This document shows positions 1-64,000 of a DNA stretch of 64,000 nt, one piece after another. Below the pieces are notes generated by a model. It ran no database searches. It saw only the letters and a list, made by a program, of their open reading frames with translations, and was not told the origin of the DNA. Positions within the stretch are counted from its first letter, which is position 1. Every line of letters begins with the position of its first letter. The stretch spans positions 599,872 through 663,871 of the forward strand of contig NZ_KZ300476.1 in NCBI RefSeq assembly GCF_002514735.1, in the 5' to 3' direction. This stretch comes from Sediminicola luteus. Its GTDB lineage: Bacteria > Bacteroidota > Bacteroidia > Flavobacteriales > Flavobacteriaceae. The translations under genes were made by a program, and so were the position numbers.

Positions 1-2358
1 CAATTTACCCGAAGTTGGGAAGTACGGGAATATTACGAATACTTGGCCGAGACCGTACCCAATAGGGTCAGCCTTCAAGAGTATGGTACTACCAATGAAA
101 GACGCCCGCTTTTATTGGCCTACGTAAGCTCGGCCTCCAATATGGCCCAACTTGATGACATTCGAAAAAAGCATTTGGAGAGTACCCAAGGAAAAGGCCA
201 GGCCGACAAAGCCATTGTTTGGCTGAGCTATAATGTGCACGGGAACGAAAGTGTAAGTACCGAGGCCTCTATGCAGACCATTTACGAATTGCTTACCGTT
301 AAAAAAGACTATTTGGAAAACACAGTGGTTTTGATTGACCCTTGTATCAATCCGGATGGGCGGGATCGGTATGTAAACTGGTACAACCAATATAAAAATG
401 CACCAAACAATGTAGACCCGAATTCCAAAGAACACCACGAAGGTTGGTGGAGTGGCCGTTCTAACCATTATATGTTCGACCTCAATCGCGATTGGGCCTG
501 GCTAACACAAGTAGAGAGCCAACAGCGTATTAAGGTATATAATACCTGGATGCCCCATGTACATGTCGACTTTCACGAGCAAGGGGTAGATTCGCCTTAT
601 TATTTTGCACCGGCCGCGGAACCTTATCATGAGGTTATCACCGATTTCCAGCGTAATTTCCAAACCGCAATCGGAAAGAACCATGCCAAGTATTTCGATG
701 AAAAAGGTTGGTTCTATTTTACCAAAGAGTTTTTCGACCTCTTCTATCCTAGTTATGGTGATACGTATCCTACCTATAATGGCGGTATTGGCATGACCTA
801 TGAGCAAGGTGGAAGCGGACGTGCCGGATTGGGTATCATTACCTCTATTAAAGATACCCTAACTTTAGGGGATCGTATCGCACACCACCATACTACCGGA
901 CTTTCTACGGTAGAAATGGCCTCGAAAAACGCCCAACAGTTAAATGACGAATTCCGTAAATTTTTTAAAGGGCCTAAGAATTACAAATACAAGAATTATG
1001 TACTTCAGGGCAACCCAGACCATCTGGAGGCTTTGACCCAACTTTTGGCGAAACATGAGATTTCGTATTTCTCAGGAAGTAATGGGGGCACCGCCAAAGG
1101 TTTTGACTATGCCAATGGCAAAGCCGGAAGCATGCGAATAGGTGAAAATAGTTTGGTAGTACCAACCGATCAAACTAAAGGCACCATGGTAAAGGTACTT
1201 TTTGAACCCAACGCCAAACTGAGCGACTCACTGACCTATGATATTACGGCCTGGTCTTTACCCTATGCCTACGGACTTAACGCCTTGGCCACTTCGGCCA
1301 GTGTTTCCCAAAATGAATATGTAGCTACACCAAAGGCCCAAAATGCTTTAGATGCCAGTGCCTATGGGTATGTCACGGACTGGAACAGCATGAAAGACGC
1401 CCGCTTTTTGGCCGATGCCCTAAAAGCCGGTATTCGAGTCCGCTTTTCCGATAGGGCCTTTTATGTGGCCGGCACCTCTTTTGAACGGGGTAGTTTGATT
1501 ATTACCCGTGGTGACAATAAAAACCTGGACGGTTTCTTGGCCACCTTGGCCGATATCGCGGAAAAACATGGTAAATCGCTGACCAATTCGGCTACCGGAT
1601 TCGTTGATAAAGGCAAAGACTTTGGCTCGCCCCATGTTTCTATGATTAACGACACCAAAATCGCGGTACTTTCGGGGGAACCAACCAGTACCCTTCGCTT
1701 TGGGGAGGTATGGCATTTCTTTGAACAACAATTGCACTACCCTATTACCGTACTCGACGGTTCCTATTTCAAAAAAGTAGATTTAAAAGGTTATGATGTT
1801 TTGATCTTACCCAGTGGTTATTATGGCGGCTATTTCTCTGAAAACGACCTAAAGAAATTGAAAGATTGGGTGCGCGGGGGCGGCAAGCTGATTGCCATGG
1901 GTGGCGCCCTGAACGCCTTGGCCGGAAAAGATGGTTTCGGATTAAAACGTAAAGACACCAAAGACGAAGACCCTACAGCCAACAAAACACCCCAACCCAA
2001 TGATACGGCCGAAAGGGAATACATAAAACAATTGATTACAGGGGCCATTTTTAAAACCAAGGTAGACCATACCGATGCCTTGGCTTTTGGCTACCCAAGT
2101 AGTTATCATACCCTAAAATTAGGTTCAGATGCCTATGGTTATCTTGAGCGTGGCAACGCGGTTTATTTAGAAGGCAATGAACCGGTATCTGGTTTTGCCG
2201 GAAGTGAAGCCAAGAAGAAGATTGGCAAAACCTTGGTATTTGGTTCTGAAAGTATGGGTAGGGGTTCTGTGGTCTATATGGTAGACAACCCCTTATTCCG
2301 AGGTTTCTGGGAAAACGGAAAACTGTTTTTCGCCAATGCCCTGTTTATGGTGCAGTAA
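1..2358 (+). CDS. M14 family zinc carboxypeptidase, 5' partial; the reading frame is open back to position 1, so the gene starts upstream of the window
   Basis: Motifs typical of peptidase M14: 'INPDGRDRYVNWYNQ' and 'HVDFHEQG' (zinc ligands). Frame 1 has no stop from nt 1. The listed TTG start at 43 is internal, and no signal peptide is present in the window. Confidence 0.8.
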   Translation, partial: QFTRSWEVREYYEYLAETVPNRVSLQEYGTTNERRPLLLAYVSSASNMAQLDDIRKKHLESTQGKGQADKAIVWLSYNVHGNESVSTEASMQTIYELLTVKKDYLENTVVLIDPCINPDGRDRYVNWYNQYKNAPNNVDPNSKEHHEGWWSGRSNHYMFDLNRDWAWLTQVESQQRIKVYNTWMPHVHVDFHEQGVDSPYYFAPAAEPYHEVITDFQRNFQTAIGKNHAKYFDEKGWFYFTKEFFDLFYPSYGDTYPTYNGGIGMTYEQGGSGRAGLGIITSIKDTLTLGDRIAHHHTTGLSTVEMASKNAQQLNDEFRKFFKGPKNYKYKNYVLQGNPDHLEALTQLLAKHEISYFSGSNGGTAKGFDYANGKAGSMRIGENSLVVPTDQTKGTMVKVLFEPNAKLSDSLTYDITAWSLPYAYGLNALATSASVSQNEYVATPKAQNALDASAYGYVTDWNSMKDARFLADALKAGIRVRFSDRAFYVAGTSFERGSLIITRGDNKNLDGFLATLADIAEKHGKSLTNSATGFVDKGKDFGSPHVSMINDTKIAVLSGEPTSTLRFGEVWHFFEQQLHYPITVLDGSYFKKVDLKGYDVLILPSGYYGGYFSENDLKKLKDWVRGGGKLIAMGGALNALAGKDGFGLKRKDTKDEDPTANKTPQPNDTAEREYIKQLITGAIFKTKVDHTDALAFGYPSSYHTLKLGSDAYGYLERGNAVYLEGNEPVSGFAGSEAKKKIGKTLVFGSESMGRGSVVYMVDNPLFRGFWENGKLFFANALFMVQ

Positions 2359-2392
2359 GCCTACCCCATTGAAATTGACATTATAGAAAACG

Positions 2393-2422
2393 AAAACGCC
2401 CTCCGATTTGGAGGGCGTTTCT
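2393..2422. terminator. Bidirectional rho-independent terminator between convergent genes
   Basis: Perfect 9-bp stem 'acgccctcc'/'ggagggcgt' (2396-2404 / 2410-2418) with loop 'gattt'. An A-run lies upstream and a T-run downstream. Confidence 0.7.
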
Positions 2423-2444
2423 TGTAGGTGTTGGTCTTGAATTC

Positions 2445-2939
2445 TTAGAAGCGATATCCGATTCCTAAGGTAAGGGTCTCGAAACTACCCCCATCCCGAC
2501 TTATACCAGTGTATGAGAAAGAGGCATCTACTTGATCCGTTAGCCTAAAGCCCAAAACCGGACGATAGTAAAAACCACCTTCATTACCGTCGTTCACACC
2601 AATGGCATAACCGATATCGGCCCCGGCAAAAAACTTTTCGGTAGCATTTACCCTACCCGAAGCTGCCACGGGAATAAATTGGATATCATCAATCTCAATT
2701 GAAATAATATCACCACCAATCTCATCACCAAAGGCATTGGTAAACCCGGTAGCGAAACCTACTTCTACCATATCGTTTAAGGCATGCATATAAGACGCAT
2801 CCAAACCTAGGCTAAAAGTGGTAACATCGGCGGCATTACCCACGGGTAAACCGAAATTGATTCCTGCCCTAAAACCACTTTGGGCAAAAAGGGATCCACT
2901 GATCAAGGCAAAAGCCAAAACTGCAACTAATTTTCTCAT
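2445..2939 (-). CDS. Small outer-membrane beta-barrel protein (OmpW/porin-like family)
   Basis: N-terminal signal peptide 'MRKLVAVLAFALISGSLFAQ'. Gly/aromatic-rich alternating strands. C-terminal 'GIGYRF' with terminal Phe, typical of outer-membrane barrels. Confidence 0.6.
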   Translation of the reverse strand: MRKLVAVLAFALISGSLFAQSGFRAGINFGLPVGNAADVTTFSLGLDASYMHALNDMVEVGFATGFTNAFGDEIGGDIISIEIDDIQFIPVAASGRVNATEKFFAGADIGYAIGVNDGNEGGFYYRPVLGFRLTDQVDASFSYTGISRDGGSFETLTLGIGYRF

Positions 2940-3203
2940 AATTTTTGAATGTTAGGTTTATTTTGATTTGCAATAACGAAATCGACTACAAGATATTGTA
3001 AATAACCGTACCTCTGAAAACCAATTCCATCAACTTTCGCTATCATTTTAACCAAAAACCTTGAAGCAACACACTAAGCCCGTCCCAGATACAGAGCTGA
3101 ATTTAAACACCTTAGAGCCACCACGTCCAAATACCGTCATATTTTGGTTCTAAAACGATTTATTTGGCACAATTTTGGAGAATTCTGGGCAAAACCAAAA
3201 TAC

Positions 3204-4037
3204 ATGACCTCATTGATTATAACTGCCCTAGGTTTATGGGTAAGTTTTAGCCAGCCAAAGTATCTAGAACACTCGGCTAGTCCCAAAACCGAATATCAAC
3301 AACCGAACTATAAAAAGTATCCATTTAAATCGGCACGGGTTTCTTATACTTTTTCTGGTGACGCCAGCGGTGCTTCTACTTTATTTATTGATGACTTTGG
3401 TTATAAAGAAAGCCATGTAGAAAACAGCACCACCACTTTTATGGGAGTGGCTACCCCAAAAAACGAAAGCAGAATTATGGTCGGTAGCGAACAGACCGAA
3501 ATTGACCATAACAGCGGCACTGCAACCCAAAGCATCAACCCCTTGCATGCCTACTATGCCGTCCGCCCTAACAACGATTACATCGCCCTTGGCGAACAAG
3601 CCTTAACCCAAATGGGCTTTACCAAAGTGGGACAAGAAATGGTGTTGGGCAAAAACTGTGACGTTTGGCAAGGCCCTGTACATTTATGGACATGGAAGGG
3701 CTTAACCTTAAAGACGGTTACTAAAATGATGGGCATGACACTCATTGAAGAAGCTACCCAATTGGAGTTGGATGTACCAATTGACCCTAAGCATTTTCAA
3801 GTTCCAAATGATATTCAGATAACTGGAGGAAACCTCATGCTAGAGGAATTGGGAAAAACCATGGATATCGTTCTCGATCCCGAAACCCGAAACAGCTTAT
3901 TCAAGATAAAAGACCTCAATTTTGAACAATGGAAGAAACAAGCCCTAAAGGACGATCCTTTTCTAAAGGAATATAACGAGGAAGAACTAAGGGAAGAGTT
4001 CCGATTACTTAAAGAAATGGCGCAAGGCATTAAATAG
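3204..4037 (+). CDS. Hypothetical protein with an N-terminal hydrophobic anchor
   Basis: Long ORF with coding-like composition. The track start at 3144 is TTG; the in-frame ATG at 3204 gives 'MTSLIITALGLWVSFSQ', a signal/anchor-like N-terminus. I recognise no conserved domain. Confidence 0.45.
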   Translation: MTSLIITALGLWVSFSQPKYLEHSASPKTEYQQPNYKKYPFKSARVSYTFSGDASGASTLFIDDFGYKESHVENSTTTFMGVATPKNESRIMVGSEQTEIDHNSGTATQSINPLHAYYAVRPNNDYIALGEQALTQMGFTKVGQEMVLGKNCDVWQGPVHLWTWKGLTLKTVTKMMGMTLIEEATQLELDVPIDPKHFQVPNDIQITGGNLMLEELGKTMDIVLDPETRNSLFKIKDLNFEQWKKQALKDDPFLKEYNEEELREEFRLLKEMAQGIK

Positions 4038-4101
4038 CTATTTAACGTATCAGTACCTTTGTATTCAGGTTACATCTTTTTCAACCCTTCCAAAGCCATA
4101 C

Positions 4102-5013
4102 ATGACACTCAAGGAATTCGGAAACCTAAAGGCCAACTTTTTACAAACACCAAAACAGAAATGGTATTATGTTTTAAGTGTAGGAGTTTTTTCCGTTTTC
4201 TTCATTTTTGTGTATGAACCTTTTGGGGTGTCTTTAGATTATCTAGAATTCAATGCCGGCCCTTGGCAAATTTTCCTATTCTTAGCAAGTCAGGCCCTGA
4301 ATTTGTCCGTAGCTATAGCTTTTACCCGATTTATCATAGAACCTTTCCTACCCTGGAATATCGATACCATAAAAAAACAAGTCCACTTTTTCCTTTTCGA
4401 AATCTTGGTTATAATACTCACCTCTCCCATATTCATTATTCTTTTTTATTGGATTAACGGTCTGTCCCAAGAAAACGTAGTGTTGGATCAACCGCTTTGG
4501 CTCGAAATAGTCATGCGTTATTTCTTGTATTTTTTTGTGCTGATGTATCCTTTTTTGGCCAATGCACTTTTGGGCCACATCAAAGGATTACATTCTGAGA
4601 TAGAAGTTCTTGAAAAACATATTTTCACGGTAGCGGCCCAATATGCAGCAAACCCCATGCAACCCATTCAAATAAGAAATGAAAAGCATACCGAAACCTT
4701 GCAAATACTTCCTAAAAACCTACTTTATATAAAAAGTGACAACCAATATATAGAAATCTATTATCTGGAAGAAGGCCAACTACGTACCGCATTGATCAGA
4801 AACCGCTTAAAAATAGTACTGGAAGCCCTTCGAGACTACCCTATTAAACAATGCCACAGATCTTATGCGGTAAACCTATTGAACGTGCACCAACTTAAAA
4901 AATCAGAAGGCAAAACCTATATCTATATAAATACCCAACCGGTACAACAAATTCCGGTTTCCAAATCTTTTACAGACCAAATCCAAGGCACCTTTTCGGA
5001 GTACCGAAAATAA
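4102..5013 (+). CDS. Membrane-anchored LytTR-family DNA-binding protein (no receiver domain)
   Basis: The N-terminal ~170 aa are hydrophobic with several predicted TM helices. The C-terminal ~100 aa match the LytTR fold pattern ('LLYIKSDNQYIEIYYLEEGQL...RNRLKIVLEALRDYPIKQCHRSYAVNLLNV'). It is paralogous to ORF 20759..21667. Confidence 0.7.
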   Translation: MTLKEFGNLKANFLQTPKQKWYYVLSVGVFSVFFIFVYEPFGVSLDYLEFNAGPWQIFLFLASQALNLSVAIAFTRFIIEPFLPWNIDTIKKQVHFFLFEILVIILTSPIFIILFYWINGLSQENVVLDQPLWLEIVMRYFLYFFVLMYPFLANALLGHIKGLHSEIEVLEKHIFTVAAQYAANPMQPIQIRNEKHTETLQILPKNLLYIKSDNQYIEIYYLEEGQLRTALIRNRLKIVLEALRDYPIKQCHRSYAVNLLNVHQLKKSEGKTYIYINTQPVQQIPVSKSFTDQIQGTFSEYRK

Positions 5014-5175
5014 TGTATGTCGCTTTGCTTTTGTTAAGGCAATATTAAAATGATTAAGCGAGACTACAATTCACTCCATCAATACTACATTTCGCTCCAA
5101 AACCCCGATTTCCATGTAACAATATTGGGCTTGCCCCGTTAGTTTTGTCAGCAATTAAACCTAAAGCGAACACCT

Positions 5176-7530
5176 ATGAAAAAACAACTGCTGCTGCTTT
5201 TTCTGTTGCCTATTTTACTTCAGGCACAGGATAAATTCAGTTTAAGCGGGTCCTTAAAAGACCAAAGCAACGGAGAAACCATTTTTGGGGCCAACGTATT
5301 CTTTGAAGGCACCAATATCGGGGCCGTAACCAACGAATACGGCTTCTTTTCCCTAACCGCCCCACAGGGGGAATATACCCTTGTGGTAAGTTATATGGGA
5401 TATACCGACATTAAACAGACCGTTTCTTTGAACGCCAACCAAAAATTAAATTTGGAAATGGCGCCCGAAGCATCGCAATTGGAAGAAGTGGTCGTGGTAG
5501 CCGACGAGACCACCAAGACCAACATTAAAACGCCTCAAATGAGTACGGTGCAGTTAAAGGCAGAAACCATAAAGCAAATGCCCGTGGTTTTAGGTGAGGT
5601 AGACATTCTTAAATCGATACAAATGCTACCGGGGGTTACCAATAATGGCGAAGGCTCTTCGGGTTTCCATGTACGAGGGGGTGCCTCGGATCAAAACTTG
5701 GTGCTATTGGATGAAGCTATCATTTATAATACCTCTCACCTTTTTGGCTTCTTTTCAGTTTTCAATGCCGATGCCATCAAGGATATGAAACTGTATAAAG
5801 GGGGAATCCCTTCACAATTTGGCGGGCGTGTTTCTTCCGTACTCGATGTTCGTCAAAAAGACGGGAACAGTAAGGAGTTCAAACTAACCGGAGGCGTTGG
5901 TCTAGTAGCCAGCAGATTGGCCGCCGAAGCCCCACTGTTTAATGGTAAAGGTTCCTTTCTGTTGGCTGGCCGTGGATCTTATGCCCATCTTTTCCTAAAT
6001 GAAAACAAGGCCAATTTTTACGATGTCAACCTGAAGACGAATTACGAAATCAACGAGAACAACCGCCTCTATCTTTCCGGGTATTACGGTCGCGATGGGA
6101 TGGAATTCGGAAGTTCTTTTGAAAATGACTACGGTAACTTGTCGGGGAATTTAAGATGGAACCATATTTTCTCGGAACGCTTATTCTCCAACCTATCCCT
6201 AATCTATAGCAAATACGACTACCATTTCGTTTTTGACGATATAGGCCTTGACTGGGTCTCCGATATAGACAACTACAACCTAAAATATGACCTCAAATGG
6301 TATATGAACGACAAGATCAAGTTCGATTTTGGGGCCAGTACCATCAAATATGATTTTAACCCGGGAGAGGTTACCCCAACTGGGGAAGACTCTAGTGTTA
6401 ACTACCGTAAACTGGACGATAAAGAAGCTTTGGAGTCGGCCATTTATTTGGGCATGGAACATAAAATCTCGCCCAAGTTTACCGCCCAATACGGTATGCG
6501 CTACAGCCATTTTATACGCCAAGGCCCACAAAGCCCGAATACCTACGAAAACGACCAGCCGGTGGTATACAATGCCGAACAAGGCGTATACGAGAGAGGT
6601 ACTCCAAATGGCACCAAGGAATACGGAAGTGGGGATAACATAAAAACCTTCGGAAATTTTGAACCCCGATTGGCCCTTTCGTATCAATTGGACGAAAAAT
6701 CGTCGGTTAAGGCGAGCTATAACCGCATTGCCCAGTACCTACATTTAATCTCAAATACTACTTCGGCCACCCCTTTGGATGTTTGGGCCCCCAGTGGCGA
6801 ATTTATAGACCCCCAATTGGGCGACCAATACGCTATTGGGTACTTTAGAAATTTTGCCAACAATGCCTTTTCCATGGAAATCGAGGCCTATTATAAAACC
6901 ATTGACAACCGCTTGGACTATATAGATGGTGCCGATCTTATTGCCAACAACACCATAGAAACCGAGGTTTTGGCGGGTGAGACCCGTTCTTATGGTTTAG
7001 AACTACTGTTAAAGAAAAATACAGGTAGGCTCACCGGATGGCTGGCCTACACCTTATCTAAAGCAGAACAACGTACCCCCGGTGGTTCGGCCGGTGGCCC
7101 TGGGATAAACAACGGTGATTGGTACCGTACCTCTTACGACCGCACCCACGACCTTTCGCTTACGGCAAGTTACCAGTGGAATAAAAAATGGAGCTTTGGT
7201 GCCAATTTCGCTTTTCAGACCGGAAGGCCCATCACCTATCCTAACGGACAATTCGTTTATGAAGGCACTTCGGTGGCGACATTCTCAGATCGTAATGCCG
7301 ATCGTTTGCCCGCCTACCACCGTCTAGACCTGTCGGCTACCTATAGGCCTAACCGTAAACCCAACAATCGTTGGAAAGGCGAATGGGTATTCGGGATCTA
7401 TAATGTGTACAACCGCCATAATGCCGCCTCAATCAGTTTCGGACAAAATGAGGATACCGGCCTAAACGAAGCCTCTAAGACCTATATTTTTGGGATTTTG
7501 CCCGCCATTTCGTATAACTTTAAATTCTAA
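5176..7530 (+). CDS. TonB-dependent outer-membrane receptor with an N-terminal carboxypeptidase-regulatory-like domain
   Basis: Signal peptide 'MKKQLLLLFLLPILLQAQ'. CarbopepD_reg-like segment ('FSLSGSLKDQSNGETIFGANVFFEGTNIGAVTNEYGFFSL'), then plug-like region and long beta-barrel. C-terminal 'SYNFKF' with terminal Phe. Confidence 0.85.
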   Translation: MKKQLLLLFLLPILLQAQDKFSLSGSLKDQSNGETIFGANVFFEGTNIGAVTNEYGFFSLTAPQGEYTLVVSYMGYTDIKQTVSLNANQKLNLEMAPEASQLEEVVVVADETTKTNIKTPQMSTVQLKAETIKQMPVVLGEVDILKSIQMLPGVTNNGEGSSGFHVRGGASDQNLVLLDEAIIYNTSHLFGFFSVFNADAIKDMKLYKGGIPSQFGGRVSSVLDVRQKDGNSKEFKLTGGVGLVASRLAAEAPLFNGKGSFLLAGRGSYAHLFLNENKANFYDVNLKTNYEINENNRLYLSGYYGRDGMEFGSSFENDYGNLSGNLRWNHIFSERLFSNLSLIYSKYDYHFVFDDIGLDWVSDIDNYNLKYDLKWYMNDKIKFDFGASTIKYDFNPGEVTPTGEDSSVNYRKLDDKEALESAIYLGMEHKISPKFTAQYGMRYSHFIRQGPQSPNTYENDQPVVYNAEQGVYERGTPNGTKEYGSGDNIKTFGNFEPRLALSYQLDEKSSVKASYNRIAQYLHLISNTTSATPLDVWAPSGEFIDPQLGDQYAIGYFRNFANNAFSMEIEAYYKTIDNRLDYIDGADLIANNTIETEVLAGETRSYGLELLLKKNTGRLTGWLAYTLSKAEQRTPGGSAGGPGINNGDWYRTSYDRTHDLSLTASYQWNKKWSFGANFAFQTGRPITYPNGQFVYEGTSVATFSDRNADRLPAYHRLDLSATYRPNRKPNNRWKGEWVFGIYNVYNRHNAASISFGQNEDTGLNEASKTYIFGILPAISYNFKF

Positions 7531-7533
7531 GCC

Positions 7534-8358
7534 ATGAAAAAGTATCTTTTATCGGCTTGCGCCATAGCATTATTATTTGTTTCCTGTACCGAGACCGTCG
7601 ATGTCGATTTGAACGATGCCCCTGCCCGGTTGGTCATTGAAGCCTCTTTAGATTGGGAAAAAGGCACTACTGGAGCCAACCAAACTATTTTGTTGAGCAC
7701 CTCTACCGAATATTTTAATGAAACGCGTTTTAACCCTGCTTTAGGGGCCACCGTGCAGGTTACCAAACAAAATAGTGGTACCGTGTTTTCCTTTGCCGAT
7801 CAAGGCAATGGCAGTTACACCATTAACGATTTTGAACCCGAGATCGGAGCTACCTATGTTTTGGAGGTTCTATTTGACGGTAAGACCTATAGGGCCGAGG
7901 AAACCCTGTTGGCGGTTCCGGAGATCGACCGTGTAGAGCAGTCTACCGAAGGGGGTTTTGACTCAGACGCCATCGATGTCCGCTTCTATTTTACCGACCC
8001 AGAGGGAGAAAACTATTATTTGGCCAAATATGTGGCCACAGACAATCCTGTACCCACGCTTGAGACCCGAGATGTAGAATTCTCAGAGGGCAACGAACTC
8101 TATTTTCAGTTCGAGCCAGACGATGACAATGAACTGCAGCCCGGCGATGTCATCGACTTTAACCTTCATGGTATTTCTGAACGGTACTACAACTATATGA
8201 GTCTTTTGACCGAACAGGCCGAAGGCGGTGTTGGCCCATTCCAGACCACCCCTGTACCTTTAAAAGGGAACTGTATCAACATTAACGACAATTCGGACAA
8301 TGCCCTGGGATACTTTAGGGTGACCGAGTTGAGCACGACCTCATATACCGTGGAATAG
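7534..8358 (+). CDS. DUF4249-family lipoprotein, a typical partner encoded downstream of Bacteroidota TonB-dependent receptors
   Basis: Lipoprotein signal 'MKKYLLSACAIALLFVSC'. Starts 4 nt after the receptor stop. Size (~270 aa) and position match DUF4249 neighbours of CarbopepD_reg TonB receptors. Confidence 0.6.
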   Translation: MKKYLLSACAIALLFVSCTETVDVDLNDAPARLVIEASLDWEKGTTGANQTILLSTSTEYFNETRFNPALGATVQVTKQNSGTVFSFADQGNGSYTINDFEPEIGATYVLEVLFDGKTYRAEETLLAVPEIDRVEQSTEGGFDSDAIDVRFYFTDPEGENYYLAKYVATDNPVPTLETRDVEFSEGNELYFQFEPDDDNELQPGDVIDFNLHGISERYYNYMSLLTEQAEGGVGPFQTTPVPLKGNCININDNSDNALGYFRVTELSTTSYTVE

Positions 8359-8388
8359 TTTCAGGTTAGGTTATTCAATTATTCCATC

Positions 8389-8415
8389 AAAGGCCTGCTT
8401 ATGCGGGCCTTTTTT
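8389..8415. terminator. Putative rho-independent terminator
   Basis: Stem 'aaaggcc'/'ggccttt' around loop 'tgcttatgcg', followed by TTTTTT (8410-8415). Confidence 0.45.
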
Positions 8416-8433
8416 ATATGGATTCCGTATGGG

Positions 8434-9477
8434 TTAAAATCCCGTCTTACGTTCTACCCAACTAAAAGGCTCTTCAATAAATCGGGGCGCATCCAATCGT
8501 ATGCCCACGTACAGGATTGAGGCCGTATTACTTTTTTGGTACGGAAAAACACTATAGGCGAACTCTTCTGCGGAGCCTTCCACCTCAAAGCCCGCAAAAA
8601 AACGTTTTGAGCTATAGCCCATAGACATGCTGCCTCCTAAACCCATGATATAATCTAAAGGGGCATGGGTATTATTGATATAATCTTTTTCCAAAGATAC
8701 CCCTGCCCCCAAAACCCCACTGAGGTTAAAAAAGAAATCGTCCCAAAAAACCCAGGTATAGGAATAGCCCCCACTGACCACAAAATTCATTTTATGCTCA
8801 CGAATGGGAAAGGGCAGGCCTATAAGTCCGGCCTCTTCTTCATTTAGATCATACTCTTGAAACTGGAACTCAAAGGAAGGGATAAAGGCGCCCGCACTCT
8901 GAAGTTGCTTTTCCGTTTGTGCCTTAATGGCTCGTAACGAAAAACGATCCCCAAATATATAAGAGGTCTTGTAACGATAGGTTTGGGTTCGGAGCTCTGG
9001 TAATAACTCATAAGGCTCATCTCCAACCAAATAATAGCCTTGTACATTTTCATACTCTAAGATATTATAGGTGCGGCCCAAATTAAAACGGAAACCCAAA
9101 CGTCTGAACTTGGTCTCCCCTTTTAAATCGTCGTCTTTATTGTCTGGCAAAAAACCCGGAGCAAAGTCAATGGCTACCCCTAAAAACTTATAATCCAACG
9201 AAAGACGCATGAGCACCTTTTCGTTAGGGGCCATTTCCAAGAGGGTATCGTCTTCCCCTGTATCGGTAATCAGTGAGTTTATGTCGGTATTTAAATCCAA
9301 CTTGAACTGAAGGTAATCGAACAAAGGCCTTCTATAAGTGGTATCCCGGGGTGAAGAAAAATTAAACAAAGGTTTATCATCTTCCTGCCCGTAAGCGGAT
9401 GGCAGGCCGAACCAAAAAAGACCCATCCAAAGCCCAAAAACAAAAATTGGCCTTTGGCAAATCTTCAATAGTAGCAT
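8434..9477 (-). CDS. Hypothetical outer-membrane protein, putative beta-barrel
   Basis: I chose the internal ATG at 9477, which gives signal peptide 'MLLLKICQRPIFVFGLWMGLFWFGLPSAYGQ'. Abundant Tyr/Gly/Phe alternation. Ends with C-terminal 'TGF'. Confidence 0.5.
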   Translation of the reverse strand: MLLLKICQRPIFVFGLWMGLFWFGLPSAYGQEDDKPLFNFSSPRDTTYRRPLFDYLQFKLDLNTDINSLITDTGEDDTLLEMAPNEKVLMRLSLDYKFLGVAIDFAPGFLPDNKDDDLKGETKFRRLGFRFNLGRTYNILEYENVQGYYLVGDEPYELLPELRTQTYRYKTSYIFGDRFSLRAIKAQTEKQLQSAGAFIPSFEFQFQEYDLNEEEAGLIGLPFPIREHKMNFVVSGGYSYTWVFWDDFFFNLSGVLGAGVSLEKDYINNTHAPLDYIMGLGGSMSMGYSSKRFFAGFEVEGSAEEFAYSVFPYQKSNTASILYVGIRLDAPRFIEEPFSWVERKTGF

Positions 9478-9614
9478 AGGGACATTTAAAATACGTTTCA
9501 ATTTCAAAAGTACCGAATTCAAGTTTATCCTACACATTAATCGACCTACCGGAAGGCCAATCAAGTTGATATATTTTAATTTTGTCCTTAGCATCATATC
9601 AAGCGGACCCCATC

Positions 9615-10109
9615 ATGAAAAAAACAAAAAAAGAGAGGACTTATCTATTGGAATCGGACCAGGGTTGGTTGCCTCAAATCGATTTTTCCGATACCATCTC
9701 AACCACCAATCACCTAGACAACTTAGAAGTAATAGCCAACAAAATCCTTGGGCAGTTCCCAAGGGGCATTCGCTGGCTTTTCGACCTTAGAAATCGATTG
9801 GTATCGGTATTCGGACTCAAAACCGATATCCCTAAAGATTACCATGTTCGGTATGAAAAAGGTGGTTATATCGGCTTTTTTCAAATCTACGACATACAAC
9901 CCGACCAATTAGTTATGGGTGCCGACGACAAACACTTGAATTTTAGGGCCCTGCTCTATAGAACCCAAGATTCGGAATTCAATATAAAAATGACCACTTT
10001 AGTGCAGTATAACAACCGTTTCGGAAAAATTTACATGAGCCTCATTGCTCCTTTTCATGTGTTGGTGGTCAAAAAAATGGTGGCCCAGGCCTTTGTGGCG
10101 AAAGAATAA
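9615..10109 (+). CDS. DUF2867-like hypothetical protein
   Basis: ATG at 9615 (MKKTKKERTYLL...). Conserved-looking core 'GFFQIYDIQPDQLVMGADDKHLNFRALLYRT' resembles DUF2867-family proteins. No TM segments. Confidence 0.4.
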   Translation: MKKTKKERTYLLESDQGWLPQIDFSDTISTTNHLDNLEVIANKILGQFPRGIRWLFDLRNRLVSVFGLKTDIPKDYHVRYEKGGYIGFFQIYDIQPDQLVMGADDKHLNFRALLYRTQDSEFNIKMTTLVQYNNRFGKIYMSLIAPFHVLVVKKMVAQAFVAKE

Positions 10110-10169
10110 AGGACATTATTTTTTGTCCCAATGTATAATCCTGTTGCGTTATAGGGAAAACTTTACTTT

Positions 10170-10619
10170 ATGAACTTCAATTCAACACTACTGTTCACCC
10201 TAACTATTACGCTGTTAACCTCTTGTAAAACACCAAAAGAAAACACACCTTTCGAGAGATTGACAGGTTCTTGGGAAAGACAGAATGACCAAAACCGCCA
10301 AAAAACTTTTGAGTATTGGGAAACCTCAGCATCTGATTATATCGGACATGGGTATACCCTTCAACTGGGAGACACCCTAAAACAAGAACGGATGCTTATC
10401 CGAAAACAAGGAAGTAATTGGGTACTCGGTGTTAAAGTCCCTGAGGAAAAAGACACGGTTTTCTTTGCACTCAAGGCCATGGACGCCCATTCTTTTTCCT
10501 TTGTAAACGATTCCATCGATTTTCCGAACCTGATTCAATATGAATTTATGGGAGATAGTCTCGTAGCCCAGGTTTCCAATGACGAATTCCATATCGATTT
10601 TCTTTTTACTAAGAAATAA
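10170..10619 (+). CDS. Hypothetical lipoprotein
   Basis: Lipoprotein-type signal 'MNFNSTLLFTLTITLLTSCKTP'. No recognised domain. Confidence 0.45.
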   Translation: MNFNSTLLFTLTITLLTSCKTPKENTPFERLTGSWERQNDQNRQKTFEYWETSASDYIGHGYTLQLGDTLKQERMLIRKQGSNWVLGVKVPEEKDTVFFALKAMDAHSFSFVNDSIDFPNLIQYEFMGDSLVAQVSNDEFHIDFLFTKK

Positions 10620-10772
10620 CCCAAAGGTCACATAACTATACACATCTGTTTTTATGCTCTTTACGACACATTAACCCATAAATACACAAAAGTCACACCA
10701 TAAATAAAATGGAGATGCTTGGCCAAATGACCAATTAGTTTTTACTTGCTGGGATACTGTACGCTATACACT

Positions 10773-12272
10773 ATGCAACAACCCGATTCTTGGTCCCAAT
10801 ACATTTGGATACTACTTGGCCTATATGCCCTTGTCATTTTGTTTTTTGTTATCCGGGGAGCCAAAAAAGCCAAAAATATTTCGGATTATGCGGTAGGTAA
10901 CATCGGGTTTCCGTCTTGGGTGGTTGGCCTTTCTTTGGCCGCCTCTATGACCAGTGCCGCGACCTTTATCATCAACCCTGGTTTTATAGCCCTATATGGG
11001 GTTTCGGGCTTTATTTCGTTTGGTGTCGTTTTTCCGTTGGCCGCCATTGTTTCCTTGGTCATATTCACCAAGGGTTTTGCCAAATATGGTAGTGCGGTTA
11101 AGGCCACCACCATGGCCCAATGGATCGGAACCCGATACAAAAGTAGGTCGTATGCCTTTTTCTTTGGGGTAATCGCATTGCTTTTGATCACCTTTATCGT
11201 GTTGATCAATGTCGGGCTCACCCAAGTTATTGCCAAGGCTGCCGGGGCCGATCCTTTTTATATTTTATTAGGGATAACGGTTTTCGTTTTTGGTTATATG
11301 ATGTTCGGGGGGGCTAACTCTATGGTCTATACCAATACAATACAGGCGATTATTATGTTCGTGGTAGCCCTAATCCTTATTTTTTCCGGAGGTGAATTTT
11401 GGGAAGGCGGATTAACGGGACTACTTGAGGAATTACAGTCAATAGACCCCAGCCTAACCCAAAGCACGAACCCTTCAAGTTTTCTATTTCGGGATTATTG
11501 GGAAATCGTGGCCGCCCAAATCGTAATAGGGGTAGCTGTGGTTTGCCAACCCCATATTATAACCAAATCCTTACTTTTAAAGGACACCAAAAAGGTGAAC
11601 AACTACCTTTTTAGCGGAATAGCCTTCGTGGTCGTTTTCTTTTTAGTGGTCTTGGCCGGACTGTATGCCCGGCTTACTTTTCCGGATCTTCAAGTACAAG
11701 GGACCAGTTTGAAAATGGATGAGATCATTCCGACCTATGTGGTCGAACGTTTTTCATTAGGAATTGGCTTGATTATCGTGGTAGGTCTCATTTCAGCGGG
11801 ATTATCCACTTTGGAAAGCCTTATCCAATCCCTGGGGACCACTATCACTTCCGATATATTGAAACCACTATTCCCAAAAACCTTGGAGAAAAGGGCTTTT
11901 GGTATAAACAAACTGGTTATAGTGCTCTTAGGGGCTGTTAGTTTTTGGTTTAGCTGGCAACAACTTACCAATCCCAATGTTAGTGTGGCCATTTTTGCCC
12001 AAAATGGTGTCTACGCCTATTTCGCTGCGGCCTTTGTACCCGTACTTTTTGGCACTTTCTTAAAAAAGGTACCATTGTACGTGGTGTTTACCGCCAGTTT
12101 GGTAGCCATTGTAGTGCACTTTGGGGTATATTACGGTAGAATAGGACCCTATATGCAAGAACCAGTAAACAATCCGGGTATTTCCGCTGCCTTGGGCATC
12201 ATCATTTCCTTATTGGTCGGTCTAGGTTTATTCTGGGTCTCAAGAACAAAAAACACACGGGCCGATGTTTGA
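10773..12272 (+). CDS. Sodium:solute symporter family (SSF) transporter
   Basis: About 13 hydrophobic segments with Gly/Pro-rich TM helices typical of the SSF/APC fold. The ATG at 10773 is preferred over the TTG at 10746. Confidence 0.65.
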   Translation: MQQPDSWSQYIWILLGLYALVILFFVIRGAKKAKNISDYAVGNIGFPSWVVGLSLAASMTSAATFIINPGFIALYGVSGFISFGVVFPLAAIVSLVIFTKGFAKYGSAVKATTMAQWIGTRYKSRSYAFFFGVIALLLITFIVLINVGLTQVIAKAAGADPFYILLGITVFVFGYMMFGGANSMVYTNTIQAIIMFVVALILIFSGGEFWEGGLTGLLEELQSIDPSLTQSTNPSSFLFRDYWEIVAAQIVIGVAVVCQPHIITKSLLLKDTKKVNNYLFSGIAFVVVFFLVVLAGLYARLTFPDLQVQGTSLKMDEIIPTYVVERFSLGIGLIIVVGLISAGLSTLESLIQSLGTTITSDILKPLFPKTLEKRAFGINKLVIVLLGAVSFWFSWQQLTNPNVSVAIFAQNGVYAYFAAAFVPVLFGTFLKKVPLYVVFTASLVAIVVHFGVYYGRIGPYMQEPVNNPGISAALGIIISLLVGLGLFWVSRTKNTRADV

Positions 12273-13764
12273 CTGGATTGGAAAATGGGCAGATTACACG
12301 CCACACAAAGTAGCGGTTTCGGCATTAGGTTCCGATAACCATTATACCTACGCCCAATTAGATCTTTATGCGAATACATTACGTGGGTACCTAACTATGT
12401 TGGGGCTTTCGAAAGGTGACCGTATCGCTGTATTGGCCGAACATGGCTTGCCCTATATGGTGCTTTTTGCGGCCTGCCAAAGGGCCGGAATTATTCTGGT
12501 ACCACTCAATTATAGATATGCCACTACAGAACTAGACCGTATCTTAAAAGACTGCAACCCTTCTTTACTGGTTTATGATTATGCCCAACTGGAAAAATTC
12601 GTCTCTTTAGGTGAGCTTCCGGCCGAGCACCTTTCTATGGATACCCTTATGGAAATATATTCGGCCCCGGGTATTCAGGAAACATCAACTTATCAAATCG
12701 CTGAAGACGACACCCTTTTTATCTTTTATACCTCGGGTACTACTGGGCGCCCCAAAGGGGTCATCTATACCAACCGCATGCTGTTCTGGAACAGCCTTAA
12801 CACCTCCATGCAACTGGGCATTACCTTTCGAGACGCTACCCTAAATGTGGCACCGCCATACCATACCTCGGGTTGGAATGTATTCGTTACCCCCCTACTC
12901 CATAAAGGGGGCCATGTTACCCTTATGGATCGTTTTGACCCTGACCAAGCCCTATTCTATCTCGAACAACAAGAGACGACACTATTTATGGCACTACCCA
13001 CCATGTTGGGCATGATGCAGGAATCACCTGTTTTCAATCAAGTTCAACTCAAAAAACTCCGCTACATAATAACGGGTGGCGAGGCGGTACCCCATGATAT
13101 GGTCATGCATTGGAAAAAGAGCAAAGATTTAAAGATTCGTCCAGGTTACGGTCTCACTGAGGCCGGCCCCAGTATTACTTCTTTACATCATAATATGGTT
13201 ACCCAAAAACCCGGATCTATAGGTAAACCCAACTTTTATCTAGATGCCCGGATCGTTGATGATAATGGCGCATCGGTTGCCCCCAATGAAGTAGGTGAAC
13301 TCTGTATTCGAGGCGATGTGGTAACCCCTGGATATTGGAACAACTCGGTAGAGACCAACAACAAGATAAAAGAAGGCTGGTTGTACACAGGTGATTATGC
13401 CCAAAGCGATGCCGACGGCTATATTTATTTAAAAGGTCGTAAAAACGATATGTATATTTCTGGGGGAGAAAACATCTATCCGCAGGAAATTGAAATTGTA
13501 CTTACTGGTTTATCCGGCATTGATTCTGCTGTGGTTTTCCCAATAAAAGATGTGAAATGGGGTGAATGTGGGGTTGCCTTTGTTACCCTAAATGACCCCG
13601 ATTGGGACCAACAGCAAATACGCGCACGGCTTCAAAACCTTCTCGCACCTTATAAACACCCAAAATACATATTCATTCTCGATCAAATTCCCCGAACCAG
13701 CCTTGGTAAAGTCTCAAGGAAAAAGCTACGGGCCTATATACAATCCGTAATGGATAGACCATAA
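12265..13764 (+). CDS. AMP-dependent synthetase/ligase (acyl-CoA or aryl-CoA synthetase)
   Basis: AMP-binding signature 'IFYTSGTTGRPKGV', 'GYGLTE' and 'GDYA...DGYIYLKGRKNDMYISGGENIYPQEIE'. Overlaps the transporter gene by 8 nt. Confidence 0.85.
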   Translation: MFDWIGKWADYTPHKVAVSALGSDNHYTYAQLDLYANTLRGYLTMLGLSKGDRIAVLAEHGLPYMVLFAACQRAGIILVPLNYRYATTELDRILKDCNPSLLVYDYAQLEKFVSLGELPAEHLSMDTLMEIYSAPGIQETSTYQIAEDDTLFIFYTSGTTGRPKGVIYTNRMLFWNSLNTSMQLGITFRDATLNVAPPYHTSGWNVFVTPLLHKGGHVTLMDRFDPDQALFYLEQQETTLFMALPTMLGMMQESPVFNQVQLKKLRYIITGGEAVPHDMVMHWKKSKDLKIRPGYGLTEAGPSITSLHHNMVTQKPGSIGKPNFYLDARIVDDNGASVAPNEVGELCIRGDVVTPGYWNNSVETNNKIKEGWLYTGDYAQSDADGYIYLKGRKNDMYISGGENIYPQEIEIVLTGLSGIDSAVVFPIKDVKWGECGVAFVTLNDPDWDQQQIRARLQNLLAPYKHPKYIFILDQIPRTSLGKVSRKKLRAYIQSVMDRP

Positions 13765-13811
13765 AAAAGTATTAAAACACCCATGAAAATCACTTTTGAC
13801 CCCAATCGGTA

Positions 13812-14765
13812 ATGAAGTTCCCACAGATGAAAAAAATAACCACACTCCTTCTCGTTTTTATCACTTACGCTTCCATGGCACAGCAATCCGACACACCCAT
13901 GAAATCGATACTCGCCCCCTATTCCTTTCCTACGGAACATTTTATGACAAAGGGAATGGAAATCAACTATATCAATGTGGGTAAAGGCCCAAAAACCTTA
14001 GTATTCGTTCATGGTTTGAGTAGCAATCTGGAAGCTTGGTCCAAAAACATTTCGGAATTGCAAAACCAATTCCAATGTGTTGCCTTAGACCTTCCGGGCT
14101 TTGGCCGTTCTTCAAAAAATGCCCCGGCCTATACCCCATCGTTCTATGCCCAGACCCTTTTGGCGCTATTAGACCATTTAAACCTTGAGCAAGTTGTGTT
14201 GGTCGGGCACTCGATGGGCGGTCAAGCCAGCATAGCTTTTGCACAACACTATCCGGACCGATTGGAAAAACTGGTTTTGGTTGCACCTGCCGGTATCGAG
14301 ACCTTTACCGAAAAAGAAGCGGCAACATTGAACCAATTCATGAACCCTGAATTGGTTAAAAATACTTCGGAGGCCCAAATAGAACAGAACTACAAATTAA
14401 ATTTTTACGCTATGCCGGCCGATACCGAAACCATGATTCAAGACCGAAAAAATATTCGAACCGCTGCAGATTTTGACCAGCATTGTATCGCCATAACAGA
14501 AAGTGTGTCGGGTATGCTGGCCGAGCCCGTATATCAAAATCTCGGGGATATACAAAAGCCGGTCTTGGTGCTTTTTGGTGCGCAAGACTTGTTGATCCCC
14601 AACCGATTCCTTCACCCCACCCTAACCACTTCGGGCATTGCCCAGACTGCTGTGGAACAACTCCCTAACGCAACCATGGCATTGATACCGGAAAGTGGGC
14701 ATTTCGTGCAATTCGAAAAGCCCAACGAAGTGAATAGGGCTATACTCAAATTCCTTACCCCCTAA
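13812..14765 (+). CDS. Alpha/beta-hydrolase fold protein with signal peptide
   Basis: Nucleophile elbow 'GHSMGG'. Preceded by the hydrophobic leader 'MKKITTLLLVFITYASMAQQ'. Confidence 0.7.
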   Translation: MKFPQMKKITTLLLVFITYASMAQQSDTPMKSILAPYSFPTEHFMTKGMEINYINVGKGPKTLVFVHGLSSNLEAWSKNISELQNQFQCVALDLPGFGRSSKNAPAYTPSFYAQTLLALLDHLNLEQVVLVGHSMGGQASIAFAQHYPDRLEKLVLVAPAGIETFTEKEAATLNQFMNPELVKNTSEAQIEQNYKLNFYAMPADTETMIQDRKNIRTAADFDQHCIAITESVSGMLAEPVYQNLGDIQKPVLVLFGAQDLLIPNRFLHPTLTTSGIAQTAVEQLPNATMALIPESGHFVQFEKPNEVNRAILKFLTP

Positions 14766-14810
14766 GGAAATACGCATTTTGAGAAAACTTTAAAAAATCA
14801 TCGGTAAATT

Positions 14811-14972
14811 AGAGACTGTTTTGAAATGTGTGATTGGAATTTTTACAGGTTATTTTTGATGCCTTATAAGGCAAAATTTTTAAGCATAGCAGGGTTACGG
14901 TTTAAAATTTTTACGAAATAGGGCGCAAAAAGAAGCATAAAAAAACAATTGACATATTTCAAAACAGTCTCT
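14811..14972. repeat. MITE-like element, family 1, copy A (162 bp, 17-bp perfect terminal inverted repeats, no ORF)
   Basis: Left end 'agagactgttttgaaat' and right end 'atttcaaaacagtctct' are exact reverse complements. The internal sequence matches copy B at 36649..36850, including 'tttaagcatagcag.gttacggt' and 'aaaaaacaattgacatatttcaaaacagtctct'. Flanked by the direct repeat GGTAAAT (14803-14809 and 14975-14981). Confidence 0.8.
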
Positions 14973-14985
14973 AGGGTAAATCCAT

Positions 14986-16410
14986 ATGAAAACACCCTTA
15001 AAAAAATTCACCGCCTTTAGCCAAGGCCTTTTGCCCCACGAAGCGGTTTATATCGGAAACCATCAAAAGTTCGTGGATACCGAAAAGCGCAACATTACCC
15101 TGCGTTTAGTTTCCAATGCCACCAACCCCGATAAAATCCAAGCTTTTGACGAGCGAATCAACAAAAGAAAATATTCTTATATAAAGCAATGGATAAACGA
15201 TAAACTCGAAAAACTGGATGTAGATCGGCGTACCCTTTGGCTGTTGGATCTCAAGCAAAAAATTCAATTAGATGCCATTTCGGCCGAAGAGGAAAAGGAA
15301 CTAATACAGCATATCGTTGGATATAAGTCGTTGGATTACAATTTTATGAACCTGTACGATTTGGCCCAAGAATATCGGGCTTATCTATTGATACGGATGC
15401 GGTACCAAGACCATAGCATACTTTTCGACTTTTTAAATACGTGGCAACCACATTTCCAACGGGCCAAAGACATACAAGCCAAACTATATGAGGCCACAGC
15501 TGAGATTACGGACCAATATACCTTGAACAACCAAGAAACGCGCTATTGGGAAAAGTGGTTGTTAAAAGTATTCCATACCGAAACCATAGACGGTAAAAAC
15601 CGCTATCAAGCCTTCATCTTATTGGCCTTTATGTACACAAACTACCAAGATCATGGTAAATTGGCCGATTTATTTGAAAAAATAGACCAGCTTTTCAATC
15701 AGGGTCAAATGTACTCTAGACGTATCTTGTGCAATTACTATGCTAGCCGGGTCTTGATGCACTCCAAGGCCAATGATACGACCCAGGCCGAGTATTATGC
15801 ATGGCTTTCGATAAAGCATTATAACAACGATACGATAATGTATGTGAACAACTTGGTTGCCATACTTCTTAAAAACGGCAAGGCCAAGGCCGCATTTTCA
15901 CTTATGGAAGCCTATAATGACCTCTATAAGGCCATTCACAACCACCATCAAAGAATAGGGTTTTGTTCGTATAAAATACGTGTACTTTCGGAACTCGGAA
16001 AAAATAGCCTGGCCGAATCTTTGGCGAAAAACTTTTTGCGCACGTATAAAGCTCAAATCCTGCAACACCGTTGGCATCATTTTTTTACCTCGTACTTGAA
16101 TAGCCTTATCGCCCAGGAAAAGTATGCCGATGTCCTAAAAACGGCACGCAAATACCATTTGGACAGTTTGGAAAAGGAAAGACGCAAAAAGAAGAACTAC
16201 GTTCCTAATATTTCTTGGAGCATCTCCCTTTCTAGGTATATGGAAGGGTTGACACCAGCCGATAGGTTATTGGAAGAAATCAAGGAACCTATGCAGGATC
16301 TTTCCCCATCACCAAGTCAAAAATCTTTACTGATCCAGGTCATGGATAAACTCTCACGTAATCTTCCAGAGGCTTTTTCAGAGCTAAAGTCACAGCTGCT
16401 AAATGAATAA
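14986..16410 (+). CDS. Hypothetical alpha-helical protein of unknown function
   Basis: 474-aa ORF with coding-like composition and an ATG start. No signal peptide. Predicted helical, possibly TPR-like. Lies immediately upstream of a TonB-dependent receptor. Confidence 0.45.
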   Translation: MKTPLKKFTAFSQGLLPHEAVYIGNHQKFVDTEKRNITLRLVSNATNPDKIQAFDERINKRKYSYIKQWINDKLEKLDVDRRTLWLLDLKQKIQLDAISAEEEKELIQHIVGYKSLDYNFMNLYDLAQEYRAYLLIRMRYQDHSILFDFLNTWQPHFQRAKDIQAKLYEATAEITDQYTLNNQETRYWEKWLLKVFHTETIDGKNRYQAFILLAFMYTNYQDHGKLADLFEKIDQLFNQGQMYSRRILCNYYASRVLMHSKANDTTQAEYYAWLSIKHYNNDTIMYVNNLVAILLKNGKAKAAFSLMEAYNDLYKAIHNHHQRIGFCSYKIRVLSELGKNSLAESLAKNFLRTYKAQILQHRWHHFFTSYLNSLIAQEKYADVLKTARKYHLDSLEKERRKKKNYVPNISWSISLSRYMEGLTPADRLLEEIKEPMQDLSPSPSQKSLLIQVMDKLSRNLPEAFSELKSQLLNE

Positions 16411-16553
16411 CCTATACCTTGTAAATCAAAAACATACATCCTTATTGTTTTCACCATTACCTAAAAGGTCACAGCAACAGAAAACACTAGCCCACTTACT
16501 CTTGCCCTAAAAACAACATAGTTTGCATGCCTAAGAACTCAAACTACTTGATC

Positions 16554-19022
16554 ATGAAAAAAATACTGTTCTTCCTCTGTATACTAATCGGAGGGCAACT
16601 CATTGCCCAAGACAAAGGTAGTCTCAGCGGAACCATCAATGACGAAAATGGCGTTCCCCAGTTCGGGGTCAATATCTTGGTTGTGGAAGCCAATAAAGGT
16701 GCCGTAACCGATTTTGATGGGAAGTATGAAATTGCCGGCCTTGACGCCGGAACTTATACGGTTCGGGTTTCTTCCGTGGGGTATGGCACCCAAGAACTAA
16801 GCACAACGATTTCTGCTGGCACTTCGGCCACTTTAAATGCGACCATGGCCGCAGCAGCCAGTATTCTTGACGAGGTGGTTATGACCGCCAACAAAAAAAT
16901 ACAGAAAGTCACCGATGTGCCCGCGACAGTAAATGTAATCCGGGCCAAGGACATCAAGCAATTCCCTAGTTTTAACGTGGGCGAATTAGCCGCCCGACAA
17001 AAAGGGGTCGATTTCGTGCGTACCGGGGTCTTGGGTACCGGATTGAATATTCGCGGTTTCAATTCGGCCTTTAATGCCAAAAACCTACAGGTTACCGATG
17101 ACCGTCTTTCTACCTTAATCGCCACCGGGCTACCTTTTGGCACTTTTAGCACCGTTACCAAAGACGATATTGAACGGGTAGAAATCCTTTTAGGCCCAAA
17201 TGGTACTTTGTACGGACCCAACGCCCACAATGGCTTGGTAAGTACCCTTACCCAAAACCCACATAACACACAAGGTACCACTTTCGCCCTCGGGGCCGGT
17301 AACCAAAGTGTGCTCACTGCCAGGGTAAGACATGCGCAGGCCATCAACGAAAAATGGGCCTATAAATTACATTTTGAAAAATCGCAAGGTACCGAGTTCC
17401 AATATGTAGACACCGTTTACGTTGGTGACCGCGGTTATGAGGAATTAGGGCTAGACCGTGATTTTGACAACCTAAAATATGGTGGTTCAGTTTATTTTAG
17501 ACCTTCGGACGATTCAGAAATCGTTGCTTATTACGGGCATAGTAATAACAACAATATAGGCGTAACCAATGCCGGCCGGAACCTCATCAAAGATTGGAGT
17601 ATAGATATCGCTCAGCTAAAATTCACCTCAAAACATTTTTTCGCCAACGTTTATCATACTTGGAGTAAGACCGAAGACACCTACGCCATGAACCAGCGTA
17701 CCCAGAACTATGTGTCGTTCATAGAAAACGGGTTTTCGGAAGAAGAAGCCTTGGAACGCTCTTATACCGAGCAATGGATACCTGCCTTTGGTGTCGCTGT
17801 ACCCCGGGGTGCCATTTTTAAAGATGCCTCAAAACGTTTTAACAGTGAATTGCAGTACAATAACAATTGGGATCAATTTTATTTAACCGTTGGCGGACAA
17901 TACCAATTGGATATGGCCGATTCTAAAGGCACCTATTTATTAGATCAGGACGGCTCCATAGACATAGGTCAAATCGGAGGTTATGCCCAAATGGAATACA
18001 AACTCAGCGAAACCGGCTGGAACTTTTTGGCCGGAGCCCGGGTAGACAACCATGAACTATACGGCACCAACTTTATTCCGAAACTGGCCGTAACCAAATC
18101 AGTCGGTAATGGCACCTTTCGAATTACCTATGGCAAAGGTATTGCCGTACCATCCATACTAAATTTAAAAGGAAATCTTTTTGGTGGATTGGTAATTGGA
18201 AATGGCGAAGGATTCACCCTCTCTAACGGGGAAACCATTGAAAAACTAGATGTTGAGACCATTAATTCTTTCGAAATCGGATATAAAGGCAAGGTGGCCG
18301 ATAAACTATTTATCGATGCCAACGCCTATTACAACCAATCCGAGAATTTCTTGTCGCCATTGCGCAATATCGCCAATGCCGCCGAAGGTGTATTCGTTAC
18401 CCATGTGGGCGACCAACCTATTAGTGAGATTATCCCAGGGGTAGATGCTTCCCCTTTCTTACTTACCTATCAAAACTTTGGAAAAGTAGATACATACGGT
18501 TTCGATATAGGATTGAATTATTATTTTACCGATGCCTTTAGGGCCTCACTTAACTACTCTTACTTCGGCAGGGATTTAGACAAAGACGACCCGAACAACG
18601 ACGGTAATGGAGATGGCCAAGTCTTGGAGACGGAATTACCGATCAATACCCCGAACAATAAATTAAGCGTTGGCCTACACTATACCAAAGGCAAATTTTA
18701 TGGGGCCTTATTCGGGCGTTGGGTAGAAGATTACGATTTCTTTTCCGGTATAAACATCGCGGCCAAAACACAGGACCTTAATGGCGATGGCACCAACGAC
18801 ATCATAGAAAATGCCCGTAACGGACGTACCTGGAACTACGGCCCCTTAGGCGGATTTACCGTAGATGCCAATGCCGGTTACTACATATCGCCAAGCCTGA
18901 GCATTGGTGCCAGCGTTACCAATTTATTCAATGCGGAAGTACGGGAATTCGTTGCCTCTCCGGTAATCGAGACCCTTTTCTCGGTTGAGCTGAAGTATAC
19001 CGTAGATTTTTTCAAGAAATAA
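16554..19022 (+). CDS. TonB-dependent outer-membrane receptor (CarbopepD_reg-like N-terminus)
   Basis: I chose the ATG at 16554, which gives signal peptide 'MKKILFFLCILIGGQLIAQ'. 'SLSGTINDENGVPQFGVNILVVEANKGAVTDFDGKYEI' fits the CarbopepD_reg fold. Plug and barrel follow, ending 'VDFFKK'. Confidence 0.8.
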   Translation: MKKILFFLCILIGGQLIAQDKGSLSGTINDENGVPQFGVNILVVEANKGAVTDFDGKYEIAGLDAGTYTVRVSSVGYGTQELSTTISAGTSATLNATMAAAASILDEVVMTANKKIQKVTDVPATVNVIRAKDIKQFPSFNVGELAARQKGVDFVRTGVLGTGLNIRGFNSAFNAKNLQVTDDRLSTLIATGLPFGTFSTVTKDDIERVEILLGPNGTLYGPNAHNGLVSTLTQNPHNTQGTTFALGAGNQSVLTARVRHAQAINEKWAYKLHFEKSQGTEFQYVDTVYVGDRGYEELGLDRDFDNLKYGGSVYFRPSDDSEIVAYYGHSNNNNIGVTNAGRNLIKDWSIDIAQLKFTSKHFFANVYHTWSKTEDTYAMNQRTQNYVSFIENGFSEEEALERSYTEQWIPAFGVAVPRGAIFKDASKRFNSELQYNNNWDQFYLTVGGQYQLDMADSKGTYLLDQDGSIDIGQIGGYAQMEYKLSETGWNFLAGARVDNHELYGTNFIPKLAVTKSVGNGTFRITYGKGIAVPSILNLKGNLFGGLVIGNGEGFTLSNGETIEKLDVETINSFEIGYKGKVADKLFIDANAYYNQSENFLSPLRNIANAAEGVFVTHVGDQPISEIIPGVDASPFLLTYQNFGKVDTYGFDIGLNYYFTDAFRASLNYSYFGRDLDKDDPNNDGNGDGQVLETELPINTPNNKLSVGLHYTKGKFYGALFGRWVEDYDFFSGINIAAKTQDLNGDGTNDIIENARNGRTWNYGPLGGFTVDANAGYYISPSLSIGASVTNLFNAEVREFVASPVIETLFSVELKYTVDFFKK

Positions 19023-19029
19023 GCCGCCC

Positions 19030-19812
19030 ATGCCCAAAATAGGTGTGAACCATATTGAATTAGATTATACCGACCTAGGCCAAGGTAGCCCTTTGGTGTT
19101 GCTACATGGCCTAGGTTCTACAAAGGCAGATTGGGAAGCCCAATTAGCTGCCTTTGCCGACGCATACCGCTTAATCGTTCCCGATTTACGCGGGCATGGC
19201 GCCTCTACCAAAACCGATTGTGAATTTGGGGTTAGCCAAATGGCCCAAGACATCGTTGAACTTCTGGACAAACTAAATATACCCCAAGCCAGTTTTGTCG
19301 GTTTTTCCATGGGTGGGGCGGTCGCCTTTGAATTGGCCCATACACATCCAGACCTTGTAGACAAACTGATTATTGTGAACAGCGGACCCGATTTTAATGC
19401 CATGGGGCAATTCGGGGAAGATCTTCTAAAAACCCGTACCCAAAGGTTGCAAGAATTAGGTATGGCCCAATTGGCGGCAGAAATTAGCCAGAATATGTTT
19501 CCCGAACCGGAACAAGCTATATTACGCCAAAGTTTTACCGAACGCTGTGCGGCCAACCTACCAGAGGCCTATCTAAAGAGTTTTACCACCCTAATGGCAT
19601 GGGGTATGGGAGAACGACTACAAGACATACCGCATAAAACCTTGGTAGTAGCCTCAGATATGGACTATACCCCCGTCTCTTTTAAGGAAGCCTATGTGGC
19701 ACGCATGCAGCAAGCGGAACTAGTTGTTATTACCAATTCAAGACATGGGGTAGTTTTAGATCAACCCGAAGAATTCAATACAACCGTTTTAAAATTTTTA
19801 CAAAATGCCTAA
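19030..19812 (+). CDS. Alpha/beta-hydrolase fold protein
   Basis: 'LLHGLGSTKADW' and nucleophile elbow 'GFSMGG'. Starts 8 nt after the receptor stop. Confidence 0.7.
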   Translation: MPKIGVNHIELDYTDLGQGSPLVLLHGLGSTKADWEAQLAAFADAYRLIVPDLRGHGASTKTDCEFGVSQMAQDIVELLDKLNIPQASFVGFSMGGAVAFELAHTHPDLVDKLIIVNSGPDFNAMGQFGEDLLKTRTQRLQELGMAQLAAEISQNMFPEPEQAILRQSFTERCAANLPEAYLKSFTTLMAWGMGERLQDIPHKTLVVASDMDYTPVSFKEAYVARMQQAELVVITNSRHGVVLDQPEEFNTTVLKFLQNA

Positions 19813-20575
19813 AGTAGCTTTGATTACAGGAAGTACAAGCGGCATTGGCCTAGGCGTAGCCGAGCACTTTGCGCAAAACGGCTATGCCATTATGTTCCAT
19901 GGGCTTGAAGTCAATGGGGCGCAAATTGCCGCGGAGCTAGGAGCCAAGTATCAGGTTGCCACTTCTTTTTCCAATGCCAACCTCTTAAAACCTGAAGCCA
20001 TTGCTGAATTAGTGAACGAAACGGTGAGCCAATTGGGTCGTTTGGATGTTTTGATCAATAACGCCGGAATACAATACGTGGCCCCCTTAACCGATTTTCC
20101 AGGTTCTAAATACGAAAACATTATCGCCATTAATATGAACGCCAGCTTTTATGCCTCTAAAGCAGCCTGGCCCCATATGGAAAAACAAGGTTTTGGCCGA
20201 ATTATTAATATCGCCTCGGTACATGGTTTGCGCGCTTCGGCCTTTAAAACCGCTTATGTTGCCGCTAAACATGGTGTGTTAGGTATGACCAAGGTAATGG
20301 CCTTGGAAGGAGCCAATAAGAACATCAACTGTAATGCCATTTGCCCTGGATATGTAAAAACCCCATTGGTTGAAGGCCAAATCGCCGATCAAGCAAAATC
20401 GCATGGCCTTTCTGAAGACGAAGTAGTAACCGAAGTGATGCTTAAAAAACAAGCCGTAAAGCAGTTTGTACCCATTACTGCCATTGCCGATATGGCTCTG
20501 CTTCTGGCCAAGGACGGCAGTGAAACCATTACAGGCACTACCTTTACCTTAGATGGCGGCTGGACAGCCCAATAA
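19805..20575 (+). CDS. Short-chain dehydrogenase/reductase, 3-hydroxybutyrate-dehydrogenase-like
   Basis: 'ALITGSTSGIGLGVA' Rossmann motif, 'NNAG', and catalytic 'YVAAKHG'. High overall similarity pattern to bacterial BDH. Overlaps the upstream hydrolase gene by 8 nt. Confidence 0.65.
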   Translation: MPKVALITGSTSGIGLGVAEHFAQNGYAIMFHGLEVNGAQIAAELGAKYQVATSFSNANLLKPEAIAELVNETVSQLGRLDVLINNAGIQYVAPLTDFPGSKYENIIAINMNASFYASKAAWPHMEKQGFGRIINIASVHGLRASAFKTAYVAAKHGVLGMTKVMALEGANKNINCNAICPGYVKTPLVEGQIADQAKSHGLSEDEVVTEVMLKKQAVKQFVPITAIADMALLLAKDGSETITGTTFTLDGGWTAQ

Positions 20576-20616
20576 AGAAGTAATTAGCACAACAATAGAG
20601 TTGGTTTAAGTGTTTG

Positions 20617-20649
20617 AAGGGGGATTTATACTATAAGTCCCCCTTTTTT
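20617..20649 (+). terminator. Rho-independent terminator
   Basis: Stem 'aaggggga'/'tccccctt' around a 13-nt loop, followed by TTTTTT. Confidence 0.65.
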
Positions 20650-20758
20650 ATGTTTGGGTGTTTTTTAACGCAGCGGCAACTTCCGCGTCTTTCTTTTAAC
20701 CATTTGTTATGAAGGGTGCACAAACGCAGAGGCTATTTTAGCGCTTCAAATCTACTGC

Positions 20759-21667
20759 ATGAAGTTTTGGAATTTCCTAAACAGTCCTAATATCTATTTT
20801 AAAACCGGACCGGACCGTTGGCGATATATGTTATCAAGTATACTATTCGCCTCCATCTTCATTATCGTATTCCTACCTCAATTTGCCGATGACGAGGAAA
20901 AAGTGATGGCCAAGATCCATATCATACTTCCTAAAGGAATTATGGCCATCAGTTTGTCAATTTTGTTAGGGCAACTTTTTTCCCAATTCCTTTTACCAAA
21001 ACTCTTCAAATTCAGGCCAAAACAATTAAAGGGTTTATTATGGGTATTCTTGATCGAGGTTATTCTAATCACTACCCTTTTTGATTATTCCGAGAATATC
21101 TTTTTCTATCATGTTGATCATGACGACTGCTATATCTACAATAGTGTAATCATTGACACACTATTTTTATATACTTCGTTCGTGATACTGATTTCTTACC
21201 CTTTTATCGGTAACCTTTTATATCAACACATCCATAATTTACGCACTACCATTGACGGCTTGGAAGGTGAGCTTCAACACATAAAATCGCATTATGCCAA
21301 GTTAGCCAACCAAAATCCGGGGCGTATCGAATTCAAAGATGAAAACGGACAATTGCAGTTTAGCTGTGAATGGGCCAAACTGTTATACCTTAAATCGGAT
21401 AACCAATATGTAGAAGTATTTTCTGAATGTGACGGTAAACTGGTTAAACAAGTGGTGAGGAACCGGTTGAAGAATATTTTGGATCTCGCCCCAGAGGGAC
21501 CTTTGGTTCGTAGCCACCGATCATATGCCGTAAATATGATGCGGATCAACCAACTCAAAAATCAAAACCAAAAACAATTTTTACAACTCGATTCGAATAC
21601 AGAGGTTTTGGTTCCCATATCAAAAACCTACTTGAACGAATTACGCCAAGTAGGTTTATCTAAATAG
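20759..21667 (+). CDS. Membrane-anchored LytTR-family DNA-binding protein, paralogue of ORF 4102..5013
   Basis: Hydrophobic N-terminal half. C-terminal LytTR-like segment 'LLYLKSDNQYVEVFSECDGKLVKQVVRNRLKNILDLAPEGPLVRSHRSYAVNMMRI'. Confidence 0.7.
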   Translation: MKFWNFLNSPNIYFKTGPDRWRYMLSSILFASIFIIVFLPQFADDEEKVMAKIHIILPKGIMAISLSILLGQLFSQFLLPKLFKFRPKQLKGLLWVFLIEVILITTLFDYSENIFFYHVDHDDCYIYNSVIIDTLFLYTSFVILISYPFIGNLLYQHIHNLRTTIDGLEGELQHIKSHYAKLANQNPGRIEFKDENGQLQFSCEWAKLLYLKSDNQYVEVFSECDGKLVKQVVRNRLKNILDLAPEGPLVRSHRSYAVNMMRINQLKNQNQKQFLQLDSNTEVLVPISKTYLNELRQVGLSK

Positions 21668-21694
21668 TCTCGAAGACTTCTGAATCTAGGGTAA

Positions 21695-22729
21695 CTAAAG
21701 GGTATTTGCCTGAGGTTTCTCCACTCGCCCATCGGCATGTTTGGCAAAACGACCGGCATCTTGGGCATGAACATACTCTTGTTCCGGCCAGGGCCATCCG
21801 CCAAATTGTGTTCGCCCGTAATCGCGCATGGTCTGCCGAATCTCTTCCTCGGTGTTCATAACATAGGGCCCATATTTTACCACAGGTTCGTTTATCGGCC
21901 TGCCTTGAAGTACCAGCACAAAGCCTGTACTATGACCGTTCCGAATTTCTAAATCCTGACCGGCATCGACCACCACATGGGAGCCTACGGGGATTTGCCC
22001 TTTATCGATTTCCAAATTACTTCCCTTATAGAAATATAGCGCCCTGTTTACCGCAGGATCGGTAGCAGGTAACCGCCAACTGGCTTCAGGATCTAATTTT
22101 ACGGTTAATACAGTTACCAAATTCAATGGATCGGCCGCCCATGAATCGGGGGTTGGCGGCAAAGCTTGTATCCCATCATAGTTTCCAGCGATGACATCGG
22201 TTTCGGTGCCCCTACCGGCATCATTTTTTTGTACCACTTTGGGAATGGCTTCTTTCCACAACATTTTAAAATGTGGGGCGACCATTTTCTTTTTGGCCGG
22301 CAGATTTAGCCATACCTGAAAAATCTCCAAGGTATTTGGGGCATGCTCATTGACCATAGGAAACATTTCGGAATGTTGCACCCCTTTACCGGCCGTCATC
22401 CATTGTACATCACCGGCACCAAAACGACCTGAGGCACCCAAGGAATCGGTATGATCCACTACCCCTTCCTTATTAATGGTTATGGTTTCGAAACCACGAT
22501 GCGGATGATACGGAAAACCAGGTATACGCTGGCCATGGTACATACGATAGCCATCTTTCAAATGGAAATCCTGCCCTATATTCCTGCCTTGCATTTTATC
22601 TATGGAAAGACCCATGCTACCATTGCCTTCAGGATATTCATCCCTATGGTAGGCACAAAACAAAAAGGGATCTAAGGTCTCCCATGGAAACCCTAACGGT
22701 CTAACTTCTTTAATCAATTTCCTATCCAT
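21695..22729 (-). CDS. Pirin-family protein (bicupin; quercetin-2,3-dioxygenase-like)
   Basis: Pirin N-terminal metal-binding motif 'HPHRGFETITI'. Length and bicupin layout fit. Confidence 0.75.
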   Translation of the reverse strand: MDRKLIKEVRPLGFPWETLDPFLFCAYHRDEYPEGNGSMGLSIDKMQGRNIGQDFHLKDGYRMYHGQRIPGFPYHPHRGFETITINKEGVVDHTDSLGASGRFGAGDVQWMTAGKGVQHSEMFPMVNEHAPNTLEIFQVWLNLPAKKKMVAPHFKMLWKEAIPKVVQKNDAGRGTETDVIAGNYDGIQALPPTPDSWAADPLNLVTVLTVKLDPEASWRLPATDPAVNRALYFYKGSNLEIDKGQIPVGSHVVVDAGQDLEIRNGHSTGFVLVLQGRPINEPVVKYGPYVMNTEEEIRQTMRDYGRTQFGGWPWPEQEYVHAQDAGRFAKHADGRVEKPQANTL

Positions 22730-22731
22730 AA

Positions 22732-23163
22732 CTACAACTTTAATTTATCTAAAATACGTGTGAGCTGAACAGCCTCCTCCTTCGAAAGGAAATCACTGAA
22801 AAAGTGACCCACACTGTTTTTTGCTTCTTTATAGGCCGCTTCAAAGGTGTTAACACCCTTGGCGGTAAGGCCTATGGAGAGCATACGCCTATTCTCGGCA
22901 TTTTCGGCCCTATCTACCAACCCTTTGTCTACCAACCGATCCATCATTCGGGTAAGGTCGGGTTGCTGCACCACCATTTTCGACTTTAACTCTCGTGCGC
23001 ACAGGGTTTGGGGTGCAGCTTCATACAACAAATGCAATACATTGAGTTGGGCATGGGTTATCCCAAAAGGCTTTAAGGCCATCTTGATATTACGGCTCAA
23101 ACGTTCCGATACCCCTAAAAAGGAAAAATATGCCAGTGGATATGCGCCTCGCTCCAATTCCAT
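22732..23163 (-). CDS. MarR-family transcriptional regulator
   Basis: Winged-helix pattern 'ITHAQLNVLHLLYEAAPQTLCARELKSKMVVQQPDLTRMMDRLVDKGLVDR'. Its stop lies 2 nt from the pirin start. Confidence 0.7.
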   Translation of the reverse strand: MELERGAYPLAYFSFLGVSERLSRNIKMALKPFGITHAQLNVLHLLYEAAPQTLCARELKSKMVVQQPDLTRMMDRLVDKGLVDRAENAENRRMLSIGLTAKGVNTFEAAYKEAKNSVGHFFSDFLSKEEAVQLTRILDKLKL

Positions 23164-23343
23164 GTTTATTTGTTTTAAACGTTATTTGTTTACAACAGCA
23201 AATATACGTTATATTTTTCGATTTTGGGATTTCATACCCTTCCGTATCTAATCGCTACCTTTTTGGCAAGCTGAACAACCTTACCCTTTTACGATTCAAA
23301 AAAACTTCAAAACTTCCTATTTTTGCCTTCCTAAATTTCACTT

Positions 23344-23967
23344 ATGGAGACTTTTGACCGTACTGCCCATTGGCAACATATCTATGACACCAAAGCGTTG
23401 GATTCGGTAAGCTGGTACCAAGCCATACCCGAGACTTCCTTGGCCGCTATCGGCAAGGCCCAATTACCAAAAACCGCCCAAATAATCGATATAGGAGGTG
23501 GCGATAGTTTTTTGGCCGATCATTTGTTGGCAGATGGTTATGAGGGTTTAAGCGTATTGGACATTTCGGAGAAAGCTTTGGCAAGGGCGCAAGAACGATT
23601 AAACGAAAAGGCCACCAAAATTACATGGATCCAAGCCGATGCCGCTCATTTCTCCCCTACCCAGCAATATGACCTATGGCACGATCGTGCCGCTTTTCAT
23701 TTTCTGACCGAAAAAACGGAAATACAAAACTACCTGAACACATTAACGAAAAGTATAAACCCGAACGGTTGGGTAATACTGGGCACCTTTTCAAAAAACG
23801 GCCCCACCAAATGCAGCGGTATCCCCATTACGCAATACAGAACCGAAGATTTGGAACAACTTTTGCCCGCCCCTTTCAAAGTAGTTACCGCCTTCAACAT
23901 ACAGCATCCCACCCCTTTTAACACCCTACAAGAATTCAGCTTTTGTGTTTACCAACGTACGGAATAA
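23344..23967 (+). CDS. Class I SAM-dependent methyltransferase
   Basis: Motif I 'IDIGGGDS' and the downstream acidic loop typical of the Rossmann-fold methyltransferase family. Confidence 0.65.
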   Translation: METFDRTAHWQHIYDTKALDSVSWYQAIPETSLAAIGKAQLPKTAQIIDIGGGDSFLADHLLADGYEGLSVLDISEKALARAQERLNEKATKITWIQADAAHFSPTQQYDLWHDRAAFHFLTEKTEIQNYLNTLTKSINPNGWVILGTFSKNGPTKCSGIPITQYRTEDLEQLLPAPFKVVTAFNIQHPTPFNTLQEFSFCVYQRTE

Positions 23968-24101
23968 TGCCCCTGGCATTACAACCAAAAAATTAAACCG
24001 CTGATTATCAATTATCAATAAAATCAATTTATCTTTTTCAAATATTTAATTATTGTTTTTCGATAATTTGTTATAGTATTGCAATAACAAAATCATCGAT
24101 C

Positions 24102-24647
24102 ATGAAAAGCAATACCCAAAAAACGACAACAGGTTTCAAGGCCTTTAACACTATTTATTTTATCGGAAGTGCATTTGCCGCATTAAAACTATTGGACTAC
24201 CTACAATGGACCGTTCAATTGGTACGTAAATGGCAATTGCCCGAGGCCCCATTCTTCTCCAAGGTGAACCTATCAGGCTTGGACAACGAGATGTCCCTTA
24301 CCGCCTATCTTGTATTTGCCCTAGCCTATATATTGGCCTTTAGCTGCATCATTCTTGGTCTATACCAATTAAAAAATCTGAGTAAATTTTTTGAGAACAA
24401 TGCCATATTCCAAAACGAGATCAGCAATGCCTTTTTAAAAGCTGGAAAGTGTTTTCTGGTTTTTGCCTTCGGCACCTTCGCCATTGATGTAGCCTTATTG
24501 CTTTGGAACCTGACCAACAGCAGGGTAATAGACCTCTTGTCTACCGAACTGATCGTATTTACCATACTAGGGTATATCATGTTCTTTTTGGCCGATGTAT
24601 TCAAAAAAGGCATCCACCTACAAGAAGAAAACGAATTAACGATTTAG
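24102..24647 (+). CDS. DUF2975-like membrane protein
   Basis: Four predicted TM segments. Immediately followed (2-nt gap) by a small XRE-family HTH gene, the characteristic DUF2975/HTH pairing. Confidence 0.5.
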   Translation: MKSNTQKTTTGFKAFNTIYFIGSAFAALKLLDYLQWTVQLVRKWQLPEAPFFSKVNLSGLDNEMSLTAYLVFALAYILAFSCIILGLYQLKNLSKFFENNAIFQNEISNAFLKAGKCFLVFAFGTFAIDVALLLWNLTNSRVIDLLSTELIVFTILGYIMFFLADVFKKGIHLQEENELTI

Positions 24648-24649
24648 TC

Positions 24650-24862
24650 ATGGCCATAGTAGTGAATCTAGATGTGATGCTGGCCAAACGGAAAATGCAA
24701 TCCAAAGAGCTGGTAAAGATACTTGGGATTACCCCGGCTAACCTATCCATACTAAAAACCGGGAAGGCCAAAGCCATACGCTTTACCACCCTTGAAGCCA
24801 TTTGTGAAGCCCTGGAGTGCCAACCTGGCGATATACTGGAATATAGGAAGGAACAGGAATAA
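24650..24862 (+). CDS. Small XRE-family helix-turn-helix transcriptional regulator
   Basis: ATG at 24650. 'LAKRKMQSKELVKILGITPANLSILKTGKAKAIRFTTLEAICEALECQPGDILEY' is a classic HTH_XRE fold sequence. The track ORF beginning at 24503 is a 5' over-extension. Confidence 0.7.
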   Translation: MAIVVNLDVMLAKRKMQSKELVKILGITPANLSILKTGKAKAIRFTTLEAICEALECQPGDILEYRKEQE

Positions 24863-24982
24863 TCAAGCAAGACGTAAACACACCCCAAGTAAAAAGCCCC
24901 CATCGAAGAAGATGAGGGCTACCAAACCAAACTAACCATCTGGCGCTAAACGCCAAACGGCTACAAAGATAAGATAATTCGG

Positions 24983-25474
24983 TCACATATCATTACTAGT
25001 GGGTAGCTCCAGCCAAAGTTCCATGCGAATATCGGCCCGTTCATAGGGAACATCTGCCGGTAACGGAATTTCCCGAAAGCCTACTTTTTCATACAACTTT
25101 AAGGCCGGCACCAACTTTCGGTTCGAATCTAAATACAATCGTTTTATTTGTTCACCCCCAGCAAAGGCAATGGCATGATACATCAATTTTTGTCCAATTT
25201 TAAGGCCTTGGGCCTTAGGGGTAACGGCCATTTTAGACAATTCAAACCCTTGGTCTTCCCGATTGATCAAAGCCACTGTACCCACAGGCTCACCTTGGTA
25301 TAAAGCCATAAAAATATAGCCCCCGGCATCCAATATATACTGTTGCGGATCGGCCAATACTTTTCTGTCGTAGGGTTCCACTTCAAAAAAAGCCTCGAGC
25401 CACTCCAGGTTCAGGGCTTCAAAGTCAGCAGCATGGTTTTCTTGGAACGATACCATAGTAATCTGGTTCTGCAT
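24983..25474 (-). CDS. GNAT-family N-acetyltransferase
   Basis: Acetyl-CoA-binding-type motif 'QGLKIGQKLMYHAIAFAGG'. Typical GNAT size. Confidence 0.7.
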   Translation of the reverse strand: MQNQITMVSFQENHAADFEALNLEWLEAFFEVEPYDRKVLADPQQYILDAGGYIFMALYQGEPVGTVALINREDQGFELSKMAVTPKAQGLKIGQKLMYHAIAFAGGEQIKRLYLDSNRKLVPALKLYEKVGFREIPLPADVPYERADIRMELWLELPTSNDM

Positions 25475-25478
25475 GGCC

Positions 25479-25961
25479 TTAGGTTTTTAAGTTAGCTAAG
25501 GTGCGCTGCCTAAAGTCTTGTTCCTTTAAGCAAGCCTCCATATGGGCCAGTTCCTCCAACATACGACTTTGAGGTGGTAACAATTCAGAAATTCCGGCTT
25601 CCCCGGCCTGCCATACCTCCTTAAAATAGGGTAACTGTTTTTTGGCTTTGGGCGTCAAATGCAAAGGTTTTTTACGGGTGTCGGATTCAGAAACTCCCCG
25701 TACCACATAATCCCGTTCACTCATTTTTTGGATCATGTTCACCACCGTAGGATGGGAAAACCCCAAGCGTTCGGCAATTTCAACCGTGGTCAGGCTTTGG
25801 TTTTCTTCCAACAATTTAAACACCAAGTACCAATTGGGTTCTATATCGAGCCCGATTTCTTTGTACAAGGCCCGGCACGAATGAATCATTTGATCGGAGA
25901 TACGCTTAAAGCGGGCCGCCAAGGCATGGACTCCTATTTCTTTGATATAATCTTCCTTCAT
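25479..25961 (-). CDS. MarR-family transcriptional regulator
   Basis: Winged HTH 'LTTVEIAERLGFSHPTVVNMIQKMSERDYV'. Its stop lies 4 nt before the GNAT gene start. Confidence 0.7.
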   Translation of the reverse strand: MKEDYIKEIGVHALAARFKRISDQMIHSCRALYKEIGLDIEPNWYLVFKLLEENQSLTTVEIAERLGFSHPTVVNMIQKMSERDYVVRGVSESDTRKKPLHLTPKAKKQLPYFKEVWQAGEAGISELLPPQSRMLEELAHMEACLKEQDFRQRTLANLKT

Positions 25962-26024
25962 ATATGTAGTTGACTACACAAATATACCAAATATCTGATT
26001 TTTCCCGCTTTGCCTTGTATCTAG

Positions 26025-29000
26025 CTACTCCTTATCGTTGAGCAAGGCCTTTCGAATCCCTTCCAAATGTTGTCCGAAACGGGTGAGCTCACCAACTACA
26101 CGTTCAATTTGTCCGTGACTGCTTTGGGCCGCTTGGGAAAGAAATGTAGTTTTAATGGCATTCCAACGCTCTAGTTCTTCTACGGAAATCACCCCAGCCA
26201 ACTCTTTATACTTTAACAAATTGGCTTCGGCAGCAGCAGTTAAGGTCTGGGATTCGTTTTCGTAATGTCCGTCGATAAGTCCTTGCAGTTCTTCCGGATT
26301 CATTATCGGGATTACCTTGGAAGCCATCTTATTCATATCGCGATAGGAACCTTGTAGCTTAAAGGCCGGTTCTTCGCGATATACATCTTCCATAGAGGCC
26401 GATTTAATATAGGTGGCATTCACCTTTAATACAATATCCCGTACTTGAAGCATTTTGCGCAACACCCCCATATACGCATCGATCTCTTGCGGACTATGGT
26501 TGCCTTGCATTTGAAGCCCCTCTTGACTTTCTTTTTCAATGGCCTCCAATAGCGTATATACATCTTCGTAATGGCTATTGGCCAAATCCCGTAAATACGG
26601 ATTGGAGGTCAGGGCGTTTTCAATTAAACTTAGTTTGAACAAGCGATCGGACCCCCCGATAATATCGCCCAAATTATAGATATCGGCCCGGTTGGCCAAC
26701 ATATCTGGAATCTGGAATTTTTCACCGGATTCGGTATAGGGATTCCCCGCCATGATCACACAGAACTTTTTCCCGCGAAGATCATAGGTCTTGGATTGGC
26801 CGTTATACACTCCTTCAATTTTCCGTTGCCCATCAGCCAAGGAAATGAATTTCTGTAAAAACTCCGGATTACAATGTTGGATGTCGTCTAAATACAACAT
26901 TACATTGTTCTCCATTTCAAAGGCCAGGTTTAACTTTTTCAGTTCCTCTTTGGCCGTTACCGAAGTCGCGGGGCCCGGATCAACGGATACCACATTATGG
27001 CCTATGGCGGGACCATTCACCTTTACAAAGGTCAGCCCCAGTCTGTTGGCCACATATTCCATTAGGGTGGTTTTACCATAACCCGGAGGCGATATCAACA
27101 ACAACATACCCATACGATCGGTACGCTGGTTACCCCCAACCGTACCCAATTGTTTGGCCAGGTTATCGCCAATTAAGGGCAAATACACTTTATCTATCAA
27201 TTGGTTGCGTACAAATGAAGACAACACTTTGGGTTTAAACTCACCCAAGCGCATGGCCGCCCTTTTCTTCCCCACCCATTCCTTGATCTTTAGACGTAAG
27301 TTTTCGAACCCAGGACGGGTATGGGTATCGAAATGCCCTAGGCGCTCCATAAAAGCATGATAGTCGAAGGCGTACCGCCCTTCTGAAATCGACTGATGGT
27401 CGCCCATTAAATTTCCCAAGGAAACTAGGGGGTCGGTGGGGTTACTATGTTTTCCTAATAGGCTTGGGAATAAAAGCAGTCCACACGCCTCCTTTTCGTA
27501 AAAGCTATTTTCCCCTGTCGCTTGTACAAAAGCGCCCAACCATTGCTGTGCCAGCTCCATTTTATCTAGCAAAGAAGCACTTTGGGCTACCCCTTTTTGA
27601 AACAGGGCCTCCTTATCTTTTTCCTTTAAAAATTCAAGAAAACGCTCCTTTAGACCAAGTGCCTGTTGTGATACGGTATAGCCATTTTCCCGCTGCAGTT
27701 CTTTGACCAAATACCCTGCCATTTGCCTGTTATTCTCGGAATCTACCAAGCCAGTGGTTTCCATTAACCCCATAATATCAGCTATGCTTTGATCTAAGGT
27801 ATTGGCATGGGGAAAAAGTTGGGCTATCTGACTTACGCGCATCACCTTTTCCCTGATACTTTTACGTTCAGGCTCTTCCAAGCCGAACCAAAATAGCAGG
27901 GCATTGCTACGAATATCAGGGGTAAAAGTGAGCACTCCTAAGGCCTGATGGGTTCGGTGCAACACCTTTAGGATCTGTAAGGCATCTTGATCATGCACCC
28001 CTTTTATATATCCTTCATTATAATGTTCGATAATATAGTCGGCTATATGCTCCCCTAATGCCTCATCGGACTCCAAACCACTTCCATTCAGGCGTAGAAA
28101 CACCTTATAGGCCAAATATTCGGCCCGGTACACCTTATGGTTCTCACTCGGAATGGATTGCTCCCAAAGTTCTGAGGATGTCGGGTTTTCTTCTAGGATC
28201 CGTTCGTAAAAATTGGTGCCCGATAGATGAAAGTGGGGCGCTCCGTTCCGATACAGCACCGAAAGTTCCAAAGGTTGTCTATTGACACCGAATTTGTGGT
28301 TCCCTAAACGGATACTGTCTTCCCCATCTTCAAACAACTCTTGGCGGTCTTTTAATCGCCTGAGCACTTCCTCCTTCAGGGTTTTTAAACGGGTATCTAA
28401 TTCTTCGGCCTTTCCGCTTTCTTCCATCTCCTGAAGTCGCTCGATCAAATCGTAGGTTTTGCCTACCATGATATCGGAGGCAAAATAGCCATGTATGGCC
28501 TCGGCCTCAGTAAAGGTTTTGGCCTTGGTACCCACCCCTTTTAAAATACGTTCGGCCGATTTTACGATCTGTTGTACTTTTTTGTTGCGTTCCTGCAGTA
28601 AAAAAGCCTTCCGTTCTTCAAAAACATTATACAGATCTTCGCGTTTGGCCCCAATTTCATCTACGAATTCGTCATATTCCGAAAAACGGGCCTCCATTTC
28701 TTCTAGCTGAACCGAAATCTTGGTCAGAAAACCATCGCACTTATCGGCCGTATCGGCGATATCGAGATAATTGATCACACTTTGTTCCAGCAACTTTAAT
28801 TGGGCCCCAAAATCACTTTGCGCCTCCAAAGCCCCCAAACTCTTACGTTTCCCTACCAGTTTGGCCTTGGTTTGGTTGAGTGCGGTAAATATGACCGAAA
28901 TAGCATCGATGATCCGGGCCGTTTGGGTGGCATCTTCTATGTTAAGATTGTTCACCACCTCGATCAACAACTCCAATTCCTCACCAATCTCGGTCAGTTT

Positions 29001-30848
29001 CACTTCAAGGTCTTTGGCCTCAACCACCTTTTTCACCTTGTCGATAGCGGCATGGCATTGCTCCACCTTTTGGGTATACGGATCCAAAGCGGATTCCTTT
29101 AACAGAAACCCAATGCATTGCTGAGAGACCTTTTCATTCTGTTCCACGGCCATTTGATCGATCGCCTCCAATACCCCCATATCTATATAGCGTACCTCTC
29201 GGGTGGCAATGATCTGGCCCCGAAGCTTTCTGAGTTCGGAAAGGGTCTGAACGAATTCTTCAATAGACTTGAACTTGGCGTATTTTATGGTATCGAAAAG
29301 CTGATCGGAACTCGCTTTCAACGCCTTACCCGTGCTGACCGCATTTTTACGAAGGGCCACCACTTTTTCGAACTCGTCTATGGCGGCATCGGCCGTATCT
29401 TTAATGGCTTGTAACGGTTGGTCCAAGCCCCCCGTATCGGCTTCTTTGATCCAATAGTAGGAGTCCAAAATATCCATGGCCTGTTTGGCCAAATCGTCGT
29501 AAAGCCCGTCGTAACTATCTTCTTTTTCGAGCAAATAGATCAGTTCGTGACACTCGGCCATGGCCTTGACGATATCTTTGTTCCCGATTTTAAACACCAA
29601 GGTATCGGCATTGGGGTTTTGGCCCACATCTTGTTTCCCGAAAGGGGTTTGCCAAATTTGCACTACATGGTGTTTGGTGGCATCGGCCTCTGCCTTAAAG
29701 TAACAGAGCTGCCCCTGGGGTAAAATGGTAAAACCATTACAGATTATAGGTGTTTTTACCTGTTGTTCAATGATATTGTAGGGCAATATCAGGTAGACCC
29801 CTTCCTGCTTTTGATAGAAAACGAACAAATGATCTTCGCCATTTGTTGCTTGTATCTGCCCCTGGAACAATACCTGGGGTACGCTTTTTTCAAAACGCTT
29901 AAAAGTACCCGTCTGTAAATAATATCCATTCGGAAACAATAGACCTTGATCGTCGGGTAGGCGTATGGCCGCATCGGCCAGACTATCTACCTTCATCACC
30001 TCTTTTACCTTGTGGTTATAGATAAAATAGCGCGGATCTTCTTGATATGGGGTGATCTTTAAAGGAATAAGATTCCCCAGATCGGCATAGGCATAATCGG
30101 CATCGTCCAAGGTTTGGTCGGCATAGGCTACCGGCTCTTCCAAAATGCCCTGTCCTTCATCGGTATTATCCTCGATTTTTATGGTGAGGTCGCCGCCTAC
30201 CGTTTCTACGAAAACCTTGTCTTCGATAGACACATGGGGGTGTTTACCGTACCTATGCATTTCACGGGGCGGGGTTTGCCAGCGGAACTGATATTGATCG
30301 GGGTACACATATTCGTGATCCGAACGGTTGTCTATGTACTGCAACCCATTATCGCGCACCAACCATTTAAAGGTCTTGATGTCGGTAGGATCTTCGCTCA
30401 CTTGAAAAACCATATGCAAGTAATTACCGATCCTGGCGAACTTGGCGAATATGGTATTTCGGTAATACTTGTACAGATTCTCGAAATCGGTCTGGAACTC
30501 CGTAGAATCGAAAAGGCCCAAATCGATAGGATGAAAATGTCCCTCCCGAAATTCATAGGCACTGAACACATCGGAAATCTCGATCTTGTTCCTTAGCCCA
30601 AAGTGCACATTATAACCGAAAATACATCGATTATCCAAGGCAACAATATCGCGAGCAATGCAATTATTATCCGTATTAATACGGTCATTTGCTATAAGTT
30701 TGAATTCAACGTTACCAAATACATCCTTCCGTTTCTGGTTGAGTTCCTGCAAACGGGTTATCAAATCGGCCTTTTGATCATCTAAACGACTTCGGATAAT
30801 CTCATAGGTGCCTTTCTCAAGCTGATTTTGCGCATGCTCTTGAGCCAT
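26025..30848 (-). CDS. Giant (1607 aa) protein with an uncharacterised ~1200-aa N-terminal region and a C-terminal MoxR/AAA_5-type AAA+ ATPase domain; last gene of the PspA-flotillin operon
   Basis: Uninterrupted ORF with an ATG at 30848. Walker A 'ISPPGYGKTTL' (nt 27066-27083, minus strand). Walker B 'VMLYLDDIQ'. Sensor-1-like 'FCVIMAGNPY'. Arg-finger-like 'ANRAD'. The N-terminus has no recognisable domain, no TM segment and long helical stretches. Confidence 0.85.
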   Translation of the reverse strand: MAQEHAQNQLEKGTYEIIRSRLDDQKADLITRLQELNQKRKDVFGNVEFKLIANDRINTDNNCIARDIVALDNRCIFGYNVHFGLRNKIEISDVFSAYEFREGHFHPIDLGLFDSTEFQTDFENLYKYYRNTIFAKFARIGNYLHMVFQVSEDPTDIKTFKWLVRDNGLQYIDNRSDHEYVYPDQYQFRWQTPPREMHRYGKHPHVSIEDKVFVETVGGDLTIKIEDNTDEGQGILEEPVAYADQTLDDADYAYADLGNLIPLKITPYQEDPRYFIYNHKVKEVMKVDSLADAAIRLPDDQGLLFPNGYYLQTGTFKRFEKSVPQVLFQGQIQATNGEDHLFVFYQKQEGVYLILPYNIIEQQVKTPIICNGFTILPQGQLCYFKAEADATKHHVVQIWQTPFGKQDVGQNPNADTLVFKIGNKDIVKAMAECHELIYLLEKEDSYDGLYDDLAKQAMDILDSYYWIKEADTGGLDQPLQAIKDTADAAIDEFEKVVALRKNAVSTGKALKASSDQLFDTIKYAKFKSIEEFVQTLSELRKLRGQIIATREVRYIDMGVLEAIDQMAVEQNEKVSQQCIGFLLKESALDPYTQKVEQCHAAIDKVKKVVEAKDLEVKLTEIGEELELLIEVVNNLNIEDATQTARIIDAISVIFTALNQTKAKLVGKRKSLGALEAQSDFGAQLKLLEQSVINYLDIADTADKCDGFLTKISVQLEEMEARFSEYDEFVDEIGAKREDLYNVFEERKAFLLQERNKKVQQIVKSAERILKGVGTKAKTFTEAEAIHGYFASDIMVGKTYDLIERLQEMEESGKAEELDTRLKTLKEEVLRRLKDRQELFEDGEDSIRLGNHKFGVNRQPLELSVLYRNGAPHFHLSGTNFYERILEENPTSSELWEQSIPSENHKVYRAEYLAYKVFLRLNGSGLESDEALGEHIADYIIEHYNEGYIKGVHDQDALQILKVLHRTHQALGVLTFTPDIRSNALLFWFGLEEPERKSIREKVMRVSQIAQLFPHANTLDQSIADIMGLMETTGLVDSENNRQMAGYLVKELQRENGYTVSQQALGLKERFLEFLKEKDKEALFQKGVAQSASLLDKMELAQQWLGAFVQATGENSFYEKEACGLLLFPSLLGKHSNPTDPLVSLGNLMGDHQSISEGRYAFDYHAFMERLGHFDTHTRPGFENLRLKIKEWVGKKRAAMRLGEFKPKVLSSFVRNQLIDKVYLPLIGDNLAKQLGTVGGNQRTDRMGMLLLISPPGYGKTTLMEYVANRLGLTFVKVNGPAIGHNVVSVDPGPATSVTAKEELKKLNLAFEMENNVMLYLDDIQHCNPEFLQKFISLADGQRKIEGVYNGQSKTYDLRGKKFCVIMAGNPYTESGEKFQIPDMLANRADIYNLGDIIGGSDRLFKLSLIENALTSNPYLRDLANSHYEDVYTLLEAIEKESQEGLQMQGNHSPQEIDAYMGVLRKMLQVRDIVLKVNATYIKSASMEDVYREEPAFKLQGSYRDMNKMASKVIPIMNPEELQGLIDGHYENESQTLTAAAEANLLKYKELAGVISVEELERWNAIKTTFLSQAAQSSHGQIERVVGELTRFGQHLEGIRKALLNDKE

Positions 30849-30967
30849 ATACTTGTATATAGAATTGGAAAAAAGAATGGAGGTCTGCCTACGGTAAAAT
30901 TATCCCTAGGATCCTATTACGGGCCAATCAAAGTGATGTCCCTGAGTCGGCAGGCCTCCGTTCCCAA

Positions 30968-33034
30968 TTATCCTAGCCTTTTATCGCCCAATCCTAAAGA
31001 ACGGACGATATTGGCCAGGTTTAAAAACTGCTGTTTTTGAGTGTCGTCTGTAGCCTTATCTTGCAGTTGAAGCAACAGATTGGCTATGGTCAGGTTTTTG
31101 ATATCGGTGGAGGTTATACCGTATTCCGAAGCAAAATCACGGATGCGATCCAACAATTGACCTTGGTATTCGCCATCGCCCAATAAGGCCTGTTTTAGAT
31201 CTTGGATGTTTTCAGAATGGTTCACCAATCGGTCGAAACCTTTGGCCTTGGTTATCTGACCAACGATCTGCTCAAAGAACATGCTTTCACCACCCACAAT
31301 ATCGATATTGGAGGCTTTTAAGGCTTCTGCGATAACATGGGCCTGGGCGTCGGCAATATCTTTTTGTATACCGATCTCGGCCAATTCTACCTCTTTCTCT
31401 TTATCGAGACGTAGTTTGAACTCTTCGTGCTCTTTACCAACACCATCCAACTTCTTCATGGCTTCGGCTTTTTCTTCTATACCTGAAGCTTCGGCCACGG
31501 CCTTCTCTTTGATTACTTCGGCTTCGGCCATACCATCTAACTTCTTGGCATCGGCCTTGGCCTTGATACCCGTAGCTTCGGCTAAAGCTGTTTTCTCGAT
31601 AATGGTAGCATCTACGATACCCTGTCGCTCGCTGGCATCGGCCTTGGCATGCATAACTTGTGCTTCCGAAATACCAATGGCAGCCTCTTCTTTGGCGCGG
31701 GCCTCGGCAATGGTCTTACGGGCATCGGCCTCTTTTACGGCAGCCTCTTTTTGGGCTTGTGCCTCGATCAATAACTCTTCGGCCTTTTGACGTGCGGCTT
31801 CTTTTTGGGCCTCTGCCTTTTTCACCTCCATAATCAGGTTTTCTTGGGCGGCTGCCTCGGCATTGGTTACCGTTACCTGCTTTTGACGGTCGGCGCCCTT
31901 AAAGGCCTCTAGATCTTTGATGTTCTCCTGTTCCTCGACCACGTTTTTCTCTAAGGCCACCCGGTCGCGGATCACATCTTGAATGTTTTTCTTCTCTACC
32001 TCAACTACCTTTTCCTTCTCGATTTGGGCCAAGGTTACGATACGCTCGCGCTCGGTAGCTTCCAACATACGGTCCTTCTCTACCCGCTCTGTTTCTACCG
32101 CATCGGTACGTTGCTTGTTCTTGGCCGCCACTATGATCTGGCGATCTTTGTTCTCTTCGGCTACGGCCAATTTCTCATCGGTGGCGATGCGGGCCGTCTC
32201 GCCTTTTAGGCGTTCTTCTTCGGCCACTTTTTGGATCGCCGCATCTTCGCGGGCCTTTATATTGGCTATTTCCCGTTTTTGCTGCTCTTCTTTCTCGGCC
32301 AATTGTTTGTCGAGTTCCAAAATGGCTTCCTGGGCCTCTACATCTTGCTTGCGGATTACTTTCTCCTCTTCCCGTTTGATCAAATTCGATTTCATGTTCT
32401 GGGTAGCGGTAAGCTCCGTGATTTTTTTGATACCCTCGGCATCGAGAATATTGTTCGGACTCAAATGCTGAATGTCGGTCTGTTCCAAATAATCAATAGC
32501 ACAATCGTCCAATACGTATCCGTTCAGATCGGTACCGATAATATCCAATATCTCGTCGCGGAATTCCCTTCGGGCTTCGTATAGCTCTATAAACTGGAAC
32601 TTTTTACCCACGGTTTTTAAGGCTTCCGAGAATTTGGCCTCGAACAGTTCTTCCAAAGTTTTCGATTCGCTGGCCCGGGCACAACCTATGGTTTGGGCCA
32701 CATTGATAATATCTTCCTTGGATTTGTTTACCCGAACAAAGAAAGCTACCTTGATGTCGGCACGCATATTGTCCTTACAGATCAAACCGTCCTTACCCAA
32801 ACGATCGATCTGAATTTTTTTGACCGAGATATCCATCACCTCCACCTTGTGGAAAACCGGAATAACATAAAGCCCCTTGTCAAAGGCTACGGCCGTTCCC
32901 TTGAACCCGGTACGTACCAAGGCCTCCCCTTGTGGGATTTTTTTGTAGAACATGGCTATTAGGGCAAAATAGCCGATGAGCAATACTAGAATGGCACCTA
33001 CCGCCATTCCTACAATCGATAAAATCGTATCCAT
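30968..33034 (-). CDS. Flotillin/SPFH (band-7) family protein with an extended Glu/Ala-rich coiled coil (YqiK-like)
   Basis: N-terminal TM helix 'ILSIVGMAVGAILVLLIGYFALIAMF'. SPFH core ('QGEALVRTGFKGTAVAFDKGLYVIPVFHKVEVMDISVKKIQIDR...'). Then ~350 aa of EA-repeat coiled coil typical of flotillins. Confidence 0.85.
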   Translation of the reverse strand: MDTILSIVGMAVGAILVLLIGYFALIAMFYKKIPQGEALVRTGFKGTAVAFDKGLYVIPVFHKVEVMDISVKKIQIDRLGKDGLICKDNMRADIKVAFFVRVNKSKEDIINVAQTIGCARASESKTLEELFEAKFSEALKTVGKKFQFIELYEARREFRDEILDIIGTDLNGYVLDDCAIDYLEQTDIQHLSPNNILDAEGIKKITELTATQNMKSNLIKREEEKVIRKQDVEAQEAILELDKQLAEKEEQQKREIANIKAREDAAIQKVAEEERLKGETARIATDEKLAVAEENKDRQIIVAAKNKQRTDAVETERVEKDRMLEATERERIVTLAQIEKEKVVEVEKKNIQDVIRDRVALEKNVVEEQENIKDLEAFKGADRQKQVTVTNAEAAAQENLIMEVKKAEAQKEAARQKAEELLIEAQAQKEAAVKEADARKTIAEARAKEEAAIGISEAQVMHAKADASERQGIVDATIIEKTALAEATGIKAKADAKKLDGMAEAEVIKEKAVAEASGIEEKAEAMKKLDGVGKEHEEFKLRLDKEKEVELAEIGIQKDIADAQAHVIAEALKASNIDIVGGESMFFEQIVGQITKAKGFDRLVNHSENIQDLKQALLGDGEYQGQLLDRIRDFASEYGITSTDIKNLTIANLLLQLQDKATDDTQKQQFLNLANIVRSLGLGDKRLG

Positions 33035-33039
33035 TCTCT

Positions 33040-33783
33040 TTATTGGTTTTTATAAGGTTGTACAAAAAATGTATTGGGTTTTTCCCCTTTTTCAATCAGT
33101 AATACCGTGTCTCCGCGGTTTATGGCCTCCCCATTGATAGCATAACCATACACTTTAATCGGGTCGTCTTCGATGACCACTTCTACAAAGCCCATTTTTT
33201 CACCTTGTATGGTCGACAGCATAATACCCCGTCGCCCGATAAGATCCAATGGCGCATCGCCTTGTTCGTTAAAATTCCGGAAGAAGGACTTAAAAGGAGC
33301 GGTAACCCATTTGTTTATGAACAGGGCCGGAAGCAACATGCCCAACATGATGGCAAAACCCAAAATATTGTTATAGGTAAAGGTCATATAGGTACCAAGC
33401 ACACTAAAAAGCCACCAGAACAAGATCAAAAACGACAGGGTGAACAAAAAAGGCAGACCGACGAAGTTGAAATAGATCAAAAATACCTGTAGGTAATTCA
33501 GTTTGCCCCTACGGCGTACATGTTTCTTATCTACTTCTACATTAGAAGCGTCTTCGAACTCAAAGCTATCACCTACTTGGTGGGCCGTATCCAACTCTAT
33601 ATCCGCATCTACATCGGCATCAAAATCGAGCTCTACATCGAAATCGGTGTCTATATTGACCAAATCGGTATCCAAGCCCGCGATAATGGTTATAATCCAG
33701 TACAGCAGACAGAGTCCCAACAAAAGGGTGGGCACCAAATTGACCTGCGAAAAAATGACCTGTGCTACTTCCGATTCGAACAT
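33040..33783 (-). CDS. YqiJ/NfeD-type membrane protein with a C-terminal OB-fold, partner of flotillin
   Basis: N-terminal TM helix, acidic stretch 'DTDFDVELDFDADVDADIELD', a second hydrophobic block, and a C-terminal 'GRRGIMLSTIQGEKMGFVEVVIEDDPIKVYGYAINGEAINRGDTVLLIE' beta-rich NfeD-like domain. Its ATG overlaps the PspA stop (TAATG). Confidence 0.7.
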   Translation of the reverse strand: MFESEVAQVIFSQVNLVPTLLLGLCLLYWIITIIAGLDTDLVNIDTDFDVELDFDADVDADIELDTAHQVGDSFEFEDASNVEVDKKHVRRRGKLNYLQVFLIYFNFVGLPFLFTLSFLILFWWLFSVLGTYMTFTYNNILGFAIMLGMLLPALFINKWVTAPFKSFFRNFNEQGDAPLDLIGRRGIMLSTIQGEKMGFVEVVIEDDPIKVYGYAINGEAINRGDTVLLIEKGEKPNTFFVQPYKNQ

Positions 33784-34493
33784 TAATCTTCTTTGTTAAG
33801 TCCGAGTTGCTCTTTTAACTTATCCAGATCGCTTTGGGCATTGGCCTCAGAAACATCGACGGCCTTGTCGATCTCTTCATCTATGGATTTGTTGGCATTG
33901 GCCATTTCGCCATAGGCTTCGGCCAGGGCTTCTTCCTCAGCCACACGATCTTTCATCTTTTCGAGCAGGCTTACCGTGCCCGAACTATCGATCTCGGCCA
34001 TTTGCTTGTTCAGGTTTTTAGTAGCCTTGCCCACTTTTACACGGGCTTTAAGCGTTTTAAGCTCGTTTTCCCATTTGGTGATATTGGTTCGGATCTGTTT
34101 TACGGCCGATTCGAGTTTTAGCACGGAAGCTTCCATTTTTTCAGATTCTTGCTCGCTTTGTTTTTGGCTTTCCAAAGCCTGCTCTTTTAACAATAAGGCT
34201 TCTTTGGCCAAACGCTCGGCCTCGGTGAGCTCCATATCCCCTTTTTGGGCTTTCTGCAATAAGAGGGTGGCTTTGGAATGGTAGGCCGCAGCCTTGTCTT
34301 TATGCGAGGTAATATCGTTCTTAGATCGTATGGCCAATGCTTTTACCTTGGCCAAGGATTCCAAACCTTTTTCCAGGTCTTCCTTTAGGTCACGAATGCC
34401 TTGCTCGGTCATTTTAATGGGATCTTCCAGTTTATCTATACTGGCATGGGCCTCTGCCTGCCCTATTTTGAATAATCGTTTAAAAAAGTTCAT
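33783..34493 (-). CDS. PspA/IM30 family protein (bacterial ESCRT-III homologue)
   Basis: ATG at 34493 gives 'MNFFKRLFKIGQAEAHASIDKLEDPIKMTEQGIRDLKEDLEKGLESLAKVKA...', the canonical PspA N-terminus. Coiled-coil throughout, ~236 aa. Confidence 0.85.
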   Translation of the reverse strand: MNFFKRLFKIGQAEAHASIDKLEDPIKMTEQGIRDLKEDLEKGLESLAKVKALAIRSKNDITSHKDKAAAYHSKATLLLQKAQKGDMELTEAERLAKEALLLKEQALESQKQSEQESEKMEASVLKLESAVKQIRTNITKWENELKTLKARVKVGKATKNLNKQMAEIDSSGTVSLLEKMKDRVAEEEALAEAYGEMANANKSIDEEIDKAVDVSEANAQSDLDKLKEQLGLNKED

Positions 34494-34497
34494 CGTT

Positions 34498-34893
34498 TTA
34501 TTTTTTTGAAAATGCAATAATTTCTGTTGAATATTCACTCAGCAACAAACTGAGGGAGTTTAAGGAAGCTTCGATCTCATTTTTGTCCAAACTACCTAGT
34601 TGTAGGGTATCCCGAAAGATTACCCCACTACCCTTTTCATCGAGTACAAAGGCCCCGTGTATGATATCACGGTTCTTTTGCAATAACTTTTTGTACACAT
34701 CGCCATGGGTATGGCCCAATTCGCAAATAAATTGTTCCATGATCACAATGGGATAGGCACAACCAATGATCATATTGGTAATCCCTTCATGCTCCTTGTC
34801 TATACGCAAGATGCCTTCTTCGGGATTCTCGTATGAAATGGTATAATCGAGTTCTAACAGAAACCCTTTTAATACTTGAAAGTGGTTCTTCAT
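34498..34893 (-). CDS. YbjN-domain protein (frequent PspA-associated partner)
   Basis: 131 aa. The pattern 'ISYENPEEGILRIDKEHEGITNMIIGCAYPIVIM...FVLDEKGSGVIFRDTLQLGSLDKNEIE' fits the YbjN/type-III-chaperone-like fold. Ends 4 nt before the PspA start. Confidence 0.6.
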   Translation of the reverse strand: MKNHFQVLKGFLLELDYTISYENPEEGILRIDKEHEGITNMIIGCAYPIVIMEQFICELGHTHGDVYKKLLQKNRDIIHGAFVLDEKGSGVIFRDTLQLGSLDKNEIEASLNSLSLLLSEYSTEIIAFSKK

Positions 34894-35157
34894 TGTTGGT
34901 TATCTTTTGATGCCCTATCAAAATTTAAGACCATTATCGGTATACTTGATCCAGCATCGAATTGACTATAAATATATTGGTTCACATTCAGAAGAAAAAC
35001 TAAATTAGACAAACTGTCTTATGCTCGATTTTTCTAGGGCCCAGTGAAGCCTGATTAGGTCAAATACAAAATGTTCGCGAATTATTTTGTATTATTGCTA
35101 ATAACGTTAACAATATTAGAGCAAAATATTCAGTTTTGCAAATTTTATTAGCATTTT
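34894..35157. promoter_or_regulatory. Divergent promoter/operator region between the PspA-flotillin operon and a LexA-like regulator gene
   Basis: AT-rich 264-bp spacer. It contains 9-bp inverted repeat arms TGCTAATAA (35097-35105) and TTATTAGCA (35145-35153), plus an imperfect palindrome centred on GTTAAC (35106-35111). Confidence 0.5.
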
Positions 35158-35919
35158 ATGTCCTGCTTCGGTAAAAACATCAAAAAAATAAGGAAACTCC
35201 AAGGGATGAGCCAATTGGAATTCGGGCAGCTGTTCGATTTAAAACGGGCTACTTTGGGGGCCTATGAGGAAGGACGCAGTGAACCCAAGATCGAAACACT
35301 TATCAAAGTTGCTAACCATTTTAGCATATCGATTGACAAATTGTTGACCCAGGACCTATCTATAAACGAGCTTCTCAATTTTAGAACTGACCTGACCGGT
35401 GAAGCCCACAGCATTGAAACCAAGATGCTCAGTAAAATACCCTTGATAAGTCATGCCAATTTAGGCAAACTCAAACCCGATTCTTTTAAAAAGGACGATT
35501 TTAACCTTCAGATTGCCTTACCCTCACTTTCCGACCAGGATTATTATGCCTTTGAGGTTTTGGATGTGGCCATGAGCCAAAACAACCACGGGGTGTTTCC
35601 TAAAGATTTGGTCATTGGCAGTGTTGCCGAATTGGACAACTTGAATACTTCGGATTGGTATGTATGGATTTTGGAAGACCGTTACCTCATCCGTAAGTTC
35701 ATAGCGATTACCGATGGTGACATTCAAATACAAGCCATACATAGGGGAATGCCGGAAGAACAGATCGCCATTTCGGAAGTATCCCGTCTTTTTAAGGTGA
35801 ACAGTATCGTACGTCATAATTTCTCGTATGGCGAAACGGAATTGGAGACCCGACTACATCAATTGGAATCCTTGATCAAAGAAACCCCTCCCCCTAAAAA
35901 GACACCAACCCACAAATAG
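35158..35919 (+). CDS. LexA/phage-repressor-like regulator: N-terminal XRE-HTH plus C-terminal S24-peptidase-like domain
   Basis: 'KKIRKLQGMSQLEFGQLFDLKRATLGAYEEGRSEPKIETLIKVANHFSISIDKL' is an HTH_XRE sequence. The C-terminal half ('AFEVLDVAMSQ...LVIG...YLIRKF') resembles the LexA/CI autoproteolytic fold, with candidate Ser and Lys residues. Confidence 0.65.
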   Translation: MSCFGKNIKKIRKLQGMSQLEFGQLFDLKRATLGAYEEGRSEPKIETLIKVANHFSISIDKLLTQDLSINELLNFRTDLTGEAHSIETKMLSKIPLISHANLGKLKPDSFKKDDFNLQIALPSLSDQDYYAFEVLDVAMSQNNHGVFPKDLVIGSVAELDNLNTSDWYVWILEDRYLIRKFIAITDGDIQIQAIHRGMPEEQIAISEVSRLFKVNSIVRHNFSYGETELETRLHQLESLIKETPPPKKTPTHK

Positions 35920-36018
35920 GGCTATCAATTCCGTTTATACCTGCCCAAGACATAAACAATCGTTAAATATGTAAAACAGCCTTTGGCCTAAACTATCTTT
36001 ACACCAAAAAATAGATAG

Positions 36019-36648
36019 ATGGGTTTATTGGAAAATCTACAATGGCGCTATGCCACTAAAAAATTCGACAACACTAAAAAAGTCTCTGAAGACGATATCA
36101 CTTTTCTAAAAAAAGCCATATCGCTGGCGGCCACCTCATACGGACTCGAAGCCTACGAGGTACTTATTATTGAAAACCAAGACATCAAAGACCGATTAAA
36201 AGATGCTTCTTGGGGACAGGCCCAAGTAAGTGATGCTTCGCATGTTTTTGTGTTTTGCAACAATACCAAAATATCGAACGAATTGATCGACGCCTATATG
36301 GATCGTAAATCAAATGACCAGGGCATTGCCAAGGAAAACCTTCAGGGTTATGGCGATTTTATGAAAAACACCTTGTTGGCCCTACCCGAAGACGAGGCGG
36401 CCCACTGGACGCGGCGCCAAACCTATATTGCCGGCGGCAACCTTATGGTGGCCTGTGCCGAACTTCAAATTGACTCCTGCCCCATGGAAGGCTTTGAAGC
36501 CGAAAAATACAATGAAATCCTCGAGTTGGACAAAGATGGCCTTAACGCATGTTTGGTAGTCCCAGTAGGGTATCGTTCTGAAGAAGACAACAACCAGCAT
36601 TTGCCCAAAACCAGAAAGTCGTTAGACCAAATGTTCCGTCACCTTTAA
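36019..36648 (+). CDS. Nitroreductase-family protein (NAD(P)H-dependent, NfsB-like)
   Basis: N-terminal 'RYATKKFD' FMN-binding motif of the nitroreductase family. ~209 aa. Confidence 0.75.
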   Translation: MGLLENLQWRYATKKFDNTKKVSEDDITFLKKAISLAATSYGLEAYEVLIIENQDIKDRLKDASWGQAQVSDASHVFVFCNNTKISNELIDAYMDRKSNDQGIAKENLQGYGDFMKNTLLALPEDEAAHWTRRQTYIAGGNLMVACAELQIDSCPMEGFEAEKYNEILELDKDGLNACLVVPVGYRSEEDNNQHLPKTRKSLDQMFRHL

Positions 36649-36850
36649 GAGACTGTTTTGAAATGTGTGATTGGAATTGTTTATAGGTCATTTTTCCTGC
36701 CTGTCGGCAGGCAGGGATGCCCTAGGAGGCAAAATTTTTAAGCATAGCAGCGTTACGGTCAAAAATTTTAACGAAATAGGGCGCAAACCTGCCAGCCGGC
36801 AGGCGGGAAGAAGTGTAAAAAAACAATTGACATATTTCAAAACAGTCTCT
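36649..36850. repeat. MITE-like element, family 1, copy B (202 bp) with two GC-rich palindromic insertions
   Basis: Begins immediately after the TAA stop (36646-36648) of the nitroreductase gene. Ends are 'agagactgttttgaaatgtgtgattggaat' and 'aaaaaaacaattgacatatttcaaaacagtctct'. Relative to copy A it carries extra hairpins 'cctgcctgtcggcaggcagg' and 'cctgccagccggcaggcgg'. Confidence 0.8.
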
Positions 36851-36913
36851 AAGGGCTAAATTTCTTGCAAGTAGTAATTGGAATACCGACCTTTAAGGGG
36901 TAATACCCAACGG

Positions 36914-37558
36914 ATGCACAACTGGACAAAAAAGACACTAAAAGTACTGCTCTTCGGAGGGGTGCTTTTATTGCTTATTATCTTACTGTGCGACCGCCAA
37001 GTAAGTTCGAGTGCCAGCGGATTATTACATAACCGTATTGCCGAAACCCCAAAAAACAAGGTCGGTCTGCTATTGGGCACTTCCAAGTATTTGGTACAAG
37101 GCGGTATAAACCCCTATTTTGAATATAGGGTGGAAGCTGCCGTGGCCCTTTTCAATGCCCAAAAAATCGAGTTTATATTGGTCAGCGGTGATAATGGAAA
37201 CAAAAACTATAACGAACCCCAAGCCTTTAAAGAAGAGCTCGTAAAACGTGGGATACCCGAAGACAAGATCATACTCGATTATGCGGGCTTCTCTACCTTG
37301 GATTCCGTGATACGGGCCCATAAAATTTTTGGACAGGATTCGTTTACCGTAATCTCACAGGCTTTTCACAATGAAAGGGCCATTTACTTGGCCCAAGGCC
37401 ATGCCATACAGGCCATTGGTTTCAATGCCCAAGACGTACCGGCACAATACGCCCTAAAGGTTACCCTTAGGGAATATTTGGCCCGTACCAAAGCCTTTTT
37501 AGATCTCCAATTTGGCAGAGGACCTAAGTTTTTGGGCGACCCTATCGCCATACCTTAG
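36914..37558 (+). CDS. SanA/YdcF (DUF218) family protein
   Basis: N-terminal TM anchor. 'ILVSGDNGNKNYNEPQAFKEELVKRGIPEDKIILDYAGFSTLDSV' matches the DUF218/SanA core. The ATG at 36914 is preferred over the TTG at 36878. Confidence 0.65.
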   Translation: MHNWTKKTLKVLLFGGVLLLLIILLCDRQVSSSASGLLHNRIAETPKNKVGLLLGTSKYLVQGGINPYFEYRVEAAVALFNAQKIEFILVSGDNGNKNYNEPQAFKEELVKRGIPEDKIILDYAGFSTLDSVIRAHKIFGQDSFTVISQAFHNERAIYLAQGHAIQAIGFNAQDVPAQYALKVTLREYLARTKAFLDLQFGRGPKFLGDPIAIP

Positions 37559-37669
37559 TCTCGCGTAATCAACTTTTCGCACCCTTTAGTACATGAAAAA
37601 TCCAGACAGGATAGCTATTGACTACCCCATCTGGATTCACCATCTATGGAACACTGTGTGTGTCTATTT

Positions 37670-37832
37670 ATACCATTTCAATTTTGAGATTCAACCAATA
37701 AAAAAGCAGGGATTTTTTCTTTGGGCGAAAAAGAAAATTTAAGCATAGCCAAAGCTACGGTTCTATTTTATTTTGATGACCAAAGGTAAAAAGAACCATT
37801 TTTTATGTGGTATTTCAATGTTGAAATGGTAT
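37670..37832. repeat. MITE-like element, family 2, copy A (~162 bp, 12-bp terminal inverted repeats)
   Basis: 'ataccatttcaa' at the left end and 'ttgaaatggtat' at the right end. About 95% identical to 49281..49442. Its right terminus overlaps the stop codon (37832-37834) of the adjacent minus-strand gene. Confidence 0.8.
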
Positions 37833-38899
37833 TATCTATTAAAGGCGGGCCAATTTTGGTTGACCACCGATTCTGCATCCAACAGGCTTAACACTTCATC
37901 CGCAATATTCTCACTCAGTTCTAAATGCGTAGTAAAACCAACACAAGAAGCATTGATCTCGCCCAATACATATTTATCTTCACCGGTTTTCTTATCGGTA
38001 TCCAAGATAAAATCTGCGGTCCAGATCAAAGGCAGGTCGTAATTGCCCAACCTGCGCTGCATCATGGGCAGGGTGTTTTCGATTACCGCTACCAATTCGG
38101 GCCATTGGTCTGGCTTGTCGTAGCGGTATTTGGCACCTGAGAACAAGGTAGCGGAAAAAGCATCCGGCGTATCAGCAGGTTTTTTATGCACTACATTTAC
38201 CGCCTGATCGCGCAACATCAACACACGAATCTCTCCTTCCTTGATCCTCTCCAAAAAAGGCATATCCAACAGCATGCCGTTTTCCCCCTCCAAATATTGG
38301 ATACAGAACTCCAAGAACTCCTGAAGGGTCTTCTCTTCGGTATGGTTATCACGTGCTTCGGTCAGCTTTAATTTCGCCGTAAGCGGAATCGTCTTTTTGT
38401 ACTTGTCGGCATCGATTACCTCTACACGCCAAATACCTTCGCCTGTAGAACCTCGGTTTTGCTTAAGAACGCGAACCCCTTTTAGTAAGCTTTTTGGAAA
38501 ATTCTCTTTAAGGGCATCAAAATCATAATAGGTATACACATCTTCGGGTACCATATCGGTACCTTTTAGACGCTCTACCGAATTCTTGGCACCATAGGCC
38601 ACCATGGCATCTGGGTGTGGTAGCCCCTCTACCCCATTGTTAACCAATTCGCGAAGCATTTGGAAATAACCTACCTCATTGGGCAAGTTACCCGGATTTA
38701 CTCTACTGATATACGCATCGGCCTTGTTTTGCGTATGCCTATAAATTTCACCGCGATGTGCATCGTCATAAAAAACGATCTCGGCAGACCAGCCTCTCTT
38801 GTTCAACGATTCAATAATGGGTTTGGAGTCTCTGCGGTATCCATACTTCCCTTTGTCGGAACCTCCGCGAGCCTCAAAGATAACAACGTGTTTCTTCAT
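37832..38899 (-). CDS. Hypothetical protein, possibly an ATP-grasp-like fold
   Basis: 355-aa ORF. Segments 'VLKQNRGSTGEGIWRV' and 'YVLGEINASCVGFT' are reminiscent of ATP-grasp nucleotide-binding loops. No confident assignment. Confidence 0.35.
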   Translation of the reverse strand: MKKHVVIFEARGGSDKGKYGYRRDSKPIIESLNKRGWSAEIVFYDDAHRGEIYRHTQNKADAYISRVNPGNLPNEVGYFQMLRELVNNGVEGLPHPDAMVAYGAKNSVERLKGTDMVPEDVYTYYDFDALKENFPKSLLKGVRVLKQNRGSTGEGIWRVEVIDADKYKKTIPLTAKLKLTEARDNHTEEKTLQEFLEFCIQYLEGENGMLLDMPFLERIKEGEIRVLMLRDQAVNVVHKKPADTPDAFSATLFSGAKYRYDKPDQWPELVAVIENTLPMMQRRLGNYDLPLIWTADFILDTDKKTGEDKYVLGEINASCVGFTTHLELSENIADEVLSLLDAESVVNQNWPAFNR

Positions 38900-39107
38900 G
38901 GTTTGATCTAAAAAAAATTACTGATTAAAGGTACCAAGCCTGCCCAATCTGAAACATGACAAAGGTCATATTTAACCCATAATTTACCTTCTGGTCACAC
39001 AAAGTTTTCACACTTACCGACGATTCAAAAAGAAAGGTTGGCCCCAAGACCAACCTTCTCCACAAAAACCTGATATTCTTCAGGGTTTCAACTCATATTT
39101 TTAAGGC

Positions 39108-41066
39108 TCAATTGGGCAGGCCATGACCAAAGTCATACAAGGGTGCCTCTAAATCGAATGGTACATCTTCTTTTTGCGTTTGTACCGATTCCCAGCTTGA
39201 GGGTAATTGAAAGGGTAATTTACCTTCCGGTTCGCGTTTTCCGAACAATATATCGGCCAACACCCCCTCCGAGGTGCCAAATTCGGCCAGGACCGCAACG
39301 GCTTCCTTATCCAAATCGGTTAGTATCGCCGGACGCTCAAGGTTGGCCACCAGAACGGTAGGAACGGTTTCCATAACTCTCAGGTATTCGGCCTTTTCAC
39401 CATCGGTAAAGAAAAGGCGCCCCTGATGAAAAAAGCGCTCTAAAAAACTATCGGTCCGTTCTTCAAATGGGGTACGTACCCGAACTAGGGCCATATCGGC
39501 TTCGGCAGGAGTCTCTACTAAGGTAGCCCAATTGGCATAGGGGCTTTTATCATCGACCCCATGTACATAAAGCTTTATGCCCGTACTCAAGGGTAGGGTT
39601 TGCCCGGAATTTTTTAATAAAACAGTAGATTTTGCTTGGGCCTTTAAACCAGCGACTCGAAAGTTCTCGGCACCAGCCACCTTTTCGGCCTTGTCCACGT
39701 CTACATATGGGTTATCGAACAAACCCAATCGGAATTTATCACGTAAAATACGGGCCACGGAAACATCGATACGCGATTCAGGTACCTCACCTGATTGTAC
39801 CAATTCTACAATCATTTCTGGAATGGCTTCCCCTCCAAATTGATCGCAACCGGCATCCAACACCTTTTTTACGCGTTGTAATTCGGTTAAATGCTCTACA
39901 CCCCATGCGCGCCCAGGCCCCATAAAGGTCTCGGTGATAATATTCCAATCGGTACACACCACGCCATCAAAACCTAAGGAATCCCTAAGAATTCCGGTGA
40001 TAACATCTTTGTTGAAGCCAAAGGCAACATCTTCGGTGGTTTGCCCAACCGGAATACCGTAGTAGGGCATTATCTGGGCGGTTTTTGCCGGAAAGGCCCC
40101 ATCTTCAAACGGAATGATATGATAGTCAAAATTATCTCCCGGATAGACCTGTTCCTTGCCATATTCGAAATGGGCGTCTTCGCCATCTTTCTGTGCCCCC
40201 CCTCCCGAAAAATGCTTGGTCATACAGGCCACACTGGTCTTGGACAAACTATCTCCCTGGAAACCCAAGACATAGGCCTTGGTCATTTGGGCCGACAGAT
40301 GTGCATCTTCGCCAAAAGTACCATTATTACGACCCCAACGGGGTTCGGTTGCCAAATCGGCCATGGGATGCAGGGCCAATCTTAGGCCTACCGACAAATA
40401 CTCTTGCCGGGCCATATCGCCAAACTCACGTACCAAAAGCGTATCGCGGGTGGCGGCCAAACCTAAAAAACTGGGCCACTCCGAAAAGGCCGGGGTATAA
40501 ATGGCGGCACCCGGATTATTGGCCACCCCATGCCGTGGATCGGTAGCCAAGGTAACCGGTATGCCCAAACGGGTCTTTTCGGCCACCTTTTGAATGGTAT
40601 TGTTGAATTTGGCCATGATGGCCGCATCGTAGGCATGAAAAGTATTAAAGCTGTTCATTTTCTTTTCCACCAACACTTCCGAAGCCCTAGGCATCATAAG
40701 CGACAACCCATCGAAAGGGGAACTGGGTATGAACGGCAAATCGACCAACTCGCCTGTATTTCGCATGCCCATCATATTAATGAACATAGTACCGGCCTTT
40801 TCCTCCAATGTCATTTGGGACACTACATCCTGAACCCGGTCTTCTATAGGGGCACGATGATCTTCATAAACATCCAAAACCCCATTTTTATTCAAATCGC
40901 GAAACGAGACCCCATCGATTTCAAGGGTAACCACCTCATCATATAACTCATCATATACCTGCCCAACCTTATAGGCACTAATGGCATAATACCCCAAAAA
41001 AAGTATCACTATCAACCCCAAGATCACCCCAAGGATCTTGGCTATTTTTTTAATGTATTTTCTCAT
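39108..41066 (-). CDS. Glycoside hydrolase family 3 (beta-glucosidase/beta-xylosidase-like), membrane-anchored
   Basis: GH3 N-terminal domain signature 'GFDGVVCTDW' and 'KHFSGGG'. The ATG at 41066 gives an N-terminal TM anchor 'MRKYIKKIAKILGVILGLIVILFLGYYAI'. Confidence 0.8.
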   Translation of the reverse strand: MRKYIKKIAKILGVILGLIVILFLGYYAISAYKVGQVYDELYDEVVTLEIDGVSFRDLNKNGVLDVYEDHRAPIEDRVQDVVSQMTLEEKAGTMFINMMGMRNTGELVDLPFIPSSPFDGLSLMMPRASEVLVEKKMNSFNTFHAYDAAIMAKFNNTIQKVAEKTRLGIPVTLATDPRHGVANNPGAAIYTPAFSEWPSFLGLAATRDTLLVREFGDMARQEYLSVGLRLALHPMADLATEPRWGRNNGTFGEDAHLSAQMTKAYVLGFQGDSLSKTSVACMTKHFSGGGAQKDGEDAHFEYGKEQVYPGDNFDYHIIPFEDGAFPAKTAQIMPYYGIPVGQTTEDVAFGFNKDVITGILRDSLGFDGVVCTDWNIITETFMGPGRAWGVEHLTELQRVKKVLDAGCDQFGGEAIPEMIVELVQSGEVPESRIDVSVARILRDKFRLGLFDNPYVDVDKAEKVAGAENFRVAGLKAQAKSTVLLKNSGQTLPLSTGIKLYVHGVDDKSPYANWATLVETPAEADMALVRVRTPFEERTDSFLERFFHQGRLFFTDGEKAEYLRVMETVPTVLVANLERPAILTDLDKEAVAVLAEFGTSEGVLADILFGKREPEGKLPFQLPSSWESVQTQKEDVPFDLEAPLYDFGHGLPN

Positions 41067-41129
41067 TGTGTTTATTTTACACAATGATACAAAAAATATG
41101 GATATCCTTTTTTTATTTACTTTCGTTCC

Positions 41130-41906
41130 ATGGAACCCTTAAACCCGTATCCACCGCGTTTTATGCTTAACGTAGACAAATTACTGCCCTGCCATTCCGT
41201 AGATTGTGTCATAATCGGTTATGATAAAGGCGCACTCAGCGTATTGGTATTGAAATGGAAAGATTTGCCCTTGTGGTCACTACCGGGCGGATTTATTAAA
41301 ATAGATGAACACCTTGATGATGCCGCCCTGCGCATCTTAAAAGACCGAACCGGTTTGGATATGCCTTTCCTTACCCAGTTCCATACCTTTGGGCAAGCAG
41401 GCGGGAAACGGATGTCTGTTGAATCGGACATTAGGGAATTGATCAAAAGTAATTACCCTAGTATTGGCACATGGTTCGAAAACCGATTTATCACTACGGG
41501 CTATTTGGCCATGGTACAACCCTCGGAATGTCGTTTGGTTCCCGACGAGTTAAGTGAATCATGTGTTTGGATGCCTATTAAAGACCTACCCGAGCTGATA
41601 TACGACCACAATGCCATTGTAGACCAGGCCATTGCCCATGTTAAACGACAACTGAACTACTTACCCGTTGGAAAATCATTGCTTCCGGAAACCTTTACCA
41701 TGAAAACCTTCAAGTTGTTGTACGAAAGTATTCTGGGGCGAGAACTGGACCGGGCCAACTTCCAGAAGAAAATGCTCAAGTTAGGTATGCTTACACGCCG
41801 TGGTAAAGAAAACAAAGGTGGTGCCCATAAAGCCCCATATCTGTATAGCTTTGATCACGACAAATACCAAGAGCTACTCGAAAAGGGTATTGGGTTTATT
41901 CCTTAA
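41130..41906 (+). CDS. Nudix-fold/NrtR-like transcriptional regulator (Nudix-like N-terminus plus winged-helix C-terminus)
   Basis: N-terminal Nudix-like fold ('VDCVIIGYDKGALSVLVLKWKDLPLWSLPGGFIKIDEHLDDAALRILKDRTG') without an intact catalytic Nudix box. The C-terminus 'FTMKTFKLLYESILGRELDRANFQKKMLKLGML' is typical of the NrtR wHTH. Divergent from the GH3 gene. Confidence 0.55.
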   Translation: MEPLNPYPPRFMLNVDKLLPCHSVDCVIIGYDKGALSVLVLKWKDLPLWSLPGGFIKIDEHLDDAALRILKDRTGLDMPFLTQFHTFGQAGGKRMSVESDIRELIKSNYPSIGTWFENRFITTGYLAMVQPSECRLVPDELSESCVWMPIKDLPELIYDHNAIVDQAIAHVKRQLNYLPVGKSLLPETFTMKTFKLLYESILGRELDRANFQKKMLKLGMLTRRGKENKGGAHKAPYLYSFDHDKYQELLEKGIGFIP

Positions 41907-42005
41907 ACTTTAACCATTCAGTAGGGTAATTGGGATTTGGGTTGTTTCTGGTAAAAAACTAGACCTAATGGAGCAACGCTTGCCCAGTTATGCCATCTAC
42001 TATTT

Positions 42006-42521
42006 GTGAGAACGAAACATTTGACTTTACGGGAACCTACTTCCGAAGATGCCCCCTTTATCCTTGAACTGGTTAACAGTGCGGGTTGGTTAAAATTTAT
42101 TGGGGATAGGGGGATTCATAATCTTGAGGCCGCGCAGGGGTATATCGCGCAAATACGTAAAGACCATAAAACCCACGGCTTTGGTCTCCTGGTCATGGAA
42201 AAAACGGAAACCCGTCAGGCCATGGGGCTATGCGGTCTTTTACAAAGGGATTATTTGGAAGCCCCGGATTTGGGTTTTGCCATCCTTCCGGAGTTTAGCA
42301 AGCAGGGTTACACCTTCGAAGCCGCTACCCAAATTCTGGAATCTGAAAGAAGGAAAGGAAAACATCGCAGTATATTGGGTATAACGCTTTCTGGAAACAA
42401 CCCTTCAAAAGCATTATTACGCAAACTAGGTTTTGAGGAAAGCTCCCCTGTTTGTGATCCTAAAACGGGTGATAAAAACTTGTTATATACCAAAAAACTA
42501 ACATCTGACCACGAAAGCTAA
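42006..42521 (+). CDS. GNAT-family N-acetyltransferase
   Basis: 'FGLLVMEKTETRQAMGLCGL...FAILPEFSKQGYTFEAATQIL' fits the GNAT fold. The start codon at 42006 is GTG. Confidence 0.6.
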   Translation: MRTKHLTLREPTSEDAPFILELVNSAGWLKFIGDRGIHNLEAAQGYIAQIRKDHKTHGFGLLVMEKTETRQAMGLCGLLQRDYLEAPDLGFAILPEFSKQGYTFEAATQILESERRKGKHRSILGITLSGNNPSKALLRKLGFEESSPVCDPKTGDKNLLYTKKLTSDHES

Positions 42522-42595
42522 ACAATTGACAACATACTTTAAACTAACCCGTTTTATTGGGTATCTTTGTACAGTGCCTAGAAACACCGAACCGT

Positions 42596-43435
42596 ATGCA
42601 CGATCCTAACCGCAACATATCGGCAGTAATGATCACCTATAATGAGGTGGAACATATCGATGCCGTAATCGAAAACCTGGAGTTCGTCGATGAGATGATC
42701 ATTGTAGATTCGTTCAGTAACGACGGCACGGTAGAGGCCATTGGCAACCACCCGAAAGTTACACTGATCCAACGTCCGTTTAAGAATTATACCGATCAAA
42801 AGGCCTATGCGCTATCGCAAGCCTCTAACGACTGGGTATTGTTTTTAGATGCCGATGAACGACTTACCGATGCCTTGCGCGAAGAAATTATCAAGGTCAC
42901 TCAAAAACCGAACAATCCGGTGGCGGCCTACTATTTCTATCGCACTTTTATGTTTAAAAAAGAGCGCTTGCGTTTTAGCGGTTGGCAAACCGACAAGAAT
43001 TACCGCTTGTTCCGAAAAAGCAAAGTACACTTCAAAGAAGATCTTATCGTACACGAAACCCTAGTGGTAAATGGTAAAAGTGCCAGCTTAAAGCATAAGC
43101 TTATCCACTTTTCCTATAAAGACTACGAAGACTACAAGGGTAAAATGCTGAAATATGGGCAAATGAAGGCGCGTCATACGGCTCATAAAAATGTGAGTCC
43201 GAACTTTTTCCATTTTTACCTTAAACCCGGCTTTAAATTTCTGTATAACTATATTTGCAGACTGGGTGTGTTAGACGGCAAAAAAGGAGTTACCATTTGT
43301 TATTTGAACGCCCTTGGGGTTTATGCCCGATATAAGGAATTAGAGCGTTTAAAGCAGCAACATGCCAAAAGCACGGAAAGCCGAGGGATCAAACCGATCC
43401 AAAAACAAAGAGACCTTAGCAGCACTGCTGCCTGA
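42596..43435 (+). CDS. Family 2 glycosyltransferase
   Basis: 'ISAVMITYNEVEHIDAVIENL...IIVDSFSNDGT...DWVLFLDADERL' (DXD) marks GT2. The ATG at 42596 is preferred over the TTG at 42557. Confidence 0.7.
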   Translation: MHDPNRNISAVMITYNEVEHIDAVIENLEFVDEMIIVDSFSNDGTVEAIGNHPKVTLIQRPFKNYTDQKAYALSQASNDWVLFLDADERLTDALREEIIKVTQKPNNPVAAYYFYRTFMFKKERLRFSGWQTDKNYRLFRKSKVHFKEDLIVHETLVVNGKSASLKHKLIHFSYKDYEDYKGKMLKYGQMKARHTAHKNVSPNFFHFYLKPGFKFLYNYICRLGVLDGKKGVTICYLNALGVYARYKELERLKQQHAKSTESRGIKPIQKQRDLSSTAA

Positions 43436-43985
43436 AATCCGTAAAACAGCCGAGATTATAAAGGAGGGAGGTATCGTACTCTACCCTACCGATACCGTTT
43501 GGGGTATAGGTTGCGATGCCACCAACCCGGAAGCCGTCGCCAAAATATACGCTCTTAAACAACGGGTACAGACCAAGGCCATGATTTGTTTGGTAGATAG
43601 CGAGGCGCTCTTGGAGAAACATATCCACCAGGTTCCTGATGCTGCTTGGGACCTTATTGAACTAAGTGAAAGGCCAACCACCATTATCTACGACCAACCT
43701 AAAGACCTAGCTACTAACCTCATTGGAGAAGACAACACCATAGGCATCCGGGTAGCCAGAAGCCCCTTTTGCCAATACTTGATCAATAGAATAGGTAAAC
43801 CCTTGGTATCTACATCGGCCAACATTTCGGGCCAACCCACCCCAAAAACCTTTAACGATATAGATCCCGCCATTTTAAAAGGTGTAGACTATGTGGTAAA
43901 TTTGCCCGACGATTCAAAAAACGCCCGCCCATCGGTTATCATTAAATTGACCAACGCAGGCGTGGTCACCATTATTAGGCAGTAG
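43362..43985 (+). CDS. tsaC: L-threonylcarbamoyladenylate synthase, YrdC/TsaC type
   Basis: YrdC signature '[18 protein letters not shown]' and 'TSANISGQP'. The ATG at 43362 overlaps the upstream gene by 74 nt, so the true start is uncertain. Confidence 0.7.
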
Positions 43986-43989
43986 GCAC

Positions 43990-45411
43990 ATGCAGCAAGC
44001 GTTTAAAAAAGCCCTCGAAGGGCCCATATTTCAACTTATTTCCGAAGCCGCCCACGAACTTTCTTTAGACTGTTACGTGATTGGCGGATTCGTGCGTGAT
44101 CTTATTTTAGAACGTGGCAGCCATAAAGATATAGATATCGTTGCCATAGGTAGTGGTATTACCCTTGCCAAAAAGGTAGCTGAAAAACTGCCTGGGCAAC
44201 CCAAGGTGTCGGTTTTCAAGAATTTTGGCACCGCCATGATCAAATACCAAGATATCGACTTGGAGTTCGTGGGGGCCCGTAAAGAAAGTTACCAGCGCGA
44301 TAGTCGTAAACCTATTGTGGAAGACGGCACCCTACAAGACGACCAAAACCGAAGGGATTTTACCATAAACGCCCTGGCCCTATCGTTGGGAAAAGCCGAT
44401 TTCGGGGAACTATTGGATCCCTTTGATGGCCTGAAACATTTGGAAGAAAAACTGATCAAAACCCCATTGGAGCCTGGTATCACCTATTCCGATGACCCCT
44501 TACGTATGATGCGGGCCATACGTTTTGCCACCCAACTTAATTTTAACATCCACCTGCAATCTTTGCAAGCCATAACGGAGCACAAAGACCGCATAAAGAT
44601 TATTTCCAAGGAACGCATTGTGGATGAGCTCAATAAAATCATTGCATCCCCTGTGCCTTCAATTGGGTTTAAACTATTGCACCAAACCGGTCTTTTGGAG
44701 TACATCTTGCCTGAACTTACCGCCCTTCAGGGTATTGAAGAAGTAGAAGGCCAACGCCATAAAGATAATTTTTGGCATACTCTTGAAGTGCTGGACAATA
44801 TTGCCCCGAACACGGATAACCTTTGGTTGCGCTGGGCCGCCCTATTACACGATATCGGTAAGGCCCCAACCAAACGATTCGATAAAAAAATCGGGTGGAC
44901 CTTCCATCAACATGAATTTATCGGGGCCAAAATGGTGTACAAGTTGTTCAAAAGGCTCCGACTTCCCTTGAACGACAAGATGAAATATGTGCAAAAGATG
45001 GTATTCATGAGTTCTAGGCCCATTGTTTTGGCCCAAGACCATGTAACCGATTCGGCAGTAAGGCGCTTGGTTTTCGATGCCGGGGAACATGTAGACGAAC
45101 TGATGACGCTTTGCGAGGCGGACATTACCACCAAGAACCCCAAAAAACAGCGTAAATACAAGAACAACTTTAAACTGGTACGGACCAAAATAGTAGAAGT
45201 TGAGGAACGTGATCGTATCCGGAATTTTCAACCTCCAGTTAGTGGTGAAGAAATTATGAAAACCTTCAACCTAAAACCCTCCAGGGAAATCGGTTTGATC
45301 AAAGATGCCATCAAAGACGCTATTCTAGAAGGTATTATCCCTAACGAATATGAGGCCGCTCGTGAATTTATGCTTAAAAAAGGAAGAGAACTGGGCCTAG
45401 ACGAAGGATAA
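43990..45411 (+). CDS. CCA-adding tRNA nucleotidyltransferase / poly(A) polymerase family protein with HD domain
   Basis: Head domain '[13 protein letters not shown]...KDIDIV' (Pol-beta-like NT motif GG..RD..D.D). The HD motif 'LLHDIGK' is downstream. Confidence 0.75.
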
Positions 45412-45471
45412 TTCCACCCAATAGGCTTTTGAGCCGTATTTTTGTTGGGAACTTTTCTAACGAGACACCCC

Positions 45472-46485
45472 ATGAAATCCTCCTCCTTTATTTTTGTATG
45501 TGCCCTAATGGTTTTTCACATGGCCTTAGGACAACAAACGAATGACAGCATTGCCATTGCCGATATCCGTATTCGCGACCCTTTTATTCTTACCGACACG
45601 GTTAACCAACAATACTATATGTATGCCCAAACCGACAATCGCTTGGGGTTTCGTGGGCAAGACAACCAACTTAAAGGAGTAGAAGTTTACACCAGCAAAG
45701 ACCTTAAAACCTGGTCTGCACCCAAAACGGTTTTACGATTACCCGACCCTTATTGGGCCAGGCATATGGTTTGGGCCCCAGAAGTACATGCCAATCAGGG
45801 CAAATACTATTTATTCGTTACCCTGACCTCTTCCGACACCCTACCTGCACCAAAAGGAATGGAGTCAAAAACCGGCTGGCCTAAATTCCATAAACGGGGC
45901 ACCCAAATCTTTGTCTCGGATAGCCCTACGGGCCCATTCCGTGATTTTGAAAACAAACCCCACACCCCAACAGATTGGATGGCCTTGGATGGTACCTTGT
46001 TCGTAGAAGACGAAACCCCTTATATGATATTCTGCCACGAATGGGTGCAAATCGTAGATGGCAGCATGGATTATGTGCAACTTTCCCCCGACTTATCCAC
46101 AACCATAGGGCAACCCATTAAAATGTTCAACGCCTCAGAAGCGGCTTGGTCTACCAGTAAAAAGAACAAGGTAACCGACGGCTGTTATCTGTACCGCACC
46201 AAAACCGGCAAACTGCTTATGATTTGGTCTAGTTTCGGTGAGGCCGGTTACGCTATAGGGATTGCCGAATCGGAATCGGGAAAATTGGCCGGACCTTGGA
46301 AACAACAACCGCAATTGTTGTTTCAGAAAAATGGCGGACATGGCATGTTGTTCCATAATCTTCAAGGGCAACTTACCCTGGCGTTACACCAACCCAATGG
46401 CCCAAGGGGCAAGGAACGTCTAAAACTATTCGCCATAACCAATCTAGGGGACACCCTTTCTTTAAAAAATAAGGCCAGCAACTAA
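45472..46485 (+). CDS. Glycoside hydrolase family 43-like secreted protein
   Basis: Signal peptide 'MKSSSFIFVCALMVFHMALGQ'. 'IRIRDPFIL' (catalytic Asp region) and five-bladed-propeller-like repeats typical of GH43. Confidence 0.6.
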   Translation: MKSSSFIFVCALMVFHMALGQQTNDSIAIADIRIRDPFILTDTVNQQYYMYAQTDNRLGFRGQDNQLKGVEVYTSKDLKTWSAPKTVLRLPDPYWARHMVWAPEVHANQGKYYLFVTLTSSDTLPAPKGMESKTGWPKFHKRGTQIFVSDSPTGPFRDFENKPHTPTDWMALDGTLFVEDETPYMIFCHEWVQIVDGSMDYVQLSPDLSTTIGQPIKMFNASEAAWSTSKKNKVTDGCYLYRTKTGKLLMIWSSFGEAGYAIGIAESESGKLAGPWKQQPQLLFQKNGGHGMLFHNLQGQLTLALHQPNGPRGKERLKLFAITNLGDTLSLKNKASN

Positions 46486-46536
46486 AAAAACCCTGTAAAG
46501 GACGTATATTTGCCCGCGCTTTACCCCAATTGTTTT

Positions 46537-47559
46537 ATGAACAAAAAAGACCACAAATACGTCATTTACTGGCTACTATCGGGTTGTGCCCTCATTTTTT
46601 TAATGGTGGTTATCGGTGGTATAACCCGACTGACCCATTCCGGACTTTCCATCTCGAACTACAAACTGATCTCGGGGGCCATCCCTCCTTTGAACCAAAC
46701 CGAATGGGAAGCTGCCTTTGAGCTCTACAAGCAATACCCTGAATACCAAAAACTGAACTACCATTTTACCCTAGAAGACTTTAAAAGTATATTTTTCTGG
46801 GAATGGTTGCACCGTTTGATCGGTCGTGTCATCGGTCTCGTTTTCATTATTCCCTTTTTGTATTTCCTCATCCGAAAACAACTTACCAAGCCTACCCTAC
46901 TTAAATCCTTGGTACTTTTAGGCATGGGCGCCTTTCAAGGCTTTATGGGCTGGTATATGGTAAAAAGTGGCTTGGTAGACCGACCCGACGTTTCCCATTT
47001 TAGACTGGCAGCCCACCTAACTACGGCCTTTATCACCTTTGCCTATAGCTTTTGGGTGGCTTTGGATTTGATCTTTCCGAACCGAAAAGAATCTACATTT
47101 AAAGGGCTTCGTAATCTTATTGGGGTGACCTTGCTCGTGCTTATGGTTCAAATTGTATGGGGTGCCTTTGTTGCCGGATTGGACGCAGGGTTTATACATA
47201 ACTTTTGGCCTACCATGAGCGAAGGCCACTGGATACATGAAACCGTTTATACCGAACAAGAAGGCTTGTGGCAAAATTTCACCCAGGGCAAAAGCGGGGT
47301 ACAGTTCGTACACCGATATTTGGCCTATATCGTAGTAGTATTGGTCGCCATGATAGCCTACTCGAGCAGAAAGTATGATTTGGATCGCTTACAGAAAAAA
47401 GGAGTACAGAGTGCCTTGGCCCTTACCGGACTTCAATTTGTTTTAGGTATATTCACCCTGGTATTTGCAGTTCCTTTACTCTTGGGCGTTGCCCACCAAA
47501 TAGGCGCCTTTTTTTTATTGGCCGTACTAACGTTTAGCTTACACCGATTCAGTAAATAA
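46537..47559 (+). CDS. ctaA: Heme A synthase (COX15/CtaA family)
   Basis: Eight TM helices with paired His motifs ('WLHRLIGRV', 'RLAAHLTTAF', 'HRYLAYIVV', 'AHQIGAFFLL'). The ATG at 46537 is preferred over the TTG at 46510. Confidence 0.7.
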   Translation: MNKKDHKYVIYWLLSGCALIFLMVVIGGITRLTHSGLSISNYKLISGAIPPLNQTEWEAAFELYKQYPEYQKLNYHFTLEDFKSIFFWEWLHRLIGRVIGLVFIIPFLYFLIRKQLTKPTLLKSLVLLGMGAFQGFMGWYMVKSGLVDRPDVSHFRLAAHLTTAFITFAYSFWVALDLIFPNRKESTFKGLRNLIGVTLLVLMVQIVWGAFVAGLDAGFIHNFWPTMSEGHWIHETVYTEQEGLWQNFTQGKSGVQFVHRYLAYIVVVLVAMIAYSSRKYDLDRLQKKGVQSALALTGLQFVLGIFTLVFAVPLLLGVAHQIGAFFLLAVLTFSLHRFSK

Positions 47560-47578
47560 TCGGCAGAAAAATAAAAAC

Positions 47579-48070
47579 ATGATTTACAAAATACGCATCA
47601 TATTAGACGCCCAGGAAGATATTTTCAGGGATATAGAAATCGAAGACAACAACACCCTGGAAGACCTACACAATGCCATTACCCAAGCTTTTGGCTTTCT
47701 TGGTCAGGAAATGGCGTCTTTCTACACTTGTGATGAAGCCTGGAACCAAGATGAAGAAATAGCCCTTTTCGATATGGGACCCAACGAAGGGGAAACCCGA
47801 TTGATGCATACTACCGTATTAACCGATATCATCACCGAGGAGAGCCCGAAATTAATCTATGTGTACGACTTTTTAAGTATGTGGACTTTCTTCGTTGAGT
47901 TGGCCGATATCGTAGAGAAAGAAGACGGGCGCAGTTATCCGAACCTACTTTTTACCTTTGGTGAATTGCCCGATACCCCACCCGAGAGGCGTTTTGAGGC
48001 CGATAACCAATCTATGGAAGACCCCGACCTCGATTTTGACGAGGAAGACTTCGATGCCCAGTGGAATTAA
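47579..48070 (+). CDS. pRiA4b ORF-3-like / IS1096 TnpR-passenger-like family protein
   Basis: 'YKIRIILDAQEDIFRDIEIEDNNTLEDLHNAITQAFGFLGQEMASFY...LIYVYDFLSMWTFFVELADI' matches the conserved layout of the PRiA4_ORF3 family. Acidic C-terminal tail. Confidence 0.5.
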   Translation: MIYKIRIILDAQEDIFRDIEIEDNNTLEDLHNAITQAFGFLGQEMASFYTCDEAWNQDEEIALFDMGPNEGETRLMHTTVLTDIITEESPKLIYVYDFLSMWTFFVELADIVEKEDGRSYPNLLFTFGELPDTPPERRFEADNQSMEDPDLDFDEEDFDAQWN

Positions 48071-48106
48071 CAACGACTAGAACCCAATCAACATAGAACA
48101 CTATCC

Positions 48107-49165
48107 ATGATAAACCTGTACAGTACCCAAATAGACCATATCTCCATTCACCGTGTTGGTAACAAAAATCGCTCTGAGGGCGCTTTTCTCTCTAGCGAAC
48201 CTTTTGGTTTGAATGACGAGACCACACAACTATTAAAAGAGTATTTCTTTCGTCCGTTTCGTGAAAAGGAAGAGAATTATTACCGATTCTCCCATGAGGC
48301 CGACCTCGAATTCAACGAACTTTTCCAGGCGGCTTCGGCCATTTTCCAAGATCCGGACCAGACCCATAACCAATCCAAAAAAATCGCTAGTTTTTTATAC
48401 GAACAATCCAACCACCCGCATATTAAAAGTGGGGAGCTGTACGTAACCCACTTATCGAACGTAATGCTCGACAACGAAAAGGTCGATGCCATTGGTATTT
48501 TCAAAAGTGAATTGAAGTACGAATTCCTTCAGTTTGAGGAAAACGGGAATAATCTGGATATGATTATCCAAGAGGGGATCAACATCAACAAATTGGATAA
48601 AGGCTGCCTAATCTTCAATAGCGAAAAAGAAGAAGGCTATAAGGTATTATCGGTAGACAGCAACCGCTACGACACCAAATATTGGTTAGAAAACTTTTTA
48701 GGGGTCGAAGCCTTGGCCGATGAGAATTTCTACACCAAAAATTATCTGAAATTCTGTAAGGATTTTGCCAAGGACGTGGTATTACCGGCCGAAGACAAAC
48801 AGCAAGAAGTTTTGTTTATGAACAAGGCGGTAAACCACTTTGCCATGAACGACAACTTTGAGGAAACCTCCTTTTTGAACGAAGTGATGGACAACCCGGA
48901 ATTGATCCCCGAGTTTAAGCATTACAAAGTTGAAAAAGGGCCTAAATACAGTATTGAGGACATCTCGGAGTTCGATATCGCCAATAAAGCGGTTTCCGAT
49001 GCCCGAAAGAAAATAAAGAATGTCATCAATCTGGATACCAACATCCAAATTAAAATGGATTTTATCAACCCAGAATCGGCTGAAAAATTCGTGGAAAAAG
49101 GTTGGGACGAAGAACGCCAGATGTACTACTACCTGGTGTATTTCAACAAAGAACAGAAAGATTAG
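48107..49165 (+). CDS. Nucleoid-associated protein, NdpA/YejK (NA37) family-like
   Basis: N-terminal 'IDHISIHRVGNK' and overall size (~350 aa) resemble the NA37 family. The assignment is tentative. Confidence 0.45.
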   Translation: MINLYSTQIDHISIHRVGNKNRSEGAFLSSEPFGLNDETTQLLKEYFFRPFREKEENYYRFSHEADLEFNELFQAASAIFQDPDQTHNQSKKIASFLYEQSNHPHIKSGELYVTHLSNVMLDNEKVDAIGIFKSELKYEFLQFEENGNNLDMIIQEGININKLDKGCLIFNSEKEEGYKVLSVDSNRYDTKYWLENFLGVEALADENFYTKNYLKFCKDFAKDVVLPAEDKQQEVLFMNKAVNHFAMNDNFEETSFLNEVMDNPELIPEFKHYKVEKGPKYSIEDISEFDIANKAVSDARKKIKNVINLDTNIQIKMDFINPESAEKFVEKGWDEERQMYYYLVYFNKEQKD

Positions 49166-49280
49166 GAGGTACAAGCTGCGAAGTTGGAAGTACGAATTAC
49201 GAAATACCATTGCTCCTTTGGAAACCGGCATTTTAGCTTAATCCAAGATTACAACACTTCGTTTCTCCGGACTACGACTT

Positions 49281-49442
49281 ATACCATTTCAATTTTGAGA
49301 TACAACCAATAAAAAAGCAGGAATTTTTTCTTTGGGCGAAAAAGAAAATCTAAGCATAGCCAAAGCTACGGTTCTATTTTATTTTGATGGCCAAAGGTAA
49401 AAAGAACCATTTTTTAGGTGGTATTTCAATGTTGAAATGGTA
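49281..49442. repeat. MITE-like element, family 2, copy B
   Basis: Same TIRs as copy A ('ataccatttcaa' / 'ttgaaatggtat'). Its right terminus again overlaps the stop codon (49443-49445) of the adjacent minus-strand gene. Confidence 0.8.
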
Positions 49443-50525
49443 TTATTTTACATCTATACGATGCTCTATTATCTGTAGGGCACTTACGTTTTCATAATTG
49501 CGTTTTACAAAATCCAGGGCCAGCTCCATAATCTCGCCCATGTTTTGCGAACGCTTGAATTTCACATCGGAAGTAAGCTCGTAAATCTCTTTGCCCAATC
49601 TTTCGATATGTTCTGGCAAGGAGATTTCGTCTTCTTTACAGATTTTGATGAGTTTTGCGATACGCTTTTCATAACTCATGATCCTTTTGGCCACAATAGA
49701 CCGTTCTTCCAATTTGTATTGGTCTACCGAATGCTTTTGAAGCTTTCCTTGCACCAATTGCACCATTTTCAGGTTCTCTTTAAAAAACTGTGGCCGATAG
49801 ACCTTCAGCTTGCCTTCAAAACATTGCTGATCAAAATCAATCGCCCGTATCTTATATACCACATGATCAAAATCGTGGGTAGGTACTATTACATAATTAT
49901 ACGAACGCATATCACCCAAAAGTCGAATCATGGCCCGTTCGTTGAACTTTACGAATTCTTTGGCCAACTGGGCCTTTTCAGACTCAGAACATTTGGGTAG
50001 CATATTCTTAATGAACTCATCGCCAGGTATACCCGCAATATGCTCTTCAATCAAGGTGTCTTTATACACCAAAAAGTTCAGGTTATAAGGCGATAACATA
50101 TGCTCCAATTCCAGCCCATATACCCGTGAAGCATCTGTTTTCTTTACGTAAAAATAGGTATAGTTATCATTAAGTATGTTTCGTACCTTAATGCGAAAAG
50201 GCTTGGAGTTACCAAAAGTACAGTAGTCAACAGCATCTACGTTCAGGTATTGGATAATCTCTTCCCCACCATTGGAATGCAAGATAGAATACACCTTTTT
50301 TAGACTAAGATCGATCTCTTCCCGTTCAAATTCAGAATAGTACACACGAATCCAGAGGGTATCTTCCCCTTCATCGTCATACACGGTAATGGCCCCTGCA
50401 AAACGCAATAGATCTTCATAGAATACCGGAATTTCGATTTTTCTGTTGTAATGCTCTAAATAATCATCAAGCTTAGCATTGACCGGAAAAGCCGGCTTTT
50501 TCTTGGACATTAACTTCTCTCCCAT
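49443..50525 (-). CDS. Hypothetical protein
   Basis: 360-aa ORF with coding-like composition. No recognised domain. Confidence 0.4.
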   Translation of the reverse strand: MGEKLMSKKKPAFPVNAKLDDYLEHYNRKIEIPVFYEDLLRFAGAITVYDDEGEDTLWIRVYYSEFEREEIDLSLKKVYSILHSNGGEEIIQYLNVDAVDYCTFGNSKPFRIKVRNILNDNYTYFYVKKTDASRVYGLELEHMLSPYNLNFLVYKDTLIEEHIAGIPGDEFIKNMLPKCSESEKAQLAKEFVKFNERAMIRLLGDMRSYNYVIVPTHDFDHVVYKIRAIDFDQQCFEGKLKVYRPQFFKENLKMVQLVQGKLQKHSVDQYKLEERSIVAKRIMSYEKRIAKLIKICKEDEISLPEHIERLGKEIYELTSDVKFKRSQNMGEIMELALDFVKRNYENVSALQIIEHRIDVK

Positions 50526-50602
50526 AACAAATCAAGTATTGCGCTGTAACAAATTTCGTAAATCTTCGTCAATTTGATAGGCCATTTAAAATCAACCTTA
50601 TT

Positions 50603-51505
50603 TTGAAAACAATCTTAACGGTTAATAACCTCACAAAAAAATTCGGCTACCTAACGGCGGTAGATCGACTGACCTTTACCATTGAGAAAGGCAATGTTTA
50701 CGGTATTTTGGGCCCGAACGGTAGTGGTAAATCGACCACCTTGGGTATCGTACTCAACGTAGTAAACCGTACCTCAGGCGAGTTCAGCTGGTTCGAAGGC
50801 AACACCTCTACCCATGAAGCCTTGAAAAAGGTGGGGGCCATCATTGAAAGACCCAATTTCTACCCGTATATGTCTGCCGAGCAAAACCTGAGATTGGTCT
50901 GCAAGATCAAAGGGGTCGGACATGAAAAAGTTCAAGAGAAACTGGAATTGGTCGGTCTATGGGAACGTAAAGATTCTAAATTCAAAACCTATTCGTTGGG
51001 AATGAAACAACGCTTGGCCATTGCCTCGGCCTTGTTGAACGACCCTGAAATCTTGATTTTAGACGAACCTACCAACGGATTGGACCCCCAGGGGATACAC
51101 CAAATCCGGGAATTGATAAAAACCATTGCCGCACAAGGTACCACCATATTATTGGCCTCCCACCTGTTAGATGAAGTAGAAAAGGTCTGCTCGCATGTAG
51201 TTATTCTACGTAAGGGTAAAAAAATATACTCGGGCCGGGTAGATGAGATGGTAAAAAGCCATGGATTTTTTGAATTGAAGGCCAATGACACTGCCGGTCT
51301 TATGGACTGGTTACAGTCCCAAGATCGTTTTACCGCCGTAAAGCAAGAAAACGGACTCATTACCGCCAACCTTACCGGCGATTTGGACGCCCAAAGCCTA
51401 AACTCGGAACTGTTCGAAAAAGGCATAGTGCTCTCGCATTTGGTAAAACGAAAAGAAAGCCTAGAAAGCCAATTCCTTACCCTAACCGAAAACCAAGCCC
51501 AATAA
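50603..51505 (+). CDS. ABC transporter ATP-binding protein (ABC-2 type)
   Basis: Walker A 'GPNGSGKST', signature 'YSLGMKQRL', Walker B 'ILILDEPT'. TTG start. No in-frame ATG lies upstream of the Walker A. Confidence 0.8.
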   Translation: MKTILTVNNLTKKFGYLTAVDRLTFTIEKGNVYGILGPNGSGKSTTLGIVLNVVNRTSGEFSWFEGNTSTHEALKKVGAIIERPNFYPYMSAEQNLRLVCKIKGVGHEKVQEKLELVGLWERKDSKFKTYSLGMKQRLAIASALLNDPEILILDEPTNGLDPQGIHQIRELIKTIAAQGTTILLASHLLDEVEKVCSHVVILRKGKKIYSGRVDEMVKSHGFFELKANDTAGLMDWLQSQDRFTAVKQENGLITANLTGDLDAQSLNSELFEKGIVLSHLVKRKESLESQFLTLTENQAQ

Positions 51506-51515
51506 AGATTCAGCC

Positions 51516-52349
51516 ATGTTACGACTTTTACAGATAGAAGCCATTAAATTATGGAACAACAGGGCCAGCAGGGTCTTGATCATCGCCTATTTTGTTTTAT
51601 TGACCACCATTGCCCTGATTGCGGCCATTAAATTCGATATCGGCCCGGTTAAATTCCACTTAGCCGAGCAAGGTATCTTCAATTTCCCTTACATCTGGCA
51701 CTTTAACACCTTTATAGCCGCTTGGTTCAAATTGTTCTTGGCCGTGGTCATCGTTTCTATGATGGCCAATGAGTATAGCAACAAGACCATAAAACAAAAT
51801 CTGATAGACGGATTATCTAAAAAGGAGTTTATCGGATCTAAATTTTTGACCGTACTGGTTTTTTCGGCAGTATCAACGGCTTTTGTCGCCATAATGTCCT
51901 TGATTCTAGGCTACGCCTATTCCGATTTTACCGAATTCAATGTGGTATTCCGCGACCTGGAATTCCTTTTGGCCTATTTTGTTAAGCATTTGGGCTTTTT
52001 CTCCTTTTGTCTCTTTTTGGGCATTTTGGTAAAGCGATCGGCGTTTGCCTTGGGCTTCTTGGTATTATGGCAATTTTTCGAAGGCTTCGTAAGGGGTATG
52101 GTCCGCTGGAAGGTTTTGGATTCCGATGGCACCGACACCCTGATGTCGTTCTTTCCGTTGCAATCTATGTTCAACCTGATCGACGAGCCCTTTACCCGTT
52201 TAGGCGCCGTTAAGTCGATAGCCGATCAATTAGACACTTCTTTGGAGCTCGATTATGCCGTAACCCCATTGAAACTCATTATCGTTTTGGCCTGGACTGC
52301 CTTTTTTATCTGGGCTTCCTACAAACTATTAAAGCGCAGAGATCTCTAA
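51516..52349 (+). CDS. ABC-2 family transporter permease
   Basis: Six predicted TM helices. Immediately downstream of the ABC ATPase gene. Confidence 0.65.
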   Translation: MLRLLQIEAIKLWNNRASRVLIIAYFVLLTTIALIAAIKFDIGPVKFHLAEQGIFNFPYIWHFNTFIAAWFKLFLAVVIVSMMANEYSNKTIKQNLIDGLSKKEFIGSKFLTVLVFSAVSTAFVAIMSLILGYAYSDFTEFNVVFRDLEFLLAYFVKHLGFFSFCLFLGILVKRSAFALGFLVLWQFFEGFVRGMVRWKVLDSDGTDTLMSFFPLQSMFNLIDEPFTRLGAVKSIADQLDTSLELDYAVTPLKLIIVLAWTAFFIWASYKLLKRRDL

Positions 52350-52425
52350 AGCACCCTATCGATTAATACATGTTAGTGGTCGTTTGACCCATGTACAATG
52401 GCAAGGATCCATTATCTTGTGGACC

Positions 52426-54819
52426 ATGCCGACCAGATACTTGCTTTGTTTTTTATGGCTTTTTGGGCTACCTATCCTGTTATCTGCCCAAAGGTCAAAT
52501 GATTGTATTAATGCAGTTACCGTATGCGGAAATAATGCCATTTCTTCGAACGTAACCGGTTATGGCACCCAAGAACTGAGTCAATTGACCAGTTCTTGTG
52601 TCTTCCCGGAAACCAATAGTATGTGGTTCGAGCTCAATATTGCGGAATCGGGTCAACTGGCATTTACCATTGAGCCCAATTCCAACGCCATTTCGGTAGA
52701 TTATGATTTTTATATTTTCGGACCTAATCCGGAATGCGGAAACCTGAACAACCCCATTCGTTGCTCTACCACCAACCCGGAAGCGGCTGCACTCAACACC
52801 AACCATACCGGCCTTAGAAACGGGGAAAGCGACACCAGCGAAGGACCTGGGTCTGACGGCAACAGTTTTTTGGCCCCGCTTACGGTTACCTCAGGCGAGC
52901 GCTATCTGCTTCTAGTAAACCGGCCCCACGGGAACGGGGGCTTTGATTTGAATTGGTCCGGAAATCCTTTGTTTAACGATCCACCCGAAATATTGGGCGA
53001 ACCTGACCCCTTGGATTTCTGCATTGCGTATGCAGGCATGGAAGTCGACTTGACCCAGAACAATCATCAAATGAGTGCCGACCCATCGTTTGCACCAGCC
53101 TTCTATACCAGCTATGCCGATGCTTTTGATGCCACCGACCCGATTGAAAACCCTAATGCGTTTATCTGGGAACATACAGCCATACAAACCATTTACATCA
53201 GAATAAATGCAGAGAATGGCTGTTTCGAAATTTTAGAACTCCCCCTAAACGCCCAAACTTTTATTTCACAAGTTTTTGCCTATAACAAATGTGACCTTAA
53301 CCATAACGGCACCGAAAATTTCGAATTAAACCAAATCGCCATGGATATTGGTGCTGCACTAGCAGATGCCTCAAGTTTTCAAATTGAACTTTTTAGCGAT
53401 TCCGATACAGCCGAGAACAACCTTAATCCCCTAACCCAAACGGCTTTGGAGACTGGCACTACTATCCTTTATGCCCGGATAAGCGCACAAAGTGACCCGA
53501 GTTGTTTTACTACACTACCCATTAATCTAAAGGTCATTGAAAGTCCGGTGCCGGCCGGGGCCGAACTAATACAATGCGATGTAGTCCCGAACAATTCTAC
53601 CGACGGTTTAACCCAATCTGATTTAAATCAAATTTTCAAAGACCTGCTCGAACCCGACATCACCTACGAATTCTATACTTCGGATGCCAATCGAAACCAA
53701 GGCAACGTCATTGACCAGCCCCAAAACTTTACCAATACCCAGGCGTTTAACCAAACCATTTATTATCGGGTATACCTTAACGAATGTACCTTAGACGGCG
53801 ACTTTATCCTAAACGTAAGCCCCACAACAGTCAGCCTAAACCCGGTGAGTCCGTTTTATGCCTGTGCTGAAAACCCATCGGAACCCGAGGCCCAAGCCAC
53901 CTTTGATCTAGAGGAAATCAGAGCCCTGAACTACCCTAATCTTGAAACTTCTTTTTACACCTCCTTACACGATTTAAGTTTGGAGCAAAACGAGATTACA
54001 GGAAATCATTATAGTAGGTCCCGTACTGTTTATGTTCGGATCGAGGAAGCCAACCAGTGCCAAGGGGTAGAAGAATTCGAATTGGTGGTAAACCCAACGC
54101 CGACACCCGATTTCGCCGAACAACACATACTTTGCACCGACAACCCACCTTTACCCCTAAAAGCCCCAGCTGGCTATGATATTTACAGATGGTATAACGC
54201 CTCTAGAGAATTAATCTCGGAAAACGCCAAGGTAGAAATCACAGATACGGGTACTTATAGCCTAGAGGTAGGATATCGATATGACCAAAACAACAGTATC
54301 ACCTATTGCACCACCCTTAAAGACTTTAATGTGGTGGGTTCGAACAAAGCCTTGATAAAGGATGTCGCCGTTAGCGACTTAACCGAAAACAATACCCTTT
54401 CGGTAATCGTGTCTGGTGATGGCGAATACACCTATTCGTTGGACGGTATCGTTTTTCAAAACGAACCGAATTTCGAAGATATGGAAGCTGGTATACACCG
54501 TCTTTACATAAAGGACGAACTGGGCTGTGGTATTAGTGAAAAAGATGTAGCCATTATCGGTTACCCCAAATTTTTCACCCCTAACAATGACAGTCATAAC
54601 GACTTCTGGCGGATTTATGGTGTCAACAAAGATTTTAATGCCGATGCAGCCATTTATATTTTTAATAGATACGGGGCTTTGATCGCTGAAGTAAGACCTG
54701 ATAGCGACGGCTGGAACGGCACTTTAAACGGCACCCCCCTGCCCGCATCGGATTATTGGTTTAAACTGCAGTTGCCCAATGGCCGAATCCATACTGGTCA
54801 TTTTAGCTTGAAAAGATAA
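52426..54819 (+). CDS. Secreted/cell-surface protein with a T9SS type-B (gliding-motility-associated) C-terminal sorting domain
   Basis: Signal peptide 'MPTRYLLCFLWLFGLPILLSAQ'. The C-terminus 'FFTPNNDSHNDFWRIYGV...IFNRYGALIAEVRPDSDGWNGTLNGTPLPASDYWFKLQ' matches the type-B CTD. The central region is unassigned. Confidence 0.7.
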   Translation: MPTRYLLCFLWLFGLPILLSAQRSNDCINAVTVCGNNAISSNVTGYGTQELSQLTSSCVFPETNSMWFELNIAESGQLAFTIEPNSNAISVDYDFYIFGPNPECGNLNNPIRCSTTNPEAAALNTNHTGLRNGESDTSEGPGSDGNSFLAPLTVTSGERYLLLVNRPHGNGGFDLNWSGNPLFNDPPEILGEPDPLDFCIAYAGMEVDLTQNNHQMSADPSFAPAFYTSYADAFDATDPIENPNAFIWEHTAIQTIYIRINAENGCFEILELPLNAQTFISQVFAYNKCDLNHNGTENFELNQIAMDIGAALADASSFQIELFSDSDTAENNLNPLTQTALETGTTILYARISAQSDPSCFTTLPINLKVIESPVPAGAELIQCDVVPNNSTDGLTQSDLNQIFKDLLEPDITYEFYTSDANRNQGNVIDQPQNFTNTQAFNQTIYYRVYLNECTLDGDFILNVSPTTVSLNPVSPFYACAENPSEPEAQATFDLEEIRALNYPNLETSFYTSLHDLSLEQNEITGNHYSRSRTVYVRIEEANQCQGVEEFELVVNPTPTPDFAEQHILCTDNPPLPLKAPAGYDIYRWYNASRELISENAKVEITDTGTYSLEVGYRYDQNNSITYCTTLKDFNVVGSNKALIKDVAVSDLTENNTLSVIVSGDGEYTYSLDGIVFQNEPNFEDMEAGIHRLYIKDELGCGISEKDVAIIGYPKFFTPNNDSHNDFWRIYGVNKDFNADAAIYIFNRYGALIAEVRPDSDGWNGTLNGTPLPASDYWFKLQLPNGRIHTGHFSLKR

Positions 54820-54956
54820 GCGGCCACCTACTTTCGAATTCCATAAGGTTTTGGTATTTTCACTATTCCTTGCCATTTTTAAGGAAATAAGGAACATCAT
54901 CAAAAAACGGGACCATGGCTGTCTTTCCTATGGCCCGCGAATTACACGCTTAGCCC

Positions 54957-56954
54957 ATGAAATTCAAGGTCGTATCTAAATTTAAACCAACGGGTGATCA
55001 GCCCCAGGCCATTGCCCAATTGGCCGAAGGTATTAAAAGTGAGGTCCCCCATCAGGTATTGCTAGGGGTTACGGGCTCCGGTAAAACCTTTACTGTGGCC
55101 AACGTAGTGGCATCGGTGCAACGCCCCACACTTGTGTTGGCACATAACAAAACCTTGGCAGCACAGTTATACTCCGAATTCAAGGCTTTTTTTCCGGAGA
55201 ATGCCGTAGAGTATTTTGTTTCATACTACGACTATTACCAGCCCGAAGCCTACATTCCCACTTCGGGCACCTATATCGAAAAAGACCTTTCGATAAACGA
55301 GGATATTGAAAAATTAAGACTCAGCGCCACTTCTGCCCTATTATCGGGGCGGCGCGATGTTTTGGTTGTGGCCTCGGTTTCTTGTCTTTATGGTATCGGG
55401 AACCCTGTGGAATTCCAGAAAAATGTGATCCAAATCAAAAGGGACCAGGTAATCTCGCGCACCAAATTTTTGCATAAATTGGTCCAAAGCCTTTATGCAC
55501 GCACCACCGCCGAGTTTAAAAACGGAAACTTTAGGATCAAAGGCGATGTGGTCGATGTTTTTCCGGGTTATGCCGATCATGCCTTTCGTATCCATTTTTT
55601 TGGAGATGAAATCGAGGAAATCGAAGCCTTTGACCCGTATAACAATAACGTAATCGAGAAGTATGAACAACTCAATATTTATCCGGCCAATCTGTTCGTT
55701 ACCTCACAGGATGTGATGCAAAACGCCATTCATCAGATACAAGACGACATGATGAAACAGGTAGCCTATTTTAAGGAAATTGGAAAACACCTTGAAGCCA
55801 AGAGATTGGAAGAACGTACCACTTTCGACCTGGAAATGATCCGGGAACTGGGCTATTGTTCCGGTATTGAAAACTACTCCCGCTATATGGACGGCAGGGA
55901 GGCCGGCACCCGCCCCTTCTGTCTGCTCGATTATTTTCCGGATGACTTTCTTATGGTCATCGACGAAAGCCATGTCACCTTACCGCAGGTGCATGCCATG
56001 TATGGCGGTGACCGTTCCCGTAAAGAGAATTTGGTAGAGTACGGTTTTAGATTGCCGGCAGCCATGGATAACCGCCCCTTAAAATTCGAGGAATTCGAAA
56101 TGTTACAAAACCAGGTACTTTACGTAAGTGCCACACCAGCCGACTACGAACTGGACTTGGCCGAAGGTGTTTTCACCGAACAGATCATTAGACCTACCGG
56201 CCTCCTGGATCCCATAATCGAAGTACGACCCAGTCTAAACCAAATCGATGATTTGATTGAGGAAATACAGCAGCGTGTTGAAATCGATGAGCGGGTTTTG
56301 ATAACCACCCTTACTAAGCGCATGGCCGAAGAACTAGCCAAATACCTTACACGGATAGAAGTACGCTGTCGTTACATACATAGCGATGTAGACACCTTGG
56401 AACGGGTAGAGATTATGCAAGATTTAAGAAAAGGACTTTTCGATGTTTTGATCGGTGTTAACCTATTGCGAGAAGGACTTGACCTGCCCGAAGTATCGTT
56501 GGTAGCTATATTGGACGCCGACAAGGAAGGTTTTTTACGTAGTACCCGGTCCTTGACCCAAACCGTGGGCCGTGCCGCCAGAAACCTCAACGGAAAAGCC
56601 ATTATGTATGCTGATAAAGTAACCCGAAGCATGCAAGAAACAATCGATGCTACCAATTACCGCCGGGAAAAACAGATTAATTACAATACTGAAAACAACA
56701 TTACCCCAAAAGCCCTGGAAAAGGAACTGACCAACATCTTGACCAAAGAAAAGGCTGCGTATACCCCGATAGGTATGGAAAACCGTAAAGCGGCCGAACC
56801 CGACACGGCCTATTTAAGTAAGGAACAACTGGAAAAGCTAATCCGCGAAAAACGTAAACTGATGGAAGCCGCCGCCAAGGAATTGGATTTCATAGAGGCC
56901 GCCCGTTTTCGAGATGAAATCAAGCAACTAAAAGCCCAAGTAACCGAACTTTAA
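54957..56954 (+). CDS. uvrB: Excinuclease ABC subunit B
   Basis: Walker A 'GVTGSGKTFT', the beta-hairpin region, helicase motifs ('VIDESH', 'LREGLDLPEVSLVAILDADKEGFLRS') and the C-terminal UvrB/UvrC interaction helix 'ARFRDEIKQLK'. Confidence 0.95.
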   Translation: MKFKVVSKFKPTGDQPQAIAQLAEGIKSEVPHQVLLGVTGSGKTFTVANVVASVQRPTLVLAHNKTLAAQLYSEFKAFFPENAVEYFVSYYDYYQPEAYIPTSGTYIEKDLSINEDIEKLRLSATSALLSGRRDVLVVASVSCLYGIGNPVEFQKNVIQIKRDQVISRTKFLHKLVQSLYARTTAEFKNGNFRIKGDVVDVFPGYADHAFRIHFFGDEIEEIEAFDPYNNNVIEKYEQLNIYPANLFVTSQDVMQNAIHQIQDDMMKQVAYFKEIGKHLEAKRLEERTTFDLEMIRELGYCSGIENYSRYMDGREAGTRPFCLLDYFPDDFLMVIDESHVTLPQVHAMYGGDRSRKENLVEYGFRLPAAMDNRPLKFEEFEMLQNQVLYVSATPADYELDLAEGVFTEQIIRPTGLLDPIIEVRPSLNQIDDLIEEIQQRVEIDERVLITTLTKRMAEELAKYLTRIEVRCRYIHSDVDTLERVEIMQDLRKGLFDVLIGVNLLREGLDLPEVSLVAILDADKEGFLRSTRSLTQTVGRAARNLNGKAIMYADKVTRSMQETIDATNYRREKQINYNTENNITPKALEKELTNILTKEKAAYTPIGMENRKAAEPDTAYLSKEQLEKLIREKRKLMEAAAKELDFIEAARFRDEIKQLKAQVTEL

Positions 56955-57051
56955 CCTATAGGTATGCATTACGAATTCTAGCAACCGACATAAAAAGTTC
57001 ATTCAAAACCGTTTTTAGTTACCCCCAAAAGTATTAGGTTTACCCCAAATT

Positions 57052-58197
57052 ATGCGTACCCAATCTTTTAAGAATTACTGTATGAGAATTTGTATTACCC
57101 GGTCAGAAAAAAACGCCTATTCGGAAACCTTCATCCATAATCAAATAAAAACGTTTACTGAAAATGCCGATGTGGTGACCTTATATGGCGGCCGTTATCC
57201 TGAGCGAAAGGAAGATGGTTCCCTGATAAACTCTAGACTATTCTGGGCGCTTCATAAAATCGTAAAAACAGTTTTAGGACGGAACAATTTCTTTAGCGAT
57301 TACGGCATGAAGAAATTCCTAAAGGAGAACAAGATCGATGTCGTTTTTGCAAATTATGGTATGCCGGCCTCCCATATGGTGGCCCCATGCAAGGCCCTGG
57401 GCATACCGCTGGTAGCCATCTTCCACGGACACGATGCCACCGATAAAAAGCTCATACAGCAATACAACAACTACAAAGATCTTTTTGCCTACGCTTCCCA
57501 AATAGTAGCCGTTTCTAGAGTAATGCAAGAAAAGCTTTTAGCCCTAGGGGCAAATCCCAAAAAACTTATCATGATACCTTATGGCGTCAAAACCGCATTT
57601 TTTAAACCAGGCCAAACCGACAAACAACCAAGTTTATTGGCCGTAGGCAGGTTTACCGCTAAAAAAGGACCTCTCTATACGATAAGGGCATTTCACCGCT
57701 TGGTACAGCAAAGGCCAGACGCCACCTTAACCATGGTAGGAAAAAAAGATGGTCTTTTTGAGGCCTGTGAAGAGTTGGCGAAAACACTTAACCTAGAAAA
57801 ATCGATTCATTTTACAGGAGTGCTCACACCTGTCGAGATTGCCAATTTGATGCAAAAATCGATGGTTTTTGTGCAACACTCCCTTACTGCACCAAATGGC
57901 GACATGGAAGGTACTCCTTTAGGTATTTTAGAAGCCAGTGCGGCCGGTCTACCTGTCGTAAGTACCCTACACGGGGGTATCAGGGATGCGGTAATACATG
58001 GTAAAACCGGCTATTTAGTTGAAGAAAAAGACGAAATTGGAATGTACGAATACCTACTGGATTTGGTAAGCCACCCGGAAAAGGCAGCGGAATTCGGGGC
58101 AAATGGGCGTAAACACATTCAAGAAAACCACGAACAAGACGTACAATGGGGCAAAGTGTTGGAAGTAGTAAAAAATGCTGCCAAACCAACGGTTTAA
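57052..58197 (+). CDS. Family 4 (GT-B) glycosyltransferase
   Basis: C-terminal 'EGTPLGILEASAAGLPVVSTLHGGIRDAVIHGKTGYLVEEKD' is the typical GT4 EX7E region. Confidence 0.75.
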   Translation: MRTQSFKNYCMRICITRSEKNAYSETFIHNQIKTFTENADVVTLYGGRYPERKEDGSLINSRLFWALHKIVKTVLGRNNFFSDYGMKKFLKENKIDVVFANYGMPASHMVAPCKALGIPLVAIFHGHDATDKKLIQQYNNYKDLFAYASQIVAVSRVMQEKLLALGANPKKLIMIPYGVKTAFFKPGQTDKQPSLLAVGRFTAKKGPLYTIRAFHRLVQQRPDATLTMVGKKDGLFEACEELAKTLNLEKSIHFTGVLTPVEIANLMQKSMVFVQHSLTAPNGDMEGTPLGILEASAAGLPVVSTLHGGIRDAVIHGKTGYLVEEKDEIGMYEYLLDLVSHPEKAAEFGANGRKHIQENHEQDVQWGKVLEVVKNAAKPTV

Positions 58198-58208
58198 CCC
58201 TTACGAAA

Positions 58209-58235
58209 AAGCCCCTTTCCGATAGGAAAAGGGGC
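58209..58235. terminator. Putative bidirectional terminator
   Basis: Stem 'agcccctttcc'/'ggaaaaggggct' around loop 'gata'. Confidence 0.5.
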
Positions 58236-58364
58236 TACAACTAACTAACCAAACTAATCAATATGAAAAAGCCCTTTTCAGGGTTTTACCCATACCATCC
58301 CATTCTAAATGCCCCAACCGTATTGTAAACTGAGTAAAAAGATCGCATGGCTTTGTAGAAGTCC

Positions 58365-58778
58365 CTATCGCACTTCAAAAGTTCTTTTCGGCTGAACTAA
58401 TTCCGCTTTTTTAGGCATATCCAACCTCAGGATACCCGCTTCATAGCTTACCCCGATTTTTTCAATATCCACGGAATCGGGTAATGAAAAACTACGTTTA
58501 TATGCATAATGGGTAATTTCCCTTTTGGTATAGCGTACGCCTTCTTCGATTTTTTCCTTGTTGGCCTCCGTGGCCAGGGTCAACACCCCTTTATCTACGG
58601 TTACCTTGATATCTTCCTTTTTGCGCCCGGGCAACTCAACGGCCAAAGCAAAGGCGGAATCGGTCTCTGAAATATCCATTGGTGCCAATCGTGACTCGGT
58701 ACCACCGAACCAATCCGGCTTGAACATTTCATCTAATATGGAAGGTAAAAACGCATCATTTCTCTTAACTATATTCAT
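58365..58778 (-). CDS. Hsp20/alpha-crystallin family small heat-shock protein
   Basis: Alpha-crystallin domain pattern 'DISETDSAFALAVELPGRKKEDIKVTVDKGVLTLA...FSLPDSVD...AGILRLDMPKK'. Confidence 0.8.
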   Translation of the reverse strand: MNIVKRNDAFLPSILDEMFKPDWFGGTESRLAPMDISETDSAFALAVELPGRKKEDIKVTVDKGVLTLATEANKEKIEEGVRYTKREITHYAYKRSFSLPDSVDIEKIGVSYEAGILRLDMPKKAELVQPKRTFEVR

Positions 58779-58889
58779 CTTTTGTTCTTTTAAAGGTTAT
58801 ACACCTCCATACAGACAAAGACAATACCATTTGAAAAACAATGTCATTATGGCATTTTTTGTATTGTGATTTATGTCATAATGACACTT

Positions 58890-59291
58890 TTAGTTGTAAT
58901 GGGCCCGAAATATATCGATCAACACCTTGGGAGGGACAATTTTATTGGGGTATTTATGCATTATAGAAAGCACTTGGGAAATTGCTGAAGGAGGTAGCCC
59001 CATATGCAACCCCACCTGATGCAATCGCTCAACTTCTTCAGAAGAGGCATGCTCGTCTACATTCATTAAGAGCACCAATCGGTGGAAATGTAATATACGA
59101 TCGGCTTGCGATTTTGGAATAACCCGTTTGGCTTCGCCATCCATAAGCTTGTTAAATGCTACTTTTGAAATACCCAAACCCTGGGCCACCCCAAGTAAAA
59201 AGTTGTATTCCGATTCTTTAATTCCCCGATCTACCCGGGCAAAGGCGATCATTTCCGAAAGTATGCCCAATTTTTCCTCATATCCATCCAT
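58890..59291 (-). CDS. TerB-like (tellurite-resistance TerB family) protein
   Basis: The all-helical 133-aa sequence 'LGILSEMIAFARVDRGIKESEYNFLLGVAQGLGIS' resembles the TerB fold. Confidence 0.4.
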   Translation of the reverse strand: MDGYEEKLGILSEMIAFARVDRGIKESEYNFLLGVAQGLGISKVAFNKLMDGEAKRVIPKSQADRILHFHRLVLLMNVDEHASSEEVERLHQVGLHMGLPPSAISQVLSIMHKYPNKIVPPKVLIDIFRAHYN

Positions 59292-59443
59292 AGCGATACC
59301 ATAACCTATATATAACTACCTCCACTTGGTTTTCGTATACCGTTACCATACTTATCGAGGAACTACAACACCAATTCACCAGTAATGGACAAAAAAAATC
59401 CCGGCACATGACCGGGATTATCAGATTCCAAGGCTTGACTTCG

Positions 59444-59788
59444 TTAAGATTCCGCCGTAATCCTTACCGGTACGTTGAAAATACGACCTTCCTTAAAGTA
59501 CTTTTGCTCTACCTTTTGGTAGTTAAGACGACCTTTGATAAAAGACTCTAAGGCATCATTTTCGGTATCTACGGACAAAACGACGATCTCGCGATCTTTG
59601 TTTACCGTCACCTTTACCATGGCCTTTAGGTCTTGATCTACATCAAAGTAATTGTCTTTGAGCAATTGCCCGATTTTGACACAAATACCTTTAGTGGGGC
59701 TGTTTTTTTCAATTTTACCATCGTTGGCAAAAAGACTTCCTGCGGAAAGTAGCATCGCAGCTACTAACATTAAACTAAACTTTTTCAT
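59444..59788 (-). CDS. Small secreted hypothetical protein
   Basis: Signal peptide 'MKKFSLMLVAAMLLSAGSLFA'. No recognised domain. Confidence 0.45.
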   Translation of the reverse strand: MKKFSLMLVAAMLLSAGSLFANDGKIEKNSPTKGICVKIGQLLKDNYFDVDQDLKAMVKVTVNKDREIVVLSVDTENDALESFIKGRLNYQKVEQKYFKEGRIFNVPVRITAES

Positions 59789-60191
59789 GATTACTTGATT
59801 TAAGATTGATGTACACTAAAAAGACGTCCGTAAAACGAGATTGTTACATGAGTTTTTGCTTTTAACACAAACTTAATAACCCCCTCATTTTCAAAGTTCC
59901 AGGACAAATTTAGTAACGACCAACCGGTCACACCAAGCCATAAAACCAAGGTTAACCCAATTTTAAACCAGCTAATATTAAGCTAACAAAAAGAAGTCTA
60001 GCCCCCACTAAAACAGCGCCTTACGAATTATTGAACCAAAACCAAAGAACCCGAATAATTTTGATGGACACCAACCAAAAACCAAAACATATCATTACAA
60101 AAACAACATAGGTTTTGCGGAAATAAAAAATGGGAAACGTTAACAAAACGCTTCCCATTTATTTAAGATATTTTTAAGGTTTAACCTAGGC

Positions 60192-61385
60192 TTAACCTAG
60201 CACTTCCTTCACTTTATCGGCTGCTTCTTGGAACTGAACAGCTGAATGCACTTCCAAACCAGAGTTATCTATAATCTCTTTGGCCAATTCGGCATTGGTT
60301 CCCTGCAACCTTACGATAATAGGCACGTTGATCTCATCGCCCATATTCTTATAAGCATCTACAACACCCTGGGCCACACGATCACATCGTACGATACCTC
60401 CGAAGATATTGATCAAAATCGCCTTTACATTGGGATCTTTAAGAATGATCCTAAAAGCTTCCTCTACCCTTTTGGCATCGGCAGTACCACCTACATCCAA
60501 GAAGTTAGCAGGCTCTCCACCAGCCATTTTGATCAAATCCATGGTAGCCATGGCCAAACCGGCCCCGTTTACCATACAACCTACATTACCATCTAGATCT
60601 ACATAGTTAAGACCCAAGGCACCTGCCTCAACCTCAATTGGGCTCTCTTCGCGTAAATCGCGCATTTCGGCATATTGCTTACGACGGTATAAGGCATTAT
60701 TATCAATAGACACTTTGGCATCTACCGCCATAATCTTATCGTCAGAGGTTTTCAACACCGGGTTGATCTCGAACAAACTGGCATCACTCTCTTGATAGGC
60801 TTTATATAAAGAAGAAACAAATTTTACCATTTCCTTGAAAGCTCCACCAGATAGCCCCAAGTTAAAGGCCACCCTACGGGCTTGGAAAGGCAAAAGACCC
60901 GTAGCCGGATCAATCTCTTCGGTAAAGATCAAATGTGGGGTTTTCTCTGCCACTTCCTCAATATCCATACCACCTTCGGTAGAATACATGATCATATTCC
61001 TTCCCGTAGCACGGTTCAATAATACCGACATATAGAATTCCGATGTCTCTGAATCACCCGGATAATACACATCTTCGGCAACCAATACCTGGTGTACCTT
61101 TTTACCCTCGGCAGAGGTCTGCGGGGTAACCAAGTTCATCCCAATGATCTGTCCGGCCAAATCTTCAACCTCTTGCAGGTTTTTGGCCAACTTAACACCG
61201 CCTCCTTTACCACGGCCACCGGCGTGTACCTGGGCCTTGATCACATGCCAACCGGTTCCGGTCTCGGCAGTAAGTTGTTTAGCAGCCGTAACAGCTTCCT
61301 TAGCCGAGTGGGCCACGACACCACGTTGGATGCGTACTCCAAAACTGGCTAAAATCTCTTTTCCTTGATATTCGTGAAGATTCAT
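60192..61385 (-). CDS. sucC: Succinate--CoA ligase (ADP-forming) beta subunit
   Basis: ATG at 61385 gives '[22 protein letters not shown]', the canonical SucC N-terminus. ATP-grasp and CoA-ligase domains follow ('[18 protein letters not shown]'). 397 aa. The track ORF start at 61496 is an over-extension. Confidence 0.9.
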
Positions 61386-61695
61386 ATATCGCTTTGTAAA
61401 AAAGTTCGATTGCAAAAATAGCAAACCCCACCTAATTACCCTAATGATTCCGGTACAGAGGTTGCACAAATAAACCCCAAAACCGACACAACTCACAAAA
61501 CCATTACATCTCAGCTATTTAACCCTTTCTAAAAATCGACTTACTTTTGATTTAATGCATACCAAGCCCCAACCCCTAACACCATCACCATAACTACAAT
61601 TGTTGCATTTACAACTTTTTGTTATTTATTTATTGATGCGCCAGAAATCCTTGCAGTTCCCCTTTCGGAAAACTAGATTTGCAAAAAATATCCGC

Positions 61696-62934
61696 ATGGA
61701 AAACAAGCAGCTTTTACAAATTGCCCAAGAATTCGGCGCCCCGGTTTATGTGTACGATGCCCATAAAATAGAAAGTCAGTTCAATCGATTAACTGCCGCC
61801 TTTAAATCGGTGAAACAGTTAAAGCTGAACTATGCCGTAAAAGCCTTGAGCAACATTAATATACTAAGACTTATGGACTCCCTTGGAGCCGGTCTCGACA
61901 CTGTGTCGATCCAAGAGGTACAACTGGGACTAGCTGCGGGCCATAAGGCTGAGAATATCATTTTTACCCCAAACGGTGTTTCGCTGGAAGAAATAGAGAT
62001 TGCTGCCAAATTGGGGGTTCAGATCAATATCGACAACCTTTCTATACTAGAGCAATTCGGAAGCAAATACCCAGATGTTCCGGTTTGTATCCGTATCAAT
62101 CCGCACGTAATGGCCGGAGGCAACTCTAAAATCTCCGTAGGCCATATCGATAGTAAATTCGGTATCAGTATTCATCAAATCCCACATATTCTTCGCATTG
62201 TGGAATTGACCAAAATGCATATCAACGGAATCCATATGCACACCGGAAGCGATATTTTGGATGTAGACGTATTCTTATATGCCTCCGAAATTTTGTTTGA
62301 GGCGGCCAGCCATTTCGAGAACCTCGATTTTATCGATTTCGGAAGCGGATTCAAAGTACCTTATAAAGAAGGGGATATTCAGACCAATATCGAAGAATTC
62401 GGTAAAAAACTGAGTAAGCGTTTCAACGAATTCTGCAAATGTTACGGTAAGCCGCTTACCCTTGGTTTTGAGCCCGGAAAATTCTTGGTTAGTGAGGCCG
62501 GGCATTTCTTGGCCAAAGTAAATGTGGTAAAGCAGACCACCTCTACTGTCTTTGCCGGAATTGATTCTGGTTTTAACCATTTGATTCGCCCCATGTTCTA
62601 CGGATCTAATCATGAGATACACAATGTATCGAACCCCAAGGGCCGGGAGCGTTACTATTCGGTGGTAGGTTATATCTGTGAGACGGATACCTTTGGTAGC
62701 AATCGCCGAATTGCCGAGATAACGGAAGGCGACATCCTTTGCTTTAAAAATGCCGGAGCTTACTGTTTTAGCATGGCCAGTAACTACAACTCTAGATACC
62801 GACCTGCCGAGGTGTTGTGGAAAGACGGTAAAGCTATCTTGATTCGTGAAAGGGAAACGTTCGACGATCTTTTACGTAATCAGGTCGATCAAGCGCATCT
62901 TTTTGAACCTCAACAGGTTGAAGCCACGAAATAA
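61696..62934 (+). CDS. lysA: Diaminopimelate decarboxylase
   Basis: Fold-III PLP decarboxylase. 'YAVKALSNINILRLM' (PLP Lys), 'GSGFKV', 'EPGKFLVSEAG', 'GAYCFSMASNYNSRYRPAEV'. ATG at 61696. Confidence 0.85.
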   Translation: MENKQLLQIAQEFGAPVYVYDAHKIESQFNRLTAAFKSVKQLKLNYAVKALSNINILRLMDSLGAGLDTVSIQEVQLGLAAGHKAENIIFTPNGVSLEEIEIAAKLGVQINIDNLSILEQFGSKYPDVPVCIRINPHVMAGGNSKISVGHIDSKFGISIHQIPHILRIVELTKMHINGIHMHTGSDILDVDVFLYASEILFEAASHFENLDFIDFGSGFKVPYKEGDIQTNIEEFGKKLSKRFNEFCKCYGKPLTLGFEPGKFLVSEAGHFLAKVNVVKQTTSTVFAGIDSGFNHLIRPMFYGSNHEIHNVSNPKGRERYYSVVGYICETDTFGSNRRIAEITEGDILCFKNAGAYCFSMASNYNSRYRPAEVLWKDGKAILIRERETFDDLLRNQVDQAHLFEPQQVEATK

Positions 62935-63087
62935 AAATCTTACATTTACGTTAGGTTTAATACCTTCCTTAGACCAAATAAGGAGCAATCAGGGCTACTA
63001 AAATCCCATGGTTGGTAACACAAAATGCCATAAAACCTATACCCAGTACGCGTATTTGTTTTCTAGGCCTAACGAAATTTCAAAAAG

Positions 63088-63612
63088 ATGAAAAAGAAGC
63101 TACTACCTACCCTACTGCTCACCTTAATGGTATTTGTAGGTTGGCACACCCAAGCCCAAGAACTGGAATGGATGAGTTGGGAAGAGGCCGTTACCATGGC
63201 CACTACCGAAGAAAATCCGAAAAAGATTTTTGTAGACGTCTATACCGATTGGTGTGGTTGGTGCAAAAAAATGGATAAGGACACCTTTCAAAACCCCAAA
63301 GTGGCCGAGTATATGAACGCCCATTTTTATATGGTGAAATTCGATGCCGAAGGAAAAGACCCCATCGAATTCCAAGGCAAGACCTTTAAGTTCGTGCCTT
63401 CGGGCAGACGGGGGTACCACGAACTGGCCGCCGCATTGACCAACAACCGCTTGAGCTACCCCACCGTTGTGTTTTTAGATTCGAACCTAAAAATGCTATC
63501 CCCGGTACCGGGTTACCAAAAAGTTGAACCCTTTTTAAAAATCGCCAAATACTTCGGTGATGACATCTATAAAGACAAGGATTGGAACACCTACGAAAAG
63601 GAAAGTAAATAA
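63088..63612 (+). CDS. Thioredoxin-fold protein with signal peptide
   Basis: Signal peptide 'MKKKLLPTLLLTLMVFVGWHTQAQ'. Motif 'WCGWCKKM' (CXXC). Confidence 0.65.
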   Translation: MKKKLLPTLLLTLMVFVGWHTQAQELEWMSWEEAVTMATTEENPKKIFVDVYTDWCGWCKKMDKDTFQNPKVAEYMNAHFYMVKFDAEGKDPIEFQGKTFKFVPSGRRGYHELAAALTNNRLSYPTVVFLDSNLKMLSPVPGYQKVEPFLKIAKYFGDDIYKDKDWNTYEKESK

Positions 63613-63668
63613 GTTTAAACGCTAGACTATATATATTAGACCCTAGACATTAGAAATTAGAAAAAACG

Positions 63669-63696
63669 AAACCGCCTCAAGGGCGGTTTTTGTTTT
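63669..63696. terminator. Bidirectional rho-independent terminator
   Basis: Stem 'aaaccgcc'/'ggcggttt' around loop 'tcaag'. Flanked by an A-run and a T-run. Lies between convergent genes. Confidence 0.65.
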
Positions 63697-63719
63697 TATC
63701 TATTTCTACTAAATTCGAA

Positions 63720-64000
63720 TTACCTACTATAATTCGGCGATTCTTTGGTAATGGTTACATCGTGAGGGTGGCTTTCGTTGATACCACTGGCGGTAATCTT
63801 AACAAAACGCCCAGACTCTTTTAAGGTATCGACATCCTTGGCACCGCAATACCCCATTCCGGCCCTTAGTCCGCCAACGAATTGGTGTATACTCTCGTTC
63901 AGCTCGCCTTTGTAAGGTACACGGCCCACGATTCCTTCGGGAACCAATTTTTTGATATCGTCTTCCACATCTTGGAAATAACGATCCTTACTTCCTTTTT
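63720..64000 (-). CDS. guaB: IMP dehydrogenase, C-terminal part (gene continues beyond the window end)
   Basis: '[39 protein letters not shown]...[26 protein letters not shown]' is the conserved IMPDH C-terminus. Confidence 0.8.

Follow-up and report, generated by a model that had tools for sequence, protein, structure and literature searches.

Within the stretch of Sediminicola luteus DNA analysed here (64 kb in all, referred to below as the window), the 17-mer AGAGACTGTTTTGAAAT has four exact matches, at 14811-14827 (+), 14956-14972 (-), 36648-36664 (+) and 36834-36850 (-), which form two inverted pairs. Shuffled sequences give an expectation of 0.24 matches, and no shuffle contained four. 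The two segments bounded by these pairs, copies A and B of a repeat family that we call F1, align from end to end, the large differences being two 20-bp insertions that are present only in copy B. Both copies lie between ORFs, and the only ORFs that overlap F1 elements are short and unconserved. The perfect 17-bp inverted ends, the conserved interior and the non-coding location of both copies, all described in an earlier note on this DNA, are thus confirmed.

The element proper of copy A (GAGACTG...CAGTCTC; 14812-14971, + strand) is 160 nt long and forms a near-complete imperfect hairpin, with a predicted RNA folding energy of -58.1 kcal/mol (z = -9.96); it matches the family profile with an E-value of 2e-43 (nhmmer). 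Its left terminal inverted repeat (14812-14827, +) falls in alignment columns that are invariant, or nearly so, across 35 copies, and its right terminal inverted repeat (14956-14971, -), which matches the 17-mer, likewise occupies conserved columns. The tip of the hairpin, TAAGCATAGC-AGG-GTTACGGTT (14881-14902, +), comprises a 4-bp stem, TAGC/GTTA, set within conserved, imperfectly paired AAGCA/CGGTT flanks. On the left side the element is preceded by its target triplet TTA (14809-14811), the TA of which is repeated on the right, where the flank reads TAG (14972-14974). As the two flanks match in TA alone, the duplication at copy A either is 2 bp long or was 3 bp and has since mutated.

Copy B (36649-36849, +) is 201 nt long, folds at -99.6 kcal/mol (z = -12.7), matches the family profile with an E-value of 3e-35 (nhmmer) and has the tip TAAGCATAGC-AGC-GTTACGGT (36739-36759, +). 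It is bordered by a complete TAA duplication, at 36646-36648 (+) on the left and 36850-36852 on the right, and the left TAA doubles as the stop codon of a nitroreductase-family ORF (36019-36648). The earlier note placed the start of this copy on the nucleotide following the stop codon; the 17-mer by which it defined the element has its first base at 36648, the final A of that codon. The two insertions are GC-rich hairpins of the CCTGCC-N4-GGCAGG type. Module 1 (CCTGCCTGTCGGCAGGCAGG, 36696-36715, +) interrupts the left arm at its conserved T-run, a position that it also occupies in the copies at loci L009, L104 and L039, and module 2 (CCTGCCAGCCGGCAGGCGGG, 36788-36807, +) is in the right arm, at the mirror position. 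The two modules are complementary to each other at 17 of 20 positions and are paired together in the predicted fold.

The same tip is found in two further elements in the window, which differ from F1 in their ends and are assigned to a second family, F2. F2 copy A (37671-37831, +), with the ends TACCATTTCAA.../...TTGAAATGGTA, and F2 copy B (49282-49442, +) are each 161 nt in length. Both are flanked by TTA, at 37668-37670 and 37832-37834 for copy A and at 49279-49281 and 49443-49445 for copy B, and in each case the right-hand TTA is the stop codon of a minus-strand ORF (37835-38899 and 49446-50525, respectively). The family profile identifies exactly four members in the window, two of F1 and two of F2, all on the + strand. 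F1 and F2 are not independent, since they have the tip, the length and the TWA duplication in common.

When the 21-nt end of F1, AGAGACTGTTTTGAAATRTGT, was compared with reference genomes, one per species, at least 115 matching stretches were found. The matches listed include 77 complete F1 copies of 67-279 nt, most of them about 160-165 nt (mode 162-164), and in the loci among these matches no two ends were paired at a distance greater than approximately 280 nt. The count of two copies given in the earlier note therefore holds inside the window and fails beyond it, and the possibility raised there that only two exist genome-wide is at odds with the abundance of matching stretches in other genomes. 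Cultured carriers are Maribacter halichondriae Hal144, with at least six loci in its complete genome (NZ_CP107030.1), Algibacter agarivorans JCM 18285 and Allomuricauda sp. d1. The carriers also include MAGs of Ulvibacterium, Aggregatimonas, Saonia, Pricia and Aurantibacter, and more than 30 loci are present in one Flavobacteriales MAG. Among the complete carrier sequences are Ulvibacterium NZ_OZ245846.1 and Saprospiraceae OZ244935.1. The class Saprospiria contributes three Saprospiraceae MAGs and one Lewinella MAG, and the 21-nt ends are identical between Flavobacteriia and Saprospiria. A contig binned as Draconibacterium also matches; being 2.7 kb long it is easily mis-binned, and it is weak evidence for that reason. 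Many MAG contigs from marine Bacteroidota terminate within a copy, in line with what a repeat that breaks assemblies would produce.

Like the copies in the window, most F1 copies are intergenic (55 of the 62 that have ORF calls on both sides, among the matches listed), and they lie a few to tens of bases from gene ends. BLAST searches of plasmid and phage collections with the element gave no real matches. In viral contigs, the repeat architecture is missing from all four matches to the tip (L001-L004), of which two or more lie in sequence that seems unrelated. Two matches to the end (L122 and L123) are due to chance, the element interior being absent.

Tabulation of the flanks of the copies among the matches listed showed that the element proper, GAGACTG...CAGTCTC, is accompanied by a 3-bp direct repeat. 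This repeat is identical on the two sides in 54 of 76 such copies (TTA in 27, TAA in 24, and TGA, TCA and TAT in one each), and the two flanks agree in the middle base of the triplet in 65 of the 76. An extension of the inverted repeat would require complementary bases at this position, so the equality of the middle base identifies a true repeat. Other repeat lengths or offsets produced at most eight matches each in the same 76 copies. The wider target preference is YTWAR, and apart from TWA the flanks of F1 copies are unrelated to one another.

A different duplication, the 7-bp repeat GGTAAAT, had been proposed for copy A and was expected to recur at other copies. GGTAAAT is indeed present to the left (14803-14809) and to the right (14975-14981) of copy A, with neither occurrence touching an end of the element. 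A 7-bp flank repeat is found in at most one of the 76 copies, as against 54 with the 3-bp TWA repeat. The proposal was also rejected on the evidence of locus L120, from a relative in which the flanking protein is 96% identical. This locus is the empty site of copy A, and it already contains both halves of the supposed duplication, as GGTAATT and GGTCAGT. The empty site reads ...atcggtaatTTAgggtcagtcctcATG (around the target triplet, ...ggtaatTTAgggtc...), and the filled site in the window reads ...atcggtaaatTA(GAGAC...GTCTC)TAgggtaaatccatATG. Either copy A was inserted here or it has been lost precisely from the relative, and at least TA was duplicated. The protein beside copy A has this one match at 96% identity, on a Logan contig, and otherwise only matches of about 60% (for example in Winogradskyella); a look-up for an exact match to it found no entry. 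A second case of presence and absence is provided by L019 of M. halichondriae, which is filled, and the orthologous L007, which is without a copy. The copy at L019 sits after a terminator-like hairpin. No empty site was found for copy B, for which there is no close relative, the best match being 64% identical.

Stop codons serve as the TWA target in three of the four elements in the window (F1 copy B and both F2 copies). Overall, 20 of 106 insertions use a stop codon where 7.6 are expected, in a control that counts coding TWA sites, and this excess may simply reflect the loss of insertions within genes.

F1 thus combines inverted ends that exceed the usual 10-15 bp minimum, a duplication of fixed length, a small non-coding body and dispersed copies with insertion polymorphism, which are features by which MITEs are recognised. 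It is a genuine MITE family, widespread in marine Bacteroidota. The suggestion in the earlier note of a non-autonomous, MITE-like mobile element is borne out by the dispersed family, its inverted ends, its consistent duplication and the two cases of presence and absence at orthologous sites.

The 22-nt hairpin tip, TAAGCATAGC-N3-4-GCTACGGTT, extends well beyond F1 and F2, being common to at least 10 families that have different ends. A scan of metagenomes by the tip alone yielded at least 120 stretches; the elements in them are about 160 nt long, and their termini are of 10 or more kinds. The termini attached to the tip include GGCAAATTAAAT..., GGCAAAGTGTAAG..., GGGTTTGCGCAAG..., GGGATAGCTCAT..., GAGTCTGTTTAAG..., AAAGCTGTGAAAG..., GTAGTGCGTTC... 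and TACCAAT..., in addition to those of F1 itself. In a set selected in this manner the tip is constant by design of the search, and the result lies in the variety of ends that are joined to it; the tip is also present in most copies that were chosen by their ends. An identical TWA abuts the inverted repeat in 46 of 72 tip-found elements among the matches listed (control mean 8.3, maximum 16). Conservation across 41 non-redundant members is confined to three islands: the tip, a left-arm ATTTTTT run and its right-arm partner, GAAAAAG. The terminal 10-20 nt differ from family to family and follow a common pattern, a G-rich start and then AAGAATAAG-like bases. In several copies the stem of the tip, TAGC/GCTA, has been swapped for TCCGCC/GGCGGA with retention of the imperfectly paired AAGCA/CGGTT flanks. 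A few copies have no tip and still possess intact ends and the duplication (L027, of 67 nt, and L057, L073 and L075, of 96-98 nt). We read the superfamily as one old lineage, both ends of which have co-evolved with different transposases. The ends of a plain MITE are expected to be its most conserved part; here, in contrast, it is the tip that crosses families. Binding of a transposase to the termini does not account for a tip common to families with differing ends.

GC-rich modules such as those in copy B recur throughout the family. Three types, CCYGCC...GGCRGG, TCCGCC...GGCGGA and TCCCGA...TCGGGA, are found in many copies, singly or several together and at varied positions; they are 16-23 nt in length and often lie at a T-run or an A-run. 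In a dozen copies a longer module, of about 70 nt (CAGGGCCGAATGAAAAGGCCAACGATTTGGCCTTTGA...), stands in for one right-arm segment. Among the hairpins of the CCYGCC type in the 1.62 Mb of loci centred on the MITEs, 18 lie within 170 nt of an end or of a motif resembling the tip; the other 12 are not so placed, and several of them fall inside other repeats. A plain copy at L052 corresponds to a copy with three extra modules at L074, the two sites being possibly orthologous. The inserts in copy B are instances of this general secondary expansion; the earlier note was right to attribute the greater length of copy B to two GC-rich hairpins, and hairpins of this sort are not peculiar to that copy.

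The pairing of the two arms was analysed for 48 predicted pairs in 35 canonical copies, in which 97.1% of the cells are standard pairs. Changes on both sides of the pair are seen in 19 pairs, as against 11.5 +/- 1.7 in shuffles (none of 500 reaches 19) and 7-11 when the partners are slid. Several mismatches persist as mismatches across subfamilies, and this is evidence against a mere homogenisation of one arm by the other. The structure is also asymmetric with respect to strand: RNA of the + strand (the orientation of copy A) folds better than its complement in 34 of the 35 copies (mean energies -59.4 and -48.5 kcal/mol), these 35 copies being related to one another. When G.T and A.C are treated alike, they account for 199 and 131 cells and for 33 and 20 column pairs, respectively. 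An excess of G.U was rejected as proof of a role for RNA, because the skew is modest under this equal pairing definition.

Orientation relative to neighbouring genes is biased in the same direction in two data sets. Between tandem genes the element is co-oriented rather than opposed by 28:10 in the genome set and by 24:13 in an independent metagenome set, both with crude ORF calls, giving 52:23 over both; whether it is the upstream or the downstream gene that is tracked is inconsistent between the two sets. Rfam 15 gave no hits in the window and likewise nothing in other members, the element itself matching only plant microRNA-precursor hairpins below threshold (best score 34.7 bits, threshold 119). 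Nor was support found for a canonical terminator, as the hairpin is not followed by a conserved T-run. Taken together, the compensatory changes and the greater stability of one strand indicate that the hairpin probably matters as a folded single strand, and they suggest selection on that strand, most simply as read-through RNA.

The nature of the ends and of the duplication bears on the enzyme involved. Elements of the ISL2, IS1031 and IS427 groups in ISfinder have 2-4-bp duplications and ends that begin with GAG or GG. A TWA duplication is a hallmark of PIF/Harbinger elements, which are relatives of bacterial IS5 (PMC4482050), and Bacteroidota contain elements of the ISL2, IS1031 and IS427 groups of the IS5 family (PMC3196728). 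The TWA duplication and the G-initial ends of F1 point to a transposase of this type, and we infer that the mobilising enzyme is an IS5 / PIF-Harbinger-type DDE transposase that acts in trans, 3-bp duplications of TWA or TNA being what this group is known for. The autonomous IS with the same ends that the earlier note envisaged did not appear in the 1.62 Mb of loci; as these loci were selected around MITEs, the absence of a transposase from them is a weak negative. Lone ends in these loci are just solo remnants of 20-45 nt or truncated copies, followed by ordinary genes and by no IS5-type transposase. Pairs of ends 500-2500 bp apart, found under relaxed matching, enclose no transposase, and in the 1.62 Mb no pairs at spacings of 0.4-3 kb were seen for any of 13 end types. 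No multi-copy ORF was detected among the 1993 ORFs of the loci. A screen for transposase motifs returned a degenerate, sub-threshold DDE_Tnp_1 fragment (L069) and an IS110-family gene (L107), neither of them between F1 ends.

The explanation that we regard as probable is that F1 is a hairpin element mobilised in trans, which inserts at TWA, belongs to a superfamily sharing one tip, and has a hairpin that is probably of importance as a folded strand as well. The ends, GAGACTGTTTTGAAAT and its reverse complement, would presumably be bound by a transposase encoded elsewhere, which would direct insertion to TWA triplets within short intergenic regions, with duplication of the triplet. The folded strand would most likely have its role as RNA read through from neighbouring genes, or in transposition itself.

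Compatible with this explanation is one in which F1 is mainly a structured intergenic repeat used by the host, comparable to ERIC, REP/BIME or Correia elements. An imperfect RNA hairpin of about 75 bp, made by read-through from adjacent genes, would then block exonucleases or be cleaved by RNase III, thereby setting the stability or the uncoupling of transcripts, and transposition would be merely the means of spread. The compensatory changes that preserve the hairpin, the mismatches kept across subfamilies, the near-uniform advantage of the + strand RNA, the co-orientation of the stable strand with tandem genes, the closeness of copies to gene ends and the retention of the tip across families with differing ends all agree with such a use. 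Against it stand the lack of an Rfam match and of a canonical terminator, and an orientation bias that is moderate and inconsistent in its details. The co-variation of the arms could also arise by template switching at a quasi-palindrome, or because both ends must fit one transposase, and the orthologous sites of relatives are without copies, showing that no individual copy is required. On balance we hold host use to be a genuine possibility, although a rather doubtful one.

A further view, which we consider fairly unlikely, is that the hairpin with its constant tip is a functional unit by itself. It would be the structure recognised by a hitherto undescribed mobilisation system, directed to TWA, that reads a folded single strand, or else an RNA-regulatory module that marine Bacteroidota disperse between genes by means of exchangeable transposon ends. 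If this were true, the 10 or more end families would all carry the same conserved cargo and would not be the usual deletion derivatives of ISs. In another proposal, an enzyme not of the IS5 type would recognise the tip, and not the ends, on a folded single strand and insert the element at TWA. Recombinases that recognise hairpins act on the ends of IS200/IS605 and on the attC sites of integrons. Such an enzyme would account for the sharing of one tip, the TWA duplication and a near-equal length by at least 10 families with differing termini, for the survival of the AAGCA/CGGTT flanks, with their conserved A.C and G.G mismatches, when the stem is replaced, and for the strand-asymmetric structure, and it is in keeping with the failure to find a classical transposase partner in the 1.62 Mb of loci. 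However, the terminal 16-21 bases of F1 are conserved far above the interior, even across classes, which is the signature of transposase binding, and the ends of differing families still follow one pattern (G-rich, then AAGAATAAG-like). The single-strand systems that depend on hairpins are not known to have either target duplication or terminal inverted repeats, and the tip-less copies L027, L057, L073 and L075 retain both their ends and the duplication. We therefore judge recognition through the tip by an enzyme of this kind to be decidedly unlikely.

It is very improbable that the element acts through a promoter of its own, whether to produce a small RNA or as a mobile promoter for the downstream gene. 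The motif TATTTTTG, which is present in the left arm of about half of the F1 copies, does fit the -7 consensus of Bacteroidota, TAnnTTTG, and the downstream gene is co-oriented by 43:19 in the genome set, often only 5-40 nt away. But the first base of the box co-varies with its partner (U-A in 15 cases, C-G in 12, U-G in 6), so that it is retained as a member of a pair rather than as a promoter base. A -33 TTTG at the proper spacing is absent, the motif is missing from the other families of the superfamily, and the downstream bias is 36:32 in the metagenome set, i.e. it was not replicated. Finally, local or segmental duplication or a chance palindrome, with no mobile family, would suit the presence of just two F1 copies in the 64-kb window, both on the + strand, but is almost certainly wrong and was rejected in view of the matching stretches elsewhere, with 77 complete copies among those listed, dispersed in unrelated contexts, of flanks that share TWA alone, and of the empty sites.

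The trans-mobilised, TWA-inserting hairpin element that we favour is of a known kind. Tourist-like PIF/Harbinger MITEs and IS5-derived bacterial MITEs resemble F1 in their small size, lack of coding capacity, inverted repeats and TWA duplication (PMC4482050). They are also alike in G-rich starts to the ends, high copy number, insertion adjacent to genes and formation of a hairpin by the whole element. The F1 superfamily differs in joining many types of end to one tip and one length, which is undescribed for those MITEs. In Neisseria, Correia elements (CREE/NEMIS) of about 100-160 bp have inverted ends, a short duplication of AT type and hundreds of intergenic copies; no transposase is known for them, and they are co-transcribed with neighbouring genes into hairpins that RNase III cleaves. 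They belong to another phylum, have a different sequence and duplicate TA where F1 duplicates TWA; phylum and duplication speak against counting F1 as one of them. They are also neither near-complete palindromes nor in possession of a tip common to families of differing ends.

The ERIC/IRU elements of enterobacteria are imperfect palindromes over their whole length of about 127 bp, intergenic and transcribed, and have variants lengthened by internal insertions at fixed sites, which copy B and other expanded F1 copies resemble. ERIC, likewise from another phylum, is not known to have a well-defined TWA duplication and has no sequence relationship to F1, in which the insertions are short GC-rich hairpins and the module of about 70 nt. 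The nested GC hairpins recall the GC clusters of yeast mitochondria and the palindromic elements of Rickettsia, which are GC-rich palindromes scattered through AT-rich non-coding DNA, often within repeats; the modules nested in F1 are just 16-23 nt, and the likeness is one of resemblance only. Membership of a REP/BOX type, the other option offered by the earlier note, is contradicted by the size, the inverted ends and the target duplication: REP/BIME sequences are palindromes of 20-40 nt with a GTAG-type head, linked to RAYT and without TIR or TSD, unlike the 160-nt F1 with its 17-bp ends and TWA. PATEs derived from IS200/IS605 have subterminal hairpins and no TIR or TSD, whereas F1 has both. 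In the literature searched, no published description of F1 was found, and the sequences of its end and tip appeared only as unrelated primers. The kind of element is known; what is unusual is that the tip, exchangeable ends, arms that co-vary and nested GC hairpins occur together.

A large automated census lists many MITEs in Bacteroidota and finds them to be mostly genus-specific (PMC11602168). F1 contrasts with this genus-specificity in having identical 21-nt ends in two classes, and it offers a ready marker of strain-level variation. The pattern of tip and ends, the co-varying arms and the bias in strand and orientation suggest that the hairpin is under selection beyond what transposase binding would impose. 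Insertions that reuse a stop codon place a strong hairpin at the end of a gene, where it could alter the 3' ends of transcripts.

The window contains a second repeat family, F2, represented by two 161-nt copies (37671-37831 and 49282-49442) that are 97% identical to each other and have the termini TACCATTTCAA/TTGAAATGGTA. F2 is of the same length as F1, the MITE-like family with GAGACTG...CAGTCTC ends, and has its hairpin tip and TTA duplication in common with it; many relatives of F2 with TACCAAT-type ends are present in marine metagenomes. For three of the four copies in the window, the triplet that was duplicated serves as the TAA stop codon of a neighbouring gene (36646-36648, 37832-37834 and 49443-49445). 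Across all 106 elements a stop-codon triplet is duplicated in 20, against 7.6 expected when any TWA within 60 nt is taken as a possible target and coding sites are included in the control. Because the control includes coding sites, loss of insertions within genes may be the sole cause of this excess.

The tip pattern, a conserved 22-nt hairpin apex, is also found at three loci with no inverted repeat around it (L147:~1754, L178:~2192 and L195:~3387), where it lies within a conserved 130-codon ORF common to these three metagenome contigs and is probably a chance match within a gene family. A short contig opens with the copy at L103:47-210, whose 20-nt flanks are exactly reverse-complementary to each other, probably a fold-back assembly artefact at the palindromic element.

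Solo terminal repeats, in which 20-45 nt of an F1 end is followed directly by unrelated sequence, often the start of a gene, were observed at L016:3906, L023:3560, L035:7931, L042:560, L083:5736 and L119:4165, among others. These are either what is left of copies that were deleted or the products of unusual excision. At two loci (L099:1144-3130 and L025:2682-3990) an ORF lies between an F1 copy and an F1 end in inverted orientation, a layout resembling that of a composite transposon. At locus L107 a gene for an IS110-family transposase (4276-5046; Transposase_20, E 6e-16) is situated 140 nt away from an F1 copy at 5185-5348. Palindromic repeats are a known target of some IS110/IS1111 elements.

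In many copies from different genomes one and the same right-arm segment is substituted by a ~70-nt module, CAGGGCCGAATGAAAAGGCCAACGATTTGGCCTTTGA...GCCAGATGGGGCGTTGGC, for which Rfam gave no match. Its carriers include L087:3403-3616, L092:760-973 and L100:138-375, together with loci L068, L076, L080, L105, L108, L116, L104, L046 and L132.

F1 copies in the same orientation are found in two different species (L052:1332-1495 and L074:1268-1492), downstream of genes that are ~80% identical. They possibly represent one old insertion passed on vertically, since when the L074 copy may have acquired three GC-rich modules. Such short GC-rich hairpins, of the types CCTGCC-N-GGCAGG, TCCGCC-N-GGCGGA and TCCCGA-N-TCGGGA, are nested within many F1 copies (for example L046:2400-2678, as well as that of L074) and are present in other repeats too, with sites at L026:1304, L119:3273, L113:640 and 806, and L076:2891. 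They look like an independent mini-palindrome class of AT-rich intergenic DNA.

Follow-up and report, generated by a model that had tools for sequence, protein, structure and literature searches.

The window, the 64,000-nucleotide stretch of Sediminicola luteus DNA that was analyzed as a whole, contains five tightly packed minus-strand genes and a divergent plus-strand gene for an XRE-type regulator. All six open reading frames were recovered at the coordinates given in Table 1. Every junction was read again, and each agreed exactly with the packing reported in a preliminary description of the locus: gene 1 and the PspA gene are separated by 4 nt (TAA-aacg-ATG), the PspA and NfeD-like genes overlap by 1 nt (TAATG), the NfeD-like and flotillin genes are separated by 5 nt (TAA-agaga-ATG), and a spacer of 119 nt lies between the flotillin gene and the gene for a giant ATPase. 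The flanks of the operon are ordinary genes (MarR, GNAT and nitroreductase), MarR and GNAT being next after the giant ATPase gene, and the base composition is uniform. Neither Rfam families nor tRNA genes were found in the window.

Table 1. Genes and non-coding features of the operon and its divergent regulator, with positions counted from the first nucleotide of the window
Feature	Position	Strand	Evidence
CesT/Tir-superfamily (YbjN-like) small soluble protein, 131 aa, operon gene 1	34498-34893	-	Pfam profile
PspA/IM30 (bacterial ESCRT-III) protein, 236 aa from ATG	33783-34493	-	Pfam profile, structure-chain alignment
NfeD/YqiJ-like 3-TM membrane protein, 247 aa	33040-33783	-	AF2 model and Foldseek
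YqiK-type flotillin, 688 aa	30968-33034	-	Band_7 profile, YqiK match
Terminator-like hairpin in flotillin-ATPase spacer	30867-30959	-	MFE folding
Soluble AAA+ protein, 1607 aa	26025-30848	-	DUF3686, DUF7902 and AAA profiles
Divergent XRE-type HTH regulator, 253 aa	35158-35919	+	HTH_3 profile
Conserved non-coding block, candidate operators overlapping divergent promoters	35096-35153	.	Cross-locus alignment

Profile searches bore out the family labels of the preliminary description, with E values of 3e-52 for CesT_Tir_1, 6e-9 for YbjN, 2.7e-39 for PspA_IM30, 4e-13 for Band_7 and 2e-13 for HTH_3. The product of gene 1 matched Pfam CesT_Tir_1 over its full length (176.4 bits, cutoff 27) and YbjN with 36.6 bits (cutoff 22). 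Hydropathy revealed no transmembrane segment in this CesT-like protein, and its comparison with the PDB gave zero matches even at E<=10. The gene is kept beside the PspA gene in 29 Bacteroidota loci. The PspA protein matched PspA_IM30 over residues 3-229 (135.5 bits, cutoff 33.9), and its residues 1-203 aligned to solved Vipp1/PspA chains with E of about 1e-11. The open reading frame reaches back to a GTG at 34538, and residue 1 of the ATG form corresponds to residue 1 of the solved chains. Neither the E. coli PspA equivalog (TIGR02977, 46.5 bits versus a cutoff of 243) nor the B. subtilis LiaH equivalog (35.6 bits versus a cutoff of 380) was matched; on sequence grounds, the window protein is a distinct PspA subfamily.

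The 247-aa product of the third gene gave zero matches in Pfam and NCBIfam. BLASTP found no match to E. coli YqiJ, and hhalign found a weak one (E=1e-3, probability 20%). Since Pfam and NCBIfam gave no match, the YqiJ/NfeD identity proposed for this protein had to be assessed by structure modeling. In Foldseek, the AF2 model (pLDDT 79.6) had NfeD proteins as its four best PDB matches, namely YbbJ of QmcA-YbbJ (8z5g), YuaF (2k14), PH1510-C (3wwv) and MTH693 (2k5h), in support of the label. Three of its segments are hydrophobic, and an acidic disordered linker with 19 D/E in 50 residues joins them to an OB-fold beta domain at the C-terminus. Its homologues are named DUF1449 or OB-fold proteins in their source databases, and a copy with 98% identity is present in a JGI metagenome.

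The flotillin consists of an N-terminal transmembrane anchor (residues 1-34, the single such segment), an SPFH domain, a long E/A/K-rich coiled coil and a C-terminal domain; E/A/K/Q/R make up 60% of residues 201-560. It matched Band_7 with 50.2 bits (cutoff 23.6) and E. coli YqiK with 31% identity over 481 aa (E=9e-47). The NCBIfam FloT equivalog was not matched (15 bits versus a cutoff of 700).

We then analyzed the giant protein, in which only a C-terminal MoxR/AAA_5-like ATPase had been considered recognizable. The ATPase label was confirmed in Pfam (AAA, 1.3e-8; AAA_5, 1.5e-6), with AAA_5 at 28.7 bits (cutoff 22) and AAA (PF00004) scoring above it. The N-terminus proved recognizable as well: residues 28-465 matched DUF3686 (6e-176) and were followed by DUF7902 (7.6e-26), a long helical region, the AAA+ core and a helical C-terminus. 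The term beta-propeller for the DUF3686 domain comes from Ravi et al. alone (PMC11237479). Walker A GYGKT, Walker B DD, Asn1369, Arg1342 and Arg1387 were invariant in 30 diverse homologues. The AF2 model of residues 408-1607 (pLDDT 72.8) matched the folds of NorQ, RuvB, p97, dynein and Vps4, all weakly (E about 1e-4), and the top match, NorQ (E=9e-5), was no better than RuvB or p97. A profile of the full-length family matched nothing in the PDB, and phmmer with the giant returned Walker A stretches only. No VWA gene, the partner used as the MoxR criterion, was found near the giant in the window or in related loci.

Hydropathy detected no transmembrane segment in the giant, a soluble ATPase whose partners are membrane-anchored. 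Pfam detected no MIT domain in the protein, whose N-terminus is occupied by DUF3686 and DUF7902, and no obvious aromatic pore loop was seen; threading of ESCRT-III or SPFH subunits by the giant is therefore unproven. At 50% identity, the family splits into no fewer than 1,298 clusters, spread over at least eight phyla, and the closest relative of the window protein in the public collection, at locus L001, has 62% identity.

The comparison of gene neighborhoods around the giant drew on 67 informative loci, which belong to five phyla (Bacteroidota, Planctomycetota, Verrucomicrobiota, Desulfobacterota and Clostridia). In 64/67 of these, the gene immediately upstream of the giant encodes a flotillin, and in 61/67 an NfeD-like gene lies upstream in the same arrangement. 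The PspA gene is adjacent to the giant in 30 of 65 informative loci, all of them Bacteroidota, and genes for the CesT-like protein, PspA and the HTH regulator are present together in 29 of 38 Bacteroidota loci versus 0 of 27 elsewhere. The preliminary description had asked whether the giant always occurs with PspA and flotillin; the answer was yes for flotillin and no for PspA. Since the PspA module is limited to Bacteroidota in this set, the constant partner of the ATPase is flotillin/NfeD and not PspA. Pseudomonas pQBR103, Proteus, Vibrio, Deinococcus and Streptomyces also have the flotillin/NfeD-giant arrangement.

Three proteins form the ancient core, namely an NfeD-like protein with three TM segments, a YqiK-type flotillin anchored in the membrane and a soluble AAA+ ATPase of 1600 aa; the Bacteroidota addition to this triad is the CesT-like protein, PspA and the divergent XRE regulator. 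The arrangement is far beyond chance, with identical order in dozens of genomes, which upholds the original view of one conserved cluster of membrane-scaffolding or -remodeling families with a giant AAA+ protein.

The divergent regulator, which matches HTH_3, was present in 29/29 loci that carry the CesT-PspA pair, as expected of a dedicated regulator. Its resemblance to S24/LexA proteins is weak at best. No library detected an S24 domain, and Pfam gave no S24 match even at E<=10. The regulator-family profile matched PDB LexA chains weakly (E 0.03-0.3) on the C-terminal half, and hhalign of the family with E. coli LexA was also weak (E=1.9e-4, probability 47%). In that comparison, LexA Lys156 aligned with Arg179 of the regulator, and the LexA Ser119 column holds S140 in the window, S or T in only about half of the family, and T, V, Q or a gap in many relatives. 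By inspection, residues 66-125 of the linker contain no AG or CG dipeptide that could serve as an Ala-Gly or Cys-Gly cleavage site. The C-terminal domain is poorly conserved and possibly S24-like but non-catalytic. Since the LexA-like domain is weak at best and the catalytic dyad is not conserved, the SOS-like control suggested in the preliminary description is unsupported.

The non-coding block between the divergent genes carries TGCTAAT-N3-ATTTGCAA 4 nt from the regulator start codon, together with a TAnnTTT(G/A)-like box and the inverted partner TTATTAGCA. The window has a single exact copy of TGCTAATNNNATTTGCA, at 35136-35153, and 14 related loci have one each, every time in the regulator/CesT intergenic region; the motif is absent elsewhere in the 116 fetched loci. 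An exact 14-base motif beside the regulator start codon is kept across genera, and the intergenic alignment (A4) has 15 invariant columns. Conservation and position make the TGCTAAT-N3-ATTTGCAA block a candidate set of operators for the regulator.

The spacer between the flotillin and ATPase genes contains a hairpin with the stem GGAGGCCUGCC/GGCAGACCUCC, followed by AUUCUUUUUU. Its MFE is -35.8 kcal/mol (z=-2.0 versus dinucleotide shuffles). The same spacer in related loci had z<-2 in 23/32 cases versus mononucleotide shuffles, and many of these are a canonical hairpin with a T-run. The single transcription unit described earlier is plausible, and in the P. aeruginosa counterpart RT-PCR spans all junctions; on the other hand, the hairpin may terminate transcription fully, in which case the giant gene would have its own promoter. 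A sigma-70 promoter scan found 17 sites versus 19.3 expected by chance, and since this is chance level and the model is not applicable to Bacteroidota promoters, we make no promoter claim from it. The spacer also hosts inserted genes in about 20 loci, which were rejected as extra conserved components because they are mutually unrelated.

The P. aeruginosa bacABCDEF operon (PA3732-PA3727) is the proteobacterial form of the window operon. Both have the order small chaperone-like protein, PspA, NfeD-like transmembrane protein, 688-aa flotillin and giant DUF3686/DUF7902/AAA+ protein. BacE (PA3728) has 41% identity to the window giant over its full length, BacD (PaFlo3) about 45% identity to the flotillin, and BacB 27% identity to PspA (E=2e-7), while BacC matched the NfeD-like protein in hhalign with 97.9% probability (E=4.5e-13). 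Gene 1 differs. BacA is a DUF2170/YjfI protein, whereas the window product is CesT_Tir_1, and neither BLASTP nor hhalign found a match between BacA and the CesT-like protein or its family. We therefore claim the same operon position and not homology, and the regulatory data on BacA may not transfer to the window. A further PLDc_2 gene, bacF (PLD/HKD), lies behind the ATPase gene in bac and is missing from the window. The bac promoter was proposed from sequence to be of the sigma-54 type (PMC10948618, PMC2587700), whereas the window has the divergent XRE regulator instead.

The bac operon already has mutant, proteomic and structural data (PMC2587700, PMC10948618, PMC13086221). RT-PCR covering all junctions showed a single operon, loss of bacA raised BacB-F 6- to 13-fold, PA3731 was induced by osmotic shock, and mutants had biofilm and virulence defects (Mace 2008, PMC2587700; Wallart 2024, PMC10948618). 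PaFlo3 pairs with a short NfeD protein, and deletion of paFlo3 had an effect of only about 20% (PMC13086221). The biofilm and rhamnolipid phenotypes seen in P. aeruginosa are pleiotropic. Of the published RT-PCR primers for bac, most were located across contigs L096, L100 and L108 taken together; the 16180/90 reverse primer was on none of these three, and the 16190/20 pair was only on a separate contig, L094, that carries bacE and bacF. When metagenomes were scanned with bac primers, the first primer had no match and the second matched. The BacA open reading frame matched PDB 8q8o with E=9e-90.

The combination of genes had been thought undescribed. Ravi et al. 2024 (mSystems, PMC11237479) catalogue the same operon class, with ANH61663.1 as an example and with the same five gene families and domain architectures as the window, and bac has been partly studied. 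According to the same authors, abbreviated operons of flotillin and YqiJ, with or without the ATPase, are more widespread (PMC11237479), and our locus counts bear this out. Their description is purely computational, and its text does not contain the divergent XRE regulator, the operator-like motif or the spacer hairpin; the terms XRE, S24 and LexA are absent from it (PMC11237479).

Other systems share parts of the arrangement. The B. subtilis pspA-ydjGHI (samGHI) operon also combines a PspA gene with genes for an SPFH protein and membrane partners, and the SPFH protein is reported to be needed for PspA at the membrane (PMC8581546). Unlike the window, it has no giant AAA+ protein, NfeD-type partner or CesT-like gene, and its SPFH protein, YdjI, is soluble and brought in by YdjG/H, whereas the window flotillin is membrane-anchored. 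E. coli yqiJ-yqiK likewise has an NfeD-like gene directly upstream of a flotillin/SPFH gene, but this pair stands alone, without ATPase, PspA, chaperone or dedicated regulator. In QmcA-YbbJ, an SPFH-NfeD complex has been solved, and YbbJ was the top fold match of the window NfeD-like model.

Taken together, these results suggest that the operon is most likely an envelope-stress membrane-scaffold module. We put at roughly 55% the probability that it is the Bacteroidota form of a known, widespread membrane-stress gene cluster and works by the following mechanism. Flotillin and its NfeD partner would build an SPFH cage or microdomain at the cytoplasmic face of the inner membrane, as in QmcA-YbbJ. 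The giant ATPase may dock through DUF3686 and its helical regions and would spend ATP to assemble, disassemble or remodel this scaffold or its clients. PspA would polymerize at flotillin sites on damaged membrane, for which the recruitment of PspA by the B. subtilis SPFH protein is a precedent. The CesT-like protein may hold PspA, or limit expression of the operon, until stress (compare the loss of BacA in P. aeruginosa). The XRE regulator may bind the TGCTAAT/ATTTGCAA sites and govern both divergent promoters, sensing its signal probably through the variable C-terminal domain and not by LexA-type self-cleavage. The hairpin after the flotillin gene may attenuate transcription, giving much more scaffold than ATPase.

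On the other hand, the giant may be primarily a motor for disassembly and recycling of PspA polymers, with flotillin/NfeD as a mere membrane platform. Archaea and eukaryotes, like the window, encode an AAA+ ATPase alongside a polymer of the ESCRT-III fold; PspA is homologous to ESCRT-III, and Ravi et al. point to a parallel between Snf7/Vps4 and PspA-linked AAA+ proteins (PMC11237479). The sequence and fold matches of the giant also include the classical-clade AAA proteins p97 and Vps4, and PF00004 scores above AAA_5. However, 35 of the 65 informative loci, including every non-Bacteroidota locus examined, have no adjacent PspA gene, and the L001 locus lacks the PspA module; the giant almost never occurs without flotillin, so it tracks flotillin rather than PspA. 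It is also four times larger than Vps4 and has no MIT domain, and Vps4 ranks 35 among equally weak fold matches. We consider this Vps4-like role unlikely.

The preliminary description had also raised an anti-phage island, which would sense infection and disrupt the membrane and, in Proteobacteria, would use the linked PLD-family protein to break down nucleic acid as well. The system is present on plasmids and megaplasmids, the next gene after the giant is PLDc_2 in both P. aeruginosa and Vibrio (and then TelA in Vibrio), the flotillin-giant spacer is an insertion hot spot, and the regulator HTH resembles those of defense-associated regulators, with weak PADLOC matches. Nevertheless, PADLOC returned generic P-loop and HTH matches only for the operon proteins (E>=1e-4 for the non-HTH proteins), and no component but the generic HTH matched PADLOC or PHROGs models. 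The window locus has no PLD gene and sits among ordinary genes of uniform base composition, the synteny is stable across whole phyla and not patchy, and what is known of inducers and phenotypes concerns osmotic shock and biofilms. An anti-phage or abortive-infection role is thus improbable.

The remaining reading, a DNA-repair ATPase with coincidental membrane neighbors, follows the PGAP family name "DNA repair ATPase" and the Pfam DUF3686 text ("ATPase involved in DNA repair") and could draw on weak RuvB P-loop matches and on recJ near the bac locus, but it is hardly credible, since the RuvB matches cover the Walker A region only (about 45 residues, 23 bits versus a family cutoff of 282), no DNA-binding or nuclease domain was found in the giant, DUF3686 was mentioned by no paper in the literature searched, the flotillin/NfeD linkage cannot be coincidence, and the regulator lacks a conserved LexA dyad. 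The name is widely propagated without support in the evidence examined and is probably misleading.

The giant family is a candidate motor for assembling, opening or recycling bacterial flotillin/SPFH cages, and perhaps for controlling PspA polymers outside the PspF or Lia circuits. Its genes are firmly linked to those for flotillin/NfeD and in some lineages also to pspA. We suggest tentatively, as something possible and not as the likelier outcome, that the DUF3686 AAA+ protein is the first dedicated ATP-driven remodeler of SPFH/flotillin-NfeD cages, joined to an ESCRT-like PspA repair machine and a non-cleaving LexA-fold switch. If so, the giant would open, close or recycle the cage, and chaperone-gated PspA would be coupled to it in Bacteroidota and some Proteobacteria, completing an ESCRT-like membrane-repair machine; in Bacteroidota, a repressor of LexA fold that does not cleave itself would turn the machine on after sensing a signal from the membrane. 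The comparison singles out parts that lend themselves to testing, namely the giant ATPase, the conserved candidate operator and the hairpin as a putative attenuator. It also joins two largely separate literatures, the operon class of Ravi et al. and the biofilm and virulence work on P. aeruginosa bac, and the finding that these and the Bacteroidota loci are one system provides a molecular frame for the P. aeruginosa phenotypes.

The six open reading frames claimed in the preliminary description were all found at the coordinates in the table, and the junctions agreed with that account: the first gene meets pspA at TAA-aacg-ATG, pspA meets the third gene at TAATG, and the third gene meets the flotillin gene at TAA-agaga-ATG, with 119 nt before the gene of the giant ATPase. 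Since the pspA product aligned with solved Vipp1/PspA chains from residue 1 onward, ATG at 34493 is supported as the pspA start. The flotillin, with one N-terminal transmembrane segment, is a clear YqiK homologue (E=9e-47, 31% identity across 481 aa). The third product (247 aa) had no match in any profile library searched, and BLASTP against E. coli YqiJ was also empty. Its AlphaFold model (35 homologues, pLDDT 79.6) contains transmembrane helices, an acidic disordered linker and a C-terminal beta domain. Because the top four PDB fold matches were all NfeD proteins (YbbJ of the QmcA-YbbJ SPFH-NfeD complex, YuaF, PH1510-C and MTH693), the label YqiJ/NfeD is right, on the basis of predicted fold and gene position, not of a sequence profile.

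Features of the operon and its flanks in the window, with Pfam matches (E values) or sequence elements
Feature	Coordinates	Strand	Pfam match or element
MarR-family regulator and GNAT acetyltransferase genes	24983-25961	-	
Giant AAA+ protein gene	26025-30848	-	DUF3686 6e-176 (residues 28-465); DUF7902 7.6e-26; AAA 1.3e-8; AAA_5 1.5e-6
Flotillin-giant spacer	30849-30967		stem GGAGGCCUGCC/GGCAGACCUCC, then AUUCUUUUUU
Flotillin gene	30968-33034	-	Band_7 4e-13
NfeD-like gene	33040-33783	-	
pspA	33783-34493	-	PspA_IM30 2.7e-39
CesT-like gene (first gene)	34498-34893	-	CesT_Tir_1 3e-52; YbjN 6e-9
Leader palindrome	~34905-34923		TTTTGATAGGGCATCAAAA
Leader palindrome	~35064-35092		ATACAAAATAATTCGCGAACATTTTGTAT
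Conserved intergenic block	35096-35153		TGCTAAT/ATTTGCAA elements
Conserved motif	35136-35153		TGCTAATNNNATTTGCA
Divergent XRE-type regulator gene	35158-35919	+	HTH_3 2e-13

The 1607-aa giant protein had been described as recognisable only in its C-terminal ATPase. It is in fact recognisable far beyond that part, since Pfam also matched DUF3686 and DUF7902. No transmembrane segments were found in it. For residues 408-1607, the AF2 model (pLDDT 72.8, pTM 0.39) begins with about 420 residues that form very long helices, followed by a small beta unit and a helical domain; the canonical AAA+ alpha/beta core comes next, and the C-terminus is helical. The protein is thus predicted to be a ring-type AAA+ module, and no clade was singled out because the fold matches to NorQ, RuvB, p97, dynein, Skd3/ClpB and Vps4 all lay near E=1e-4. 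A search for an MIT domain in the protein and for a VWA partner gene found neither. The family exceeds 4,500 proteins at E<=1e-5; with residues 1-1200 as the query, at least 1,298 clusters at 50% identity were obtained, and the full-length architecture was retained down to 26-30% identity. Among 30 diverse members, Walker A, Walker B (DD), Asn1369, Arg1342 and Arg1387 did not vary.

Gene neighbourhoods were compared in the best 80 of 591 confirmed matches from a scan of species-representative genomes. These 80 loci hold the closest relatives of the giant protein (>=43% identity); open reading frames were called in each and searched with the window proteins. Among these best 80, the flotillin gene lay directly upstream of the giant gene on the same strand in 64 of the 67 informative loci (Bacteroidota, 38/40; Planctomycetota, 7/7; Verrucomicrobiota, 14/14; Desulfobacterota, 1/2; Clostridia, 4/4), and an NfeD-like gene was detected in 61 of the 67, a count that divergent NfeD-like genes may have escaped. 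The expected co-occurrence with the giant gene therefore held for flotillin but not for PspA, which was upstream in just 30 of 65 informative loci of the same best 80, every one in Bacteroidota; the CesT-like gene, pspA and the divergent HTH gene occurred jointly in 29 of 38 Bacteroidota loci and in none of the 27 elsewhere. Bacteroidota with the full locus include Zunongwangia, Dokdonia, Flavobacterium and Sphingobacterium. Three loci (L036, L061 and L062) are exceptions: neither a flotillin nor an NfeD-like gene was near the giant gene, despite 7.6-10 kb of upstream DNA.

The closest relative of the giant protein among the best 80 of 591 (62% identity, locus L001) lacks the CesT-PspA-HTH module; gain or loss of this module as a whole thus separates close relatives. 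The NfeD-like open reading frame in L001 is apparently shortened (101-158 aa). The MarR-family and GNAT genes, directly downstream of the giant gene on the same strand with a 4-nt gap between them, are also downstream in L001, and are probably a unit separate from the operon. Searching plasmid records with tblastn found the NfeD-flotillin-giant triad further in Pseudomonas pQBR103, Proteus, Vibrio, Deinococcus and Streptomyces. In the P. fluorescens SBW25 plasmid pQBR103 (L085, 84452-105326), a full yjfIJKLMC-type PspA/polyamine operon is directly upstream of the triad; this operon also holds a rhomboid protease gene, giving two PspA contexts in one array. Proteobacteria carry a PLDc_2 gene after the giant gene (Vibrio campbellii L087, 12834-14612; P. 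aeruginosa L094, 3271-3963), followed in Vibrio by a gene for TelA (toxic anion resistance), and the Streptomyces locus L089 has a TerD gene close by. Such neighbours may point to a connection between the system and Ter-type stress modules.

The neighbourhood counts together with the plasmid examples show that the NfeD-like protein, flotillin and giant ATPase are the invariant unit, and that PspA, the chaperone and the regulator are a lineage-specific add-on. In its distribution the ATPase follows flotillin and not PspA, which weakens the case for a Vps4-like role of the giant protein in recycling PspA; we regard this role as unlikely.

The combination of genes had been taken as functionally undescribed, which does not hold. 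Ravi et al. 2024 (mSystems, PMC11237479; preprint 2020) described the same operon class, including a 3TM protein of the YqiJ/YuaF type, a PLD-family gene in some Proteobacteria, and a wider distribution of shortened flotillin and YqiJ (with or without ATPase) operons. We further find that the P. aeruginosa bacABCDEF operon (PA3732-PA3727) is the same system. Metagenome contigs were searched with the published bac RT-PCR primers. Most of these primers were present across contigs L096, L100 and L108 combined; the 16180/90 reverse primer was absent from these three, and the 16190/20 pair was solely on L094, which bears bacE and bacF. The bacA open reading frame of L100 matched the deposited BacA structure 8q8o (E=9e-90). 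On these contigs BacA is a DUF2170 protein. BacB shares 27% identity with the window PspA (E=2e-7), and BacD (688 aa) about 45% with the window flotillin. For BacC, hhalign gave a match to the profile of the NfeD-like family of the window (probability 97.9%, E=4.5e-13). BacE (1746 aa) carries DUF3686, DUF7902 and AAA, and its identity with the window giant is 41% across the full length. BacF belongs to the PLDc_2 proteins, and bacF is followed by recJ. Protein sizes in the bac papers are compatible (PA3732, 16 kDa; PA3730, 23 kDa with transmembrane segments; PA3729, 76 kDa), and PA3728 is entered as "ATPase" in a review table.

Given these homologies, the bac literature (Mace 2008, PMC2587700; Wallart 2024, PMC10948618) applies to the window's system. 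In that literature, bac is a single transcript by RT-PCR, deletion of bacA raised BacB-F 6- to 13-fold, bacA and bacB mutants were impaired in biofilm formation, rhamnolipid production, swarming and virulence, and PA3731 accumulated upon osmotic shock. A 2026 study (PMC13086221) named BacD PaFlo3, paired it with the "short NfeD" PA14_16160, and found mutant biofilm only ~20% lower.

The hairpin in the flotillin-giant spacer had z=-2.0 against dinucleotide shuffles. Among 32 related loci with spacers of 40-260 nt, 23 reached z<-2 when compared with mononucleotide shuffles, and several of these 23 are textbook hairpin and T-run terminators directly after the flotillin stop codon. Since terminator-like hairpins recur in most related loci and several phyla despite unrelated sequences (e.g. 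L002, L006, L014, L026, L030, L031, L033, L045 and L046), conserved intra-operon attenuation is suggested. We read the hairpin as an attenuator or an mRNA 3'-end stabiliser that would keep scaffold output well above ATPase output; this reading is consistent with the RT-PCR read-through in P. aeruginosa. Independent expression of the giant gene is also conceivable. In about 20 loci, unrelated small genes are inserted in the same spacer, an insertion hot spot (L005, L008, L011, L018, L021, L049, L050, L053, L059, L066, L069 and L081) for IS200/RAYT-like transposases, DUF559-like proteins, lipoproteins and others.

Every one of the 29 loci that carry the CesT-PspA dyad also had the divergent HTH gene. 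Across 25 aligned regulators, the HTH is near-invariant and the C-terminal half weakly conserved. No S24 domain was found in any library, and the family profile reached LexA chains at just E 0.03-0.3. A weak hhalign match to E. coli LexA (E=1.9e-4, probability 47%; residues 117-207 on LexA 102-183) makes a C-terminal S24-like fold possible. LexA-type self-cleavage and the SOS-type control proposed earlier are unsupported: LexA Lys156 aligns with Arg179, many relatives have Thr, Val, Gln or a gap in the column of Ser140 (LexA Ser119), and the linker has no Ala-Gly dipeptide.

The DNA between the regulator and CesT-like genes is strikingly conserved. The exact motif TGCTAATNNNATTTGCA is single-copy in the window, 4 nt from the regulator start codon. 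Each of 14 related loci likewise has a single copy, invariably in this intergenic region, and the motif is absent elsewhere across 116 loci. Downstream of it are a TAnnTTT(G/A)-like box and an inverted partner, (T)TATTAGC. The conserved block is best read as candidate operator sites over divergent promoters, to which the regulator would bind. Two more perfect palindromes are present in the long leader that precedes the first gene; one of them, TTTTGATAGGGCATCAAAA, sits just before the start codon.

From the families, synteny, cis-elements and bac equivalence found here, we infer interactions and activities in a model that we consider the most likely, with a probability of about 0.55. NfeD and flotillin would form a scaffold on the inner membrane, which the soluble giant AAA+ motor would assemble or remodel. 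PspA would be recruited as an effector for membrane sealing, and the CesT-like protein may gate PspA or the operon output. The XRE regulator would act at the conserved candidate operators, and the hairpin would tune the scaffold-to-ATPase ratio. That the operon is an anti-phage island seems improbable. "DNA repair ATPase" or "ATPase involved in DNA repair" is the PGAP/Pfam label of thousands of proteins in the giant family, and a role in DNA repair is very improbable, as no domain, gene context or paper supporting the name was found.

The analysis makes four additions to what was described for this operon class: its explicit joining with bacABCDEF; the placing, with counts, of flotillin/NfeD ahead of PspA as the partner of the ATPase; a Bacteroidota regulator and its operator motif; and a conserved spacer hairpin.

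Follow-up and report, generated by a model that had tools for sequence, protein, structure and literature searches.

A probable operator-promoter region shared by a lambda CI-like regulator and a CesT–PspA–flotillin operon in Flavobacteriaceae

The 264-bp spacer at positions 34894-35157 of the window, as we call the whole 64-kb stretch of Sediminicola luteus DNA analyzed here, is probably the operator-promoter region of a chromosomal, lambda CI-like repressor that combines an XRE helix-turn-helix (HTH) with an apparently dead S24-fold domain and is dedicated to the adjacent CesT–PspA–NfeD-like–flotillin–AAA+ operon. This divergent intergenic region, to which we assign no strand, has a GC content of 0.30, compared to 0.44 for the window. 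An earlier note, made from the letters of the DNA alone, had taken it for a divergent control region, and the conserved sites described below agree with that assignment.

The regulator gene (35158..35919, plus strand) encodes a 253-aa protein with an HTH_3 domain at residues 8-62, a linker helix, a beta domain of the LexA/CI fold at about residues 91-218, and a C-terminal helix at residues 228-241. Pfam detected HTH_3 (PF01381; E 2e-13; 50.5 bits against a cutoff of 23) as the sole match for the whole protein, and neither Pfam nor NCBIfam returned anything for the C-terminal domain. The S24 family PF00717 gave no match to the window regulator, even at E=10 with the C-terminal domain alone; among the relatives listed, 9 of 120 carried a precomputed PF00717 match. 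LexA matches in a sequence profile search of the PDB were marginal, with E of 0.05-1. The LexA/CI-type (S24 beta-fold) C-terminal domain was instead identified by structure, and the architecture that the earlier note had proposed, an XRE HTH followed by a LexA/CI-type domain, thus holds, its first part by Pfam and its second by structure. Structural neighbors of the regulator include Rep–Ant of a Salmonella phage (5d50), TP901-1 CI–MOR (6tri), and SinR–SinI (1b0n). As PADLOC gave only generic HTH matches, the protein does not appear to belong to a known defence system. We found no exact record of the window regulator in the protein collection.

On the other side of the spacer, five co-directional genes occupy the minus strand. 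The first encodes a CesT_Tir_1/YbjN-like chaperone of 131 aa (34498..34893; PF22550, E 3e-52). It is followed by genes for a PspA/IM30 family protein of 251 aa (33783..34538; PF04012); a membrane protein of 247 aa (33040..33783) with hydrophobic segments and a beta-rich C terminus; an SPFH/Band-7 flotillin-like protein of 688 aa (30968..33034; PF01145); and a 1607-aa protein that joins DUF3686 and DUF7902 to an AAA+ ATPase (26025..30848; PF12458 with PF00004). Pfam gave no match for the membrane protein, which occurs in 74 of 80 related loci and which, read from its sequence by eye, looks NfeD/YqiJ/YuaF-like. The longest PspA open reading frame starts at a GTG and shares 41 nt (34498-34538) with the end of the CesT-like gene. 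Because of this overlap, the true PspA start is uncertain and may lie further downstream.

The gene content of this operon matches a published operon class, CesT/Tir–PspA–band-7/flotillin–AAA+–YqiJ/YuaF (Ravi et al., 2024, mSystems, PMC11237479). From Pfam, the order and overlaps of the genes, and the sequence of the membrane protein, we found in the window operon all components of the class as the searched portion of that paper gives them. That portion of the text names no transcription factor for the CesT–PspA operon and mentions neither S24 nor LexA, and its mentions of "cHTH" and "repressor" all concern ClgR or a cited reference. Compared to the operon class as given there, the regulator and the operators described here are additions.

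The window itself is from Flavobacteriaceae, as its UvrB is 100% identical to the Sediminicola luteus protein and 84-85% identical to those of Maribacter and Muricauda. Relatives of the regulator form a Flavobacteriaceae family of proteins about 250 aa long (721 matches, about 40% identical to the window protein). We fetched 80 genome loci via the regulator and used 80 metagenome loci, which contain no relative closer than 43% identity, as a replication set only. The CesT-like gene was divergent from the regulator in 80 of 80 genome loci and in all 66 of the metagenome loci that had enough upstream sequence to test. The genes for PspA, the membrane protein, flotillin, and the ATPase lay within the flank in 73-77 of the 80 genome loci, while the genes found downstream of the regulator in the window were there in none of the 80. 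Since the divergent arrangement is constant and the downstream genes are not conserved, the regulator is tied to the operon and not to its other neighbors.

Within the spacer, the earlier note had described a perfect 9-bp inverted repeat whose arms are 40 bp apart. The gap and the right arm (TTATTAGCA, 35145-35153) are as described, and the left arm (TGCTAATAA) lies at 35096-35104 rather than at 35097-35105. This 9-mer has only two occurrences in 64 kb, both in the spacer. As dinucleotide shuffling of the AT-rich spacer yields an equally long or longer perfect inverted repeat in 29% of cases, the repeat alone is not significant. When the spacers of related loci were stacked, the two arms, which the note had paired as one repeat, proved to be the outer halves of two separate 17-bp palindromes. 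One, which we call O2 (TGCTAATAACGTTAACA, 35096..35112), has TGCTAATAA as its left half; the other, O1 (TGCAAATTTTATTAGCA, 35137..35153), has TTATTAGCA as its right half and ends 4 nt before the regulator ATG. Each matches the family-derived consensus TGCTAA-N5-TTAGCA at 11 of 12 positions. A search with this symmetric consensus uncovered a third site, Oin (TGCTAACCATTTTAGCA, 35310..35326), a perfect 12/12 match within the regulator coding sequence that spans codons 51-57 (V-A-N-H-F-S-I). Like O1 and O2, Oin is given no strand; the earlier note had missed it.

With up to one mismatch allowed, the consensus has exactly three matches in the 64-kb window, all within 231 bp at the regulator locus, against 0.14 expected; none of 100 shuffles reached three. 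The sites are also widely conserved. O1, whose family form is TGCAAAT-N3-ATTAGCA, was present in 81 of 81 genome loci and in all 79 testable metagenome loci, and in these 81 and 79 loci the distance from its end to the regulator start codon was 3-5 nt, with a single locus at 8. Homologues of O2 (nGCTAAT-N3-nTTAG) occurred in 78 of 81 genome loci and 54 of 79 metagenome loci, and in loci having O2 the O2-O1 distance was always 41-42 bp, start to start. Oin was found in 81 of 81 genome loci and 80 of 80 metagenome loci. Since the consensus matches cluster at this locus and are conserved in 160 related loci, we regard the half-sites as real; alignment of orthologous spacers, the check that the earlier note had suggested, supports its view of them as parts of operators. 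The 17-bp palindromes are probably bound by dimers of the regulator.

Codons 52-56 are frozen across Oin: Ala52 is GCT and Phe55 is TTT in 81 of 81 loci, and Ser56 is AGC in 78 of 81. Elsewhere in the regulator gene, Ser, Ala, and Phe codons are not fixed across these loci: AGT predominates at Ser18 and Ser41 (67:14 and 61:20), and the other alanines are encoded by GCT in only 30-70% of cases. To judge from the frozen synonymous positions, Oin is constrained at the DNA level.

Motif matches within ±3 kb of the regulator fell at five fixed positions only: -156, -96, about -62, about -21, and +152. The distal operators at -96 and -156 are both absent from the window, where we rejected the sole candidate for a distal operator O3, ATTAGGT at 35054, as poor and mis-spaced. 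Among the relatives (L001-L080), extra operator copies occur at -96 in about 50 loci and at -156, relative to the regulator ATG, in 28 loci; the latter appear to be Aquimarina, judged from example sequences. In three loci, from Polaribacter irgensii (L016), Flavicella (L035), and Urechidicola (L038), the spacer is only 120-178 nt long and retains O1 without O2; these loci may represent a natural minimal version of the control region. In a 92%-identical relative of the window (L081), the operators differ only at O2 position 10, within the central N5, and at O1 position 1, where T is replaced by A. In other loci, the first position of O2 and of Oin alternates between T and A in the same way. As the DNA of L081 is 97% identical to that of the window, this locus tells us nothing about constraint.

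An imperfect palindrome around GTTAAC, also reported in the earlier note, is present (CTAATAACGTT/AACAATATTAG, 35098-35119, with GTTAAC at 35106-35111). Its right arm, ATATTAGAGCA, is not conserved as an operator half-site and coincides with the -7 box of the predicted operon promoter on the minus strand. We also observed a perfect 10-bp inverted repeat (AATACAAAAT/ATTTTGTATT, 35063-35072 and 35084-35093), longer than the 9-bp repeat, unrelated to it, and overlooked in the earlier note. Considered as a leader hairpin in the predicted operon RNA, the 35063-35093 repeat gave a weak fold (-8.1 kcal/mol, z -1.3), and this candidate was set aside. Rfam reported no RNA family anywhere in the 64-kb window.

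Consensus boxes at a fixed position across loci predict a sigma-A promoter of the Bacteroidetes type for the operon (35106..35142, minus strand). In the window, its -33 element, TTTG at 35142..35139, lies inside O1 and is separated by a 20-nt spacer from the -7 element, TAATATTG at 35118..35111, which shares 2 nt (35111-35112) with the right end of O2. At a fixed operon-strand position, the pattern TTTG-N19-TAnnTTT[AG] was found in 78 of 81 loci and, as TTTG-N19/20-TAnnTTT[AG], in 79 of 81. In Flavobacterium, the -7 box spans -12..-5 (PMC9723704), and from this geometry we infer that operon transcription starts at about 35106, inside O2. A scan with the sigma-70 consensus, which is the wrong promoter type for Bacteroidetes, gave no more matches than shuffled sequences and was discarded.

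The regulator's own promoter is placed with less confidence. A TTTTGTATTATTG motif on the plus strand (35085..35097) contains a candidate -7 box, TATTATTG (35090-35097), from which the predicted start would be near 35102, in O2. With the alternative candidate, CAGTTTTG at 35131-35138, the predicted start would be in O1. With either candidate, one of the two operators, O2 or O1, would coincide with the start or follow it closely. In 58 of 80 relatives, the minus strand carries a near-invariant motif, TTTTGTAnTATTG, at 30-60 nt before the start of the CesT gene, without a conserved -33 box. The only copy in the window is on the opposite strand (35085-35097, plus), where it abuts O2 and lies 60 nt before the regulator ATG. 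This motif may represent a further promoter or be recognized by another factor. In the relatives, it could be the main operon promoter, outside the operators, in which case control might be by looping, or partial.

Two further results support the earlier note's suggestion that the operon is not under the classical PspF/sigma-54 circuit. Pfam found HTH_3 and no enhancer-binding AAA+ domain in the regulator, and the sigma-54 -24/-12 pattern (TGGCAC-N5-TTGC, up to two mismatches) had no match in 34894-35157. Over the whole window, the same pattern had 76 matches, none of them in the spacer, compared to 49 ± 8 in shuffles; this excess is probably an effect of composition or codon usage.

From the sites and the predicted promoters, we propose the following mechanism. 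Dimers of the regulator would bind O1, O2, and Oin, together with O3 and O4 in relatives, through the shared palindromic consensus. O1 lies over the operon promoter's predicted -33 box and the final bases ahead of the regulator start codon. O2, 41 bp or about four helical turns from O1, would cover the predicted operon start, and Oin lies 173 bp downstream of O1 in the regulator coding sequence. With O1 and O2 occupied, the operon promoter and the regulator's own promoter would both be shut, resulting in repression and negative autoregulation. The C-terminal domain and terminal helix would serve dimerization, possibly cooperativity or looping, and reception of the signal. We do not favor a simple O1-Oin loop, as 173 bp corresponds to a half-integral number of helical turns. 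Under envelope stress, the repressor would be inactivated by contact with a protein, such as the CesT-like chaperone of the operon or PspA. Given the analogies with PspA-PspF, Rep-Ant, CI-MOR, and SinR-SinI, we infer that protein contact is the most likely route of induction. In the most specific form of this proposal, Flavobacteriaceae would govern a membrane-repair operon, with its ESCRT-III-like PspA, through a CI-like repressor with a pseudo-protease sensor that is freed by partner switching with the CesT-like protein or PspA and acts on three to five operators, including an intragenic one that freezes codons; we offer this form tentatively and consider it less likely than not.

The earlier note had favored a different switch, namely a self-cleaving repressor of the LexA/CI type in which autocleavage, set off by DNA damage (RecA*) or alkaline pH, would release the PspA-flotillin operon from repression. 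The LexA/CI fold of the C-terminal domain, the weak PF00717 matches of a few family members, and the Ser140 and L102-G103 of the window protein are in its favor, as is the Pfam label of DUF3686 in the operon ATPase, "ATPase involved in DNA repair." However, the catalytic Ser/Lys dyad, whose absence the note had said would refute its model, is missing across the family. When we aligned the family with hhalign to E. coli LexA and with HMMER to LexA, UmuD, and lambda CI, Arg179 fell opposite the general-base lysine (LexA K156, UmuD K97, lambda CI K192) and was Arg in 172 of 172 distinct members. Substitutions of LexA K156 reportedly abolish or severely slow cleavage (Slilaty & Little, 1987; Lin & Little, 1989). 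The candidate nucleophile column 140, which hhalign places opposite LexA S119, is mixed (Thr 102, Ser 52, Val 12, Ala 5, Gly 1), although the window regulator itself has Ser140; alternative alignments point to column 138 (Glu; Ala in the window) or, with HMMER, column 147 (Tyr/Phe). Because the counterpart of S119 varies with the alignment, we put weight on a test that is independent of the LexA alignment: Ser does not exceed 53% of members in any column of the C-terminal domain. The positions equivalent to the Ala/Cys-Gly cleavage site that follows the conserved P-L-V-G strand, 102-103, are variable across the family, and the window has Leu-Gly (L102-G103) opposite A84-G85. The window protein has no Pfam S24 match, and the operon products, going by the part of Ravi et al. 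(2024; PMC11237479) that was searched, are membrane-associated and not DNA-repair proteins. As the repressor is without self-cleaving machinery, a LexA-style DNA-damage switch is unlikely, and the S24-fold domain is, on this alignment evidence, probably catalytically dead. We consider the self-cleavage explanation as a whole very improbable, and the note's inference of a repressor cleaved on a damage signal is not sustained.

Another explanation with a small probability of its own keeps the regulator and its sites and changes the sign: the protein would be mainly an activator of the operon, like ClgR at mycobacterial pspA or lambda CI at P_RM, with O1 recruiting RNA polymerase and O2 and Oin serving autoregulation. 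Lambda CI activates and represses from adjacent 17-bp sites, which is a precedent for such dual action. The center of O1 falls near -39 in the operon promoter, some 39 bp before the predicted start, and this class II position is also compatible with activation. In actinobacteria, the cro-like HTH regulator ClgR is encoded with pspA, according to the searched text of PMC11237479. Yet O2 lies over the predicted +1 and abuts the -7 box, while O1 lies over the -33 box, which is the typical geometry of repression. Moreover, with its perfect -33 TTTG and a spacing of 19-20 nt, the predicted promoter should need no activator. We therefore think it unlikely that the regulator is mainly an activator. 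It is more doubtful still that the palindromes are not sites of this regulator at all and instead represent promoter elements or sites for another factor, with mere synteny accounting for their adjacency. O1 overlaps the -33 TTTG as well as -7-like boxes on both strands, and at this site promoter and operator conservation are therefore confounded. Against this stands Oin, where the same 17-bp palindrome lies in a coding sequence that needs no promoter and shows synonymous-site constraint. In addition, the sites occur only around the regulator gene, and the HTH and the sites are co-conserved in all 161 loci, against a changing set of genes on the regulator's other flank.

A last alternative concerns the Sediminicola-like lineage alone. 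The HTH domain of the window regulator is 73% identical to its relatives, and as the conserved part of the protein it fits the invariant operator sequence, while the C-terminal domain is only 24% identical. The relatives are 48% identical to one another over this domain (residues 93-253). The window protein departs from the consensus at 11 of 21 conserved positions of the domain, including W212F and R221N, although the window UvrB (54957-56954) is 84-85% identical to those of Maribacter and Muricauda. In this lineage, the sensor domain might have decayed or been re-purposed, leaving a constitutive autoregulated repressor or one that responds to a different cue. The absence of O3, the altered O2, and the strand switch of the TTTTGTAnTATTG motif point the same way. 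On the other hand, the reading frame is intact, the fold is predicted with fair confidence, the core residues P95, P122, G145, P148, D150, R179, and H195 are retained, and the 92%-identical relative has the same layout. As the C-terminal domain is an outlier, the window regulator may behave differently from the rest of its family; we judge outright decay or re-purposing of the sensor improbable. An operator-promoter region for a dedicated, non-cleaving CI-like repressor remains our preferred reading of the spacer.

Some of what this reading invokes is already known. The operon class has been published, and an HTH with an S24 fold, 17-bp operators, and divergent promoters together make up classical CI logic. 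In our literature searches, we did not find descriptions of a CI-like regulator at the PspA/flotillin operon across Flavobacteriaceae, of dyad loss throughout such a family, or of an intragenic operator that freezes codons; searches on DUF3686, on Flavobacteria with PspA, flotillin, and HTH, and on LexA K156R returned nothing usable. If the proposal is true, it would add a fourth regulatory solution for Psp systems to PspF/sigma-54, LiaRS, and ClgR. The CesT–PspA–flotillin–AAA+ operon is widespread and known from comparative genomics only, and a defined putative repressor with a 17-bp operator and a predicted promoter would provide a direct experimental handle on the stress that induces it. 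In nature, the locus offers a clean case of an S24 protease domain that persists as an apparently non-catalytic module, all members having Arg in place of the Lys, and likewise of an operator whose position in a coding sequence leaves a visible constraint on synonymous codons. It also guards against a tempting mis-annotation: here, "LexA-like" does not imply SOS control.

Among known systems, one that is close in layout is lambda CI at OR/OL, which likewise pairs HTH_3 with an S24-fold C-terminal domain and has multiple palindromic operators of ~17 bp beside the repressor gene, in a divergent promoter region. Unlike lambda CI, the regulator described here is encoded on the chromosome, next to this operon in each of the related loci that we examined, with no prophage context seen. 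In addition, its catalytic Lys is an invariant Arg, it has no conserved Ser or Ala-Gly site, it carries an extra C-terminal helix, its predicted target is the PspA/flotillin operon, and one of its operators lies in its own coding sequence. It differs from LexA in having an XRE HTH in place of the LexA winged helix, in lacking the Ser/Lys dyad and cleavage site, and in having a single local operon, not a repair regulon, as its predicted target. In the actinobacterial ClgR–PspA(MN) system, ClgR is small and consists of a single domain, with no S24-like module, and the operon partners differ. Rep–Ant, CI–MOR, and SinR–SinI resemble the proposed system in that HTH_3 repressors are induced by the binding of a protein and not by self-cleavage, although the candidate partners here, the CesT-like chaperone and PspA, are unrelated to Ant, MOR, and SinI. 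PspF is a sigma-54 enhancer-binding AAA+ activator, whereas the locus described here has neither such a domain nor a -24/-12 element, and its geometry points to repression of a sigma-A-type promoter. Nonetheless, in the PspF–PspA system of Gammaproteobacteria, too, the regulator gene and the pspA operon diverge from a common promoter region, and negative feedback through a product of the operon is a plausible analogy.

Follow-up and report, generated by a model that had tools for sequence, protein, structure and literature searches.

Two probable MITE insertions at TAA stop codons of Sediminicola luteus and a conserved central hairpin with strand-biased folding

Two copies of a short repeat in Sediminicola luteus end exactly at the TAA stop codon of an unrelated minus-strand gene, and the question raised by this locus was whether such a repeat supplies the stop codon, is directed to it, or carries only the footprint of a transposon. 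The window, that is the whole stretch of 64,000 nucleotides that was analysed (positions 599,872 to 663,871 of contig NZ_KZ300476.1), was subjected to a repeat search, by which a two-copy family of 168 nt with 97% identity was recovered at 37668-37835 and 49279-49446. The original prediction, in which both copies had been flagged as a MITE-like mobile element, was borne out by terminal inverted repeats, by the duplication described below and by dispersed copies. The high identity given there (~95%) was measured at 97% (156/161 positions of the element proper, 161 bp), and its inverted ends were recovered with an exact repeat of 11 bp instead of 12 bp, the twelfth pair being the inner base of the flanking TTA. 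Both copies have the layout TTA / TACCATTTCAA / 139 bp / TTGAAATGGTA / TTA (Table 1), in which the terminal inverted repeat TACCATTTCAA / TTGAAATGGTA is perfect over 11 bp and continues imperfectly along the whole remaining element. The exact 11-mer end was found only at the four element ends in the window, and with at most one mismatch it had 12 window matches versus 2.4 expected by chance. The 161-bp element is non-coding, with stops in all six frames and in-element open frames shorter than 35 aa. Both copies lie between convergent genes, and the TTA to their left and the overlap of their right end with the TAA stop of an unrelated minus-strand gene were found as predicted; the gene beside copy 2 encodes a conserved flavobacterial hypothetical protein. 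Rfam 15 gave no relevant match, either for the whole window at the gathering threshold or for the element and seven related loci at permissive E-values.

Table 1. Predicted features of the 161-bp element (copies 1 and 2) and of the related family-1 elements in the window
Feature	Position	Strand	Remark
Left target-site duplication TTA, copy 1	37668..37670	.	Single triplet at the L048 empty site
MITE copy 1, 161 bp	37671..37831	+	Core-sense strand is +; no coding capacity
Left TIR TACCATTTCAA, copy 1	37671..37681	+	
22-nt core AAGCATAGCCAAAGCTACGGTT, apical hairpin, copy 1	37741..37762	+	
Right TIR TTGAAATGGTA, copy 1	37821..37831	+	
Right duplication TTA, copy 1	37832..37834	-	TAA stop of DUF6815/Cj0069-family gene 37832..38899 (355 aa)
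Left target-site duplication TTA, copy 2	49279..49281	.	L052 empty site
MITE copy 2, 161 bp	49282..49442	+	TIRs 49282-49292 and 49432-49442; core 49352-49373
Right duplication TTA, copy 2	49443..49445	-	TAA stop of gene 49443..50525 (360 aa)
Family-1 copy B	36646..36852	+	TAA 36646-48, element GAGACTG...CAGTCTC 36649-36849, duplicated TAA 36850-52
Family-1 copy A	14812..14971	+	Flanks TTA and TAG; on no stop codon

For the comparison of filled and empty sites, the contigs encoding the closest homologues of both neighbour proteins (99% protein identity) were used, and at the DNA level the neighbour genes in these relatives had 93% and 90% identity with the window. At the site of copy 2, L052 reads ...GAT GTA AAA TAA GTCGTAGTCC (in summary form AAA-TAA-GTCGTAG) with no insertion, and the window reads, in gene orientation, GAT GTA AAA TAA, the element (TACCATTTC...GAAATGGTA) and TAA GTCGTAGTCC. 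At the site of copy 1, L048 has the same gene order as the window and reads AAT AGA TAG AAAAGACACACAGTGTTCCATAGATGG (also given as AAAAGACACACAGTG), again with no insertion, and the window reads AAT AGA TAA, the 161-bp element and TAA ATAGACACACACAGTGTTCCATAGATGG (also given as ATAGACACACACAGTG); in short, AGA-TAG-AAAAGACAC in the relative stands against AGA-TAA-element-TAA-ATAGACAC in the window. A third empty site was found in L048 for the related family-1 copy B, with CAC CTT TAA GGGCTAAATTTC in the relative versus CAC CTT TAA, the element and TAA GGGCTAAATTTC in the window. A single TAA or TAG was thus present at all three empty sites (L048, L052), against TAA-element-TAA in the window. 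In more distant relatives (L049-L051 and L053) the element was absent and a TAA or TAG stop was located at the same codon, and the homologues, with lengths of 355 and ~360 aa, were nearly all equal in length to the window proteins.

Since the empty sites carry a single stop triplet, the stop was present before the insertion, and the flanking triplets are a 3-bp target-site duplication of the pre-existing stop codon, a mode of insertion by which the stop is preserved. The claim that the terminus of the element donates the stop codon of the neighbouring gene was contradicted by the same sites, which already have a stop (TAA in L052, TAG in L048) with homologues of equal length. The conserved right end ggtaTTAt is accordingly the element end GGTA followed by the duplicated host triplet. 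A 2-bp TA duplication in the style of IS630/Tc1, which predicts an empty site TAA-TA-TAA, was rejected because L052 has a single TAA, and an element carrying both TAAs without any duplication was rejected because one stop triplet is retained at the empty sites.

Copy B belongs to family 1, a related MITE family with two copies in the window and ends of the type GAGACTGTTTTG...CAAAACAGTCTC. The TAA to its left (36646-48) is the stop of a nitroreductase gene (36019..36648), and a central core, AAGCATAGC-loop-TACGGT (the 22-nt core, at 36740-36760 in copy B), is common to family 1 and family 2, the latter being the family of the 161-bp element. Of the four MITEs with the core in the window, three are therefore on TAA stops with a TAA duplication. 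As separate observations, copy B has two additional 20-nt G+C-rich hairpins, CCTGCCTGTCGGCAGGCAGG and CCTGCCAGCCGGCAGGCGGG, at 36696-36715 and 36788-36807, which are symmetrical about the core and absent from copy A and from the rest of the window, and which could be nested mini-insertions or an extension of the stem. In copy A the flanking triplets are unequal and the motif GGTAAAT is repeated directly outside both ends (14803-14809 and 14975-14981), which may point to another kind of duplication, or to a secondary one, at the site 14803-14811 / 14972-14981.

The two copies of the 161-bp element are very probably recent insertions of a non-autonomous DNA transposon (MITE) at the genes' own TAA stops, with the triplet duplicated and the protein unchanged. 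The features on which this assignment rests are the terminal inverted repeats, the duplication in filled versus empty sites, the small non-coding size and the dispersed copies (the window, 12 genome loci and ~25 metagenome loci). In the proposed mechanism, a transposase encoded elsewhere in the genome, outside the window, would recognise the inverted ends TACCATTTCAA, and a 3-nt staggered cut would be made at a T-A/T-A trinucleotide, after which gap repair would duplicate the triplet. In both cases the target triplet would have been the gene's own TAA stop codon, so that the gene-proximal TAA copy would still end translation at the original codon, the protein would be unchanged and the insertion would be tolerated. 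From the TWA duplication we infer a transposase of IS5-family or PIF/Harbinger-like type; near-neutrality of the insertions in the window, and any role of the transcribed hairpin, are likewise inferred. When ~400 kb were searched for IS-sized pairs of terminal inverted repeats with equal TWA flanks, neither an autonomous partner nor a transposase with ends of this kind was found, a Pfam scan of 78 neighbouring ORFs gave no transposase among the matches listed (25 of 109), and no multi-copy ORF was found by an all-against-all ORF comparison. One candidate for an autonomous element (L044 24-1247) proved to be a MITE together with an LRR-protein gene and a solo end.

A 3-bp duplication of TNA/TWA type is shared by PIF/Harbinger elements and by the IS5-family groups IS1031 and ISL2; here the duplicated triplet was TAA or TTA in nearly every copy and TAG in one. 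In the IS1031 and ISL2 groups (ISfinder family table) 3-bp TNA duplications are accompanied by ends starting with GA or GAG. The family-1 ends (GAGACTG...) and the TAA duplications match this pattern, but the family-2 ends start with TACC instead of GA, and an IS5-type transposase with matching ends was not found in the ~400 kb examined. Neisseria Correia elements and enterobacterial ERIC/IRU are transcribed together with their neighbours into long RNA hairpins, and effects of these on the processing and stability of mRNA have been reported; they resemble the present family as MITEs of 100-160 bp with short TA-containing duplications, and their RNA hairpins parallel the strand-biased fold described below. 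They differ from it in sequence, in host phylum and in duplicating TA instead of TWA. IS groups of the IS1031/ISL2 type are abundant in Bacteroidota (PMC3196728). Among PIF/Harbinger elements, the rice MITE mPing has a 3-bp TAA/TTA target-site duplication (PMC2836001), and Tourist-type MITEs such as mPing share with the window element short size, non-coding sequence, terminal inverted repeats, the TAA/TTA duplication and a location in AT-rich gene-proximal DNA. They are, however, eukaryotic, have different ends and need two proteins, whereas here the host is a flavobacterium, the centre is conserved across the phylum and the ends are variable. REP/REPIN sequences (RAYT-mobilised) are likewise intergenic palindromic repeats that are often located just 3' of stop codons, but they are 20-40 nt, G+C-rich, marked by a GTAG/CGTC tag and free of target duplication (PMC3733652), and an AT-rich element of 161 bp with a 3-bp duplication falls outside them. 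Integron attC sites, REP/REPIN and retrons were ruled out by size, composition, duplication and gene context.

Outside the window, an exact search with the 22-nt core, made in a single genome for each species, gave 12 loci, hosted by Saprospiraceae, Bacteroidales, Kordia, Tamlana, Lutibacter, Cerina and other Bacteroidota, and the core was identical in Saprospiraceae, Bacteroidales and Flavobacteriaceae. The core-bearing elements in these genomes were ~160 bp with the same layout, mostly with TACCA...TGGTA ends and TAA/TTA flanks, and their outer arms differed in sequence. A metagenome search with both window ends placed 125-155 nt apart gave 35 loci, ~25 of which were real elements in unrelated contexts; their ends were identical to those of the window, their interior was mostly different, their flanks were nearly all TAA or TTA, and they included 57-bp mini-versions and tandem arrays with one common TAA. 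The element had no match in a plasmid collection or in viral contigs. These elements are a MITE superfamily distributed across Bacteroidota, in which TWA is duplicated, the ends vary, the central hairpin is invariant and the folding is biased towards one strand. A full-text literature search with the core and terminal repeat sequences and for Bacteroidota or flavobacterial MITEs returned no description of this family and, beyond that, a catalogue in which Bacteroidota MITEs are listed in bulk (PMC11602168). As further observations, a coreless subfamily (L015, L019, L021, L022, L027, L045 and L047) has the very same TACCATTTCAAC ends and occurs as tandem arrays with one common TAA and as 57-bp mini-versions; it is found in AT-rich hosts with genes for eukaryote-like LRR proteins (L044 200-1216). 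At L006 3228-3387 the element fills essentially the whole spacer, with a TGA stop 0 nt away and an opposite-strand ATG 2 nt away.

Target preference was estimated from 37 elements with TACCA-type ends, taken from other genomes, metagenomes and the window. Their flanks were almost always TAA or TTA, with one TAG/TAG pair, so that the predicted insertion at TTA/TAA sites was confirmed in this sample. The left and right triplets were equal in 28/37 (P=0.001 versus 50%) and unequal in the other 9 (for example TAA...TTA), and the reconstructed target logo was TAA alone in an AT-rich context. The null for stop codons was derived from the window, in which 54 ORF-based genes, 38 of them TAA-ending, and 342 intergenic TAA/TTA sites outside elements give ~10% of insertions on a TAA stop, under the assumption that only insertions sparing coding sequence survive. 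Five of the 37 TACCA-type elements were on a stop codon (P=0.31 under this 10% null), with the duplicated triplet being the stop of an ORF of more than 350 codons in each, and 3/35 remained when the two flagged copies were left out (P=0.69). The core-bearing copies gave 3/4 on a stop in the window (P=0.004) and 4/12 among those with clear duplications (P=0.026), or 2/10 (P=0.26) without the two flagged copies. It was concluded that TAA specificity together with the survival of harmless insertions accounts for the stop-codon pattern, and the suggested targeting of stop codons as such was not upheld, 5/37 standing against ~10% expected. Insertions at stop codons are frequent because TAA is the target, because TAA ends ~70% of the genes of this genome and because coding and promoter insertions are purged by selection. 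These figures leave room for a modest additional bias towards gene 3' ends, whether in insertion or in the retention of copies.

Two other accounts of how the copies came to lie at stop codons were weighed against insertion at a TAA target. Insertion might be directed actively to stop codons or gene 3' ends, either by the transposase itself or by a factor of the host (the terminating ribosome, for instance, or the transcription complex); this agrees with the 3/4 core-bearing window copies on TAA stops (P=0.004), with one of the two copies in L002 being on a stop, and with members in L003, L006 and L010 that adjoin a stop within ±1 nt (the ends of these three are different and their duplications unclear). 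Such targeting is nevertheless quite unlikely, given that the rates without the flagged copies (3/35 TACCA-type and 2/10 core-bearing) fit the 10% null, that the target logo is TAA in an AT-rich context and nothing more, and that many copies are located in promoter regions or in tandem arrays re-using the TAA of an earlier copy. The element could also be the relic of a single-strand DNA transposon of the palindrome-associated IS200/IS605 type, inserted 3' of a TAA without duplication and carrying its own terminal TAA. The strand asymmetry of the fold agrees with such a relic, and the filled site can formally be read as a target TAA followed by an element ending in TAA. An element of that type, however, shows no duplication and a fixed orientation 3' of a one-strand target, and here the core-oriented flanks were TAA in some copies and TTA in others, so that the target strand and the element strand stand in no fixed relation; one element has TAG on both sides, by which the flank is seen to vary and to be copied; and the ends are true terminal inverted repeats instead of dissimilar subterminal hairpins. 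This reading is extremely improbable.

The MITE reading accounts for the junctions, and the interior of the element raises a further question. The whole element is predicted to fold as one long hairpin (z-scores of -5.9 and -6.7 versus shuffled sequence for the two copies), with the 22-nt core, invariant across orders, as its tip, and the arms vary with compensating changes (49 pairs by RNAalifold, 36 with double changes). The core-sense strand was 4.5-25 kcal/mol more stable than its complement in 15/16 core-bearing members, with 3-9 G·U pairs versus 0-4, and it was favoured in 16/16 when the variable outer arms were folded alone; in the coreless subfamily, used as a control, the difference between the strands had no consistent sign. 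Two Kordia species share an orthologous insertion site and TTA duplication (L004 6604-6762 and L009 3911-4069), at which identity is 96% over the central 109 nt, 81-85% in the flanks and 64-72% in the outer arms, with the differences in the arms being largely compensatory. The strand-biased G·U pairing is unaccounted for by double-strand DNA transposition alone. The predicted folds suggest that only one strand is constrained, the simplest candidate being a transcript. A conserved centre with strand-specific structure thus exceeds what defines a plain MITE, and it may reflect selection at the level of RNA.

Such selection would fit an exapted RNA element, in which the MITE is transcribed in the mRNAs of its neighbours and either the ~75-bp hairpin or the apical hairpin, which is flanked by A- and U-tracts, serves to terminate the transcript or to stabilise its 3' end, so that copies are kept at gene 3' ends by selection. 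This reading is compatible with the MITE origin and adds a host-level function to it. The strand bias of the folds with its absence from the coreless control, the identity of the core across Saprospiraceae, Bacteroidales and Flavobacteriaceae, and the excess of central conservation at the Kordia site all agree with it, as do the position of both window copies between convergent genes and the fact that the sole terminator-like site in the region is the core, on the minus strand. That site is, however, a weak match to the consensus with a stem of 6 pairs (3 of them G-C, and one either G·U or A·C), the full hairpin is not followed by a canonical U-tract, and orientation relative to the neighbouring genes is mixed, many copies being flanked by a divergent gene pair or lying antisense to the genes on both sides. 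Relatives at 90-93% identity are, moreover, without the element at all three sites, and alternative causes are available, since homogenisation between copies could give the central conservation and quasi-palindrome template switching the compensatory changes of the arms. A host-level role of this kind at gene 3' ends, which the original prediction had offered as a selected 3'-UTR function, is possible but rather unlikely. A wider form of the idea, which we put forward tentatively and regard as rather unlikely, is a phylum-wide mobile RNA-hairpin module. Purifying selection would act on its ~110-nt centre, tipped by the invariant hairpin of 22 nt, as an RNA of one strand; copies at gene ends would be kept because they terminate transcripts, stabilise mRNA or serve as sites of processing, and the evolution of the outer arms would follow that of different transposases or proceed by compensatory change.

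The repeat that seemed to carry the stops of two unrelated genes is thus an ordinary transposon footprint and not a donated stop codon: TAA is the target and the duplication preserves it, so that this transposon can land on a stop codon without harm to the gene. Annotators are thereby kept from reading such junctions as gene fusions or as donated stops, and the family is a candidate for testing the co-option of bacterial MITEs as RNA elements. At the locus of copy 1, L048 (1443-1835) differs from the window (37559-37667) also by ~120 bp of additional unrelated intergenic DNA between the DUF6815 and DUF218 genes, inside which a 60-aa ORF was called, and the DUF6815-DUF218 spacer is variable beyond the MITE insertion.
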